From: Podarcis cretensis
Taxonomy: Eukaryota
Direction: 5' to 3'
Length of the DNA: 64,000 nucleotides
NCBI GenBank assembly: GCA_951804945.1
Contig: OX638155.1
Location: 71,176,001-71,240,000 of the forward strand
The position numbers and the translations under genes were made by a program. The notes under the pieces are model-generated. The model ran no database searches, was not told the origin of the DNA, and saw only the letters and a program-made list of their open reading frames with translations. Below, piece after piece: positions 1 to 64,000 of the stretch; within the stretch, counting starts at the first letter, position 1, and every line of letters begins with the position of its first letter.

Positions 1-2387
1 GTGCAAAAGCTCCCCCCCCCAAAAAAAGCATACAGTGATTTATCAGGCAGATCAATGAAAACATTGACCTGAGGTTTTAGGAAATAGAAAATTGCCTCCT
101 ATTAACATTAAGAAAGGGGGGAACCTGGAAAAAGTCAGGTAGTAGACTAACCTCTCATCAGGGTCTTGCATTCTCTGGAAATATAAATATGGTTAATAAA
201 ATATAGATATGCAACCCAGTTGGGCATCTTACAGTATTGAATACTTGTAAGTGACAAAATTGGTATTGATCAGACATTTCAGAGGAATGAACACAGAATG
301 GAAACAAAGCTATAAAATAGGCACATTTTCACATGGTTAAAATAACAAAATCCAAGTAAAGACTTATCATCGTTAGCAGATTATCAAGTATAGTTCCAGA
401 TTTGCCATGTTTGTCTTGTTTAGTGCAAACCTACAACACCATAAATTTGTATTCATTTATAGTTTGCCCATCTATGAAGGCTTAGTCCTACACTGGCAAG
501 TGTGGATTATCTTGTCCAAAAGATTATTGATCTAATTTTCTTGTCTGTCTGTGCAGCCTTGCACCACAGTCCTAACTCAAAGGCTTGTTCTCTCCCACAA
601 CTTATGCCTTCTCTCCAAACTGGCAGGATGTAGCAATCCTGTTTCCTAACCGCACTAATTGTGACTAAGACTCCTCTATTTGCCCTTGACAAAAACCCAA
701 GCCTTTTCTTTTTCTTCCCATCCCCACTGCCCTGCTTGTTTCTCCTATAGATATTTGGGAATGGATGGGAATAGCTTCTAATTAGGGAATAGCTCAAAGA
801 AGGGAAGCTCTTTCTCCAGCTGCAGGGCGGCTGGCGGCTGCTCTCTAGGAAGAGATTCATCTTGCTTAGTGAAATAGCTGGTAGATTAACTGTCTAAATA
901 AATCATCACCAGTGATGAATGGTGCCATTGTGCTAAAGAGGAAAGGGAAGATAAAGCCAACTAAAGCGCCATTTGTGGATAGTGAGGCGTGCAGTTGTAG
1001 CCTTCCCTGGGTGGTCACCACAGCCAAATCATTGCTTTTCTTCTAGTTGGCCTCTTGGCAATTCCCTGCAGTAATTCCCCAAATATTTCATAGCTTCACA
1101 TAAGTATAGGAACAATAACTATTCTGTATTGTAAAAGGAAGTAAATAGTCCCTCCCTGCTAGCTCTGTGATCAGTTTTGTTTCCAGTCCTTCAGAAAACT
1201 CTTGGGTGATGCCTTTCCCTTTCACCGGGAGCGCTGTTTACTTGAGCAGCAATTCATTAACTACCAGATCTTTCAGTAGATGCTCCTAAATACCACTTTT
1301 ATCTGCTGGATGTTCAAATCAGGCATACTTCCTTGAACAAGCTTCTGTAGTCCTTCTGTGTTAAGGCTGAAGCAGGAACAGCCACCCAAGTTCACAGTAA
1401 ACCATTAATTGTTTGCTGTGATGTGCCAAATGGGCCACAGTGGGTGGTATCCCCCTAGTTTACAGAGAGTAGGATCATTAAAGTTAAGACTGGAGTTAGC
1501 CATGGCTATTAGTTTAACTGGGACTACTCTGAGTAGGATGAGCATTGGATATAGCCCTGTGATTTTGAAACTATTCTATTGCAACAACTTAGGAAAAAAA
1601 GTTGTTTCAAGGCTGAAAATCCACATGGGTTTTCCAGAAAGGATCCAAGACCAGACCTAGTTAGAATTTTTAAAAAAAATTAAAAATAAATTTAAAAAAA
1701 TAATCTTTGATGGAAAACTCTATGGTTAAGACCCACAGGCTGCCAGAAAAAAAAACGGGGAGTCTAGGGCAACAGTACCTTTTAAGGTGCACTTAAAACA
1801 GAGAGAAGTTTCAAGAGCCATTTGATAATGTATGGAGGTTAAATGTCCAAAGGGAAAGGAATTTGAATTCCACCGGGTGTGTGGAGGCCCTTGGGTAAGT
1901 CTCAAGTATGTTTCTGGATCCCACCCCCACATCATTAGCAACTTCAGTGACTGTTCTAGCAAAGTGTAAGCTCCATTTAAACAGGTCATATATGCTACAA
2001 AATAATGCTATTTAATTACTTCTGAGAATAATTTTCTGTGTTTTAAAAAAGTTTGTAAAAAGGGGATTCCAAGTCGTAATCCTTTCTAAGGCAATTACAG
2101 ATTTTTCGAACTCAGTTTACTAATATAGTTTACTTCTTTAAAAAACTGTGTGTAAGTGATAATCTGTGGCCTCCTTCATCCTGGTGTCCTCCAAGGGCTT
2201 ATGGAAACTAGTCCAAAACATCTGGAGGGTAACAACTGGAATGCTGGCCAGTGAATGTTGTTTCGTTTTCCTAGCCTGATATTCATTTGCACATAATTGT
2301 CATTTTTATAGGAAAGTCTAATGCAGTATTTAAATGCTTCTTAGAAAACACTGATATAGTTTTGCTTCTGAATTTTGTCCTTTAAAG

Positions 2388-2479
2388 GGAGTGACTCAGA
2401 TTGATAATGACCTGAAGGCAAGGGCGTCTGCATACAACAACCTGAAAGGCAACCTTCAGAACTTGGAAAGGAAGAATGC
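2388..2479 (+). CDS. ATP6V1C1: V-ATPase V1 subunit C1, internal coding exon (probably exon 6; upstream exons lie outside the window)
   Basis: AG|GGA...GC|GTGAGT; translates [31 protein letters not shown], matching recalled vertebrate ATP6V1C1. Confidence 0.96.
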
Positions 2480-3071
2480 GTGAGTTGTCTTCTTCTGTAA
2501 GGCAATCTGAAAGCAGGCTGATAAATTTGATATGTTCAATGTGACTTTTGATTTCTGAATTCATACATTTCTCAGGCAAGGGCCTAAATCAGCAGACTGC
2601 CCTTCCTCTGGGTTTGAACATACTGTACAAGATAATGGGGGAGTTAAAGCCACATTTGAAACAAGCTAAGAAAAAAACCTGAAAAAAGAGGGAAGAAACA
2701 TATTTGCCATCATGTTGAAGTCATACAGAGAATTGTATAACAATCAGCCATATAGCTCGACTTGTCAGTCTTGAGTATCACAGCACATGATCTTTGTTTT
2801 CAGATAACATTAAGTGGCGGGCTCATGCAAGTTTATCTGAAAACTTGGGATTTCATACTTTACCAAACTTAAGTTAGCCACTCACTTGGATTGAGATTTT
2901 GGCTATTTGTCAGTAAAATAATTGATTGGTTTTGGGGCATGTCTAATTGATTATATCACATCAGGAGCACTATAAAAATTGTAGCTATTCACTGCCAAAA
3001 GTCTTATTATTCAGATCAAATTAAATATAAGAATTATACACTCATTTCTTGATCTTCTTGTTCTTTAACAG

Positions 3072-3170
3072 GGGAAGTTTGCTAACCAGAAGTCTGGCCG
3101 AAATTGTAAAGAAAGATGACTTTGTACTTGATTCTGAATATTTGATTACATTGTTAGTGGTTGTACCAAA
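3072..3170 (+). CDS. ATP6V1C1: ATP6V1C1 coding exon
   Basis: AG/GTAAGT boundaries, phase-compatible; [33 protein letters not shown]. Confidence 0.96.
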
Positions 3171-4701
3171 GTAAGTTTGTCTCCTGGTCTCAAAAAGAAT
3201 CCTTGCTGAAACGTAAAAACAAGCATACCGAATGTAATAAGAGGAAGGGATATTTCACAGCATGATTTGTTTGCTGAAACTGCTATGTTACCATGGAATA
3301 ATTAAAGGCAAATGTGGAAATGTGCTATCCACTTCCAAGGGGCAGGGGAACGGGCATTGTCTTTACATTGTCTCAACATCAGCAAAAGCACTCAGTGTTT
3401 CCATTTTATGTTGAAGCCCTTTCACAAACACTGCAAAATCTGTTCATTTATGAAGTCAGTTGAGAAATCTAGCTAAGCTGCGAAAACTGACCTCCAGGTT
3501 TCAGAAATTCTCATTGATTTGCTCTAACCTATTGAAGTGTTTAGCTTGTAAATTGGATTTACTGAAGTCAGTCAACATTTTGCTTCTTATCACTGCATTT
3601 ATCTTCCCTGCCCTAATTCTTTCTATATTAGCCTGCAATCTTAGTAAAGTATTAGCAGGCCAGGCAAACAAGGCTATTATCTGTAATAATATTTTAGTCA
3701 AAATAAATTGTGTTGAGGATGTATCTGAGTTGGTCGAAGGATGCCGATAGCTCATGGAAATTTACTAGCTTAAAAAAAATTAAAACTGGAAATACTTGAT
3801 AAAAAGGTATTGTCTTGGGAAAAGAAGACATTTTTAGGCCAATAAAGAGTTGAAACTAAAGAACATGGTGTTGAGTTTAGCTTCTTGCTTAATTATGTAG
3901 AACATTCTGTACATCTAAAACTATATACACAACAAAAACTTAGTTTTATATTTCTATATTTAATTTTGCCCCATGCCTGCTTCATTCTGGGTGTTGAATG
4001 GGGCTTGCAGTGCAAACCTATGCATATTTGCTTTTAAAGTAAGTGTCCATAAAAATGCAATGAAAAATATGCACTTTGAGTTGTTGTTGTTACTGTTATT
4101 GTTCTTGTTATTATACCCCATTCATCTTCCTGGGTTTCCCCAGCCACTCTGAGTGGCTTGCAGCATATCTAAAAACATAATAAAAACATCAAGTATTAAA
4201 AGTTTGATCTCTGCTCTAATGCACAGTGTTCTACCCTGTGAAAACCAGGAGTGCTTTTTCCTATGCAATAAAAACAAGAGTTTGCAATAGGTATTGTTCA
4301 TTACAACAACTTCCTTGCAAGTCCTGGGTCAACACTATGATCTTAAAGCTGTACTGGAGAACTTAAGTCTGTCTAAGTCTTAAGCTATACGCACCACAGG
4401 GAATGAATCCCTGGAGTTCAGAGTAAATTGAGTAAAGATACATACAATAGTGCTATAAAACTATTTCCTGACTTAGCACCTGGCAGAGCAACATCTGATG
4501 CAGTGCAAAGTTCTTCTGTAGATGGAAAGGAAACTAGGCCGCCCCTCTGTGTATTCATGGAGAAACTTGGATGACACATCAGACGGCTCCTTGGATCTTG
4601 GGTGTATCCTGTGTGTATCCTGAAAACACTCATAGTGCTGACAGTGGCAAAAAGAACTTTGTGCTCCCCTCCCCACTAATGCTTAACTTTTCCATCTTTA
4701 G

Positions 4702-4770
4702 GATAAATTATAATGACTGGATGAAGCAGTATGAAACTTTAACGGATATGATAGTTCCACGATCCAGCAA
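4702..4770 (+). CDS. ATP6V1C1: ATP6V1C1 coding exon
   Basis: AG/GTAAGT; INYNDWMKQYETLTDMIVPRSS. Confidence 0.95.
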
Positions 4771-5652
4771 GTAAGTTTGATTCCACTTACTTAGGAACAC
4801 AGTTGAAAATAGGCTGATGTACTCAAACAAAAAGGAGAAACAGCTTTTGGAGACTTGGTTTGCCCCGTACTACAACACGCCCCCCCCCCCCCCCGAAAAA
4901 GTTAGTTCTCTTTAGAATTCTTTCATCACCTTGTGATTTGAGTCTTTGAATCAGGTCCTTTCTCCCAGAAACTGCATTCCTGAACAATGAATATAAGTGC
5001 CACCTTATACTGAGTTCCAGTAACGCCCAGTAATGTGTGCAGCCAGCTGTACTGTTGGCCACAGCCCAACCACATGGTACAATTGTTAGGAGAGGTGATG
5101 TTCAAAAAAGCATATTTTTGTCATTTGGACTTGAAGGTTGAAAGTGCAGTAATCTTCTACTGGGCCAATTGCATTAGAGAAAACTTTGGTTTGCACAGAA
5201 TTCGTTTTCTGGGGCAAGGGTGGGTACAACTCTCATTCTGGCCCCTCCTCTGAAGCAGTATCTGTTCTTCAGCTCTAATGCTCCGTTCGCTTTACTAAGC
5301 AGGCAAGATTGGGAAAGCTACTGAAAGCTGTTAAGTAGTGTTGCACATTTGAGGTCATTTTCTGAGCGGGTTTAATGCAGCTAGGTTTGCTCAGAAAGGA
5401 CAACGCTTTGAATGTGAAATGCGACTCGAGCACTTCTCCTGTGAAGCATGGCAAAGGTGAGCTGCAATTACTCCTCTAATAGCGGTACACCATCTGTAAG
5501 CCTAGCGCTGTAATCTGAAGCAGCACAACTGAGCAGCAGCAGCACATAAGCTATTTTTGCTGGTCTTGCGTTACAGGTTACAGTTTTTATTGCAGTATGT
5601 CTCTTCCTTTATTTTTTGACCTGTGCTCCCTGGTGTCTTTCATTCTTTGCAG

Positions 5653-5745
5653 TGTTCTTTCGGAGGACCAGGATAGTTATCTCTGTAATGTCACCTTGTT
5701 CAGGAAGGCCGTGGATGAGTTCAGGCACAAAGCCAGGGAAAACAA
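5653..5745 (+). CDS. ATP6V1C1: ATP6V1C1 coding exon
   Basis: AG/GTAAGT; [30 protein letters not shown]. Confidence 0.96.
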
Positions 5746-5827
5746 GTAAGTGGTCCTCCCAGGTTGTTTTTCTGCCGAACAGCAATTGTAAGGCAACCTA
5801 CAATGGTCTGCTGGTCTCCCGATGCAG

Positions 5828-5921
5828 GTTTATGGTCCGCGACTTTCAGTATAATGAAGAAGAGATGAAGGCAGACAAGGAAGAAATGAACAGGCTGTCT
5901 ACTGATAAGAAGAAACAGTTT
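5828..5921 (+). CDS. ATP6V1C1: ATP6V1C1 coding exon (follows an 82-nt intron)
   Basis: CAG|G...TTT|GTAAGT; [31 protein letters not shown]. Confidence 0.96.
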
Positions 5922-6682
5922 GTAAGTTCAATGTGTGTTAAATACATTTGAAGATAATTCTTCAACCCCCCAAATAGTTCTTCCTTCCCTACATCTGCCT
6001 TCAGGGACTATTGAGACTAATTCATTGATATATAAGAAACGTTGCAGTAAATGCAGAGCGAGCAAAGCAGCCTTTGACAGTATGAAAGCTGTTATAGTAT
6101 TTGTAGGTTACAGTTTGGGCTACGCTTTTCAGTGTTTGGCTATTTAGTTTTCTAGATGGCATTGGGAGATGTCAGGGCCCTAGAACCATCTGCAAAGGCT
6201 GTGAGACAAATCAGCCCCCACCCAGTGCCCGTTACCTCCACAGAAGGAGAATTTGTTGTGTGGGTCCCTTCCTACATGTAAGCTCTCAGATGTTTCTGTG
6301 CAGTGCCCAGTGTATTGAGGATTGCTACCATTTCTGTGGTTCTGAATGCATTGCATAGATCTCCTGCTGGAGGTGCCCTATGTAATTTCTGAAAGACAAA
6401 GATCCATGCCAGTAGATAAGCTTGTTCCTTTTTCTTTCTGTCTACATTTTCCTGAATAATTTCATGACTTTTTAAAAGCTGATTCCCTCCATATGAACCT
6501 GCCTATCCAGTAAGATCATCTTTGGAAGCTCCCCAGATCTGCCCTAGAGGTTCCCCCAATCCTCCAGAGCTGGTTTTGAGAGGGGGGTGCTGATGAGGAC
6601 AGAAGAGGAAGCACCACTGAGTCCATGGAAATGCATTGTGCCGGTGCAACTGCAGCCTTGGATACTGTCCTATGCAGTAAAA

Positions 6683-7041
6683 GGCATGCAGGTGGCACTG
6701 TGGTCTAAACCACTGAGCCTAGGGCTTGCCAATCAGAAGGTCGGTGGTTCGAATCCCCGCAACGGGGTGAGCTCCCGTTGCTCGGTCCCAGCTCCTGCCA
6801 ACCTAGCAGTTTGAAAGCACATCAAAGTGCAAGTAGATAAATAGGTACCGCTCCGGCGGGTAGGTCAACGGTGTTTCCGTGCGCTGCTCTGGTTCGCCAG
6901 AAGCAGCTTAGTCATGCTGACCATATGACCCCGGAAGCTGTACGCCGGCTCCCTCGGCCAGTAAAGTGAGATGAGCGCCGCAACCCCAGAGTCATCCACG
7001 ACTGGACCTAATGGTCAGGGGTCCCTTTACCTTTACCTTTA
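6683..7041 (+). mobile_element. Sauria SINE (Squam1-type), near full length
   Basis: tRNA-like head (GGTGGCACTGTGGT ... GGTTCGAATCCC), (ACCTTT)n tail, TSD CCTATGCAGT at 6669-6678 and 7042-7051. Confidence 0.9.
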
Positions 7042-7047
7042 CCTATG

Positions 7048-7195
7048 CAGTGCTTTTTTTCTTTTAAAAAAATGTTTAGGGGTACTCTCATTTTCCTACT
7101 CATATTGAAATACTGATTCTCAATGAGGCCAAACTTAGATTCACAAAATGTTTAGGGGTATGCGTACCCCCATGTCCCCCCAGAAAAAAGCACTT
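7048..7195. mobile_element. Non-autonomous hAT-like MITE
   Basis: TIRs CAGTGCTTTTTT / AAAAAAGCACTT; 8-bp TSD GTCCTATG (6667-6674) / GTCCTACG (7196-7203). Confidence 0.75.
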
Positions 7196-7586
7196 GTCCT
7201 ACGTATTTTTGATGCCAGGTGAAGATGGTTCCCCCCCCCCCCATCATTTTAATCTGTGACTAGGTGAACCCTTGACTTGGTCTTTTATGTATTTGCTGTA
7301 TGTATTTTTGTTTCTGCTGTTTTTATATTATTGCTGTTTTATAGTTTTAGGTAAGCTTCCTTTGTCTTCAGAAACAAAGGCAGGAAATAAATGCTTAAAA
7401 TGACAAGATGTTGCTGCTCAGAATCTCAGTTTCCCCAGCCAAATGATGCTTCCATTATCTCCTCTTGGCATGCTTTCATTCTGCAGAGCAGCTGCAGTAA
7501 TGTTGCCATACACAAAACATATTTGAATACAGTGCAAAGTCTCCTGATGCTTAAAATGCCTTCTTGCTTTTCCTTTCCAAATACAG

Positions 7587-7684
7587 GGGCCTCTAGTACG
7601 ATGGCTGAAAGTAAATTTCAGTGAAGCTTTCATTGCATGGATTCATGTGAAAGCGCTGAGAGTCTTCGTTGAATCAGTTTTGAG
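7587..7684 (+). CDS. ATP6V1C1: ATP6V1C1 coding exon
   Basis: CAG|GGG...AG|GT; [33 protein letters not shown]. Confidence 0.96.
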
Positions 7685-9212
7685 GTATTTTTCTTTATAG
7701 ATGAGCTATTGCTCCATTCCTTCAAGAATCACTAGCATTCCACATGTTTGGTCTGGTGAATCTTGGTAGCTGCGCTCTCTTGCACAGACAACAGGATTAT
7801 CTGAATCAAATTACTATTTACGCATTAACTAGGAACAAGGCCAATTTACAGATACTTCCATGATCCACAAGGCAGAGAGGTGGTCTTCAAATCTCCCCCT
7901 TTTCCTGCAGTCTGATGTGCTACTTTGTTTCTGCTGTTATTCTGGATGTCTGATGTTCTAAACAGCATCCCTGGAACATATTTGGGGAGGCAGACAGTAG
8001 CACAATGGGATGTGCTACTGAAGGGATGAAAATTCCGCTCCCTCGCCTTTTCACTAATGGGAGCCTCCACTGGAGCGAAGTGCCTTCTTTCAGCAGAGGG
8101 ACATATATGTCATCAAATTGGTTGCTGCTGCTTGCAAGAGCCAAAGGCAATGGAGTACAGTAAGGAGATTCACAGTAAAATGCTATAACAGTTTTATGAC
8201 AGCTGATTCATAAACTGAGATAGCAAATGCAGGAAATATGATCACATACATACATAAATTTTGTGTGCTGCTTTTCCGCAGTTCCAATCATGCTCAAGGT
8301 GGCTTACAACATGAAAAAATATCAGAAGTATTCATAAAGAAAAAAGAAAAAAGTTAAAAAATACACAACCAAACTGCACAATTTCCACATTAATCACAAC
8401 AAGATCTGAAATACAGGTACCAAACAACAACAGCAGCCCTCCCCGGCAACCCCCCCCCCAAGCAACACCCCAGCCCAAGAGTCTGTTCAGCAGCCTCAGC
8501 TTCTGTAGCCAGAGTCAGGGCACTGCCATCCCAGGCCAGGTGGAGAAGCCTTCAAGGCAAGGAGCAGGTCTTCCAGAACTCAAAGCCAATATGGTCCAAA
8601 GATGATTCCAAAACCTTTGAATAAGACAAGTGTTCCAAAATAAGAGAGTTATCCCTTTCAGATACCTGTTTTATCCTCCTGCCTGTTAATTAGGCTTGGA
8701 GCACAAAGAGTGAACAGGTGCTTATTCAGAAACTTTTTAAATGTTTGATTTTTATTGACAATTTTTCTAAGCAACACAGCAAACGACAACTGGAACAGAG
8801 GCTCTCGAGTTTCATTAACGGCAGAGCTCAACATCCTTGGGAATTTTGCTGCCCCTTTGTATATTTCCAGAATAACTGGCAGGAGTGGTGACTCTGGCCC
8901 CTCTCCACAGTCTTACTGTATTCCCCCTCCACCCAAGCTAATTTTACATTGTCAGGTTCATCGCTCATCTAAGGATAATTGTCATACTCCATGAAACCAT
9001 CATGTAACAAAAATAATAATCGGATGCTTATGAAGCACATGCATATTCCATCACCATATCCCCACCTCCATGATGGGGAGAGCAGCATTAACATTTGATT
9101 GAGCTGAACCGGCTACCTCACTGTATCACTAATGGTGACAACAATTGCATTCCAGAAGTCTCAGAACTGAAGCACATCCCCAACAGCTCTTAAAATTACT
9201 TTGCTCTTCTAG

Positions 9213-9339
9213 GTATGGTTTGCCAGTGAACTTCCAGGCTATGCTCCTTCAGCCCAACAAGAAAACCATGAAGAAATTGAGAGAGGTTTTGTATGACTTG
9301 TACAAGCACCTTGACAGCAGCGCAGCAGCAATCATTGAT
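9213..9339 (+). CDS. ATP6V1C1: ATP6V1C1 penultimate coding exon
   Basis: AG/GTAAGT; [42 protein letters not shown]. Confidence 0.96.
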
Positions 9340-9971
9340 GTAAGTAACTCGCATTTTTACAATGTCCACCTACAATTCAAATTGTTGAAGTTGCGTTGAC
9401 TGAGAATTTTCTTACACCAAGGAGACACTATCTGGCTCAGCCACATCTACCAGCATGGGAGCTGGTGCTGATTGGACAGTTTATAAGTTTGCCTGGATGT
9501 TGGTAAAGTAGAAACAAGGTTGATTGTAGTCTTATGTCCTGCTAGAAAGGATGGCCCTGTGCAAACTACTAAAACAGTAATCGCAATGTCTTGAGTGCCA
9601 CAATGGCAGATTTGGAACAATCATCTCCCATTCAGCATCACTTGGTGCCATGGAGACTCTGTTGATAGAGGCAGATGATGTCATTTATCAATCTCAGTGG
9701 AGCTAGTGGGACTTTAAGTGAAATGTTTGTGTTGTATAGAAGTGGAGAAAATCTTGAAATCTTGCTTGTCAAGCATATGTTCTGTCACAAAGCTATGACC
9801 CTTCCCCAGTGGGAAGGAAATTTGAAAATGTACCAAAAAGATAAAATTCAGGTGGTTTTTGTCTGAGTCTGAGCAACAGTACTTGTACGTGTTTAAAGAA
9901 AATATGTGGCCATTAACTCTCCTGCTAAACTCTTCGTTATTGAGTTAAAAAAAACAACTTGTCTTTTATAG

Positions 9972-10067
9972 GCAACTATGGATATTCCAGGTTTGAACCT
10001 CAGTCAGCAAGAATACTACCCCTATGTGTACTACAAGATAGACTGCAACTTGCTCGAATTTAAGTAG
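9972..10067 (+). CDS. ATP6V1C1: ATP6V1C1 last coding exon with TAG stop
   Basis: [31 protein letters not shown]; candidate AATAAA signals downstream near 10584, 11051 and 12931. Confidence 0.96.
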
Positions 10068-12530
10068 ATGACTTCTGACCCTGACCATCCTCACATAATA
10101 TTGGTGTCCAAGAAGAAAAGGTTGAAGAATGGTGATGCTCCTAACTCTCTCCTGTAAACCTGTTGCTTGCTTGCTTCCTCCCTCGCGTAGGAGAATAATC
10201 CCCATAGTGGTCCATCTCTTTGACATTTTCTTTTAAAAGAGAAATGTAAGTATCGCTTTTAAATTGATCAGGTCTGTAAATGTATATTGAGAGAATCAGA
10301 GTGTATTTATAAATAGTCCTTATTTAAAAAAAGTTTTTAAAGGGTCATTCCTCTTCCGTACCGTGGTCTGCATCAATTCCATTGACTATCCTCCGGGAAG
10401 AACTTGTTTACAAAGGAAGATTGTGGGGAGAAAACTTAATGCCATTTTGTTCACTGTGTTTCATAGATATAAAACTTGTAAACATTGTTATTGAATTGTG
10501 ATGTAAAATATGTGGAGATTGATATTCAGTCTGTGCTTTCTGAATGTTTTAAACTTATGCACAGGAAACATTCACAGGAGAAAAATAAAAGCACCTGTAC
10601 TACTGTATTGACTGCTTTGTCTCACTCTGGTATAACTTTGTCAAAAGCTGGTAGGAACCATTTTGAGAGGTGAGATTCATACACTGGGTGCTAAAGCAAG
10701 CAAATAGATTTGTGGTGGTCATAAATGAAGCCAATCAATAATGAGCAATCGCTGGAAGGAATTGGTGGGGCCGGCAGGGGGAGAATAGATGAAGACCTAC
10801 AGGACAATAATCAATAAGAGTATCTTCATTGCTGGGCCCAAGTAAATAGGGAAACATGATGGGTCTTTTTAAAGAGCTGGTTGATTCTAACATGCATTTT
10901 GGTATTATGAAGAATAAGTTTATAATATTTATCGGTCAGAACCAATTCTTTATTTCTGTCACTTGAATATTTTAAAACTTTTTGGAGCTTCTGCACTACC
11001 ACTACACTTTTGTTTCTGGAACACCAGAGGGCACCCTTGTGCCACTTTCAAATAAACAATATTACAGTAAATGCAACAACAGGTATTGGCAAAATATTAA
11101 AATGAGAACTTGAAAGGGAGCTTCAGTAATAAGCTGGTTTCTTCTAGCAGAAGTCTGTTAGGAGAACAGCATGATATTTTTTAAGTGCCAGGAATAAGCC
11201 AGACTTCCATTACTGGTACCTTGTTCTGCAGAGTCTACACACCTTTCTTTTCTACCTTGAGCTATAGTAGAAGATTGCAGGTCAAACGCTACAGTGAATC
11301 CACTGTATCCAGTTGTGTTCCTCCACTCGCTGAATGCTGTTTGATCTTGCAGAGCCTTAAGCAGAACAGAGAACAAAGCTATCCAGCAATTTCTTCTGTT
11401 CCGCCCCAAATTTGCTTGTAGGGTGTGGAACACTTTGGAATAATGTGGGCCATGTCACAGCAGTAGCAGAAGGGAGGGAGAACCAGCCAAGATCACCTCC
11501 ATCCCTTTTCCACTGACAGAAGGCTCCACTGGATCAAATAACTTTCCAGCAGCTTCTGGGGTGCCAGTTGGATGCAGCTTGAGGTCAACATGTAGCCTAG
11601 TTGAAAACTGTTCTTTTGAAAATAATGCAGCCTGTCAGTGCTGTTCGAATTGTGCTGCAAAATGCCAGGACCCAGCTTCCAGAAAGTTCAACCTGTTGCC
11701 AGAACTGCTTCTTACATAATCTGATGGATACAGAACACAACCTACAGTTACTCTTTATTTTAGAGAACACATTCCATTAAAACAACAACGCATCACTAAA
11801 CAGCAGTTGATAGCAGCATCAACCGAGTCTCTTCCAAACACCTAACACCTGTCTTTACATTTTTATTTTTATTTTTTTCAAAAAGGGTTGTTATAAAAAC
11901 AAACAGCAACAAGAACATTTTACTAGGTAGTATGTTACAGAGATACAGGAAACAGGAGAATCGGGAAAATATTAAGAAGTACGTTGAAAACCACATCAAA
12001 AATACAATGGAACACAGTTCTTACAATTATTATTGGAAGGGGTCCTTTAAGAGGATCTGACCAGTTTCTTTAATATAACTTCTGAAGAAGATTGACTATT
12101 ATTTCATTATCATCTCTCAGCAAGCCTGGACTTAGTGGGTATGACATATTTCATGGAGTCAAATGCTACCTGATTCATGTCTGCCACAAATTGTATATAG
12201 GTGGAGCCTGAATATGTTCTTGTATATTTGTGAAAACAATAAAATCACACCATGTGTCTGTACATGCATCTCACCTACATTGTCGATTTATACGGTACGT
12301 CTTAGCTTATGGGCAATTTTTTCCAATAATGCTATAAGCTGCACTTGGTGCCATGCCTCTTGATAAATCTTTCCACGCTCTAGCTATGATTATGCTGCAC
12401 TGAGCAAATGGCTTATCAGGCCCTTATTCATTACATGCAAGTTTTGGTCTGTGAACAAATTTAGAAGGGCTAACGGAGGTGTCATTTGAACATCTTGTTT
12501 AGCATCTACAGTTACCTTAAAGTTATTAAG

Positions 12531-12660
12531 TTACAGATAGGTAGCCGTGTTGGTCTGCCAGTCAAAACAAAATAAAAAATTTCCTTCCAGTAGCACCTTA
12601 AAGACCAACTAAGTCGGTTCTTGGTATGAGCTTTCGTGTGCATGCACACTTCAGATACCA
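12531..12660 (-). mobile_element. Penelope-like element terminal (pLTR) fragment with degenerate hammerhead core
   Basis: Same family as 51962-52158; minus strand reads CTGAAG-TGTGCATGCACAC-GAAAGCTC; flanked by a 14-bp direct repeat with one mismatch (12516-12529 / 12664-12677). Confidence 0.7.
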
Positions 12661-14173
12661 ATACTTAAAGGTATTAATTTACTCAAAACACAAAGCCTTT
12701 CTATCTGCTGCAATACATTCAAAAACATTTTGCATGTTACAGATATAAGAGGCTTCTGTAATGAAGATTGTGAACTTTTTTGTGTGTATTAACAGCGTTG
12801 TTAGACCTACACAGCATGTGAATTGATTGCATTGCTAAGATGTAGCACCCTGCTTGTGGTTAACGCTTAGCTGGAATGAAATATTCAACGCAGCAATAGA
12901 GAAATTAAAATAAGAATTTATTTGTCAGACAAATAAATATGAGGCACAGTGGTATATGGTTACCAAGCTCTGGCCTGGCCTCCTGCCATTCTGGCCAGAA
13001 CTTATATTTCCTTAATCCAGCCCCCTTGCTCCTCCTGTGGCTGCCTCTGTCCAATCAGCCTGGTTGAAATTCCTATTGGCTGTTTGCTAGAACCAATCAC
13101 AAAAGATACACCCATTTCCTCTTGTCCTTTTATGGGAAACAAAAAGCTATATATTCTTCTATCTATAAATGACAAATAAGTAGTAATATATCTTACATGT
13201 GTCTCAACAAGGAACCTTAATTACCAGCTCACCTCGCCCTATTGCCCTCCAAAACAGATGGTTAATCTTAAATTTTTATCTTAAACAGATGTCAAGGATC
13301 ATCATTGAAAGATCTCCTTCCTTTGGAGGTCTCTAAACAAAAGCTTGACAAATGCTCTAATGATGTTTCCTGCTTGGCAAGGGGGGCTGGTGGCTGATGG
13401 CCCCTGTGATCTCTTCCAACTATATGAAATAAGAATCTAGCATAAGGATTTAACATTTCTTAGCTTCTAATTCCTTTGCATAATTACATTTAAGCCAATA
13501 TATTTAATACATAACATAAATAACCTTTTAAAAGGAAAAGAAATCTTAAAAGGATCTCAGTTTAAGAAAGAAACAACTTTAGAAAAAGACTTCCCAAAAT
13601 ATTCTCTTCCTTTCTGCCAGCTAGATGCTTTTCCATTGCTCTTGACCTTTCAACCTTAGGAAAATATGGCTCAAGTTTAATGGGAGGCACATGGTTTTAT
13701 TTTACTATTTACCCACTCTTAATTATGTTTTTCTCTTTTTTTTTATCTTCTGTAATATGTAGGGTCAGTGTAACCTTGGCTGTCAGCCTGTAATTCCCTT
13801 TGACTTTGAGAATTGTTTTCTGCTATAAATCAGGGGGCCCCCTTGTCTAGGAGGAAAAACATTGCCAAGGTTCTTAGGCAGCTGGTCTTCTGCCTGGCAT
13901 GAACATTTGAAGATCTTTAAGCTCATTTTAAGATACAGGCCCTGATCAAAATATAAGCTTGATAAAAATGCAGGCTTATGATTAGATGCCTCAAAGAGAC
14001 TCTTGAAAATGCTGAAAGCAACCTTTGAACTGGCACAGAATACATCCTTAGGAGTAAATTGTTGCAAAGAAAAAATAGATTTTGCTCATGCAAGCTGATA
14101 ATGACCCAATTAAGCAAAGCTCTTGGAGGGATTGGGGTATGATAGACAAATCTCCCCCAGCGGAAGTGAAATA

Positions 14174-14312
14174 CCGTATTTTCCCATGTATAACACAACT
14201 CCTATTTTTGGGGACTCAAATTTATGAAGATGGGGGAAGATGACCCCTGTGTATAAGATGACTCCCGTTTTTTAACATTATTTTAGAGTAAAATACCCAC
14301 AGAAAAGTACGG
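14174..14312. mobile_element. Tc1/mariner (pogo/Tc2-like) MITE
   Basis: TA-CCGTATTTTC ... GAAAAGTACGG-TA termini with TA TSD. Confidence 0.65.
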
Positions 14313-17300
14313 TAATTCAAACAAGATGTAGAGTACAACCCCACCCCACCTCCAATACAAACCACACCTGGGGGGGGGGTTGGAAATGTGCAAAGACTAT
14401 AAAAGTATCTTTCATTTCCCATTACATTTGGGCACCACAGACACTTAAGAGGTTTTCACTGCTTAAGCATCTCTCCTATTGGTTGAAATATGTTGATGGT
14501 TGTTAAACATGTTTCCTGCATTATTGTGCTTTTTCAGGCAGGTGACCTGACATTTCTTTGTTGCCAGCACAATGGTTCAGGAAGCATGCTTTTCTACCAT
14601 CCATGTTGCTCAGCTTAAAATGTGTTGCAAAAAATGTCTATAAAAACTAAATCTGAAATACCACGTAGTAGTCTCTTTGCTATAACTTTATTTTTTGAGA
14701 GTCTACATTGGGCCTCAGGATTTGGGGATGTGCACTTCAAGGGACATGACTTTAAAATTGCCTATGGTCTTGGACCAGTTAATTCTTTTTCTGCTTCTTG
14801 TAGCAATAGCTGTGCTAGGTGGTGTATGATTTTTTTAATTGAAAAAAGATTGAACTTCTGGATTCTAGCCTTCCAGTAACTTATCTGCTAATCCTCTCTG
14901 CTTCTTTTGAATGCCTCCTCCTATTGTCACTTTCGGACTGTCCCACTCACTCTCCAGGTGAGCTGCCAAGATCTAAGAACATCGAATGTTCTTCACAGAC
15001 ATGGACCACCAGAATGAGGCTTGCAGACCACTGGTGGTTTATGGTCCACAGTTTGGGAACCCCTGGGTTGGACAACAAAAATTTGCTGGGGCAACTCCCA
15101 TTGAAGACTGAGAAGTCTCATTAAAGCAGAGATCATCCTGCTGGCAGATACTTCCATCTGTTCCTATGTCTTGTAAGTGATTAAATAGACATATGGGTTT
15201 TATATATATATTGAAGTCTTCTCACTTAGAAGGAAGCAGGTTTGCTCCGGTGCTTCCTTTCCATTTTTTAACAAATCCCAATCTCTTCCACACCACATGC
15301 CTCTCAACAAACAACACCTATCACTTTCACAGAGGTTACTGTTTAGAATTTTTGCCTGTTGCTAAGCAACACTTTCTTCCACACAGACCGGTTTCCATGT
15401 GCTAATAGATGTGAATGCTCTCTTATCAAATAATGAAGTCTCCTCAGAGTCTGCAGTGCCCAACCTGGCTATACTGTTCTGAACTGAAGTAGCAGGCTTA
15501 TTTTTTTTTATCAGCTGCAGGCAGTTTCTGCTTTTTGATACTTATTTTAAAAATTTATATGCCCACCTTCTTGCTAGTACCTCAAAGCCACTACTAACAG
15601 CAACGGTAAAACACACAAAATAGTAGAATAATAAAAAACCAAAAGCAGCAAATAAAATCAGCTGACACACCTTATTCCCAGTTTAAAGGTGGGGGGGGGG
15701 AAGCTAGATAATGTATGTGCCATTAATATGCCACCTTTCAAATTACAACAGTTCTATGGACCTCACTGCAATGGATGAATCATTCATTTTGGCCTGTGTA
15801 AAATGTGACTGATGTAACTTGGGACTGATGTAACCTGTGGCCCTTTAGATGATTATGCTACACATTACCAAGAAAAAATATATTAATTGCCTTCTAAACC
15901 ATCAACTCAGAAGTGATTTACACATTAGGTAATTAAAGAGTTAAATACATAAAAACAACAAATGCATTTAAAACAAGACTAAAACCCTAACAAGTGGGTA
16001 ATCGTGGTAGTGACCCATTTATCCAACTGGGAAAGCCCATCAGAGCAAAAATGTCTTCAACTTTCCAGAAAGTGGAGATAGCAGGCACCTATGGTATCTC
16101 AACAGAAATGCTGTTCCCCAGAACAGGAGGCAGCCATACTAAAAGCCCTGCTCTGCATTTCTGCAGAGCAGGCTTCTGAGATCTATGAAACCTGCAGGAG
16201 AAACTCCTACAGAACGCAGCAGTCTGCTGGGTGTGCAAGGGGTAAGGCGCCCAATCAGCTCAGTTCAGCCCAATATTGCTGAACTACAACCCCCATTATC
16301 TTCTTGGCTATTCTAGCTGAAGATGAGAGGAACTGGAGTCAAACAACATATGGAGGGCCACAGGTTCCTCACCTTGGATGTATAATACAGGATTGCCACG
16401 GGGGATGATATGGTTTAATTAAAGTGGTGATAAAAAAAATCCCATCTATTCAAATATTGCTACATGCTGCCATGGATAATTAAGCATTTTCCCTTTCTTC
16501 TAGTTACACTGGTTCTCTTCCTCTGAAAATTTCCAGTTAACACCCAAACAGATGCATAAAGCTGTTTCACTTAATTACTTTTCCGTACTGGAAAGGATGA
16601 TAAAGGTACTTGTCAAGTATGCAGGATGTAGGAGAATAACGTTTGCTCTCCATAAGATAGTATACCACACTCACCACAGTAAAATCTCTGCATGCGTTCA
16701 GGTGAGAGAGTTTCCAGTTAATGTGCTTTACATTAGTTATGCTATACAAACTCAAGGCAGAAGGAAGCTCAGTTAAATTATTCTGCCCTCACAGCTTATA
16801 AAGCATTTTTGGGTTGGAGTCAAGCTTTTCTATTCACAAAGCATTCCCTGAACTGCAGAGCAAGGTTCAATTGTCCCTCTGTATCAGAGAAAACCTGCCT
16901 GCATTGGCATTGTTCCTGAAATTTTCCTGCCTCACCTAAAAATAAATTATATCACTGGCTTTACAAAGCTCTTCCTGCTTGTATCCCACACTTTGCTCAG
17001 CCTTTTAAATGCCTGCCTGGTACTTTGCCAAGCGCTGGCATATTCCTCCTCAAGAAAACTTACATTTAAACAACCTCTCAAAGCAGTTTGCAAAAAAAAA
17101 ACCACACCACCCCCACACCAATAAAACAATAAAAAATATCAGTAAAAAATGTTAAACAGCTATGTGAAACACTACTTTTTTCTTAAATGAACAATAAGCT
17201 AAAAAATAAGGTTGAAACACATGTCAACATTCTATACATCTGGGAAGGCTTCTCTAAATCAAATAGGTTTTAGCCCGCATTGAAAAGGGTGCAGTGAAGG

Positions 17301-17538
17301 TGGCTGCCTAGTGTCAAAAGGCAGGGAGTTCCAAAGGGTAGGTGCTGCCACACTGAAAGACTGATTTCTTACAAATGCAGAACGAGTATTATGTGGCAAC
17401 AGATCAAAGCAGAAAAATGGCCATATATGGGGTAAGGTAATCTCACAAATAAACTCTCTTTTGAACTATGACCTCTCCCTAAAGAGCAATAAAGGACTGT
17501 TCCTGATGCTTCCTCAGCTACTCTGGTAAAGCCTCAAA

Positions 17539-17907
17539 GTTGTTGTTTAGTCATTTGGCGTGTCTGACTCTTCGTGACCCCGTGGACCAGAACACGCCAG
17601 GCACTCCCATCTTCCACTGCCTCCCGCAGATTGGTCAAACTCATGTTGGTAGCATCGAGAACACTATCCAACCTTCTTGTCCTCTGTCGTCCCCTTCTCC
17701 TTGTGCCCTCCATCTTTCCCAACATCAGGGTCTTTTTCAGGGAGTCTTCTCTTCTCATGAGGTGGCCAAAGTATTGGAGCCTCAGCTTCACGATCTGTCC
17801 TTCCAGTGATCACTCAGGGCTGATTTCCTTAAGAATGGATGCATTTGATCTTCTTGCAGTCCATGGGACTCTCAAGAGTCTCCTCCAGCACCATAATTTA
17901 AAAGCAT
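17539..17907 (-). mobile_element. BovB (RTE clade) LINE, 5'-truncated 3' end
   Basis: Minus-strand peptide KLRLQYFGHLMRREDSLKKTLMLGKMEGTRRRGRQRTR...VHGVTKSQTR is the BovB C-terminus; (CAA)n tail. Confidence 0.92.
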
Positions 17908-18823
17908 ACGATTTGGAGGCTTTCCTCTCTTTTTGCTACCTGTGTTTACTGCTGCACCCTTTTCTTCTTCATCCCCTAGTTCCTCCTCTCTTGGCCAGGA
18001 CTGCAAGATTCAAACCCACATTCCAGATGAATGGCTTGCGTTGCCTCTCGGTGAGGTTAAAAAGTCCACCCCATTTCTTCCACCCCTTGACATGCTGACA
18101 GTATTTTATTACAGGAAATAAAATTATAATCATTATCCCACACTGAATTAAGGAGTAATGCTATATCATGTTATGGGGAGAAGGAAAGAACGGATTACTG
18201 TGTCATGTTTTGATACGGATGCAAAAACCTACTCAGTGACGCTCTGATGAGTCAGTTCAGTGGGTGGGAGATGATTTTATGTAATAACAGTATCGTTCAT
18301 TTTCTCTGCTCGCACTGTTACCCGGCAGCACACTTCCACTGCTCAGCAACCAGTGAGTCAGGGATGTGTACACAACCGAAATGGGTTATATCTCAAAACG
18401 TTGACATATGTAATCCAAATCTGCAGCTGGAGTAACCTTTGTATCTGAGGGTTTGGAACTTCTTTCTGAACAGCTGATCACACGAGAGAGATTTTCAAAA
18501 GGCAAACGAGAATATGTTTGTTCATGGTTCTCTTCCCATTTTTTTCTAAGAAGATCAAAACGCAAAAACAACATCAAGTGAGATTTTCAGCAGAACATTG
18601 CCTCATGGAGTTTGGTTCAGGATTCCGGACACCCCATTCTATTCCACCCCTTCACCATCAATTCCCCAGTCCTTCATTCCTGCCCCACCCTCTCCTAGCA
18701 ATCAGTCAGCATTCCATAGTCACTGGACATGCTCAGTCCTGGGCTGTTCTCTGACGCCCTACTGTCCTCCTCAGTTCCCCCCACCCCCTGCAGTCCTGCA
18801 AACCTTGCAGTTCCTCTCTAAGC

Positions 18824-19148
18824 CATGGGTAGGCAAGCTAAGGCCTGGGGGCCGGATCTGGCCCAATTGCCTTTTAAATCCAGTCCGCGGACGGTCCAGG
18901 AATCAGTGTGTTTTTACATTAGTAGAATGTGTCCTTTTATTTAAAATGCATCTCTAGGTTATTTGTGGGGCCTGCCTGGTGTTTTTACATGAGTAGAATG
19001 TGTGCTTTTATTTAAAATACATCTCTGGATTATTTGTGGGGCGTAGGAATTTGTTATTTTCTTTTCTTTTCCAAAACATAGTCTGGCCCCCCACAAGGTC
19101 TGAGGGACAGTGGACCGGCCCCCAGCTGAAAAAGTTTGCTGACCCCTG
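18824..19148. mobile_element. Non-autonomous hAT (Charlie-like) element
   Basis: Termini CATGGGTAGGCAA / TTTGCTGACCCCTG; 8-bp TSD CTCTAAGC / CTCTAAGT; internal duplicated segment. Confidence 0.75.
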
Positions 19149-20054
19149 CTCTAAGTCTTCTGATACCCTCTCTCTCTCCCCCCCCCCCACTCTCTCTCTC
19201 TGTTTGTGTGTGTAGCACCATTCTAGCTACATTGCCACTAAACTAAACATCAGCATTTGGGTCTCTGAGACAAAACCTTGTACTGTGCTGCAGAATGCTT
19301 CTTTTCAGAATTCTAGACATTTTGTTCCTCTTCCTCTCCACTTCTCTGTTTTCCCCTCACAACAGCCAGTCAGCACCTTGTGCTCACTAAACATACTCAA
19401 TCATCACAGAATCAGATAATTGTTGGAAGGAACCCCAAAAATCATCTAGTCCAACCCCCTGCACTGCAGGAATCACTAAAAAATCACTGGTGGAGAACCA
19501 TCCATCCTCTGTTTAAAAATCTCCAATAAAGGAGAGTCCATCAGCTTCTGAAACAGCCCATTCCACTCACAAGCTGCTCTCATTTGCTTGCTTGGGGAAG
19601 GGTTGGCTGGCGATGAAGTCAGAGCATTCCTGCCCAGTCCCAACTACATTAAAATATTTTTATATCTTCAATTGTGGCTAAGGGCACCTCTCACTGCGCA
19701 CGTTTAGAAATAGCTCAGTGTGAGCTAGGGAATGACCTATCCAGCAAATGAGGCTGTGTATACATTAGTGGCTTAAAACACAGAAGGTCATTTTTACCCA
19801 CGTTTTTATATTTTATATTGTATACACCAGAGAAGGGGGCAGAGATTTCTCCACTCAGTGCACACTACCTGGCTTGATTTCCTGCACCAAATTCCTATTC
19901 AGTGAAGCTGTCATCAGCCCATCTTCCTTTTATGTGTTTTCAGACAGATCATAAGGAAGGGTAAACAATTTTCATCTTCTTTCATTCTCCAACTTCTTCT
20001 CTCTGCCTTTCTAACCTTTACAGCTTCTATTAGTTTGACCCCCCCTCCCCAGAA

Positions 20055-20542
20055 ACTACTACTACTACTACTACTACTACTAATAATAATAATAATAATA
20101 ATTTATTTATATCCCGCCCTCCCCAGCCAAAGCCAGGCTCAGAGTGGCTAACAATAGTAAAAATAGCACAGTTTATGTAAAATCAGTGTCAATTAATTGA
20201 AATACATTCTAAAATCAGTTCAAAATCAAATTAATGGCAACCATTGGGCTAGAGTTCTGTGAAGATTACCAAAGGGTCAGACTGTGCCTTGGCCAAAGGC
20301 CTGGTGGAACAGCTTTGTCTTGCAGGTCCTGCGAAAAGATGTCAAGTCCCACAGGGCCTAGTCTCTTGTGACAGAGCATTCCACCAGATCGGGGCCACGG
20401 CCAAAAAAGCCCTGGCTCTGGTTGAGGCCAGCCTAACCTCCCTGTGGCCCAGGATCTCCAAGACATTTTTATTTGAAGACCATAAGGTCCTCCGTGTGGC
20501 ATACTAGGAGAGGCGGTCCCGTAGGTACAAGGGTCCTAGGCT
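20055..20542 (-). mobile_element. L2-type LINE 3' fragment with (TAT)n(AGT)n microsatellite tail
   Basis: Compound (ACT)n(AAT)n run followed by L2-like 3' end (TTTATATCCCGCCC...) and reverse-strand ORF remnant. Confidence 0.65.
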
Positions 20543-21567
20543 AGCTTCCCAGAACACGGCTACTCTTGACTCACTGCTACCTCCTTACCATTTCTTCATT
20601 TATTTTATCCTCCCTCTCCCTTCTAGGGCAAGCCTTCAATAATCTACCTTGTAACTCTCAATAAAGCTTATTTTTTTCCTGGAAAATTTTCCAGTGTAAT
20701 CTCTGTTATTCCCTCCTGGTTACTTTGTGATGGGATTCTGTACCCAAACATAGTTCATAAATTTATGCTATGTTCCTGTATAGTTTGAGATATATTAGTT
20801 TCTGGAACAGCTCTACGCAGCAACAGCCTGTCCTCAAGCAAAATACATCCAAGGCTATCAGAGGGAAAATATTCTGCTGGTACTAGTAACTTGTATTCTA
20901 AAAGGGTTTAGTCCAAGAACATTGAAAAGAACTTTCAGACGTGTGCCCTGACCAAGCATGGTAATACACTGAAATCATTTTTTTACGTTTTAACTGATTG
21001 CTACACGATTAAGTAAGCCCCATCAGTTAATTGTTCAGGCTCTCAGTCTTATCCAGCAAGCTTGCCCTTCCCTCTCCAAATACATCAGGGCGCTGCAGTT
21101 TCACAGGCATACCTCAGCCTCCTTCTCTGCTGATTAAGTGTAGATATTATTTGGAGAGGTGCTTTAAATTGCTTGCAAAGGCCTCCACTAATTAACCAAT
21201 TAAAGACTGAATCCCTAATAAACAGGCACCAGAGCACCAATTGTTACGCACATATTATACAATGCAAATGAATTTTAGTGAACTGAAGGGCTCTCATGTA
21301 AAGGCCATTCTTCTTGAACCAGTTATCTAGGTCTTCTATTTTAGAGCTGTATTCCTCATATTTAAAGACTGTGCTTACACAATCAAGATACTGGACACCT
21401 ATAGTGGACCTACACTGGGGGGGGGGGGTCCCTGAAGTTTGAACTGTTATATGAACTGTTCACAACCAGCAACGAGGTCTGGGAAACCACTGTTATCTTC
21501 TTCAACTGGGCTGTTCCACAACAGATCACCACAAATTGTGTTTTTGGGTATCTGCTTAAGTACTTTT

Positions 21568-22060
21568 TGTCATAATTCAGGGCCGGTCAGAGGTATGTGC
21601 CTATCTCTCCAGGCACCGGCTGAATTCCTTTGACCTCCCTCCGGCGACTCCCGAAGGAAAAACACACGAGGTCCGTTCCGGCGATTTTCCTCAGGCTGTG
21701 AGAAAAACACACCAAACTGCTTCTCCTCCTCCCTGCTCTCCAGCATATCCCCAGGGAGGGGAATCAGACACAGACAGAAATGTATCTACATGTTTTATTC
21801 CTGTCTTCAGCAGTCATATAGAGAAAACATGTCTGCTCTCATCAACAAACAGAGAGAAACTCCAAACTCCACCCATGTACATCCTGTACAGGTCATATGA
21901 CACACACACTGAGCTAACATCCGGTGCTCAGTACAGAATGGACTGCCCCTTTGTTTCCATGGCAACAGTCACACACATCCTGTTTGGCTTTGCAGCCACA
22001 AGCAGCAGACTTGGCTGCTATAGCCTTTGCTTGCTGCTGCATTGCTGCTTTAGAATAACA
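21568..22060 (-). repeat. 3' LTR of the copia element
   Basis: Direct repeat of 25105-25597; one mismatch seen (21693 A vs 25230 C); minus-strand AATAAA at 21794-21799. Confidence 0.95.
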
Positions 22061-24613
22061 TACTCCCCCTAAAGTATCAATGCGTGCTGCGAGCAAAGCG
22101 TCATCCAGAGAAGAAAACAAACAGTTGTTATATGTATAACACTCCCCTGTTGTTTCAGTTCCACCCTTGGAACTACCCGCCACTGGTTTTACCAATGTAC
22201 CTCTCTGGTTGTGTGACTTCCAAGGAATGAGTGCTTCTGCATTACCTTGGTTAGCAACTCTCTGTTGTGCCTTTGTCTCTGACTCAGACACAGCTTCAAT
22301 TTGACCTTGGTCATTTACAACAGCAACACATGCAATAGCTTGGTTGGCAAACTCTTTTGAATACCTCGTGGGTGGTACACCCTTCGTTGCTCTCTCAGAC
22401 CTACGTAAGAGGTGCTGCTCTCCCTTGCTTTCTGGTTCAGCCTCTGAACTCTCTGGAGAACCAGTACTAAGCTTAATCAGTGGTTCATCCTCCTCTTCTG
22501 AGGGTCTAGTCATTGTGTGAGATGTCCTCTCAATGACTGTGACAACTGAGCTGTCTGAGCTATCGCTGTCATCATCAGTACTACTGAACTCAATAAGATC
22601 AAACTCATCATCATCATCATCAGAATCATCATCATCACCTGTGGGAAATGTGTGAACAATCACTCTCTCCTGTTCAGGAGCACTCTCTAGAAATTTTGTG
22701 AGAATCACCTTACCAGATTCAGACAAAATTACTCTGTAGAGACCCTTTTCATAACCCACAAAAATGCCTCTGGCATTCTTTACTCCACCTGGAGCTTCTG
22801 TCCTCACATGAGACCCAAAAACCTTGAAATGGGCAACAGAAGGTTTTCTGTGGAACAGTTTCTCAAAAGGAGAACTTCCCAACTCTTTTGAAACCTTTCT
22901 TAACCACGTGTAACAATATGACATTAGCGACTCAGCCCAGTACTCATGTGGCAGATGTGAACTAAGCAATTGCGCATGCATTCCCTTTTGCAATTCTTTG
23001 TTCACCCTAACACAAACACATCTGTTCCAAGCTTCTTCGGAAGCTGCAATTTTGTGTCTAATCCCTTTCTTCTTCAGGAACCTCTGGAAATCCTGTAAGA
23101 GAAAAATTGGCTTCTCATCTGTGCAAAGACAATCTATGTCAGCATCATGCATATTTTTAACCTTGTCACAAAACTCTTTAAACCTTTCTAAGGCTTCTTT
23201 CGGTCTCTCCAAAAGATAAATCCAGACAAAACCTGTAAAAGAATCAACACATATTAGGTAATACTTTGCATTGCCTCTAGATGGTGCTAAAGGACCAATC
23301 ACATCAGCATACACCCGCTGAAACGCCTTGTCGACCCTCGAGGTGACCTGCTTGGTGTTCTTCTTGGCTACACCTGCAAAAGAAATCATGTTAGTATCAC
23401 AAGAATTACATTCCATGTAATCACTTTGATCAAAAGTCAACAAATACAGTCCATCTTTCTCTTCGGCAGAAAGATACAACTCTCCATCTTTGTAGATCTC
23501 GCAGTGTTGATCATCATAGGACAGTTTTAGTCCCTTCTTGGCAATCTGCGAAACGCTGAGCAGATTGTACTTCAACTCTGGAACCAAATAAACATTATTT
23601 ATAGTCAAGTTCAGACTTTTAAGATACACAATCCCAATTCCGGTGGCTTCCAGCTCTTGACCGTTGGCTTGTTGTACAACGAAGCTTTGCTTCTTAAACG
23701 ACGAAAACAAATCCCTGCGATGGGTCATGTGAACCGTCGCTCCCGTGTCTAAAATGAAGGAATTCCCCACTTGTGGTGTGGCTTTTAGGGACATCAAAGC
23801 CTTTGCAGGCTTCGCCTGTGACTTGGCATGACTTCTGCCTGACGCCTCAGACTTCGTGGAGCTTCCCTTGGCTCCTTTGTTCTGACGTGGCTTCCTGCAG
23901 TACCGCTGAGGATGCCCAGTCTGTGCACAATTGAAGCATCGGACAACGTTCAAAGCTACAGCATTTTCTCCAGTAGCTACAGCAGTGGGGGTGTCTGAAC
24001 TCCGTTCTTCCCTCCCCCTGTCCTTGACTTCCAGGGCGGCAAGTCTGTCATGTTCGTTCAGGACCACGGCAAAGACTCTGTCCGAAGTCAAGTCTTGCGC
24101 TGGGAGAGACCCCAGCTGACTGGCAACCGTTTTGTAAGTCCGATTCAGGCTGTTGATCACCATGAAGCAAAACACTTCCTCCTGCAGACGGAAATTGCGT
24201 TCCACCATCTGCTGACGCAGAAATTTCATTTCCGTCAGGTGCGCTTGAACATCTCCATCAGGCGCAAGCCTCAGGTTAGTCAGCTTTTCAAAATACAGCA
24301 ACGCTGAAGAACCTGCATCTCTCTGATGTGTCCTTCTCAGTGTGTCCCAAACATCTTTCGCGTGCTCTAAATCTTGTATATGAACAAGCTGAGAGTCTGA
24401 CACGCACAGAATTATAGCAGTTCTGGCCTTCACATCCTGTGACTCCCAAGCACGCGTTGGTGCTGCAGGGATGGGGTTCTCAATCACCCCAAACAGTCTC
24501 TGATTCTGCAGCAAGGCCTTCATCTTAATAGACCAAGATGCATAATTGTCACTGGTCAAGAGGGGTGGAGAAGGCAGACTTCCCTTCTTGACATCCATTT
24601 TGAGTCCTTGCAT
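21914..24613 (-). CDS. Copia Gag-protease-degenerate integrase polyprotein, 899 aa
   Basis: Gag N-term LTSDNYASWSIKMKALL; CCHC knuckle CFNCAQTGHPQRYC (23897-23938); protease FILDTGATVHM; integrase core VYADVIGP...CTD; GIFVGY SH3-like region; LRRSER motif; no YVDD/RT or RNase H motifs. Confidence 0.93.
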   Translation of the reverse strand: MQGLKMDVKKGSLPSPPLLTSDNYASWSIKMKALLQNQRLFGVIENPIPAAPTRAWESQDVKARTAIILCVSDSQLVHIQDLEHAKDVWDTLRRTHQRDAGSSALLYFEKLTNLRLAPDGDVQAHLTEMKFLRQQMVERNFRLQEEVFCFMVINSLNRTYKTVASQLGSLPAQDLTSDRVFAVVLNEHDRLAALEVKDRGREERSSDTPTAVATGENAVALNVVRCFNCAQTGHPQRYCRKPRQNKGAKGSSTKSEASGRSHAKSQAKPAKALMSLKATPQVGNSFILDTGATVHMTHRRDLFSSFKKQSFVVQQANGQELEATGIGIVYLKSLNLTINNVYLVPELKYNLLSVSQIAKKGLKLSYDDQHCEIYKDGELYLSAEEKDGLYLLTFDQSDYMECNSCDTNMISFAGVAKKNTKQVTSRVDKAFQRVYADVIGPLAPSRGNAKYYLICVDSFTGFVWIYLLERPKEALERFKEFCDKVKNMHDADIDCLCTDEKPIFLLQDFQRFLKKKGIRHKIAASEEAWNRCVCVRVNKELQKGMHAQLLSSHLPHEYWAESLMSYCYTWLRKVSKELGSSPFEKLFHRKPSVAHFKVFGSHVRTEAPGGVKNARGIFVGYEKGLYRVILSESGKVILTKFLESAPEQERVIVHTFPTGDDDDSDDDDDEFDLIEFSSTDDDSDSSDSSVVTVIERTSHTMTRPSEEEDEPLIKLSTGSPESSEAEPESKGEQHLLRRSERATKGVPPTRYSKEFANQAIACVAVVNDQGQIEAVSESETKAQQRVANQGNAEALIPWKSHNQRGTLVKPVAGSSKGGTETTGECYTYNNCLFSSLDDALLAARIDTLGGVCYSKAAMQQQAKAIAAKSAACGCKAKQDVCDCCHGNKGAVHSVLSTGC
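22061..22070 (-). other. Polypurine tract (PPT)
   Basis: Minus strand AGGGGGAGTA directly abuts TG of the 3' LTR. Confidence 0.9.
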
Positions 24614-25072
24614 TGACTCTCAAACACAAGCCTCTAAAATCCAATAGCTGGCTTGTTTACACTCTGTGCACCTGGCAGCTCTAACACTGGCTGCTTGGAA
24701 AGTCCCTTTCCAACAGTTCCTTTGCAAGGGCCTAGACTAAACATGAGCTGTTTGTGCCTCTTTGGGCATAGCCTGACTTCCAGCCCTTATCTGCGTTGCT
24801 AAGCAACCACATTCCTTTCCTTGGACAGGAAAAACCACAGGAATGTTTGGAATGCAGACTCTTCTCTCTCGGAGCTGTTTTTCCCAAACGTTGCTCCCAT
24901 GAAGCAGAGAATGAATCAATCTGCATTCACACTCTTAAGCCCGAAAATCTCATACCTGGGCTCCGTAGCTTGGCTTTCAGCTTCTTCTGGTCAGCTTCTG
25001 GCTGCAGAGAATCAGCCTCCATCTCAGGCTTGCATGGAGAGGGATGAATACAGTCTCCTTGATGCAGACTCC

Positions 25073-25103
25073 CATGGATCGTAGCAACCGTCAGCTGCTA
25101 CCA
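25073..25103 (-). other. Primer-binding site for initiator tRNA-Met
   Basis: Minus strand TGGTAGCAG starts 1 nt after the 5' LTR, complementary to the recalled vertebrate tRNA-iMet 3' end; further match to CGATCCAT. Confidence 0.85.
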
Positions 25104-25104
25104 A

Positions 25105-25597
25105 TGTCATAATTCAGGGCCGGTCAGAGGTATGTGCCTATCTCTCCAGGCACCGGCTGAATTCCTTTGACCTCCCTCCGGCGACTCCCGAAGGAAAAAC
25201 ACACGAGGTCCGTTCCGGCGATTTTCCTCCGGCTGTGAGAAAAACACACCAAACTGCTTCTCCTCCTCCCTGCTCTCCAGCATATCCCCAGGGAGGGGAA
25301 TCAGACACAGACAGAAATGTATCTACATGTTTTATTCCTGTCTTCAGCAGTCATATAGAGAAAACATGTCTGCTCTCATCAACAAACAGAGAGAAACTCC
25401 AAACTCCACCCATGTACATCCTGTACAGGTCATATGACACACACACTGAGCTAACATCCGGTGCTCAGTACAGAATGGACTGCCCCTTTGTTTCCATGGC
25501 AACAGTCACACACATCCTGTTTGGCTTTGCAGCCACAAGCAGCAGACTTGGCTGCTATAGCCTTTGCTTGCTGCTGCATTGCTGCTTTAGAATAACA
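25105..25597 (-). repeat. 5' LTR of the copia element
   Basis: 493 bp, TG...CA, near-identical to 21568-22060. Confidence 0.95.
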
Positions 25598-25829
25598 CTT
25601 TTGTGAACTCATCGTTATTCCTAGGGTCTAGATCTCTGTTAAAAATTGGGGGAAATACATCAGCCACAACAGAGCAGTCAGTTTACCGCAACAATACCAC
25701 CTTTACATCTGTGCTACTGACTCTCAGTTTTTTAAAGCAATGTGGATGAAAGTCTCTGGGAACAGGGGCTCTGAAGATTGTATCATTCATTTCATAGTAG
25801 ATCCACCTCTGTCTGTGCTTCACAACTGC

Positions 25830-26340
25830 ATATGGCTGTCCACAAATAGAACAATTTTGGAAGGAAGTTTTTAATGAGCTATCTCAGATTACAGCTCAGT
25901 CAATCCCAATAACTCCAGCATTAGCCTTACTTAATTTATATACTTCATATATGAACCAATTAAGAAGTAAGGAATTAATAACACAGCAGCTAGAACGGTA
26001 ATAGAACTTGGAAAACTTTGCAACTAATGAATATTGATCACTGGAATAATAGTCTGGTAAACTGCCATAATGGAAAACCTGTGGCAAAAAATTGAAGGTG
26101 GCAAGGAAGAGAGAAAACAAGATAATTGTTGCACTGTAGGGTGTGATTTTACTAAATATACAAATGAAACAACACATGGACGAGAAATACCTACAACATA
26201 TATTGCAATATGGCGCAAATAAGCCGACACTACAGTATTCATTAGGTTCACTCCTAGTGGTTAGTATTTTACCCCCTAGTGACCCATTTTTTTGTTAGTC
26301 GTGTTATTTTATGATTTATGTGTGTGCAGTTTTTTAACAA
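25830..26340 (+). mobile_element. Degenerate L1-clade LINE ORF2 C-terminal/3' fragment
   Basis: Remnant peptide CPQIEQFWKEVFNELSQIT...PALALLN...AARTVI typical of the L1 ORF2 C-terminus. Confidence 0.55.
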
Positions 26341-26949
26341 AAACTAATCATCATCATCATCATCATCATCGTCGTCATAATAATAACAACTGCTTATGGC
26401 CATCTAAAGCATTCGCCACCATCCAGCGCTCAATGAATTCCAGTCCCTTTAGGGTTTGAATTCACTGCAGAGAGGGTTGGCAATTAGCCAAAATCTTGTG
26501 TACTTACAGAATCGTTCCTTTTACATTGCAATGGATTAGCACTAACTAATGTATTTAATTAACCAATTCAGTATTAATTAGACAAGGAGACTTCCCTGGG
26601 TCTGGGAGGAGAATGTGTTCCAGCCTTAGCACCAAACTGTTCAGTATCATGCCTCTACTTTCAACCGACGTGCCGAAGAGATGTCTTGTTAGAGGAAAAA
26701 GAGGAAAAACAGCCAGTCCCGCTTCTGTATTAATATTAAAGGCAGTATCAGTTCAGGCTCTTTGCACAGCCTTCAGCCCACAGCCTGGCGAGGAGGATTC
26801 TAAATTCCCAGGAAATTTGAGGAGAAGAAAGGGATGGGAACAGAGAAGGGGGAAGAAGAAGAAGAAAAACCCTGAAGGGAAAGGAAAGAAGAGGACACGT
26901 AATTCTTATGGAAGAAGGCAACAGGAGGAGAAGAGGCAAGGGAACGTGA

Positions 26950-27520
26950 GGAAGGAGAGAGCAGAAGCTCCGGCCAGGACTGACAGGGGGCCGCCCTGAG
27001 GAGGCGGGCGAAACGGAGGAGGCGGGAAGCGATGGCGCCGCCTCCCGCCGCTCTCCCGCGCCTGGCCGGAGGCTGGGCGAGGAAGGTGGGAGGGCGATGC
27101 TGCTCTGGCCGGGCCGCTGACCGCGGTGCTGGCGCGGAGGGGGACGGAGGAGGAGGAGGAGGAGGAGGAGGCCCCGCAGGATGGGCTGCGGCGGGAGCCG
27201 AGCCGATGCCATCGAGCCGCGCTACTACGAGAGCTGGACGAGGGAGACCGAGTCCACCTGGCTGACCAACACAGACGCCGAGCCCCAGCAGCCGCTTCCC
27301 GCCGCCGCCGCCGCCGGCCCGGAGGGCGGCCACGCCGAGCCTGGCCCGAGGGAACCCGGTGAGTAGAGCTTGGGGCTGTGGTGGCGGGAAACGCGAGCCA
27401 GGCGGCCCGGGCCCTTCCCGCCTCCTCGCTCTCTCCTCCGCCTCGCTTCCTTCTGGGCTCTTCTCCACAGGCAAAGGTTTGGCCCGAGGAAGCCGAGAGG
27501 TGGGCCAGCGAACAGGTGGC
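26950..27520 (+). promoter_or_regulatory. CpG island / promoter and first exon of BAALC
   Basis: Abrupt GC- and CpG-rich block, GC-box-like motifs, (GGA)8 run just before the ATG. Confidence 0.85.
27181..27358 (+). CDS. BAALC: BAALC coding exon 1
   Basis: MGCGGSRADAIEPRYYESWTRETESTWLT is the recognisable BAALC N-terminus (Gly2 myristoylation, Cys3 palmitoylation); donor G|GTGAGT. Confidence 0.96.
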
Positions 27521-27871
27521 GAACACCTCACCTCCCTGTTGGGACATATTTCAGAGAAGTGGCTTTGCATTTCAAGTTCTGTCGTCTGAGCTGCGCTCAT
27601 GGATTTATTCCTGCAGCCCTTGCTCCTCGTTCTGTGCGGTGGCTTGCAATGCAACCCTATTAGGTCCTGCATATTCAGAAGAGAAGTGAAGACGCAGTCA
27701 CGGGTGGGGTTCTTTTTGGACCATTACTGATCTTGCGACTTTTTATTTTTAAGCAGGGAGAAGGGTTAAAACTTTCCCTCCCTGCAATGTAAAGAGAATG
27801 CATGGCAATATGCAGCTCTGCTTAACTTACATCTTCATGTAACTTAACCTTATGCCAGTATCGTGATGCGT

Positions 27872-27903
<32 letters not shown>

Positions 27904-30096
27904 TGGTCCAAGACCTTGTCCGTATTATATAGGATGCTGCTGGTGTGACATTACAGAAAGATCAGGGAGGGACCTTTTGTTGCTGTTATAAGGAAAGGCT
28001 CTTCAACAGTCAGCAAAAGGGAGTTGCTGCTGAAAAGAAACCTGGTACCAGTGCGCAAGGAAGATGGATTGTAGCCTCAGTTCTATAGATCCTGTGCTTT
28101 ACCAGTTTGTGCCATGTAGGATTGTGAGGCTTGTTGTGAACAGGGCTTCACATATTTGGATGATTAGGCTGTCAGAGCAACTTGTCTGATCTGTGAACAT
28201 GCAGATTTAGGGTTGTGCTTTAGTCAAGCTAGCAGTTCGTAGTGTTGAAATCATGACTGAATGTTATATATTTCAATTACATGTTGCACATTTTCAGTTG
28301 CAAACATCACATCTTTGGTCTCTGTCCATTTAAGATGGATGCTGCTGTGCTTGTGCTTACAAGATACAAGACAGTCCTAATGCTTAGCCAGCAGCACCAT
28401 ATCAACTTAGCAACGTAGAAGAACATGAAATACTGTAATTAAAACACACTCGCCACAATGCAGACGGTAGGACTTCTGCACCAGTTATGGCATTGTGCCA
28501 AGTCAACTCTCCTAGCAGCTGCTTACTAAAAGCATCAGCAGGAACGCCTTAGCATCTCTGCAGGGTAGGTAGAACTCTTCTTGACCATAACCAGTAAGAG
28601 CCTCACAAGTGGGGAATAGAAGATTTGCTCTGTTTTCAGAACTAATGCTGCAGATAAGAGGTTTGCAGTATTAAGAGTTCAAATGTTGTTCATTGAAAAC
28701 AGCACCACTCGTTTCCTGTCCGCTAACACCAGGCAACATTTTAAATACGATTCAAAAGAGATAGATGGCTGTCTGAATCATGAAAACATTTGGGTATTTA
28801 AGGGGACTGGCTTGCCCCTCCCTTTTGTCCCATGTTTTGAAAGCACGGATCTGAGAGGCTTGCCACTTGTTCCGAAAGCATGAGTCCGAGCAGCTATGCT
28901 TTTCTCCCCCTGGAAAACACACTCAGTAGCTCTAAATTGGAACAAACGGTAATCCATGGAAAACGTGATTGCTATTTGTTCCAATCCAGTGCTAAATTAT
29001 GGGCTTCTCGGGGGGTGGGGGGAGCAGCTGGTGAAACAGAAGTGTGGATGAACCCTAAGATGTCTTCTTTTTTACATTGGCTTTGGAAAATTGCCACTGA
29101 GATGCTGCTGTGAGATGGTTTGCTGTAGTTTTAAAGAATGTTTTGTTTTATTGCACTGATATATTACTTTATGAAGTTGTTACCCAGGCTAATATATTTG
29201 ATTAAGGGTGGGACTTTTTTTTAAATAATAAATATATGATTAAAAAGAGAGCAAGAGTAAGGTTGGCAGAGTTGCATTAGAGACTGGGATGTGTGCATTA
29301 AAGCCCTGTTGAATTCCTCATCATTTCATTACATAGTATTTAGTGAAATGGGCTAGGTATCCAGGGGATATTTCTGTTATTTATTAATTAACATAGATTT
29401 TGCTATGTATGCTATAATATTTGTCTTTGGAAGTATGTCTTGTTGGTTTCAGAGCAACCCAGCACCAAGCTCTCTGCTCATCATAGGGATGTATACATGT
29501 GTTTTAAAGTAGTTGATTTTTCCCACCCCAGTGAAATCACTGTGGATGTGTACATGATAGCTGGTCAGCCATATGACCAGTTTAGAGGTGTGTGCCTGTA
29601 ATAGATTATGTGGATTTTTAATCACAATCCATCATGAACATCCTGGTGGAATTGCTTACCATGCAGATTTAAAACAGGGGGGAAAGCCCTCAAAGGAGTT
29701 TTGTGAATTGACTCTTTGAAATAACGTGCACTTATGGTCACATTCTGCTTAATTTTGGCATGGTGGCGGAGGGGGAGGGTAATACCCAAATGCTATTGCA
29801 TTCCTCCATAAACTGAGGAAATATCATTTGCTGTTGCTAACTAGGACTAAGCTACAGTTACCTAGGACATCAGTCTTTGGATCTTCCGATGGGTTTACTT
29901 TTATTTTTTGAAATGCAGGTGTAGGGAACAGTCAGTTTGCTTATAGCAGCAGAGCTTCCCCTTATGCCATTTCTTTAACTGAAATCATAGTGCTGCTGCA
30001 AGCAAATCCAGCCCCCACCTACATTTCAGTTATGTGTAACATGTAGTTTGACATTAGCAGAATTCTTCTTTAACCTACCCTCAGAATGAATCCATG

Positions 30097-30230
30097 GGTT
30101 ATAACCAATGCTAGTCCTACTCAGAGCAGCCCACTGAAATTAATGAACCTCAGTTAGTCATATCTATAATCTCCTCTGGGTCTACTCTGAGTAGGACTAG
30201 CACTGAGCAGGACTAGCATTGATTACAACC
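30097..30230. repeat. Palindromic MITE-like repeat (related copy near 1440-1557)
   Basis: Inverted arms AATGCTAGTCCTACTCAGAG / CTCTGAGTAGGACTAGCA with a partial duplication of the right arm. Confidence 0.55.
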
Positions 30231-31352
30231 TCAAAATTTGTTTTCTCAATTTTGCCTTCTGATTTTTGTAGCCTGTGTATGAACCACCTATACATTTTTA
30301 ATATATTTGAGTTTGGTTGTATTTGTTATTGTATTTGAGTAAGCAATGGTTAAGATTTAGCAGAAGTTAACTGCTTGCAAGTCTTATTGTGTAAAGTAGG
30401 AGACAGTTTAACCATTCAGCTGAAATCAAAGGGACATAAACATTTATTTTTCTTATACATTTATATACTGCTTAATTACTTGTATTTCTAAGCAGCGTAC
30501 ATAAAAAAACAATCCACACAAAATGTGACCAAAAAAAATATATTACTGGTATAAAGCCAAACACCTAAATTTGGCTGGATCTTATCCAATATTATAATTC
30601 TCCACTCATTTTTTTTCTTCTATTCGTTTTTTCCTCCTCATATCCCCTTTTTATCTTAATTTTCAAACTGCAGCAGAGGGTGATTTTTTCTACAGTAAAC
30701 TGAAAAGAGCAATAATGGCTATAAACAGAAGTTTGAAATACAGAAACTGTAAGACCTTTCCATTAAGATCATAACAGAATTTAATGTACTCAGTAGTAAG
30801 CAACACACTTAAACCCGCCGTGGAACTTTTTACCTGTACCAAACAATTGGTGAAGAAGAAATATCCAAAAACCGGTGTAGCGATATGTAGTGGTATGAAA
30901 AGGCAAAGCCTTTAAAAGACCAACAACGGTGCTATACTTTTGTGAATGGTCTCAAAAAAAGGGAGGGGAGGACAATTTAGCAGTAGTTCAAGTTGCTCCT
31001 GAAAGCTTCGATTGAAAGAGAAAATGTAGCATGAAATCCTCCTTCCACAGACTATTAAAACTAGAAAAATTATGTATTGCTGTTTTAAAAGCAGTCTTGT
31101 CACTCTGCTTCATTAGCTTCATCTAGAAAAGCAATCAAAGCAAAACTATTGAACTGAAAGGTTTTGCATTATCAGAAGTATTATTGACAGTTGGATTAGT
31201 TTTTCCATAGGCCAGAGATCTGCAATCTCTATAATCACAACCCTTTTAGAGGGAGTTGCTTAGTTGTATAGGATCCATTGCCTTCCCGCCCCCCGAAAAC
31301 ACTCTTAAGGGTATATTTTTCTGTGTTGAAACAACATTTTGTTATGTATTAT

Positions 31353-31982
31353 AGCTCCTCCCGTTGCTCAGTCCCTGCTTCTGCCAACCTAGCAGTTCAA
31401 AAGCATGTCAAAGTGCAAGTAGATAAATAGCGGGTGGCGCTGTGGGTAAAAGCCTCAGCGCCTAGGGCTTGCCGATCGAAAGGTCGGCGGTTCGAATCCC
31501 CGCAGCGGGGTGCGCTCCCGCTGCTCGGTCCCAGCGCCTGCCAACCTAGCAGTTCGAAAGCACCCCCGGGTGCAAGTAGATAAATAGGGACCACTTACCA
31601 GCGGGAAGGTAAACGGCGTTTCCGTGTGCGGCTCTGGCTCGCCAGAGCAGCAATGTCACGCTGGCCACGTGACCCGGAAGTGTCTCCGGACAGCGCTGGC
31701 CCCCGGCCTCTTGAGTGAGATGGGCGCACAACCCCAGAGTCTGTCAAGACTGGCCCGTACGGGCAGGGGTACCTTTACCTTTACCTTTACCTGGCAGGAA
31801 GGTAAATGGTGTTTCCGTGTACTGCTCTGGTTTGCCAGAAGCGGCTTAGTCATGCTAGCCACATGACCTGGAAGCTGTCTGCGGACAAATGCTGGCTCCC
31901 TCGGCCAGTAAAGTGAGATGAGCGCCGCAACCCCAGAGTTGTCCGCGACTGGACCTAACGGTCAGGGGTCTCTTTACCTTTA
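31353..31982 (+). mobile_element. Older 5'-truncated Sauria SINE split by a younger Sauria SINE (inner copy about 31430-31791)
   Basis: Outer halves are collinear with the 6683 copy; inner copy has its own tRNA head and (ACCTTT)n tail and retains many CpGs. Confidence 0.88.
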
Positions 31983-32145
31983 GTACTTCTAATGCTGTTC
32001 CAAGTGCTATGTGGGGAAATATGGTTTTAAAGAGTCACAGATGCATTTTGCATTATGCCCCTTATATTGTAAATAGGCAATGACATTTATGCATGCTCCA
32101 TTTTGGGAAATATTTACTTGCTGATCTTCTGGTTTTAAGTGACGT

Positions 32146-32147
<2 letters not shown>

Positions 32148-32179
<32 letters not shown>
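32148..32179. repeat. (GT)16 microsatellite
   Basis: Direct reading. Confidence 0.95.
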
Positions 32180-32180
<1 letters not shown>

Positions 32181-32324
32181 TTTCAAGGCTGTACAGTTTG
32201 CTTGCTTTGCTACCACAGTACTAGAGTGTTTATCCAGAAGTTTGTCATGCTGTTACTTAAACTTAGGCAGATGTACTACCCCAATCACCTGTCTCTATTA
32301 CCTGTTAAGGAATGTCTACGAGAT

Positions 32325-32549
32325 TATTTATTTCATTTATATTCCATCTTTTTCTCCAAGGAGCTCAAGACTGCATACAACATGTTTCTCCCTCTCCTCA
32401 TTTAATCCCCAAAACAACTCTGCAAAGTAGGTTAGGCTGAGTGGCACTGACTGACCCAAGGTCACCTAGTGAGCTTCATGACCGAGTAGAGATTTGAACC
32501 CTGGTCTCCTAGGTCATAGTCTGATACTCTAATCACTACACCACACTTG
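32325..32549 (-). mobile_element. tRNA-derived SINE (Squam3/MIR-like)
   Basis: Reverse-strand tRNA head (TGTGGTGTAGTGATTAGA, GGGTTCAAATC), MIR-like core and (TAAA)n tail. Confidence 0.65.
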
Positions 32550-35500
32550 CTCCGATTCTTGCTAGTCGAAGCACTTGCCGTTTGAAAAACTAATATATAT
32601 CCACCTACATACATAAGGAATCTAACCCACCACCACCATTGTTTTACTTGACTGCTGTTTTGCCAAAATCCTATAACTGGGTGTCAGCTTCATATTACTA
32701 TATATTTGGAGATGAATGTAGATAACGCCCCCAGTGTAGTACTGTACTTGCAAGTAAACATATCTCTTACATGTACCTTAAGTTAATAAGATGTGCATGG
32801 ATTCATCATGCATGTTAAAGAACCCATTACATTGGATTTGCATTGTGTCCACCACTTGTCCATCGCCATGTATCTTCTTCTTTGAATTTGTTAGTTGCTT
32901 TATCTTGCCAAGGCCAACCCAAAGCAACATACAACCAACCAGATAAAACAACTCCCCGCCCCACATAGATACATGCATGGAGAGCCACCACAGAGCATGA
33001 CTTTGGGTTTTGTGTGTTCCTAGCCTTTTATCCCACTTCTAGCACCAGCTCAAGTGCTATGAGAGGATGCTGAAGATTCTCCTTCCCCACCTTTCCCTGT
33101 TTCCTATGAGTAGTCATATATGAGCTCTATCTCTTGTGAAAAACATTTTCTCATATTATGTAACATTCAGGTAGATTTGTAGGGTTGGGGCAGAACATAG
33201 TCTTCTTGTGAAGCTGATATGCAAGTCTCTGTGACTCAGTCTGTTATGGGCTACAGAAGCCAGAGTTGTTAGCTTAACATCTGCCCAAAACTGACAGCAT
33301 CCCACCATTACTAGGTCATATCATTTGACACTTGTCTTAATACTAATTCACTTGGCCTAGCTCTCTAGACCACATGTGCAAGGACTATCTGCACTGGAGC
33401 ATTCTGTGTTCTTGCTTTTGACTAGATAACACCCTAAATGAAACTGCTAGAATTTTTTCCTTCTTCCCTGCATTGCAGGTAGGCAGGGGACAACCATGGA
33501 CTGAGCATGGACAGAATATCTAGATTGATGGCAGTCTGTATTTTTGCACAACTTCTTTCTCCAAATCTATGATTTGGAGCTACCAAATATGTGTTTGATG
33601 CTTACTGAGAGTAATATATAATATAGTTTATGTGGATGCCACAAGCATGTTACTCTTTTCTACAGTAGTCCCCAAGTGACGCCACTAGTACCGAGCAACT
33701 CTACGCCCACAACTTTTATACCTAGACTCAAAATATAAGGGAACCCCCTTCCCTTCAAACACACACACACATTTCTTCCATCACCAGCTCCCTCATGAAA
33801 GCTTTGAGGGCAGGAAGGTGAGTCCTGGCAAATGGAAGGAGCCATCCTTTAATGACAAACCCAATCTCTCTCTCCCATGAAACTGGCATAAGGTGATATA
33901 TAAAACAAATTAAAAATAACATAAGCATGCACTATGCATCCCAGCTATGCATTTTGCCTTACATCTCCATGTTGCCACACAGCCTACCCATCACAGCTTT
34001 ATTTTAGCATGGCAACAGTGGTGTAGCACAGACTAGTCTATATGTCAAGCTCATGCAGGCGAATGGCTGACCCCATGCAGCATTATTCACTTGAATGCCA
34101 TTCTAAGCAGCTTCCGTGCAACTCACTTGTGTGAAGCCTCAAAACTCCTGCACAGATGAACAAAAAGTATGAAAGGAGCGTGCTGTTACTTCAAGACTAT
34201 TTGTTCTTGAACAGATAAATATGAATGCATACATAATTTTTACATGCTTTTTTTGGTACTTTCCTCCTTTTTTGTTCTTTCCCCTGCAGTTTCTTGGAGT
34301 GCATGCTTCCATAAAGCTTGAATATTGCTTCATTCATATGATTTGACGCTTAAAGAATACTTCATTAGCCCTCTAGATGCTCCTGTGTGGGAGGAGCATC
34401 CTGTGATCTTGCGTTGACTTTTAGCACCAGAAATGGGACTGAACCAATTGTTTTCCTTTCCCTGCATTGCAGATATACAGAGGACAAGCAAGGATCTGCT
34501 TTGATAAAGAGTCTTTCGTCATAAACATTTTTTAGGAGGTCTCCAAAAAGGATCACAGACTTTCCATGCAGTCTTCTTGCTCTAGTTATTTGCATGTAGG
34601 TGGTGATGTGCACCCTTACAAATGCTATTTAGTTGGTAATATAGCACTTGCAAGAATAGTGATGTTGAAATTAACTTGAGACAGCCCTTTAATATTCCGT
34701 TTTATGGAGGACTTGGGTATGTCTGTGCTGTGCACGCCCCCCACTTACTCCCACTGACAACTACTGACAAATTTGATATGTTCCGTCAGGGTATCAATGC
34801 TTAAAGGGATACATGTAAAATATTTAGGCTGCATGTCGAATCTAACTGGAGTTCGCTCTGGATGCAGTATGTGTACAAAATAGAAATATTGATGCAATGC
34901 CTGGTCTCATGTGAGTTAAGACTTCATTGATTATGAAACACAGTATCACTTCCAAATACCAAGCAGTGTTCCTTACCATTCCCGAGTTTACAGCATAGAC
35001 TTAAGCAGCACTCTGCTTTGGGCAGAAAACCGAAAAATTTTCTTGTTTCAGAGGGAGTCGCATAAAGAGGTTGGCTGAATATATTGAGCCAATTGTGCCG
35101 TTATCTCCTGTCTGCTTTTGCAGCTGCTCTCAGTCACCTGACACAAAGTAACAATGCCTTCAATTTTTCGTGAAGCATATATGTAACCAAGAATCGTGCA
35201 AACAAAAACCACCCCCAGTGATTATACGTATTTCCTTTTATCGACAGCTTTTGCTTCAAGCCCCGCATACAGAACCAAACAAAGCTATGATTAACTGATA
35301 AGAGCATGTGAAAGGTTCATTATGTGGCAGATAGACACATATAACTGAAGCAGCTGGCCCCAAAGTTCACATATATTTCATATCAGTGGTAGCATTGGTA
35401 ATCATAAGGCTTGGTACTTGGCCAGAAAACCTTGAGACATGTGCAAAATGTTCTATAGGTGGTATTGATTGATTGATTGATTGAATTTACACTCTTCTGC

Positions 35501-36555
35501 CTTTCCTCCCCAAGGAGCTCAGGGAAGCAAACTGGCCATCAGCCTCTTGCTGATGCAGGACATATGCTGCCACAGCATCCCTGATACAGAATCATAGAGC
35601 TGGAAGACACATCAAATATTGGCTTGATCAGGAGTGGAAAACCTTCTTGGCCCAGATGGCCAGATCTTTCTCTCTCCCAAACCCTGTGGGCCAACTTGGG
35701 TGAGACATGAGCAAGGCCACTGACCTGTCAATCTGACATCACAATTACTTTAGATGAGAGGTGGGCAGTTGACCCATAGGGGTGAGGGGAGGAGTCTGAT
35801 TTGCCAGTGCATTCCCCATAGGACTTCAAAGGCACCATGGTGCCCACAAAGGCCATGTTGGCAACCCCTTCTTTACCCAAACCATCAAGACTTACCACAG
35901 AAACTTTCAGATGGCTCTGCTTGCTTTCTTTGACAGGTTGCACACAGTCATGTTGTTTCACTGAGAAATGCTATATTATGATTGAAGGGCCCTGGTATAT
36001 TTTATCTTTTGGAGAGAAAAAAACAGCTGGGTGAAGAGCTAGAGCAAACAGATGGGGAGGAAAACCGGCCTTTCCCCCCTGCCAATTCCCCAGTGCCCAC
36101 AGCTGTTTCACCTGATAAAAAAGCAGGGGGAGGAAATTATGGAACTGCACATAATTTCTGCCCTCAGGATGGCGAGAACGATTTTATAGCAAAAGTTCAC
36201 AGAAATAGAAGAGAGGCAGTATGGGATGTTCTGAGCCATACAACGTATTTTTCCACACCAGTATGGTTGCACAAAAGCAGGAAGTCAAACAGGACATAAA
36301 CTATTAGCCATGGTATTCAACAGATTACTATTTATATTTAAAAAGGAATAGAGCAGGAGAAGGAAAAAATCAGTGTTCTATTTTTGTTTTCAAAGACATG
36401 TCTGCTTTGCTTATGTCTCTCTGAATAATAATTCAGGACCTCGTGCTCCTAACTTCTTATCAGTTTCTAATTTGTTGGAGGGGGATAGGAATGTGCAAAT
36501 GTAAAACACCAGTAAATGTTTTGACTTAACAAAATGCGATTTTGTGTGTTCTTAG

Positions 36556-36728
36556 GAATTCTGGAGGATAGCAAATCAACTCAGACTTGTACTGGAAAGT
36601 CCTCAGCTGCAAGTGGAATAGGTAGTACTGAAAAGAGAGCTCACTGTGGTACACAATGTACAAAACTGACAGTTCATCCCACTGGAACTTCAGCACACAA
36701 ACAACAAAATGGCTTTAGAACCACAGAG
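36556..36728 (+). CDS. BAALC: BAALC coding exon 2
   Basis: TAG|GA...GAG|GTAGGT; GILEDSKSTQ...EKRAHCGTQC...KQQNGFRTTE, phase-compatible with exon 1. Confidence 0.93.
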
Positions 36729-37772
36729 GTAGGTGCAGAACTACATTTCGAGTGACTCCCTGTACACACTGGTATCCTCTTGAAGCTGGGCTAATCCTGT
36801 TTCTCCTCAGCTAAAGGCCTGTCACAGGGCTATTAAGCCTGTGTCCTTTATACCGAAGTCGTACCTTCTAAACTAGTGTTTCTTTTTTAAAGTCACAATG
36901 AATACATTTCTCATATTGCAAGGCTCATGACAAAGCAGTAACTAATGGGAATAATGGCATGTGCTGAACCTGTTTTAATTAAGGACATAAAGAAGAATCA
37001 ACTGAATATATTAATACTGCTTTACTGTTATTTTGAAGACTAGTCATGAGCTGCTTAAGTAAATGTTACAAGTAGTGCAACATATCTCCTATTGCCCACT
37101 GGATGTTCCTGTCGCATCTCTGAGCCTGCCAAGCACCCATAAAATCCAGCGGAGTGTCTGTGAAGAAAAACTGGTGATTAATCCAATTGAACGTAGTCTA
37201 GATCTCATGTTAGGACCTACTTTGTGGTAGCAAAGTATTGGAGGATGATACAGTCTCAAGATTAGCCCAGGAGCTGGAAGTTTCCCACCCCGCTTTACAT
37301 TTATACTTCCTTTGAACTTCACTAGTCATTTTTTGTCCATTTGGGGACAATGTAATGTTCATGTAGGTCTTTATTATCCTGAACACAACTTGGTGTCATC
37401 TACAAACTAGTCCATGTTCCTCCTCATCCCTGACTTCAGATCCTTTATAAACAAGTTAAATAACACCAGTTAAACAGAGATCACTTGTGAGTGGTAGGGA
37501 GGACGTTCTTTGTGATAACTTTCCAATTACTTTACTTCCTATTTGCTGAGTAAAAATGCCACTGTATCAACAATTTGACTGGCGATTACTACAAGATTAC
37601 TACAAGATCAGGATAGAGATATTGCTAAGTTTTGCTTGTTGTTTTGATTGGAATATTTTGATAATTTTTATTTTACTCTTGTCTTTTCTCCTTATTTAGG
37701 AAGTTTACTTCTATGAAACATCTTCTAAGCATCTTGCATTAAACTAATTTACTGTACACTCTTTTTAAACAG

Positions 37773-37880
37773 GCTAAATGGGACAACAAGAAAAACGTCA
37801 CAAAAGAAGTCGCAATTAACGCCACCAAAACAATAAGACAAATTAGTAACAGAAGAATTACAAAGAACTGTGTCAATTAA
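37773..37880 (+). CDS. BAALC: BAALC last coding exon
   Basis: CAG|GCT; AKWDNKKNVTKEVAINATKTIRQISNRRITKNCVN*, BAALC C-terminus RRITKNCVN; spliced CDS 459 nt = 152 aa. Confidence 0.94.
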   Translation, partial: AKWDNKKNVTKEVAINATKTIRQISNRRITKNCVN

Positions 37881-38231
37881 AAGAGCCAAAGGAGAAGATG
37901 ACTGAATTCTGCAATATTTTGCTGCACTTTAACTGATAACTTAATGTGAAGATCTCAAGATGTTTTATTTTTCATGCTGAATGTAGTGGACATCTGCTGC
38001 TGAGTGCCTTTGGAAAAACCGCTATCCTTGCTCTAAACTGCTGCCAGCATTGGACGCTTTTTGTTTCTATATTGCCATACTGGTGAGGCTGGGCCAGCAA
38101 TTAGAACATAATGTGTTTGGATTTTATACATTGCCATTTAAGTAATTAATATCACATAAAAATGTATACCAAAATATTTCAGGAACACTCAATCCCTCAC
38201 AAATTGCACCTGACACATCTGTTTTTAGGTA

Positions 38232-39091
38232 CATGTGTGAGTGTCTGGAGGCGGTTGGAGGGTGGATGGCGGCTAACAGATTGAGGTTGAATCCTGACAA
38301 GACAGAAGTACTGTTTTTGGAGGACAGGAGGCGGGTAGGTGTGGAGGACTCCCTGGTCCTGAATGGGGTAACTGTGCCCCTGAAGGACCAGGTGTGCAGC
38401 CTGGTAGTTATTCTGGACTCACAGCTGTCCATTGGAGGCGCAGGTCAATTCTGTGTCTAGGGCAGCTGTTTATCAGCTCCATCTGGTACACAGGCTGAGA
38501 CCCTACCTGCCCGCGGACTGTCTTGCCAGAGTGGTGCATGCTCTAGTTATCTCTTGCTTGGACTACTGCAATGTGCTCTATGTGGGGCTACCTTTGAAGG
38601 TGACCCGGAAACTACAACTAATCCAGAATGCGGCAGGTTGACTGGTGACTGGGAGCGGCTGCCGAGACCACAAAACACTGGTCTTGAAAGACCTACACTG
38701 GCTCCCAGTACGTTTCCGAGCACAATTCAAAGTGTTGGTGCTGACCTTTAAAGCCCTAAATGGCCTTGGCCCAGTACACCTGAAGGAGTGTCTCCACCCC
38801 CATTGTTCTGACCGGACACTGAGGTCCAGTGCCGAGGGCCTTCTGGTGGTTCTCTCGCTGTGAGAAGCCAAGTTACAGGGGAACCAGGCAGAGGGCCTTC
38901 TTGGTAGTGGCACCCGCCCTGTGGACCGCCTCCCACCAGATGTCAAAGAGAAAAACAACTACCAGACTTTTAGAAGACATCTGAAGGCAGCCCTGTTTAG
39001 GGAAACTTTTAATGTTTAATAGACTATTGTATTTTAATATTCTGTTGGAAGCTGCCCAGAGTGGCTAGGGAAACACAGCCAGATGGGCGGG

Positions 39092-39127
<36 letters not shown>
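38232..39127 (+). mobile_element. L2 (CR1-group) LINE, 5'-truncated RT C-terminal fragment with (TTA)n tail
   Basis: WMAANRLRLNPDKTEVL...LDYCNVLYVGLP...LQLIQNAA...LHWLPVRFRAQFK; frameshift and stops present. Confidence 0.9.
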
Positions 39128-39130
<3 letters not shown>

Positions 39131-39937
39131 GAAAGTTGAGCTTTCATGCAGCCTTTCTGTGGTTGGCACTTCAGTTCAGTTTGCACATCAAATGATTTCC
39201 ATCCTGATCCTAAAGATGTTCACTACAATGGCTGTGTACAGATTTGCAGGTTCTGTTGTTTATCTCAGTGGCATGCTGGGTGAGCCGTATAATAATGGTC
39301 TGATTTGCTATACCATATGAGACTTACGATGTAACTGATGGCCAAGGTTTGTGATGGCATAGATAGGTTTAATGTAGCTGAAATACATGTAAGAACTGTG
39401 GTACTCTAACTTTGCCTGCTTCTGTGTCATATAGCAGCTTTGCACTGTGTGGCAACGATATGCCTGCAAATTGGGATCTCCCACAACTCACTGAAAAAAG
39501 GCAATTGATCTTGTGTCTCCTTTATCACTTATATTTTCAAAAGGAATTTGTGTATACATTTGCTACTGAAGTCTCTAAATTTTAAACAAACAGATTTGTT
39601 TTGAAGGAGAGCAAAATTATTCAAATAGTAATCTGAAGGACACAACTTCATTTTTAAAAAAGTTTTTCTGGCCTATAAATTAATAAAATTTATATGAAAA
39701 GTTAGTGTTTGGTGTCAAATCTATAGAAAAGGCACTTCAATCACAGATGAACAGGCCACTGAGACAAATAAAAAAATGTAACTAATAAAAATGTTTGTAA
39801 ATTGTTTGACTTCTTAAAGAAATTGCTTGAGATGAAAATTCAGTGTTTGAAATCCATATTCAGTTTCTAGGCTTAATAACTGTTGGAGGATTGCTTATTA
39901 AGTTAAGATAACCATTGAATCATAGATCCCTGTATAG

Positions 39938-40063
39938 CAGGCATAGGCAAACTTGGCTCTCAGATGTTTTGGGACCACAACTCCCATCATCCCTGACCAC
40001 TGGTCCTGTTAGCTAGGGATGATGGGAGTTGTAGTCCCAAACATCTGGAGTTTGCCTATGCTG
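39938..40063. mobile_element. Palindromic hAT MITE
   Basis: CAGGCATAGGCAAAC / GTTTGCCTATGCTG termini; TSD-like CTGTATAG / CTGTAGAC. Confidence 0.7.
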
Positions 40064-40228
40064 CTGTAGACTTTACTTAAGACCTGTCTACTCTCAGAGT
40101 GATAAATTCAAATTACAACTGTGTGCAACATATATAATTAGGCTGCAGTCAGGATGCTTCAAGAGTGCTTATACTCAAAGTTGGCAGCTGCAATACTCTC
40201 CAAGCTTACTTGGAAGTAAGCCCTAGAA

Positions 40229-40364
40229 CAGTGTTTCCCAACCTTTGGTCTCTAGCTGTTTTTGGACTACACTTCCCATCATCCCTGACCACTGGTCTTG
40301 CTCGCTAAGTATGATGGGAGTTGTAGTCCAAAAACAGCTGGAGACCCAAGGTTGGGAAACACTG
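40229..40364. mobile_element. Palindromic hAT MITE
   Basis: TIRs CAGTGTTTCCCAACCTT / AAGGTTGGGAAACACTG; perfect 8-bp TSD CCCTAGAA. Confidence 0.88.
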
Positions 40365-41785
40365 CCCTAGAACACATGATTCTATGGATTATGTCATATC
40401 TGCCAATTTAGAATGTGTGTTTATTTATTGTATTTATTATATACTGATTAATATTTCTAAGCAGTGCAAGTAAAATTACAAAAAAATAAAAATAAACCAT
40501 GCATAGAATAACAATTAAAAAATCATAATAAACCCAACACCACTTTAAAATGCCTGTTGAAATAAGAAAGCACTTGTCATATACCTGAAGCTCAGCAAGG
40601 AGGGTGCCTGTCTAATCTCAGACACACTAGTCATATCTATAATAAAATAAAAAGTTAATTTTGTTGGTTGAATAAGAGGGAAATATTCATAGCCTCTCCT
40701 TGTTCCGTATCTCTGTGATCACTGCTCCCACCAACTTCCCCATTTCTTACTTTAGACTGCAATCTTAAAGTTAGAGAAAGACAGAAATCTACCCCCCAAG
40801 GGGAACATGTCCACAACCCATAGTGCACAAATCTACTGCAATGTAGTTGCAATGAGCATATAATAGTTCCTCTATGTATATATACAGCCTTTGATAATTA
40901 ATTTCTTCTCCATAGCTTGAAAGAGTTTCTGTGGCTAGCTTCTAATCACCGATGCACAGAACACACTTGACAGACTGTCTTTTCCTATTTTGATTCAATG
41001 CCCAGAGACCTGACGAAGCAACTGACTTGTTTGTTGTTGAAAAGGATTAATACTGCAAAGTGGTGGTTTTCAAAAGTGCCAAAATAAAATAATTGGTGAG
41101 AAAAGGAAACAATGAAGTCTCAGTCTGCAGTGAACCACACAGGAGCACGTGGGCTTTTAAAACAAAACATGCCTTGCAAGAACAGCCAAACTGAAGGGGA
41201 GGTTATGGTAGAGAATTTGTAATTATATGAGCATATCCCGGTTGAATGCTGATTAAACTGGACTAGGTTTAGTGTGAAATCCCCTCTATATATCACTATA
41301 ATGATGCTGTGCTGTAACAGCTGCTCTGCTGACAAAATCATACATCAGGGGTGATGAACCTGTAGCCCTCCAGATGTCTTTGGACTACAATTCCCATTAT
41401 CCCTGACCATTGTTCATGCTGGCTGATGCTGATGGAATTTGATCAAGAACAGAAGGGCTACAAGCTCAATGCCACACACCCCATGTGCAAGTTATGGTAG
41501 ATGCTTTTTCTGGAAAACAAAATGAGCAGATGCACAAGTAAATATGGTTCCCTGCATGTTTCAAAGGCCTCTTGATGTTTCTTTATAAACACCAGTCCAG
41601 AGCAGTTTTTAATGAAGAAGCATTAAACATTTCCATTTTTATATATTCTTAGGGATTCAGCATCCAACCTAACATATTTAGGAAACAAAATTACATATAA
41701 TATTTCCTCCATGGTCAAAAGAAAACATGGGTCACATCCTGCTACAAATAAAATTCACTTTGGCAGGTGGACTATATTACATATA

Positions 41786-42026
41786 CAATGCTACCTCAGG
41801 TTAAGTACTTAATTCATTCCGGAGGTCCGTTCTTAACCTGAAACTGTTCTTAACCTGAAGACCACTTTAGCTAATGGGGCCTCCTGCTACCGCTGCGCCA
41901 CCGTAGCACGATTTCTGTTCTCATCCTGAAGCAAAGTTCTTAACCCGAGGTACTATTTCTGGGTTAGCAGAGTCTGTAACCTGAAGCGCATGTAACCTGA
42001 AGCATATGTAACCTGAGGTACTACTG
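41786..42026. mobile_element. Tigger/mariner-type MITE
   Basis: TA-CAATGCTACCTCAGGTTA ... TAACCTGAGGTACTACTG-TA; repeated TAACCTGAA motifs. Confidence 0.8.
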
Positions 42027-44337
42027 TAAACATTTGGGGTAATCAAAATGAAAGTGGTGCTATTTCTAGTTTCCTCAAAATGCATTGGGAACCGTATGTA
42101 CTTAATCCAACTGTTCATTTCAAAATGGACATTTTCCACCTGGGGTTGCAAATCCTTGGCCTTTAAGTGCTCTTTATAATTATGGGCAGAGTAAAGTTTA
42201 GCAGGAAAAAAATAAACATTTCTTCCCCCAAAAGCTATTCCCAAAGTTCCTAGGTTTTATTTTATTCTGCTCCAAAGCGTAAGAATGTTCCTAATTCTTT
42301 TCTTTCATCTCTTGGCCATGAAGGGAGTGTTGTGTTGTGTTCTGAGAGGACAGAGTCACAAGTGAAGTTTCAGCAGGAGAACTTGTTAATTGCTTCTGGC
42401 CTTGATCCAGCTCTTAATTGTGCATAACAGCTGGTGGGGCTGGGTGGGGGTGTGCAATGCCAGCTGCATCAAAGGACACATCCACCCATCAGCAGGGCCT
42501 TGGTGAGCAATGCAATGTGGTTGTGTGATCCAGGTGCGTGTGTGCATCCACTATGCACATGAAAGCTTTCCTCAATACACAGATCTCCCTCGTTGCATGT
42601 GTTTTCATACACAGCGATGCCCAATGGGGTCTAAATAGTTGCTCCGAGAGCAGACTGTATCAAATGTAATTGCAGTAAACAAAGCAAAATGGCAGTTGGA
42701 TACTTGCCTGCTACTCCATTGGTGCAGTAATATTAATGGCCCAGAGAATTGTAGCAGTTGTGGCTTGTGACACCTAGACCGGGGAGACGGCACCAAGGAG
42801 CTAAAAATAAAAATGCAAAAAAATAATGTCAATAACTGCAACAACAAAAACCCCTCTGAAATATCCCAGCCCAAGAGTCTGTTCACCAGCCTCAGCTGCT
42901 TCTTCTTTTTGAGTCAGTCAGGATTCCACCCTCCCATGCCAAGTGCAAAAAGTTCTGCAAGGAAGGGAGCAGGTCTTCCAGGACTTAGATGTCTCCATTA
43001 TTGCTTGAATCACAGGTGGCCAAAGAGGGCTTGGTCCCTATATCATTTTTAGTGGCCCGCTGAGCTACTGTTTTTAAAGGGCTACAGACTGGCTAAAATG
43101 GGAGTGAGCTAGGTTATGGAACTTGTATATTTCTTTAAGGGCCATTCTAATTTTCTTCGCAAAATTCAAGAATTTATGGTTTCCAGAAACATCGGTGAAA
43201 AAAGAACAGACAGTTGTGGAGCACATAGCCTTTGCCTTACTTATGGTAATGCTAAGTCAGGGTTCAAAACTGGAGGAGGATAACCACCTTTAAAATATGC
43301 TCTAAGAGTCTGCAGAACTATGGATTTTTTTTTTGCTGTATGCAAACGCACATCTTTCAAGTTCTTTGTTTTTTAAAATCAGGTGTGACAGCAAATTCAG
43401 CCAAAAATAGGCACAAAATTTCATGTTGAATTGCTTCCGTTTGGTCTCTGCTGTACAGGGCAGTGGAAACATCTAGTTACAGTGTTGCTGCCAAAGGCTA
43501 CCGATATCCTGGGGATTGGGAATGGATCAAGTCAATCACTTGATCCAGGAACCACACAGAACGGTATTGCAGGCATATCCCTTGGTGGCTAGTGATGCTA
43601 CAGCTGTGATTTTTTTCAGAGATTTAAATCTGGAAAATGTTACAGCTTCCCAGGATTATTGGAAGTTGAAGGGATTTTAATATGCAGCTAAAGTGTTTTA
43701 AATCAACCTAATAAAATAATTATTAAAGCATTCTTTTAGCATAATTAACACCTTTGAACTGCCCGGTTGAAATACAGGTTTTAATTGCTAGAACACTGTG
43801 GTAGATGCCCAACCGTGAAGCTCCTGTTGTGGCAAATCTAATGAGAATGGATTTTCTGTTTCTCGTTTCATCACCTCACCAGTACTTTTTAGAAAAAAGC
43901 ATACCCAAAATGTCAGAAAAATCATATCAAATAAATTAATAGTCTTTTCTGTTGTGTTGGGAGGGGGAATAGATGGGCAAACTATTTCTAAAAAACACAC
44001 AGGACCAGTTTCCTGTGGCGTTTCCAGATTTTGAAGCAATCTGCTTCCAGCAGTTTCTCAAGGCATATTCATTATTTATTATGCTCATTAAGTAAACAGC
44101 TTCTCAAGCAAGGTTTAAGGATTTTATTCAATTCTCTGATGCCCCCCACGAGCCACAGCTAAGATTTCATGTTTTGCAGATATAGTTCTTATTGTACTTC
44201 CTCTGTGTTTGCTCCAAAATTGATTTTAGGATTTGATGCTCTCAGGGAAGGCTTGGGCAGAACTAGACATTATCTTGGCAAATGTGCAGCCCCTGGCTGT
44301 GTTTGCTGGCACAATGGGAATTCAGAGTTAGGAGGAG

Positions 44338-44581
44338 CAGGGCCGGATTTAGGTTTGAAGAGGCCCCAAGCTACTGAAGGTAAGGGGGCCCTTTATATGT
44401 CCAGCTGTCCTTTGTCAACGACAAATGGCTGCTGTTTATTGTTGTATGTAGGTTTTATTTTGTTTTTTATCTTATATTTTGGAAATGTACATCCAGTTTT
44501 TCCGCCTTTAAATCTTTTGGGGGGCCCCAAGAGAGTGGGGCCCTAAGCTATAGCTTGTTTAGCTTATATGTAAATCCAGCA
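44338..44581. mobile_element. hAT-like non-autonomous element
   Basis: Termini CAGGGCCGGATTTA / TAAATCCAGC (right end degenerate). Confidence 0.55.
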
Positions 44582-46737
44582 GAGGCACTTACAGGGGCCA
44601 CAGAAAGTAAATTATCTGAGGGCTACGGTCTTGTCTACTGTTTAAAGCTTAGCACGGAAATAGAAATATTAAATAATATGACAAAGATCTTGATCCAGAT
44701 ACACACATATATTGTCAGAAGCAGCATTTTGTAGTCAGATGTGCCTCAGATCATATGTTTCCAGTGGCATGTTATAGTCCAGACCTGTGTGGGATATATT
44801 TTCTATCAGATTATTTATTTACACATTATTTGTTTTCTTTACTGCATTTATAGACCACCTTCCTGATAAGGCATTAAAGATTAAGTTACAAAAGACAAAA
44901 TAATGAAACAGTAGACTTCTGTCAGCCACTGGTGATCTCTTTGGGAGCCGATGGTATGAGAGTCCTGATTTGGGCTTCTTCTCTTCAACTTTCCTCATAT
45001 CAAAGTTTTTACGTATGGCATTTCATGGAAAGGCAGATAAGGATCATTGTCAGTGGCCGCTTTGGGAGCAGATGGCATGAACTCCTCACCCTACAATTCT
45101 TCTGCATGAATCTTTGATAGTAAGGAGCCTATTAAAATGCTCACATTTTGGCCATCTCTTTATACTGGCATTTAATGGACCAATGACACCAAATCTTGAA
45201 ACCAAACATTACATGCAAAAACTGAAGCTTTGGTAATGTGAATCCAATCATCTCTACCAGTTTGCCATAGGAGCTTGAAGTATCAGGTTGCTCCAAGTGG
45301 GCGTTAAAACAGAACAATTTACTAAGTAAGTCTGTAAGTAGCAGATGGGTTGCAAAGTAAGGACAGAATATAATTTGGGAACTTGGCTTGTAAAATGTTT
45401 AGGGGATAACCATTCTAGCAAGTGTAGACACTCAGGCAATTGCATGAAAATGTCTACCTACACACTCATTTTTATTTTTCATAGATTGTTAACTTGTTCT
45501 GTATCATTTTAAAGATAGTTTTCCTAAGTTTCCTTATATGGCAACAGTTTTTCAAAATGGCATGTTGCATGTGAGTAAAGCTACCACAAGTGTGACATGC
45601 AAAATGACTCGGAATTGCACTGAAAGTGGCTCTTGAGAGCTTTACCTTTACCTAAAAGAAGCCTCTTCTATAATTTGTTCAGATCCTCAGGAGCTTAAGA
45701 AACAGCTGGAGGGTTTTATTGCTATTTGTGTTGAAAAGACAAAATATTGATCATTTCTGTCATCATCTGTGTTGGCTATCTCCCAAAGCAATGTTGTATT
45801 GATTGTTCTGTTTCAGAAACCCTGATTTTGGTGTGTGTTTTTAGTACTTTCCAAGCTACAAAACAGAACTGCAAAGCTTTGTCAATACCAGAGTCTACAA
45901 TATACTGCAGTAAAAGCATTACTTTTCTTTATCCTCGGGTTGTTTGGTTTCATTTGTTTGCTTTGCATGCAACTAGTGTAGATTTTAGCTGTGAGCAAAC
46001 TCTCTATATACTATACTACACACACACACCTCAATTTTCTTTTTTGATTTTTTGTTTTAATTTAATATAAGATACACAATATACAAAAAATTATTCTCCC
46101 CCCCCCCCCGGTGCCATACCTTGTGTAACCAAAACAGCACCACACACACACAATAGGAAGGTATTGGCATATTTGGGAAAAATTTGTGGTTTGCAGAAGT
46201 ACTAAAACGTCAGCGGAAAAACCTAAAGAGGAAAAGTTCTCAAAAATAACTCAGTGAGGACTAATATATTCGGGGTCTACAAAATACTGCCTGGCTGCTG
46301 GAGAAAATAAAAGAAAAACTGGAGAGATAATACTATGGGGAAAGTAAATAGCTCCCATTGAGTTTAATGGCACTTACTCACAGGTAAGTGGTTATTGGGT
46401 TGCACCTTAAATGTGACAGAAAAATTGAGTGTCAAAACACAAAAACTGAGTGTCTGTTCAGCTTTGCAGCTGACATTCAGCAGATTTATTGGTGCCACCT
46501 ACTGGTCCTTTAAAGTTTTTCTGTTGAATCTAGAGAAATTAAAAGCAATGCCTAAATGACAAATTGATTAAAATAACATTGGGATTAAATTAAATTATAA
46601 GTTTTTTTTGTTTTGTGTTTTTAAAAGGATCTGCCATAAGGGAAAAGGAGACAAGACTTTGTGGTTGTTGGTTTTTTGCAATAGGCATAACAAGGTATGT
46701 AGTTGTACCCAGCTGCACCCTACTGCAGATGTAGATA

Positions 46738-47090
46738 CAGTGGTGCCCCGCAAGATGAACGCCTCGCAAGACGGAAAACCCGCTAGACGAAAGGGTTTTC
46801 CGTTTTGGAGGCGCTTCGCAAAATGAATTTCCCTATGGGCTTGCTTCGCAAGACGAAAATGTCTTGCGAGTTCCTGCGGGTTTTTTCCCCTCCCCCCCTT
46901 TTCCTAAGCCCTAAGCCGCTTATCAGCTGATCTGCTGATAAGCCGCTTATCAGCTGATCTGCTAATAGCCGCTAAACCGCTAATAGCGCTAATCCACTAA
47001 GCTGTCAATGGGCTTGCTTCGCAAGACGAAAAAACCACTATACGAAGAGCCTCACGGAACGGATTAATTTCGTCTTGCGAGGCACCACTG
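46738..47090. mobile_element. Tigger/mariner-type MITE, CpG-rich
   Basis: TIRs CAGTGGTGCCCCGCAAGATGAA / TTCGTCTTGCGAGGCACCACTG, TA TSD, repeated TCGCAAGACGAA motifs. Confidence 0.88.
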
Positions 47091-49299
47091 TACCCAATAA
47101 AGTAGACTTGAGGCTTCACTGTGAATGAAAGGATGTCCATGTGTGAAAGAGTGTGCAGAATAATTCTGAAAAAGAGAGGGAATTGGGGAAAATGAGCTCA
47201 TTTATAGGTAATAAGAGCAAATTAATTGTCTTAGGAGTGTCCTGTTGGACAGAAAACTGGGTTCAGAAGAGTGATTTTGTGTTCTGGGGCTCAGGTCCTG
47301 GCTATGCCTTGAGATTATCAATGTTTACAAAATAACAGCCATTTTGTGACTAGCCATGGCCATGGCAGCCATTTCACAACAGTTTTTAAAATCTCCAAAT
47401 GTGCCCACAAGTTCAAAAAGACTGGTGACCTATTTCTTGCTCAACTCCAGCCATTAACAACTATTGTAAGAAATGCCACTATTTCTAAGTTGCAATCAAA
47501 ATAAAAGCCATCAAAACAACAGATAATGCTCCTCTGTTAGGTCTTCATTTTCTCATCCCTACATTTTATTATCTAAACAGCCAAATCTTTAAAAATGGTT
47601 TTAGCTACCTAGTAGTGCAAAGTAAGGACTTGCACTACGATAGTTAAAACATGGTTCGGTTGCTGGCAAAGCAGGAGAAAAATAATATATTTATTGTGAT
47701 TCTGCAGTTCTATAAATTATCTCGTCTATAAATGTTACAACCATCATCTTACTTGTGTGCATCAGCCCCATCTATACAAGGCCAAGCCCTGTGAGTCCCA
47801 AATTGACCTGGGTAAGGCTCTGGCACTGAATAATCTTGTCTCAGTGCCATCACCTTCCAGTTTGTAATTATGTGTTGGAGTGCCTCTTTCCAGATCTCAA
47901 AGCACTATACTGATGCTAATGAAGGTTTGTAGGGGTATTAAATAAAATTATTATCATTCACATTTCATAAAGGCACAGAATGGCAGTTGTGTGACTTGCC
48001 CAAGGCTACACAACAAGTCTGTGGCAGAACTGGTTGAGCAACACAGGAGCCTCACATTTCAGTTTTGTGGTGATAATTATTGCAACAATGAAAGGAGAGT
48101 TTAGCATGCCACTGACCTTTTGGGAGAGGGCTTCTTTGTTCTGTTTTGGGGTATTTTTAACCCACCTTTGTGTCAAAGGTCCCCTAGGTGGCAAATGATA
48201 CAATAATCACAATTACAATGAAAGATAACAAATAAACAAAAACCGGGTAAAATAATGTTAGAATCACAAGATAATTTAAACCATCTGGGCACGTAAGGGC
48301 TTTGTCTGGTTCTAAAATAATGTTAAGGTAGGTGTCAGGTAGGCAGATACTTAAGTTCCAAGCCATGATCAAAACCAGCACTTTACATTGAGATAGATAG
48401 TGGGCAGCTCTCCAGGCTATTCTGTCTTTCTCATCCTCTCAGGGCAAAATTTGAAGGCAATTTGAAGGCAAAGATGAAGCAATGAGACATTTTTGGAGGA
48501 AAGGGATTAATGAGAACAGCCAGAGGTGGATTTAGGGCGGCATGACCAGTTCCACCACACTGGCTGTAGGGTCTAGGAGGCACTGAGCAGAACAGAAGAA
48601 AAGAGGCGGGCACGGGAAACCCACAAGGCCTGATCCTTTGTACATTTACTCAGAAGTAAATCCCACTGAATTAAATTGGATTTACCCCTAGGCCACAAAA
48701 CACGAGGCTGAACAGTTCCTATTTACTTGTCCTTAAATTGAAGAAGGGGGCTCAACATATTGCTATTTTATTATACTTTAAAAGTGTGGGTTCCCAAAGT
48801 TCAATATATTTTAATATCTCAAATGTTTTAAATTAATTTCTCTGGCATCCTATTTACATTTGGAACTACATTCCTATTTATCCAAACCAGAACTACGGCT
48901 AAGATTTCCTTTAGTCTTAGAAAGAAACACTCTCTACGTCGCTCTCAATAGATTTACTTCAAAATAATAATCATAAAAAATAAACGAACAATCGTCTTGA
49001 TTTCAATGACAAATAGGCATCTGAGTTGTTTCCACTTTCCGGTCTGCTGACACCGGGAGCCAACATTTCGCCCAATACCAAGCTGGGTTGAAACAAAATG
49101 CAGAATGAGGAGACACCGTCGGTGTGCGGGTTAACAGCAAAGTGCACTCTGGCATTTTGGCATGCAGGTGAAGAATATCATTTGCCCACCTTTAAAAAAA
49201 AAAAAGAAATAGCACAGAAGGAAGATAAGCTTGTGATCTCGTAGTCCTCCCTCTTCACTAAGCTAATTTCCTACTTTCAGAGGTTTATCTGCCTTTAAA

Positions 49300-49950
49300 A
49301 AAAAAAAAAAGCGGAGGAGCCTTAGAAACGCGATTCCTCCTCTCTCGTGGTCATTTCCACCCCTTTTCCCCCCACGAGGGGAAGGGGAAGAGACGGTGGT
49401 GAGGCGCCGCCATCTTGGCGGAGAGGAGAGAGGGGGAGGCGGGAGCGGGGAGGGGATCCGGGTGGCCCGAAGAAGGTGCGCCAGCACCGCCCCTTCGCCC
49501 TTCTCACCGGTAGTTCAAATATCGCGCGATTCTTCTAGCACCACCACCACCACCACCTCCCTGTCTCGGCTGGCCCTGCATTCTGCCTCCGAAAGGACCC
49601 GTGAGCCCGCGCGGCCGTTGGCGCCCTGAGGCGAGTCCAGGTGAGGCGCCGGCTCTCTGCCAAGCGGCTCAGGTGAGGGACGGGGGCGTGGCTTGGCGCC
49701 CAGCTGCCCGCCCCCCGCCCCCTCCGCTGTGGTTTCTTCCCGTCTGAGGGACCCGACGGGACGGGGTAACGACGACGCCTTGTGTTGGCATGTGGGGCGG
49801 CCGCCGAATAGAGGCAGGTGGGAGAGTGTTTCTTCTTCTTCTTCTTCTCCTCCTGCGCTGAGGGCGGCGTTGGAGAAGTATAAGAGGCCGTTTGTTTGGA
49901 GGACTTAATTAAATCCGGGTTTTCTGTTCCTCTCTACGTCCTCAGCATCT
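49300..49950 (+). promoter_or_regulatory. FZD6 CpG-island promoter with non-coding exon 1
   Basis: CpG-rich; YY1-like CGCCATCTT near 49408; SP/KLF box GGGGCGTGGC near 49683; donor sites CAG|GTGAGG at 49641 and 49673. Confidence 0.8.
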
Positions 49951-51157
49951 TGAAAAAATGCTCCACGGCAGGTAATGCCACTTCGAAGAGCTTTCAGGGC
50001 AAAGTCGTTGGCGGGCTCTCTCGCTTCAAGTCTTCCCCACATGAAATAGCTGCATGAGGACAAGAGGAAAGTCACGAAACGGGGTGTGAGTTTTCCAGAG
50101 CCTTTCTAGCAGGCCGTCTCTAAGGTGGTAAAGCAGGGAGGGGAAATGCTGGCTGCAGTTCAAGCTGTGGAGGCATTGTCGAGGGAAGGAAGGAAGGGAG
50201 TTGGTTTTTGAGGCGGAGAGAGACTCGGTAGTTGCAAAGTGTGGGCGGATTCGGGCTTAAAACGTACCTGTTAGAAGAGAGCGTACCTCTCTCTCTTATT
50301 CATGTTGCAACGCGAGCTTTCTCCCCTCTGAAATGTCTGCCGTCAGCTTAATTGGTATGTAGGCATCTTTCCCTCTTTTGGTTCATCTGTGCGATGAGGA
50401 AGAAGTTTCAGAACTCTCCATTCAGCGCAGCAATGCAAACAGTTCTTTTGCAAACCACATTGTAAACTATAAATGTATTGGCTGTATTGAGGGCCCTCCT
50501 GTAAACTTGTATGTTGACGTTTGCTGCTTATATGGAAGATGTCTAAATTATATGTTTAGAAGTTATGACTGACCTACATTTTGAAAATTGGGGTGTGTCT
50601 TTCAAGTTTCTGATGGTGTTTCTGAGAAATTTACCCTGTGGGGTTTAGTTCTTCGTAACATGTAGTATGTCTTTGTAGCTGCAATCCCAAGTAATCTTCG
50701 TTGAATGTAGTGAGACTTATTTCTGAATGAACATGCATAGGCTTGTACTGTGCAGAATAGTAACTGATTATTAGCTGAGCTATCCTGATTGTCACTGCTG
50801 TCAACGACTGATCCAGTTGTCTTTTGCCTTGAGGAGGTGTAGGGTAATAATAGCCTACCTTATTTCTAAAAGTATTTGTAAGCTTTTGCCTTTTAAAGTT
50901 CTATTTGATGCATTTCAAAGATCTTGAAGCAGTTACAGCTATTGTTAACTGTCCTTTTTTCCTTTACAGTGCGCAAATGGCGAAGTTTATCTTTCAAGTA
51001 ATCGAGACAGGCAGATGAGAATATGAAGAGAAACAGGAAATCGAGTCTTGCCATTTCATTGCAGTCTCTGAGAAATTAAAAAAGGAATATGTGTTTACTT
51101 TGACTGTGAACAAAGTATCCTGTGGAGAAGCTGATCATGACACAACACTGAAGTGAA

Positions 51158-51346
51158 ATGCCTGGGAAGATGGGTATCTTTGTACTCCTGACTTTGAGCT
51201 TAATCTTAAACTTGACACATGGGCATAGCTTATTCACATGTGAACCCATTACTATCCCAAGATGTTCTGGAATGGCCTACAATATGACATTTTTTCCCAA
51301 TGTGATGGGGCACTATGATCAGCAAACTGCAGCTGCCAGAATGGGG
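51158..51346 (+). CDS. FZD6: Frizzled-6 first coding exon (exon begins 50970); signal peptide and start of the CRD
   Basis: ...[35 protein letters not shown]; donor GGG|GTGAGT; the in-frame ATG at 51170 has a better Kozak context and may be the real start. Confidence 0.93.
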
Positions 51347-51961
51347 GTGAGTTGTTCTTTCTCTACCGTACATGCTATAAATATTTTTTCTGTTATATGT
51401 ACAAATGTGATTCTGTCAGTAAAAAGAATTCTAGGTAAGACATGTTCAATATTACACATTATGAGGAAAAACCTAGTGTTCTGAAACAAGACTTGAAATA
51501 GTTACCAAATGCCTAAAAATCATAGAGAGATGCAGGTACAAACATAACAGTATGGGCATGTGACCAGATTTTAGGGTCTATTCTTACATGGTTTGAGCCT
51601 GAAAATTTACAAAAGAGCTCCTACATCCTGTCTGAATAAATGTATAGAAGATCTTCTGTGTTACCTTTTTAAATCTTCAAAGTGTTTAGTCATCTGAGCT
51701 TCCTGACTGTTTATAGCAGGCGACCTTGTGCTGTATCCCCTCAGGCTACTGGCATCTGCATGCAGTTGGCATAAAAATTCATTGCTGCCCATAAAGTTCT
51801 AAAATATGAAATGCATCTCTTCCACAGATCTGTGTATGCACAGAACTGTGTATAAAAGCATAGGTGTAGTAACTCCTCAAATAAGTTTTGTTCATTATGC
51901 TAAATGAAAGGAGTGTTAAGCTTCTCTGAAGTTTATTCTTGTCTCTAACATACTCCTTCAG

Positions 51962-52158
51962 TTACAGGTAGGTAGCCGTGTTGGTCTGCCATAGTCGAAA
52001 CAAAATTTAAAAATTCCTTCCAGTAGCACCTTAGAGACCAACTAAGTTTGTTATTGGTATGAGCTTTTGTGTGCATGAAGAAGTGTCTGTGCACACGAAA
52101 GCTCATACCAATAACAAACTTAGTTGGTCTCTAAGGTGCTACTGGAAGGAATTTTTTT
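51962..52158. mobile_element. Penelope-like pLTR insertion with inverted duplication
   Basis: 12-bp TSD ATACTCCTTCAG (51950-51961 / 52159-52170); about 67-bp inverted arms; TGAAGA...GAAAGCTC hammerhead-like core. Confidence 0.8.
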
Positions 52159-55100
52159 ATACTCCTTCAGACTAGACATTCACAATTGTCCATGGTGCAA
52201 TTGACCAAACATGCCTGTGAATTAGGGATGTAATCTAATTTTTTAAAAAAGAAACTTAACCATGTGAGTTTGAGTCAATCAATGAATTGTTAGAAGGTGC
52301 ATAAATTTCCATGGGATTTTTTTTCTAAAGAAAAAAGTACTTTAAAAATATGCATATTTTTCAGCAGGCTGTGTCAGAAGAAATTCTTTTTTCTGTCATG
52401 GAAGGCAATACCTTTTTTAAATAGTGGTGATTACTATGTACAATGCTTTCTAGTAATTGTAGTGAACATTACTTACAATTTTGAAACAATGTAGGATGTC
52501 TTTTTCTTTATCTAAATATTTTTAATAGTTTGACTAAGTGCATCTGCCTGCTTGCAGATCCTTTCTCTCTAGGTGGTGCAGCTATAGAGCGTTGGTAATG
52601 GAAAAAGCAGACATCTCTCATGTGATCACCTGCACTCTCCCTCTGCATGGTACAGTGGTGAGGAATGAGCCCAATTGTCCTCACCATTCCACCAGCTTTG
52701 AGAGCATGAGCATGAAGAGACAATAGGGTCAAGGATAGGGCAAGTGATAGTTGCCTCTGAATGCCCAATTATCCTCTCCCTCTAGAAGCCTGTACCTGCT
52801 CATGCGTTCTTCCTTTGGGTGCTGGAGCAGGAAGAATTAGGCCCAGCAAAGCAGCTGATGTTCTTTGGAGGAGCAGTCACCACTTCTGCTTACTGGGCAG
52901 TATTGCGGCAAAAATTGAACCCACACACCCTGCCATCCACAGGGAGAGTGCTGTTTAGCGAGTGGTTGCTCCTTCCATGACTAGAGGTCTCTGCTGCACT
53001 GCCCAGAGAGATGGGTAAGCAAGTTGGCAGAGGCAACTTCTTGAGATTTCTTGCCAAGTGGTACCATGGGCCCAGTCCTCCCTATGTCAGTGTCTATACC
53101 ATGAGCAAGAGAGGTAGTGGGAGCAGCTGCTGCTTTTCTTTTCTTTGCTTGTGGATGGAGGAGGTGTTGAGGGTGGTTTCTGTGGGCTTCCTGGCTAGGA
53201 TGTTCTTCCTCCTTCCTGCGCTTCAGCCTCTGCTACAGAGCAGGGGAAAGGAGAAGAGATTGCTGTTTAGTGTTTGCCAGTTTTAATATGTATGTGTTAG
53301 TGTTTATTTTGAATATTAACATTTATAATAAGTCTCCAAAAGCATTAAACTGTGAATCCCAGGTAGACTTTGGATATTTGGAATAAGAACATGAGTGAGG
53401 GGCACATTGGTATTTTCATCCTTCGCTTCCCCTCCCATTTCACCTGGAAGGAAGATGTGCATTCTTCAACCATCTGTACTGTTGAATCCTTATTCTGATT
53501 TCTGTCAGACGCTTCTAGTTTTGGTGGTATATATTTTGGTGGTGTTTTCTCATATCTAAAGATTTCTAAGCACAAGCAAATATTTGTTTGTGACAGGAAA
53601 GTTAAGGTACCTGTGCAATTAGAAATTGCACTGAAGCATTCCTTATTCTCTTGTAATATAACCGTGACAAGTCAGTGCATGTAGGAATGGAGAACAAAAC
53701 TTGATTCACATTCAGTGTTCTAAAGGATATGTCTTCTAATGTTGCAGTTCTAAGCACACTTTCTTGGAGCATATCCTATTGAAGCTAGAGGCACTTGCTT
53801 CCGAGTAAGCTTGCATGGGACTGTGCTGTAAAACAAGACTAAAACACTAATAAGTAGACAGATTTTTAGCTCTGTATATGAACATCCATCAGAGCTAATG
53901 AACAAAGTGCTAAGTAAGGTAACATTAAGACAAAAACAAAACAAAACTCATGCTAGATGGAAGTCTAAACAGGCTGTGTAAGGAGCCTCAGTGTCACAGT
54001 AAAGTTTTATGAGTGATACAAGTAAAATTCAGTGATGGAACTATTGGAAGGGAGTTTGAAAAAATGTAGAAAACATTGAAACTTTGTAATGCTATTTTAT
54101 ACAACTATGGTGTACCTGCTTTTGGAATACTTTGTATGCTTTTGGTTGGAATTATTAGGGAGAGGATTTGAAAGCAGCAGCAAGTACAGCAATATAAAAA
54201 TATAGTGTACCCACTTTAGAATACTTTGTGCAACTTTTGTGTAGTCCTACAAAAAGAACTTGAAAAGGTACAGAAAATGGTAACTATAGTGATAATGGCA
54301 TGATGATGATGACTCATCCTTTAAAAGTCTTCATGTCTTTAGCCATTCTCTGATTGTGAGCTTTTCCAGGGTATCCACCTGCCACTATTTGAGAAAACAA
54401 CAAAAAGTATTGTAACACCTTAAAGACCAACACATACAGAGAGAGCACATGATGAAAGCATGAAGAAAGGGAAAATTAAACAAGTAGAAGAGTTGATAAC
54501 TGAAATAATAGGTTTAAGCTGTTTTGATCCATAAAGATAATTCTCTGCACCATGCATTGCTACTGTGAAATTGCTATCCTGATAGTCCTCAAAAACTATT
54601 TCTATAATGCTTCTTTGTTTCAGATAGGTTAACTTTGCATCATGCTTTCGGTCAGGCTAAATTGTCATGCATTTAAGCAGTCTTCAACCTCGGCCAGTTT
54701 TATATTGTAATAGCTCAGTGGCATCAGCATACTGGTGATGAAACTGCTTCATCCCAAATCAATGCAGTCCACTTTTAGTTGTGACTAATAGCTCAGTTAT
54801 TGGCTCTGCTTTGCTCCTTCTTTTGAGTGTTTGTTCCTGACTGGAATGTGTCCTTGAGCTCTGATAATGTTTCTTGCCTGCCTGAATAGAAGATAGAGAG
54901 GGGTATGTAGGAATTAGTATACTGTACAAATAAAATATTCATTGTCCATTGCTTTGCCCACTTTTGCCTGTGACCCCTGGAAGGTTTCCCAGAAGGGAAT
55001 GCAGCCCTCCGACCAAAGCCAGCCTGCTCATGAGGTGGGATGAAGTGCCCACTTCAGGTGGCAGAAGCACAAGAGGCAGCCCACAAGAGGCAGCCCACCC

Positions 55101-57233
55101 CACTGATTCCACCATCGCCAGAATACCCTCCCCTCTTGCCAGTGAGCGGGGGGCATTCCAGCATGTGGTGTTGCACCTTGTCTTCCCTATTTCTAGGCAG
55201 AGAAGCCAAGCAGCAACTCTTTGTGGAATTGCTCCGGCAGTGGTGGGGGGTGCAGCGACAGAAGTGGTGAGAGGGTGTGGGGCGGTAGTGGAGCACATGG
55301 CAGCAATTCCCATTTTGCCTTAGGATGGTAATGAAATGGGAGGGGCTGCTCTTCTGACTGAAAGTTTCCTCATCCCTGTATTATAGCAAGATAAGATGCT
55401 AGTGCAAGCAGCCTGTATGCTCACTTGATATGGAGGAAAAAATGACTTCTTGCACCTTTTGGGGGTGTTTTTCTTTATGAATCTGAGGATGCTTCTCAAG
55501 AAAAATAAAAAGTTCTAAGCTTTTGTATTTGCACAAGTAGGGGATAGCTCTTTTCACATGTATCCCATCAAATTGCAGTTCAGTATGCCATCTGATAACT
55601 AGATTGAAAATGGTTTAGATCTGAGTTCCTACTTGGAAGTCAGTGTTCAGAGCCATGACCATGAGTATTATAAACTCTAAAACCACTGCTAATGGTGCCT
55701 CATAACTCACACCCAAGTGACTCTCCTCAGTTACTCATAAATCTGTACTTAGCGGTTCTCTCTGACCAAATGAATTTCTAACTTAGTTGCAAGTAGGGAG
55801 AATAAATTATCACTTGAAGTTAAGGATTGATGTGCTATCCCATCAGTTTGCTAAGATAACTGCAAATGCATTTTAATGTATCAACTGAACATTGCTGTCT
55901 GCTTTACATAACTGAATCTTAACGATGGAGATGAATTTTTAAAAATTAGTTCTGGGTATAGAAAGTAGCTGATGGGCAGCCTTGTGTGAGTCGCATTTCT
56001 CAACAATAGTTCCCAGTCTGGGAATGAGATCTCCTGCTCGGATTTGTTGAGAAGGTGAAAATATTACGGATTTTAAATATATGTGCTATGCCAGGAAGTC
56101 TTTGGTATTCATTTTTTTATCAATATTTTATATAATTTCCTTACCGAAAAAGAGAACCTAATAATTTTATTTTCCAGGAAAACAACAACTCCCTTTCAAT
56201 TGTCAGTTCTAATACAAGCTGCTTTGGGATTATAAAGCTGTAATTCATGTCATGGACATAGTTTAATAGCCACAGTGACAAATAAAGGCCTTGTTTTAAA
56301 ATCATAGATAAAAATGCAAACCAGATATGACCCACCTAAAATCCTATGGCATACTGTTCTATTTCTTTATTTCAGAAGTTGCCACTTCCATGTTTAGAGA
56401 TATTATTGGTAGATGTACAGGTGTACTTTTTCTTTCTGTATAAGGTTGGTGGGTGAGAGAAGGAACCAGTGGGGTTGGAGACTGCAACACTCTTGTCAAA
56501 ATTCTAAATGTTCCCATGGCCCCTGTGTTCATTGTATGCATGGAGTTATCCCAACCTTGCAAGAAACTTGTGACTCTGCCCAAAGTTGCACTCTCTTCAG
56601 TCTGAGCGGGGATATGGACTCGGCTCTCCCTGGTCAAAGTCGAGTGCTCCAGCTGCTCTGAATCTTGAAACTTCTCTTGGGACATGGTCCATTAAATTTA
56701 AACTATAACTAGCAGTCTGTATGGGCAGTATTGTCACAGTTGCTTAACAAGCCGCTTAATTAGGCAATGTGTTACATGCTTACTAGAAAGTTGAATTGCA
56801 ATGCAGAATGATGTCCCCTAACTTAAGTTGTAGAGGTTTGAAAAGCTAGCTTGGAAGTCAGGCTTGCTTTATGTGAAGTAATGCATATACATAGGTTAGA
56901 CAGGGATAACACATGTGATTGAGAGAAAAGCTATTTTTAAACATCATTCTTTCCTTTTGGAGAAAGTGAATGATGCTGTGCCTCCAGTTCACGCAAATGT
57001 GACTTGTCTTGCTGAATGTGTGTAGCTTCCAAGTCCAGTGTTTTAACTTTAATACATTAGACCAGGGGTTGCTAATGCTTTTGGTCCTGTGGGTGCAGGT
57101 AGACTTCTGAGAAAAGGTTGTGGGCACCAGTCACACTTCCTCTCACCCTTTGTAAGAATTGAAAGGTGCACTATCTGCCTAGCCAAGAGATTATCCCCGC
57201 CTATCCATGCACATGCATGCAGCACAGACACAC

Positions 57234-57234
<1 letters not shown>

Positions 57235-57263
<29 letters not shown>
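57235..57263. repeat. (TACA)n microsatellite
   Basis: Direct reading. Confidence 0.9.
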
Positions 57264-57265
<2 letters not shown>

Positions 57266-59714
57266 GTTTACACACATGTGGTGCATCTGCGCACATACAC
57301 TGTCCCTCAGCCAAGCAGTTAGACTTGAAAAGGGTTAATTTCCCCCCAAGCCTAATTAAGGGTGAGTGTGATATTTCTGGAGAGTGCAGCTAGGGAGGGA
57401 AGTTCCAAGGCCATATTGTTCAGCTTTCTCCCCAGCTGCAGCTGACAGGAAGACCACCCCTCCTCCATGCCACAGCAATTGTAGCATAGGGAGCATTTTT
57501 TTATGGCGCACAGCTTTGAAGGGTTTTTCTCGCCTTGCTGTGGAACACCACTCATCACCCCTGCCAAAGCGCTTAGGCTTGAAAAAGCCTTCTATGGGCT
57601 ACCACAGATGGATTTTTGAAGCCTAATTTCAGCAGGAGGGTGGGGATACTCCTGTTGCCAGATTGGGAGGTGTCAAGGTCCTCTTATGGACACTAGGGGT
57701 GGCCTTGGTGTGTGCAGTGCCTGTGCGCACAACTTTCTAGTTGCAGTGGCTGATGTAAGTAGACTGACATATTTTATATTCCACCCAGAAACCCATACTG
57801 CTGTCTTGGATCCAGTAATTTTGCTGGTGACTTATTGGTATGGTTTGGTGCCGAGTTGCCAGACTGTAGTTTGGTAATGATGAGCACGTCATAGGCTTGC
57901 CTACTCCTCTTCCTTTGCCCTTCCTAATTAGCTTTAATTGAGGTCAGTGTTACATCTAAGTGGCATGATTGCATTACCACTAATCATAGTTGGCTTGTAA
58001 CCAGAGACAAGGACTTGAGGTGCTGACCTAGAGAGGGTGAGAGCCAAAAGGGAAGGGGAAGAACGCTCCTGAATGTTCAGTTACAAAACCATGGTTTGAC
58101 AATGAAACTTTAATGGACTCTAGCCTAAGGCAAGTAATTGCTTTGTCTGTCACTCATATGGCCTCCCTGGCATTTGATTGGAATCTTTCAACTGATTTCA
58201 CTTGCATTAAACCCAGAGAAACACCTTCACAGTTCTAAGATCACAAGGCAGTTGCATCTGTGAATATGCAGTGTATAAATGTTGAAAGCTGCAATAATTA
58301 CATCATCTTGATCCTGATAGTGTGGTGTAAATGTAGGGGATAATTTGCTGGTTTTAGCCAGGAGAAGTTTGGATTCAAATCCATACATATACATGAAGCT
58401 CTTTGGGTGGTCTTGAGCATGTTTGTGGACTTAATTAGATAAACTTTGTTAGGTACAAAACCAAATTTTCAGTAGCACCAAGGGCTACTGGGGAAAAGAT
58501 AAGCTACTTGTCCTAAGATAAGTGGGGGTCAGATTGGAACCTAAATTAAGTTATTGCAATGGTTATTGATTGCCTCAGGCCTTGCTGCTGAGGCAGTGTA
58601 CAGTCTACAGCGCAGTGTGGTTTAAACATTTATACCTGATAATACATGTATGCTCCCCCATCTTACCCAAAATGAAATTGGCTTCTCTGCATCCCATGAT
58701 GAATTCTGTTATCAAGAAACCATGAAAAAAGTAGAAGGTATACTCTTACATTCAGTCATGTACTTTTCTCCTGGGATTGTACTTGGGAGAAATTGGGAGC
58801 AGGCCATAATCTACATATTCCCATTCTCTCCTCTTTCCTGCAGCGAACAGTAATTTGAACACCAAATTTCCCCAGACCTTGAGAGACAAAACCCTCTTTA
58901 AATGCTTAAGAAACAATTCTTAATTTCCTGAAGAGGAATGATCTCAGTTATTGTGCATTCCACCACCCTCTCCATGCTAACAATTCAACTAGAGAATGTG
59001 TTTTCCTCTGCTCTTGTTGTTGATGGTTGTTGGGAAACGTGGACTTCCCACGTTTATGGAAAGTTTCCAGTTGGTCTATTTAATGTATACGAACAGTAAA
59101 GGGAAAATATGTCTATTTATATATCTTCCAGATGGCCACTGAAAATAATAAGCAAAATAAAATTATTTCATTTAGGTAAGTATAGAACCTGGTACTTTGG
59201 AAAGCGTCATCTGTCACTTTTAACAACTAGCAGAAGGAAATTACCGAATGCAAAGTGAGCAATAGGGCTCTGGATATTTAATTAAACATGTAACATGGTT
59301 ACAAGAAACAAAATATGATGTGACTACTATAGGGTTCACAGTAGAAACCTGGAATTTATTACAGTGGCAGCAGCTACATTTCCTCATCCAACTGTTGCTG
59401 TCAGGTGTGGTTGTGTGTATATAAATACATATACACTTATTTCTCATTATCTTCCCACCCCCTACAAGGGATTCATTAACCTTCGTTTGATGCCTGCTAA
59501 AAATATTCTTGTTTAAACAAACCTACACAGATGCTTAGAAAGTTGAAGTAATTTTAATCTGTTTTAATATTTTAAGTTTTGTATGTGTTAAAGTAAGGTT
59601 GTATTCTTTTTTCTTGTTTTTTGTTTTATCTTGTAAACTACTTTGAAGGTGTTTTTTACAATCAAACAGTGCCTAAATTTTATGAAATAAATAAAATAAA
59701 CAGATGAAGTCATT

Positions 59715-60164
59715 GAATTTAATTTTTGAATTGAATTTACTTTATTACAGTCACAGACCAGCATAAGCAAAACATCTAAATAAATAGCATAACATTGTGA
59801 GTCTAAGTGGATAATTGTTAAATAAATGGGAGCAAGAACCAAATGTAGATTAAAACATATACATAGAATATTTAATTAAGCATAAATAATGGATGAGTAA
59901 AATCTGATCATAAAAATTAAAAAAGACCAGTTAAAACAGCTATATGGGGTGGGGTTCAGAAGTGCGGATCTAACAATATGGGCCTTCAATTTAGGACTGA
60001 ATTGTAGCATAGGCCATCCTTCGATGAATATCTATCATGGCAGCGCAAGATCTGGCGATTGAATATGTGACTTCTGGGCTTTCATCCAATAGGGAAATGT
60101 TGTGTTGTTCTGAACACCCAGGGGACTTATATAAGATGGGTTGGATAAACCTAGTTTGAATGTC
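59715..60164 (-). mobile_element. 5'-truncated LINE 3' end (RTEX-like, clade tentative)
   Basis: Minus-strand ORF remnant DIQTRFIQPILY...LLDESPEVTYSIARSCAAMIDIHRR..*; AATAAA and (ATTCA)n-like tail; TSD GATGAAGTCATT. Confidence 0.6.
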
Positions 60165-60198
60165 TACTTACCTGGCAGGGGAGACACCTTGATCATGA
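60165..60198 (+). pseudogene. U1 snRNA 5' fragment (about nt 2-35), retrocopy
   Basis: TACTTACCTGGCAGGGGAGACACCTTGATCATGA vs recalled human U1 ATACTTACCTGGCAGGGGAGATACCATGATCACGA (3 mismatches); rest of U1 absent. Confidence 0.9.
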
Positions 60199-60329
60199 TG
60201 AAGTCATTCTGTGCATACATTCCTTAAATAGTGAGTCTATATATGCCTATAGCATGAAACTCTCAAAAGCCTTTTGGTGCTGAATTTCTTGCTCTGTGGG
60301 CTTGCTTTTTTGGTCAAGCTTTTATTATT

Positions 60330-60870
60330 TCATTTTATAATGCATATATAGCAAAGAGAACAATTATAACAACAGTTGAAAACTAAAAGATGAAAAACAA
60401 AACCATAAAATAGGCATGAGTACAGTTGCTCATCGGTTAAAATAACAAAGTCCAGGTAAAGACTATCAACGTTGTCAGATTATCAAGTGTAGTTCTAGAT
60501 TTACCAAATCTTTATCATAGAGGTTTGTCTTGGAAATAATGGTTCTTATATGCTAAATCATATAAAAAGTGTCTGGAGGTTATAGTCCTTGTTGAAATCT
60601 CAAATTATGCATGGTTTTACCCCACTATACATATATTCCAGAGGTGAGTGGTACCAAGCGTCCAGTGTAAGATTTTGGGCTGTTTTACGTGGAGCTGCAA
60701 TGACTGTTCTTGCTGCCAAGATCGTATATAAGACCAATTCTTTTTGACAATATATTTACATTGGTTTCATCAAAAATATTCAGTAACATTAATTTTGGAC
60801 AAGAAACAATTGTTTCTTTAGTAATGTTGATCATTTCTGTCAAAAGTAAATTCCAGAAATATTTCACAGT
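60330..60870 (-). mobile_element. Degenerate L1-clade LINE 3' fragment (homologous copy near 310-410)
   Basis: Minus peptide KYFWNLLLTEMINIT...CPKLMLLNIF...AARTVIAA; 3' region shares GGTTAAAATAACAAA..TCCA.GTAAAGACT...CAGATTATCAAGT.TAGTTC with 310-410. Confidence 0.6.
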
Positions 60871-61395
60871 CTATGGGCTTTTAGTAGCTGTTGCAGTGGG
60901 CTTCCATGGTTCTCCCTGGAGCCAACTGCTTCCTGATGTTTTAAAAAGTTTTATGTTGACCATGTTAAAGATAGATGAGAGTTGCATGAATCTAACTGGA
61001 AAGAAATTGCAAGATGCAAATGTCCAAATTCAATGTTTTGTAGTCACATCGTTCAGTTTGGTGCATGCTCCTTTTTTTATACTTCCAAACTTACTTTTCC
61101 TCTGCTCAGCAAGATGCTCTAGGAATCTGGCATTGCCTTGAAGACTGTGTTTCCCTATGCAGGGCAACAGCAGCAGTAGGAGAGATGGGGAAATGTGAAA
61201 CATGGCTATTGGCAAAGGCAGATGAGAGAAGATGAGCTGGAGTGCCCTCAACCTCCATTTAAACACTTGTTCCACTTCTGAAATCTCATGATTTACTAAT
61301 CAATTGTAACTCAAGTTCTGTAACAAGACAGTGTCAGTTTTACAAGAAAACTTTGTAGATGTGCTAATCAAAGTACCATTTTCCCTCTCCCAAAG

Positions 61396-61592
61396 GATTT
61401 CCTTCCTCTTCTGAATGTCCAGTGCTCACCAGATATTCATGCATTTCTTTGCAAAGCATTTGTGCCTGCCTGTTTGGATCAATCGCGTGTGATTCACCCA
61501 TGCCGAAGTCTCTGTGAAAGAGTGTACTCTGACTGTAAACAAGTGATAAACACTTTTGGAATTAATTGGAACGAGGAGCTTGAATGCAGCAG
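61396..61592 (+). CDS. FZD6: FZD6 coding exon (cysteine-rich domain)
   Basis: AAG|GAT...AG|GTACAG, 197 nt; DFLPLLNVQCSPDIHAFLCKAFVPAC...PCRSLCERVYSDCKQVINTFGINWNEELECSR. Confidence 0.95.
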
Positions 61593-62384
61593 GTACAGTG
61601 TTTTTAATTCTCTTTATTTCCAATGGATTTTACTCTGGCCTAAGACAAAGTCCTAGTCCATACATTCATGCAATAAACTTCTCTTTGTTTGTTACATATC
61701 AGCTTGTGTGCCTCCTCTACACAGATGATCTTCTGTATAAATGGGTGCTCTTGGTTGCAATCAATTTATGTGATGACACCCATCACCCCAAATGCATGCA
61801 GTTCTTCCATTCCCCTCCTTTTTTTGAGGCAGAACAGTTGTGAATTGTACTTCCCAGGATTATTTGTGATGAGAAGAGTGTGTCTGCTCTTTCGAGGGGA
61901 GAGGAGCACTGCCAGGTTTATGCATATGCTTGGACCAAGTGTATATCTGATGAAGTGAATAAGCAAATTTGCTTTGCATATATATTTCAACCTAGACTGT
62001 TCAACTTTTCCATTCTCTTCTGTACAAGCTCTTTAGTGCTTTGGATTCTTGCTCATCCATATAGGAAACAGAGATCATTACAGGACTAGTGTGCATGGTA
62101 GTTGGTAAACAGCAGTTGAGGTGAGGAAGACTCTGAAGAATTAGGAAAAACTCATACCTTGAGCCCCCATCTCCTCAAAGACGAAGCACTTTGGAAGGAG
62201 AACTTTATTGTTGCCTTTTCTTCTGCCATGGTCATAAAGCACATAATATGATATCTCCTATAAAGGACAACATGTTAATTTGGAGGCCACTTTATTTCAA
62301 AAGCATTTATAAATAGCTTTAATACTTTTTAAAAAATCTATGTGTTATACAACATATAAAGCAATGGAAGCAGTGGCCAGTCAT

Positions 62385-62520
62385 GCCTGGGTAGCTCAGT
62401 TGATTAAAGCATGGTGCTGATGCCAAGGTCTGATCCCCGTATGGGACAGCTGCATATTTACAGGAGGCTGGACTGGATGGTTCTCATGGTCCCTTACTTC
62501 TCTACAATTCTATGATTTTA
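62385..62520 (+). mobile_element. tRNA-head / CR1-tail SINE (Squam2-like), degenerate
   Basis: GGTAGCTCAGTTG head and ATTCTATGATT CR1-type tail. Confidence 0.55.
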
Positions 62521-63135
62521 TGGCTGCATCTCTCAGGCAAGTGTTTGGCCTCAGCTATACTTGCTTTGGAAAACTCTTACAATGACCACTCCAGTTCACT
62601 CTTCCTGGAGCTGCCTTGAAAGATGGTGGAAGAATGCTGTGGGTTGCCTCTTGACTGGCACAGGCCACAGCTATTTTAGCATACCTGTACTGGCTTTCTG
62701 TTAGCTTCTAGGCCCTGTACAAAGTGCTAATGAAAACTATTAAAAAACCTGCCTGGTCTGGGCTCTGCATAGACAAGCATTTCCTCTCATATGTACCTCC
62801 CTGCTCCCTCAGATCTGTGGGCATGCACTGCTTCAAAGGGCACTTTTGTCCAGGGCTTTAATCCCTGCCAAATCAGCAAACAGGGACTGAATCCTACTGC
62901 CTTGGCTGCGCAATCTTGGAGCCCCTGATGGAGCAAGATTGGCCTGCAAGCTGGAGGCTCCTCGCCCTTGTAATTGAGGTTACCGGTATGTTTCCTTAAA
63001 AAAATATATCGTTTTTATTCTTTGCGATCCCAGTCCCAGTCTAGTTTGATAACCAAGCATCTGAAGTATGTGCTCTGAGCCTCTAGGCAAATAGCACTGA
63101 GTGGTCCCTCTACATTTTCTCTCTTTCCTTTCTAG

Positions 63136-64000
63136 GTTGGAGGATTGTGATGAAACTGCTGCTGTCACTCCTTCTCTCGCTACAAAATCTCATGACACTA
63201 AGAAGACTCCAGGACAGCCCAGAAGGGATTATGGATTTTGGTGTCCACGTCATCTGCAGACCTCCGGTGGCCAAGGCTACAAGTTTTTGGGAATTGATCA
63301 GTGTGCACCCCCCTGTCCCAACATGTACTTCAATAATCATGAGCTAGACGTTGCCAAAAGCTTCATTGGGATTGTTTCAATTTTTTGCCTTTGCGCGACT
63401 CTGTTCACATTCCTAACATTTTTGATTGATGTTAAGCGGTTCAGATATCCAGAGAGGCCAATAATATACTATTCTGTTTGTTACAGCATAGTGTCTCTGG
63501 TATACTTCCTTGGGTTTGTCCTGGGAAACAGAACTGCCTGTAATAAGGTAGATGAAAAACTGCAGCTTGGAGAGACAGTTGTTCTTGGTTCTCAGAACAA
63601 AGCCTGCACAATTGTTTTTATGGCTCTGTACTTTTTCACCATGGCTGGAACTGTGTGGTGGGTGATCCTCACAGTCACTTGGTTCCTAGCTGCCGGACGA
63701 AAGTGGAGCTGTGAAGCTATTGAGCAAAAGGCAATGTGGTTCCATGCAATTGCCTGGGGCATGCCTGGCTTTCTCACCATTATGCTTCTTGCCATGAACA
63801 AAGTGGAAGGTGACAACATCAGCGGTGTTTGTTTCGTTGGCCTCTATGACCTGGATGCTTCCAGATACTTTGTCCTTTTGCCTTTGTGCCTTTGTGTTTT
63901 TGTTGGATTGTCTCTCCTCTTAGCAGGCATAATTTCTCTAAATCACGTGCGGCAAGTTATACAGAATGATGGCAGGAATCAAGAAAAGCTGAAGAAATTC
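63136..64000 (+). CDS. FZD6: FZD6 large coding exon (linker and transmembrane helices), runs off the window
   Basis: TAG|G; LEDCDE...[35 protein letters not shown]...[15 protein letters not shown]...[23 protein letters not shown]; open to base 64000. Confidence 0.96.

What the first reader, a model, noticed from the sequence alone, without database searches (positions are those of the whole stretch)
21568..25597. Young, RT-less copia retrotransposon with an intact Gag-PR-pseudo-integrase ORF in a lizard
Seen: all cis signals are intact (LTRs, PBS, PPT, 5-bp TSD) and one uninterrupted 899-codon ORF is present, yet nothing recognisable as reverse transcriptase or RNase H lies between the LRRSER motif and the PPT. 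The LTRs differ at only 1 of 493 bases. Known: copia order is Gag-PR-IN-RT-RH, and Gag-encoding non-autonomous LTR elements are described mainly from plants (e.g. TR-GAG). Inference: this is a recently mobile parasite family that builds or contributes to its own capsid and borrows RT and IN from an autonomous helper, a two-component retroelement system that I do not recall being described in an amniote. The strong protein-level divergence without any stop or frameshift argues for a long-lived lineage under selection rather than a one-off deletion.
Basis: partly seen in the sequence, partly recalled or inferred. Interest (0 to 1): 0.85.

Follow-up and report, generated by a model that had tools for sequence, protein, structure and literature searches.

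The report
RT-less copia retrotransposon family in lizards
This is a very young, structurally complete copia-type jumping gene that has no reverse transcriptase and a catalytically dead integrase yet keeps an intact capsid-protease-integrase gene. It belongs to an old lineage of such "parasites of parasites" that also turns up in three lacertid lizard species.

Summary
Window 21568-25597 holds a 4,030-bp LTR retrotransposon on the minus strand. It has two 493-bp LTRs that differ at 1 base, TG..CA ends, a 5-bp duplication (CTTTT), a PBS, a PPT and one 899-codon ORF. The ORF encodes copia Gag, a CCHC knuckle, protease and an integrase-like domain. No RT or RNase H is found in any frame.

The integrase lacks the HH half of its zinc finger, and its catalytic Glu is Val. 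It still models as a confident integrase core plus SH3 fold.

This is not a one-off deletion. Gene models from Podarcis lilfordi (78% identical) and Zootoca vivipara (40% identical, 869 aa) share the same RT-less junction and the same integrase lesions. They form a 100%-supported clade, sister to RT-bearing elements.

A neutral simulation predicts about 37 stop codons at that divergence, so the frame has been kept by selection.

The best reading is a long-lived, protein-coding, non-autonomous copia lineage mobilised in trans.

Comparable coding non-autonomous LTR elements are known in plants, and non-coding two-component ERV pairs are known in mammals. I rate this a new variant of a known kind.

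The parts
25598..25602 (.). Target-site duplication, copy next to the 5' LTR (CTTTT on the + strand)
   Evidence: alignment of the LTR flanks
25105..25597 (-). 5' LTR, 493 bp, TG...CA ends. A TATA-like TATATG sits at about 25357-25352 and AATAAA at 25336-25331 (read by eye, function inferred).
   Evidence: 99.8% identical to the 3' LTR
25088..25103 (-). Primer-binding site. TGGTAGCAG (25103-25095) matches the complement of the 3' end of vertebrate initiator tRNA-Met as I recall it. The next 7 bases match only partly.
   Evidence: sequence; the tRNA sequence is from memory and was not tested with a tool
24614..25104 (-). 491-nt leader (5' UTR) between the 5' LTR and the ORF start
21914..24613 (-). 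Single 899-codon ORF: Gag, NC, PR, inactive IN, acidic linker, and a tail that runs into the 3' LTR
24005..24580 (-). Gag capsid domain (aa 12-203). Pfam Retrotran_gag_2 and DUF4219. Similar to the Drosophila Copia VLP protein. pLDDT above 90.
23897..23938 (-). Nucleocapsid CCHC zinc knuckle (aa 226-239), intact
23423..23773 (-). Aspartic protease (aa 281-397). The active-site D-T-G is at aa 289-291 (23749-23741) and is intact in all family members.
22676..23419 (-). Inactive integrase (aa 399-646). The HH half of the zinc finger is deleted. The first and second catalytic Asp are present. The catalytic Glu is replaced by Val (within aa 530-539, 23026-22997). The core and SH3 folds are retained.
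22391..22675 (-). Acidic, low-confidence linker (aa 647-735, with an Asp run at 22636-22604), ending in the LRRSER motif (aa 736-741, 22408-22391) that precedes RT in autonomous copia
22061..22390 (-). Post-LRRSER tail (aa 742-851) in place of the roughly 500-aa RT/RNase H region. The pre-RT linker is still recognisable. There is a tentative RNase H remnant at 22162-22115. This is the most conserved segment between family members.
22063..22070 (-). Polypurine tract AGGGGGAG, two bases upstream of the 3' LTR. It lies inside the ORF (translated as ..LGGV..).
21568..22060 (-). 3' LTR, 493 bp. Its first 147 bases encode the last 48 codons and the stop of the ORF.
21563..21567 (.). Target-site duplication, copy next to the 3' LTR (CTTTT on the + strand)

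Best explanation
The element is a recent insertion from a non-autonomous Ty1/copia lineage of lacertid lizards. The lineage has lost reverse transcriptase and RNase H and has a catalytically dead integrase. It still encodes, under purifying selection, its own Gag capsid protein, nucleocapsid knuckle, active-looking protease and a folded integrase-like domain.

Proposed life cycle, with the basis for each step:

1. Transcription starts in the 5' LTR (inferred).
2. The single ORF is translated and cut by its own protease (inferred from intact motifs).
3. Its Gag helps to package its own RNA (inferred, by analogy with Gag-encoding non-autonomous plant elements).
4. Reverse transcription is primed at the tRNA-iMet-type PBS and at the PPT. 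Integration produces a 5-bp duplication. Both steps are carried out by RT/RNase H and integrase supplied in trans by an autonomous copia element of the same genome. Trans supply follows necessarily from the missing RT, but the helper was not identified.

What is shown here: intact cis signals, absence of RT/RH, the integrase lesions, the shared architecture and monophyly of relatives in three lizard species, and frames kept open across deep divergence.

Why the dead integrase domain is retained is unknown. My guess is a non-catalytic role, such as contact with the helper's integrase or RT, or a role in particle maturation or nuclear entry.
For: Cis signals and youth:
- LTRs are 492/493 identical, with a TSD, PBS and PPT.

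No RT/RH:
- Pfam finds none.
- tblastn with 7 RT-bearing proteins in six frames finds none.
- A 30-protein profile finds none.
- The internal region is only 3,044 bp, of which the ORF fills 2,553 bp.

Family evidence:
- P0001 (P. lilfordi) is 78% identical over aa 420-899, through the same junction and to the same stop inside the LTR. All five indels are in frame.
- P0014 (Z. vivipara, 869 aa) is 40% identical and collinear over aa 16-849, with a homologous junction..PWK..LV.PV..SS..Y.NCLF.SL.DAL.
- P. lilfordi models lie on at least three different chromosomes.

Shared derived lesions:
- The HH deletion, and Glu to Val in all four members that cover the region. 26 of 26 autonomous-type rows keep HHCC and both Asp, and 25 keep Glu with 1 gap.
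- These lesions rule out the idea that such copies are by-products of a working autonomous master.

Phylogeny:
- The RT-less clade has SH-aLRT 100 and is sister to RT-bearing P0002 and P0015.
- Most of its branch length (0.64 and 0.86 changes per site) accrued after the shared RT-less stem (0.45).

Selection:
- A neutral simulation expects about 37 stops at 43% identity, and 0 of 400 replicates kept both frames open.
- The protease Asp and the CCHC knuckle are conserved in every member whose model covers them.
- Folded domains are more conserved (43-47%) than linkers (18-37%).

Integrase fold retained:
- pLDDT is above 90 for aa 424-646.
- Foldseek target TM-scores reach 0.81 against the PFV integrase core.
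- Sequence match to Ty1 integrase 7z0h, E 2e-7.
Against: - No helper was found. The nearest RT-bearing relative (P0002, host unknown) is only 34% identical. No lacertid protein with a related RT turned up.
So there is no dN/dS, no copy count, no comparison of LTR, PBS or TSD between copies, and no test of an empty site.
- The relatives are known only as automatic gene models. Such models are biased toward open frames, and several are chimeric (annotated as V2R26-like or FAM168A).
- Expression and mobility have not been observed.
- The PBS assignment rests on a 9-nt match to a tRNA sequence recalled from memory.
- The RT-less branch evolves about 1.6-1.9 times faster than its autonomous sister, so constraint is weaker than in autonomous elements.
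Confidence: 0.8

Rival explanations
1. This is a one-off event: a normal autonomous copia copy lost RT/RNase H after insertion, or the assembly collapsed it.
For: Only one copy is present in the 64-kb window. Internal deletions of LTR elements are common (general knowledge).
Against: The same junction and the same integrase lesions occur in proteins from P. lilfordi and Z. vivipara that are only 78% and 40% identical. The deletion therefore predates this copy by a long way. The frame also runs cleanly through the junction.
Confidence: 0.02
2. The RT-less copies do not form a self-propagating lineage. Each is a dead-on-arrival by-product, for example reverse transcription of a spliced or internally deleted RNA of an autonomous master element. 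Their open frames would then reflect selection on the master.
For: Drosophila copia makes a spliced subgenomic RNA for Gag-PR (general knowledge, not tested). Splice-acceptor-like motifs occur in the ORF (read by eye).
Against: A working master needs an active integrase. Every RT-less member that covers the region has the catalytic Glu replaced by Val, and the zinc-finger HH half is deleted wherever the model covers it. The RT-less rows form their own clade with long internal branches. So the lesions and the RT loss are inherited within a separate lineage.
Confidence: 0.05
3. The ORF is a domesticated host gene or restriction-factor-like gene family (an exapted Gag-PR-IN) rather than a mobile parasite.
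For: The ORF is conserved with a dead enzyme domain. One relative is annotated at a host gene locus (P0014, 'FAM168A isoform X1'). The window copy sits about 1.6 kb upstream of BAALC exon 1.
Against: The window copy has near-identical LTRs, a TSD, a PBS and a PPT, which are the marks of recent retrotransposition. Copies lie at different loci and chromosomes. Both this ORF and P0014 read on into LTR sequence. The host-gene names come from chimeric automatic models.
Confidence: 0.04
4. The frame is open only because the family is young. There is no selection on the protein, and only the cis signals matter, as in LARD- or TRIM-type elements.
For: This copy is too young (1 LTR difference) to have decayed, so on its own it says nothing about selection.
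Against: Members that are 40-78% identical are all open. Neutral drift to that level gives 14 to about 37 expected stops, with 0 of 400 replicates open. Catalytic and zinc motifs of PR and NC are kept, and folded domains are more conserved than linkers. The caveat is that the relatives come from gene models, which favour open frames.
Confidence: 0.05

Closest known systems
Plant Gag-encoding non-autonomous ('semi-autonomous') LTR retrotransposons: TR-GAG, wheat RLG_Sabrina, RLG_Quinta (partner RLG_Cereba), and sugar-beet GAG/PROT families
   Same: They have intact LTR, PBS and PPT and no RT/RNase H. A Gag ORF is kept open. They persist for millions of years alongside an autonomous partner and are proposed to contribute Gag while borrowing enzymes (PMC11302176, PMC13570524).
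   Different: Those are plant elements. TR-GAG and Quinta encode Gag only, or Gag plus an unknown domain. This one is an amniote copia that also keeps a protease and a folded but catalytically dead integrase, and its partner has not been identified.
Mammalian ERV autonomous/defective pairs: MusD/ETn, IAP/IAP I-delta-1, KoRV-A/RecKoRV, bovine ERVK[2-1-LTR] C/D types
   Same: These are two-component LTR systems in amniotes in which a shorter element is mobilised in trans and can out-replicate its helper (PMC10924933).
   Different: They belong to a different superfamily (retroviruses). Apart from IAP I-delta-1, the defective partners lack functional genes, whereas here a long ORF is conserved across deep divergence.
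Autonomous Ty1/copia elements of squamates (Anolis Copia families; the 5.8-kb copia insertion in corn-snake OCA2)
   Same: Same superfamily and host group. The Gag-PR-IN order and a recently active element in a squamate are shared (PMC4657000). Copia occurs in reptiles but not in birds or mammals (PMC4350176).
   Different: Those carry RT and RNase H and an integrase core domain. This element lacks RT/RH and its integrase is inactive. The nearest RT-bearing relative found is 34% identical.
BARE-2 / BARE-1 of barley
   Same: A copia-superfamily pair in which one partner is defective in one protein and depends on the other. Named in PMC13570524 as an example of similar sequences shared between a non-autonomous and an autonomous LTR retrotransposon.
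   Different: BARE-2 lacks functional Gag but keeps Pol ('life without GAG'). This is the opposite division of labour from the element here.

Membership tests
Ty1/copia (Pseudoviridae) LTR retrotransposon | Direct LTRs with TG...CA termini, flanked by a 5-bp target-site duplication | tested here: met
   493-bp LTRs, 492/493 identical, TSD CTTTT
Ty1/copia (Pseudoviridae) LTR retrotransposon | Copia-type Gag and a protease-then-integrase order (integrase upstream of the RT position) | tested here: met
   PF14223 at 31-191, PF22936 at 286-361, rve and SH3_retrovirus at 430-639; collinear with a full copia polyprotein up to the RT boundary; match to the Copia VLP protein and Ty1 integrase.
Ty1/copia (Pseudoviridae) LTR retrotransposon | RVT_2 reverse transcriptase and RNase H | tested here: not met
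   none in any frame. It is therefore a derivative of the superfamily, not an autonomous member.
Ty1/copia (Pseudoviridae) LTR retrotransposon | PBS complementary to initiator tRNA-Met, and a PPT next to the 3' LTR | tested here: inconclusive
   the PPT AGGGGGAG is clear. The PBS 9-mer TGGTAGCAG fits the tRNA-iMet 3' end only as recalled from memory. No tRNA gene in the window was available for comparison.
Catalytically competent retroviral-type integrase | HHCC zinc finger and the D,D,E triad | tested here: not met
   HH is deleted, and Glu is replaced by Val in the window ORF, P0001, P0013 and P0014. The first Asp is also lost in P0014. All 26 autonomous-type rows keep the motifs, apart from one gap at the Glu column. 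The fold is retained.
Non-autonomous, protein-coding LTR retrotransposon family (TR-GAG / semi-autonomous type) | Intact cis signals, no RT/RH, and a Gag ORF kept open | tested here: met
Non-autonomous, protein-coding LTR retrotransposon family (TR-GAG / semi-autonomous type) | Several diverged copies share the same deleted structure (a family, not a single deletion) | tested here: met
   P0001, P0013, P0003, P0018 and P0019 (Podarcis) and P0014 (Zootoca). This was tested at protein level only.
Non-autonomous, protein-coding LTR retrotransposon family (TR-GAG / semi-autonomous type) | An autonomous partner in the same genome shares LTR termini, PBS and PPT | not testable with these tools
The protein search for a related RT in lacertids found none.
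TR-GAG in the strict sense | Encodes Gag only | tested here: not met
   the ORF also encodes a protease and an integrase-like domain
Domesticated Gag/integrase host gene | No LTRs or TSD, at a fixed orthologous single locus | tested here: not met
   LTRs and TSD are present, and copies lie on several chromosomes

The most novel reading that the evidence does not exclude
Lacertid lizards harbour an ancient, obligately parasitic copia lineage. Its catalytically dead but well-folded integrase, together with its own Gag and protease, is conserved because the protein itself does the parasitising. One version is that it draws a helper's RT and integrase into its own capsids through integrase-integrase or integrase-RT contacts. 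Another is that it acts as a dominant-negative brake on the helper. Either would be a protein-level hyperparasite of a retrotransposon in an amniote, still active within roughly the last million years.
Probability: 0.25. Interest if true: 0.75.

Novelty: new variant of a known kind. Interest (0 to 1): 0.58.

Why it matters
Non-autonomous LTR elements that keep a selected coding capacity are well studied in plants but hardly at all in animals. In amniotes, the known two-component LTR systems involve endogenous retroviruses whose defective partners are mostly non-coding.

Here the defective partner has kept Gag, protease and an inactivated integrase open through divergence down to 40% identity. 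It has also inserted very recently, next to a host promoter region. This gives a tractable vertebrate case for three questions:

- Which retroelement proteins must act in cis?
- What can an integrase domain do without catalysis?
- How do parasite-of-parasite dynamics shape copia activity in squamates, the amniote group in which copia is known to have inserted recently (the corn-snake OCA2 insertion)?

There is also a practical point. The ORF contaminates reference annotations: it appears inside models named 'vomeronasal type-2 receptor 26-like' and 'FAM168A isoform X1'.

Tried and rejected
I therefore had no DNA of any other copy, and no dN/dS, LTR/PBS comparison or copy count.

2. An exact 20-mer spanning the LTR end and PBS was searched in metagenome and viral contigs. 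It gave three hits with no other similarity to the element, which I take as chance matches, and no viral hits.

3. A search restricted to the C-terminal junction region (aa 640-899) found only P0001 again. Proteins shorter than 494 aa or longer than 1,573 aa were outside its reach.

4. A search for a lacertid RT related to the nearest autonomous relative found none. The closest named RT is a 57%-identical fragment in the anguid lizard Elgaria.

5. I tested the idea that the tail holds mapped RT/RNase H remnants. The profile search found nothing. Only a 23-aa RNase H-like stretch appears, at hhalign E 0.014 and probability 3%, so I treat it as tentative.

6. Host names for the wider clade could not be obtained, because most neighbours come from unnamed ENA or Logan contigs.

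7. Rfam and tRNA scans of the window were empty.

The consensus lines that the alignment tools print were not used. The profile was made from 30 natural autonomous copia proteins and served only as a search probe.

Full report
**What is there**

Window 21568-25597 is a complete LTR retrotransposon on the minus strand.
- The two LTRs (21568-22060 and 25105-25597) are 493 bp each. They differ at one base (21693 A versus 25230 C) and begin with TG and end with CA.
- They are flanked by the 5-bp direct repeat CTTTT.
- On the coding strand, the 5' LTR is followed after one base by TGGTAGCAG. As far as I recall the vertebrate initiator tRNA-Met sequence, this is the complement of its 3' end. That is memory, not a test.
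- The 3' LTR is preceded by the polypurine tract AGGGGGAG.
- A 491-nt leader precedes one ORF of 899 codons, 24613..21914.
- The window contains no other copy or solo LTR.

**What the ORF encodes**

Pfam finds these domains:
- copia Gag (PF14223, aa 31-191, E 4e-24) and DUF4219;
- the Pol beta-barrel protease (PF22936, aa 286-361, E 8e-20);
- a sub-threshold integrase core (rve, aa 430-523, 22.5 bits against a 32.6-bit cutoff);
- the retroviral SH3-like domain (aa 587-639).

PDB sequence matches are the Drosophila Copia VLP protein for Gag and Ty1 integrase for aa 429-563.

An AlphaFold2 model built on a 33-sequence alignment is confident (pLDDT mostly above 90) for Gag 12-203, protease 281-397 and integrase core plus SH3 424-646. 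It has low confidence for everything after aa 647. Foldseek places the integrase part on retroviral integrase cores, with target TM-scores up to 0.81.

**No reverse transcriptase**

- There is no RVT_2 or RNase H hit at E<=1.
- tblastn with seven RT-bearing copia polyproteins finds only the Gag-PR-IN frame of this ORF and no RT/RH anywhere in the window.
- A profile built from 30 natural autonomous copia polyproteins matches the ORF only up to profile position 786. The RT-less relatives P0001 and P0014 match up to about position 800. Both limits lie just before RT.
- There is no room either. The internal region is 3,044 bp, and the ORF fills 2,553 bp of it.

Against the nearest RT-bearing relative (P0002, 1,338 aa, 34% identity), the ORF is collinear from Gag through the LRRSER motif and the short pre-RT linker. 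It then lacks roughly 500 residues. A 16-23-aa piece (aa 818-833) resembles an RNase H segment, but only weakly (E 0.004 pairwise; hhalign E 0.014, probability 3%). I treat it as tentative.

The frame then reads through the PPT and 147 bases into the 3' LTR before it stops.

**The integrase is dead but folded**

In an alignment with 26 autonomous-type copia proteins, all 26 keep the zinc-finger H, H, C, C and both catalytic Asp. 25 keep the catalytic Glu, and one row has a gap there.

The window ORF has the HH half of the zinc finger deleted (a 51-residue gap against P0002), and it has Val in place of the catalytic Glu.

The protease Asp and the nucleocapsid CCHC knuckle are intact.

**It is a family, and an old one**

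The closest database proteins are automatic gene models from lacertid lizards.

| Protein | Species | Identity to window ORF | Region covered |
|---|---|---|---|
| P0001 | P. lilfordi | 78% | aa 420-899 |
| P0013 | P. lilfordi | 75-77% | aa 273-706 |
| P0018 / P0165 | P. lilfordi | 74% (BLASTP, aa 482-647); 84% (HMMER, aa 505-647) | part of the integrase and SH3 region |
| P0019 | P. lilfordi | 66% | aa 31-188 (Gag fragment) |
| P0003 | P. muralis | 82% | aa 192-389 |
| P0014 | Zootoca vivipara (XP_060129920.1, 869 aa) | 40% | aa 16-849, collinear |

The P. lilfordi models lie on at least three chromosomes.

- P0001 runs through the same RT-less junction to the same stop inside the LTR, and all five of its indels are in frame.
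- P0014 has a recognisably homologous junction and also reads through a PPT-like stretch.
- All members that cover the integrase share the Glu-to-Val change, and the HH deletion is seen wherever a model covers that region. P0014 has additionally lost the first Asp.

In maximum-likelihood trees the RT-less rows form a clade with SH-aLRT 100. That clade is sister to the RT-bearing pair P0002/P0015, and the next branch out is a P. lilfordi copia fragment with a normal integrase N-terminus.

On Gag-PR-IN columns only, the shared RT-less stem is 0.45 changes per site. The two sub-lineages then add 0.64 and 0.86. So most of the divergence happened after RT was lost. The RT-less lineage is about 1.6-1.9 times as far from the common node as the autonomous sisters.

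**Selection**

A neutral substitution simulation on this ORF gives about 14 stop codons at 76% identity between two descendants, and about 37 at 43%. In 0 of 400 replicates did both frames stay open.

Conservation also tracks folding. For the window ORF against P0014:
- Gag 43%, protease 47%, integrase core 47%, SH3 46%;
- NC linker 33%, the zinc-finger remnant 18%, the acidic linker 37%.

This is what purifying selection on a protein looks like.

Two caveats apply. I had no DNA of other copies, so no dN/dS was possible. And gene models are biased toward open frames.

One oddity remains. The 56 residues just upstream of the PPT (aa 796-851) are the most conserved part in both comparisons (96% and 51%), although the model gives them low confidence. 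That could reflect a cis-acting RNA or DNA function, or a short protein motif.

**How it most likely works**

Without RT and RNase H, and with an inactive integrase, the element cannot copy itself. Near-identical LTRs and a clean duplication nevertheless show a recent retrotransposition.
- With K = 1/493 and an assumed squamate rate of 1-2e-9 per site per year, the insertion is about 0.5-1 million years old. A single difference leaves a wide error. This is inference.
- RT/RNase H and integrase must therefore have come in trans from an autonomous copia element.
- The shared integrase lesions show that these copies are not by-products of a working master, because a master could not carry them. 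The RT-less form replicates as its own lineage.
- The conserved ORF implies that its own Gag, protease and integrase-like domain raise its chance of being copied. The most plausible route is packaging of its own RNA into particles that also contain helper enzymes. This last step is inference by analogy with Gag-encoding non-autonomous plant elements (PMC11302176, PMC13570524).

**What I could not do**

- An exact LTR/PBS 20-mer gave only chance hits in metagenome contigs.
- No helper was identified. The nearest RT-bearing relative is of unknown host, and the closest named RT is a 57%-identical fragment from the anguid lizard Elgaria.

**Comparison with what is known**

- Copia elements occur in reptiles but not in birds or mammals (PMC4350176).
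- An autonomous 5.8-kb copia caused the corn-snake amelanistic allele (PMC4657000).
- Coding non-autonomous LTR elements are established in plants: TR-GAG, Sabrina, Quinta/Cereba and GAG/PROT families.
- Two-component LTR systems are established in mammals for ERVs: ETn/MusD, IAP I-delta-1, RecKoRV and bovine ERVK C/D (PMC10924933). I found no report of that version, but the library is not exhaustive and Repbase was not available.

I file this as a new variant of a known kind.

**Host and context**

All close relatives are from Lacertidae. The window carries three host exons, all on the + strand:
- a V-ATPase subunit C exon at about 5.8 kb;
- BAALC exon 1 at 27181;
- an Fz-domain exon at about 51.2 kb.

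As I recall it, this matches the ATP6V1C1-BAALC-FZD6 arrangement of amniotes. The element lies antisense, about 1.6 kb upstream of the BAALC start codon, next to a CpG-rich stretch.

- The window has no N.
- Nothing looked human.

Noticed in passing
window 26600-27700; BAALC exon 1 starts at 27181 (+): There is a CpG-rich stretch (GC about 50%, CpG observed/expected 0.74 against 0.27 for the rest of the window). It contains an ORF starting MGCGGSRADAIEPRYYESW, the N-terminus of BAALC as I recall it. The retrotransposon sits antisense about 1.6 kb upstream, so it could affect this promoter.
   Followed up: partly
window about 5823-5924 (+) and about 51239-51355 (+): Two exon-sized Pfam hits: V-ATPase subunit C (E 1e-5) and an Fz domain (E 3e-6, below the curated cutoff). 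Together with BAALC they suggest the ATP6V1C1-BAALC-FZD6 neighbourhood known from amniotes (recalled, not tested).
   Followed up: partly
proteins P0015, P0162-P0164 (Logan assemblies, host unknown): Four near-identical 845-aa Gag-PR-IN proteins sit on contigs of only 3.1-3.8 kb. They are 67% identical to the autonomous P0002 and have a complete HHCC/DDE integrase, and the frame stops exactly where RT should begin. This may be a second, independent RT-less copia form, or just truncated assemblies.
   Followed up: no
proteins P0001, P0003 (Podarcis), P0014 (Zootoca), P0018/P0165: Reference annotations contain chimeric or misnamed models built on this transposon's ORF: 'vomeronasal type-2 receptor 26-like', 'FAM168A isoform X1' and 'Pol polyprotein from transposon TNT 1-94'. 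P0014 is transposon ORF from residue 15 to at least 851, and the remaining residues to 869 look like PPT and LTR read-through rather than FAM168A.
   Followed up: partly
window about 23385-23375, 23245-23235 and 23105-23095 (minus strand): Three polypyrimidine-plus-AG motifs that look like splice acceptors lie in the degenerate N-terminal part of the integrase region. One is preceded by a TACTAAC branch-point-like sequence. They may be chance, and the ORF reads straight through them.
   Followed up: no
window 22061-22228 (aa 796-851 of the ORF): The stretch just upstream of the PPT is the most conserved part of the protein between family members (96% with P0001, 51% with P0014), even though it replaces RT/RNase H and is modelled with low confidence. 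This could be a cis-acting RNA or DNA signal rather than a protein constraint.
   Followed up: partly
window 61507-61780 (+): There are very weak tblastn matches to integrase and RT segments of P0002 (E 0.45-3.5). They are not significant. At most they are a very old retroelement remnant.
   Followed up: no
window 20055-20082, 26347-26378, 27136-27171, 27873-27901: Short microsatellites flank the element and lie in the CpG-rich region: (ACT)9, (ATC)11, (GGA)12 and (TTTTG)6.
   Followed up: no

Follow-up and report, generated by a model that had tools for sequence, protein, structure and literature searches.

The 64,000-nucleotide stretch of Podarcis cretensis DNA analysed here (the window) contains a dead chimeric retrocopy, in which the 3′ end of an RTE-X-like LINE is positioned head to head with nucleotides (nt) 2-35 of U1 snRNA within one 12-bp target-site duplication (TSD), and which likely arose in one insertion by twin priming on two RNAs. 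The geometry and the twin-priming model are already known for L1; what appears to be new here is the non-L1 (RTE-X-like) partner and the high frequency of such composites. The finding defines neither a new kind of element nor a host function. The composite set offers dozens of natural events from one genome in which two LINE clades with distinguishable target-site signatures are active, and bears on an open question in LINE biology, namely how the second nick is used and how the 5′ end is attached.

Structure of the insertion

The insertion and its host gene comprise the following features, given as window positions:

51152..63997, plus strand: Frizzled-family gene (host context), with Fz-domain exons within 51152-51481 and 61324-61653 and a membrane-region exon within 63131-63997
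59703..59714, no strand: left TSD, 12 bp, GATGAAGTCATT; its length matches ordinary copies of the window LINE family (mostly 10-13 bp)
59715..59746, minus strand: LINE 3′ end, consisting of AATAAA and an imperfect simple-repeat tail of the (AATTC)n/(ATTC)n type, which family copies also have
59747..59993, minus strand: LINE stop codon (59993-59991) and 3′ UTR
59994..60164, minus strand: C-terminal 57 codons of an RTE-X-like LINE ORF2; the truncation falls immediately after the CCHC knuckle that longer copies contain
60165..60166, no strand: junction microhomology TA, 2 nt, common to the native LINE and U1 nt 2-3
60165..60198, plus strand: U1 snRNA nt 2-35, with its end in loop I; the priming microhomology is formed by nt 34-35, which are shared with the TSD
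60197..60208, no strand: right TSD, 12 bp, GATGAAGTCATT

Both the LINE and the U1 parts are enclosed by a single TSD, the left and right copies of which are 100% identical, and the LINE alone is not surrounded by a second one. The LINE part (59715-60164, minus strand) spans 450 nt and is joined 5′ to 5′ to U1, which lies in the opposite orientation; this is not the co-oriented layout, with the snRNA 5′ of the LINE, of U6/L1 chimeras of the template-switch or RNA-ligation type. The U1 piece matches a host U1 variant of the gene cluster (locus L035) at 34 of 34 positions and lacks nt 1 (A). Its last two bases, GA at nt 34-35, are also the first two bases of the right TSD, and its truncation falls in loop I, which is single-stranded in the fold of the host U1. 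At the other end of the insertion, the LINE tail repeat continues 3 nt into the target. A first-pass annotation of the window had described the perfect duplication, the minus-strand LINE 3′ end and a plus-strand U1 fragment starting at nt 2 and continuing into the GA of the TSD, all of which we recover, the LINE now being recognizable as a multi-copy element represented by its ORF2 C-terminus, 3′ UTR, AATAAA and tail. It had also described the two parts as joined without a spacer. They do abut 5′ to 5′, with the refinement that the inner junction contains 2 nt of microhomology, because the native LINE sequence ends in TA at the break.

The outer junctions are present in contigs assembled from short reads. 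Contigs of run X15 match 59545-59761 and 60169-60678 exactly, and a contig from run X1, which carries another organism code and comes from another study, spans 60171-60681 (U1, TSD and flank) with 1 difference. The inner LINE-U1 junction is bridged by no contig among those listed from these runs. In the 8 public runs, contigs break in high-copy repeats on both flanks, and no empty orthologous site was found among them.

The insertion is located between two Fz-domain exons of the Frizzled-family gene, with the LINE antisense to the gene, and is a dead intronic relic. In the LINE strand (minus), the antisense U1 end at 60165-60175 amounts to a perfect match to the 5′ splice site consensus; given that it lies antisense to the host gene, no effect is expected.

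The LINE partner

The window LINE interval belongs to a multi-copy family, with 43 matches at 82-94% identity among the 40 scored of 131 candidates and a pairwise identity of ∼88% across 24 aligned copies. Longer family copies run upstream into ORF2 through the CCHC knuckle and not into U1. The first-pass annotation had called for a check that antisense U1 is not native to the LINE: none of the 24 family copies that span the junction carries the motif, which rules out that origin, and 20 of the 24 match the native-sequence pattern at this position.

Intact relatives (L153-L156) encode ORF1 and an ORF2 of 1121-1159 aa with APE, RT and CCHC regions, and end in simple-repeat tails; one is 97% identical to a UniRef entry from Podarcis muralis. 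In an RT tree of 28 rows, the window family is placed in a squamate clade (100/100) together with Anolis proteins, adjoins one of these (98/96), and is separate from the host groups that we take, from sequence features, to be L1, BovB, L2 and Rex1. The groups nearest to the squamate clade are mollusc and insect proteins (80/94, unstarred). An ORF2 with APE and RT that is preceded by an ORF1, together with a simple-repeat tail, is characteristic of RTE-X, although not unique to it, and RTE-X is the name that we presume for this clade. A Pfam search of the LINE proteins gave no clade-specific domain, and the PDB matches (L1 ORF2p, R2) do not classify the window LINE. The LINE is best described as RTE-X-like and by its RT lies outside the host L1, BovB, L2 and Rex1. 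The hallmarks of an L1-made chimera are absent from the insertion: the RT tree places the LINE outside L1, the tail is a simple repeat without poly(A), and there is no TTTT/A-type nick. The earlier proposal of a non-L1 partner thus gains support from the tree, the tail and the target sites described below.

A TSD was called in 15 of 29 ordinary family copies; 13 of these measure 10-13 bp (two or three of them could have arisen by chance) and the other two 18 bp, with mismatches. These lengths, mostly 10-13 bp, are in line with the 7-15 bp range for RTE that the available text of PMC6007223 quotes from Ichiyanagi & Okada 2008. Several RTE-X-like families have dozens of copies that keep ORF2 (1121-1159 aa) open and score almost identically, and for that reason are probably active now.

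Recurrence of snRNA-LINE composites

In the 1.5-Gb host genome, the 18-nt sequence of U1 nt 4-21 has 83 exact matches. These consist of 13 full or near-full U1 genes or retrocopies, the window, 65 further loci and 4 longer pseudogenes. The analysed set of 86 U1 loci is made up of the window, the 65 loci, the 4 longer pseudogenes and 16 one-mismatch loci, with 18 two-mismatch matches left out. Classes were set by hand after automatic calls.

Inverted LINE and U1 composites within one TSD account for 28 of the 83 exact matches, with 23 L1, 4 RTE-X-like and 1 unclassified partner, and the one-mismatch loci add 3 L1 and 2 RTE-X-like composites. Their layout is a TSD, an inverted LINE 3′ end with its tail, U1 from nt 1-4 to about nt 33, and the second TSD. 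Since the search pattern required U1 nt 4-21, the presence of a complete U1 5′ end partly reflects the way in which the loci were found. Another 25 of the 86 loci are solitary truncated U1 copies with TSDs, and 28 of the 86 remain unclassified. Under a strict automatic rule (a 12-bp repeat plus a LINE tail), composite-like calls were made at 22 of the 86 U1 ends versus 50 of 16,584 random anchors. The same arrangement is found with other snRNAs. Examination of 30 of 112 U5 matches gave 7 L1 and 2 RTE-X-like composites, and 66 of 112 U2 matches gave 6 L1 and 10 RTE-X-like composites, the second U2 batch leaving out two near-full-length copies and one long copy. None of 146 U1, U2 and U5 loci showed an snRNA and a LINE in the same orientation with a TSD closing the pair (exact, at least 11 bp, within the flank analysed).

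Nine of the 18 RTE-X-like calls have protein evidence (the window, L066, L075 through its family, L209, L236, L244, L248 weakly, L255 and L285) and nine were made by tail sequence only; 17 of the 18 have a TSD. An apparent preference of U2 for RTE-X-like partners is not established, because the RTE-X-like to L1 ratio of 7:1 in the first 30 U2 loci became 3:5 in the next 36. The latter compares with 8:34 for U1 and U5 combined (p=0.35), and the pooled U2 ratio is 10:6 (p=0.003).

Several loci deserve individual mention. L108, an automatic composite call with a 10-bp repeat but without a LINE tail, was dropped, and the apparent TSDs of L171 and L089 (26-30 bp) were discounted as repeats. At L107, an inverted partner with a (TAA)n tail and an 18-bp TSD matches neither the L1 nor the RTE-X-like profile and is possibly a third LINE clade. 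The partners at L097, L076, L118 and L110 look like internally deleted, non-autonomous L1 derivatives; in L097 and L110 the point of attachment to U1 may be the natural 5′ end of the partner. The U1/L1 composites L084 and L088 lie on different contigs, have different TSDs and break at nearly one L1 position, which may be chance. In some composites hardly anything of the LINE is present beyond its tail (L114, 24 nt; L231, 53 nt; L093, 59 nt; L251, 76 nt), and this short-LINE series could extend to zero length in some of the solitary "tailless" copies whose TSD ends are T-rich (L071, L087 and L119). At L206, which forms a U2/U5 pair with L237, the U2 and U5 fragments are 1.6 kb apart and each is apparently solitary, and one U5 fragment has been triplicated together with its flanks (L220-L222).

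Target sites, priming and junctions

Target sites differ according to the LINE partner. The L1 composites (n=39) have TSDs of 13-21 bp with pyrimidine-rich ends on the LINE side (131 of 156 positions), followed by a purine in 35 of 39, which indicates that the LINE used the first nick. The RTE-X-like composites (n=14, leaving out L073, L075 and L171) have TSDs of 10-20 bp, with pyrimidine at 25 of 56 positions, a following purine in 8 of 14, and no L1 nick motif. Median TSD length is 13 bp for RTE-X-like versus 17 bp for L1 composites (p=3e-5), and the end compositions differ (p=4e-8); the shorter RTE-X-like TSDs agree with those of ordinary family copies. The dependence of target sites on the LINE partner argues that cutting at the RTE-X-like sites was done by that element's own machinery.

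In 77 of the 86 loci the U1 copy breaks off at nt 25-39, within or beside loop I, and the end ranges are narrow for each snRNA (U1 mostly 29-39, U2 33-38, U5 mostly 39-51). Priming microhomology of at least 2 nt occurs in 24 of 32 L1 and 9 of 12 RTE-X-like composites, compared with 15.6% expected if all four bases were equally frequent. It is also present in 30 of 43 solitary truncated snRNA copies, and therefore this feature alone does not single out twin priming. Inner-junction microhomology of at least 2 nt was found in 7 of 12 cleanly aligned cases (p=0.0009), the 12 being those, out of 45 tried, with a close homologue aligned from its first base.

Short tandem repeats are found at the snRNA 5′ end or the junction in L099, L108, L113, L237, L239 and L096, suggesting RT slippage or repeated jumps at the RNA end. 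We also considered extended U1-LINE pairing near the junction, of which there is a 7-nt match in the window and a 9-nt match in L065. Scores of at least 9 occur in 2 of 22 U1 cases versus a 1.2% background, a post hoc and weak result that excludes L084, where the best match is another chimera, and we did not retain the idea.

Proposed mechanism and alternatives

In the twin-priming reading of the insertion, the LINE endonuclease would make a staggered cut, and the first nick would prime cDNA on the LINE RNA tail (TPRT), stopping after ∼450 nt. The second nick, ending in TC, would pair with the GA at U1 nt 34-35 in the single-stranded loop I and be extended on U1 as far as its 5′ end. The two cDNAs would then be joined via the 2-nt microhomology, either by annealing and repair or by a jump of the RT from the U1 end onto the LINE cDNA. 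Priming of the second nick on U1, in effect twin priming in trans, was the proposal of the first-pass annotation, which further suggested that U1 was perhaps bound to the LINE RNP. In favour of such priming are the recurrence of the structure, the microhomology at the priming site and target sites that differ by clade. The cut was likely made by RTE-X-like machinery rather than by L1, and we consider it somewhat more likely than not that the element's own RT copied U1.

Part of this picture would change if U1 had entered the same single event as a pre-cut 5′ fragment of ∼33-35 nt, captured by a free 3′ end through a template jump or as a repair patch at the second DNA end, and copied by any RT present, including L1 ORF2p. 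The narrow ranges in which U1, U2 and U5 pieces end would suit such fragments, and the available text of Law & Burns 2026 (PMC13174262) proposes pre-cut tRNA halves for human antisense chimeras; in addition, most U1 composites here are L1-made and most solitary copies have L1-length TSDs, as copying by any RT would allow. The geometry overlaps with that of twin priming. Nevertheless, the breaks are spread across the whole loop and track target microhomology, as internal priming predicts, although ragged fragments would still be compatible, and we consider this origin improbable.

A much smaller chance attaches to two sequential insertions, in which a tailless U1 retrocopy with its TSD was followed by a LINE that landed precisely at the 5′ edge of that copy, or the order was reversed. 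It is true that solitary, truncated U1 copies flanked by TSDs are common, and the 8 runs, with contigs that break in the flanking repeats, contain no empty orthologous site. However, the window LINE lacks a TSD of its own even though its family makes them, every composite is inverted, and TSD length and nick motif track the LINE partner and not the snRNA; the missing TSD and the fixed orientation make this course of events unlikely. We find it similarly hard to credit that L1 machinery moved the RTE-X-like RNA in trans and built the whole chimera, in which case only the known L1 phenomenon would be involved. L1 is active here, with 39 composites that have a TSD, and lizard L1 is described as relaxed in the available text of PMC5322556. 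Against this, the insertion has a simple-repeat tail, no poly(A) and no L1 nick motif, and its 12-bp TSD is typical of the window family and under the L1 range here (13-21).

More generally, we lean slightly towards the view that second-nick priming on the loop of a bystander snRNA is a general property of APE-type LINE machinery and is not peculiar to L1. At the first nick RTE-X-like elements depend on their own 3′ tail; at the second they would accept U1, U2 or U5 and use a short bridging cDNA to attach the 5′ end. The template stringency of the first nick, on the evidence of the composite set, need not apply at the second. If this general reading is true, about one-third of this lizard's U1 5′-end copies would be explained, and every U1 case would equip the LINE strand with a 5′ splice site that fits the consensus perfectly.

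Relation to earlier work

Twin priming in cis, reportedly described by Ostertag and Kazazian in 2001, is said to produce the 5′ inversions of L1. The insertion resembles this process, as presented in the available text of Kojima 2010 (PMC2912911), in having two primers and microhomology at the 5′ and inversion junctions, and differs from it in that the second template is a different RNA.

The first-pass annotation had described known snRNA-LINE chimeras as co-oriented and twin priming as limited to a single RNA. This does not stand, as inverted chimeras are reported in both PMC4476161 and PMC13174262. In the part of Doucet et al. 2015 (PMC4476161) available to us, 3′-truncated U1, U2, U5 and U6 are inverted against L1 in one TSD and twin priming is named; such cases make up 7 of 30 human snRNA-repeat copies, one of them U1/L1. 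Our composites share with these a truncated snRNA opposite a 5′-truncated LINE in one TSD, the break in a loop, target microhomology and the LINE-side nick motif. They differ in the RTE-X-like partner of the insertion and in the proportion of U1 5′ matches that are inverted composites (28 of 83 here). According to the same text, template switching is the sole route to chimeras in the L2 and RTE clades, a claim for non-L1 clades that the composite set contradicts; Anolis was screened there for U6 only, and three U6/RTEX-2 chimeras were read as template switching. Law & Burns 2026 (PMC13174262), as far as its available text goes, reports antisense 5S rRNA, tRNA-half, U5 and U2 chimeras with LINE-1 and proposes twin priming; its human U1 sheet has 4 rows, 1 antisense, and its U2 sheet 13 rows, 9 antisense. 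Like our composites, these have the RNA 5′ end at the junction, a loop truncation and antisense orientation, but unlike the insertion they involve human L1 only.

The tailless, 3′-truncated snRNA retropseudogenes of Noll et al. 2015 (PMC5322556), which include the green anole, show the same U1, U2 and U5 break regions and target microhomology. In contrast to the insertion, they are solitary and attributed to L1, and the available text makes no mention of an opposite or inverted arrangement. The R2 PRINT paper (PMC11371274), in its available part, describes snap-back and U6 as extra templates, which is not the inverted snRNA/LINE structure. The available portions of PMC5389967, PMC5753468 and PMC6789731 contain nothing on non-L1 twin priming. 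Therefore, the first-pass claim of novelty holds only in part: inverted snRNA/L1 chimeras had been published (Doucet 2015; Law & Burns 2026), whereas we found no report of an inverted snRNA chimera with a non-L1 LINE, or of inverted composites at this frequency, in the literature searched, the scope of which took in a minority of subscription papers.

An additional element in the window

The window also contains an LTR element at 21568-25597, with 493-bp LTRs that share 99.8% identity. Its 901-aa ORF, on the minus strand, encodes motifs resembling gag, protease and integrase, in an order that we take to be Copia-like. This element is very young.
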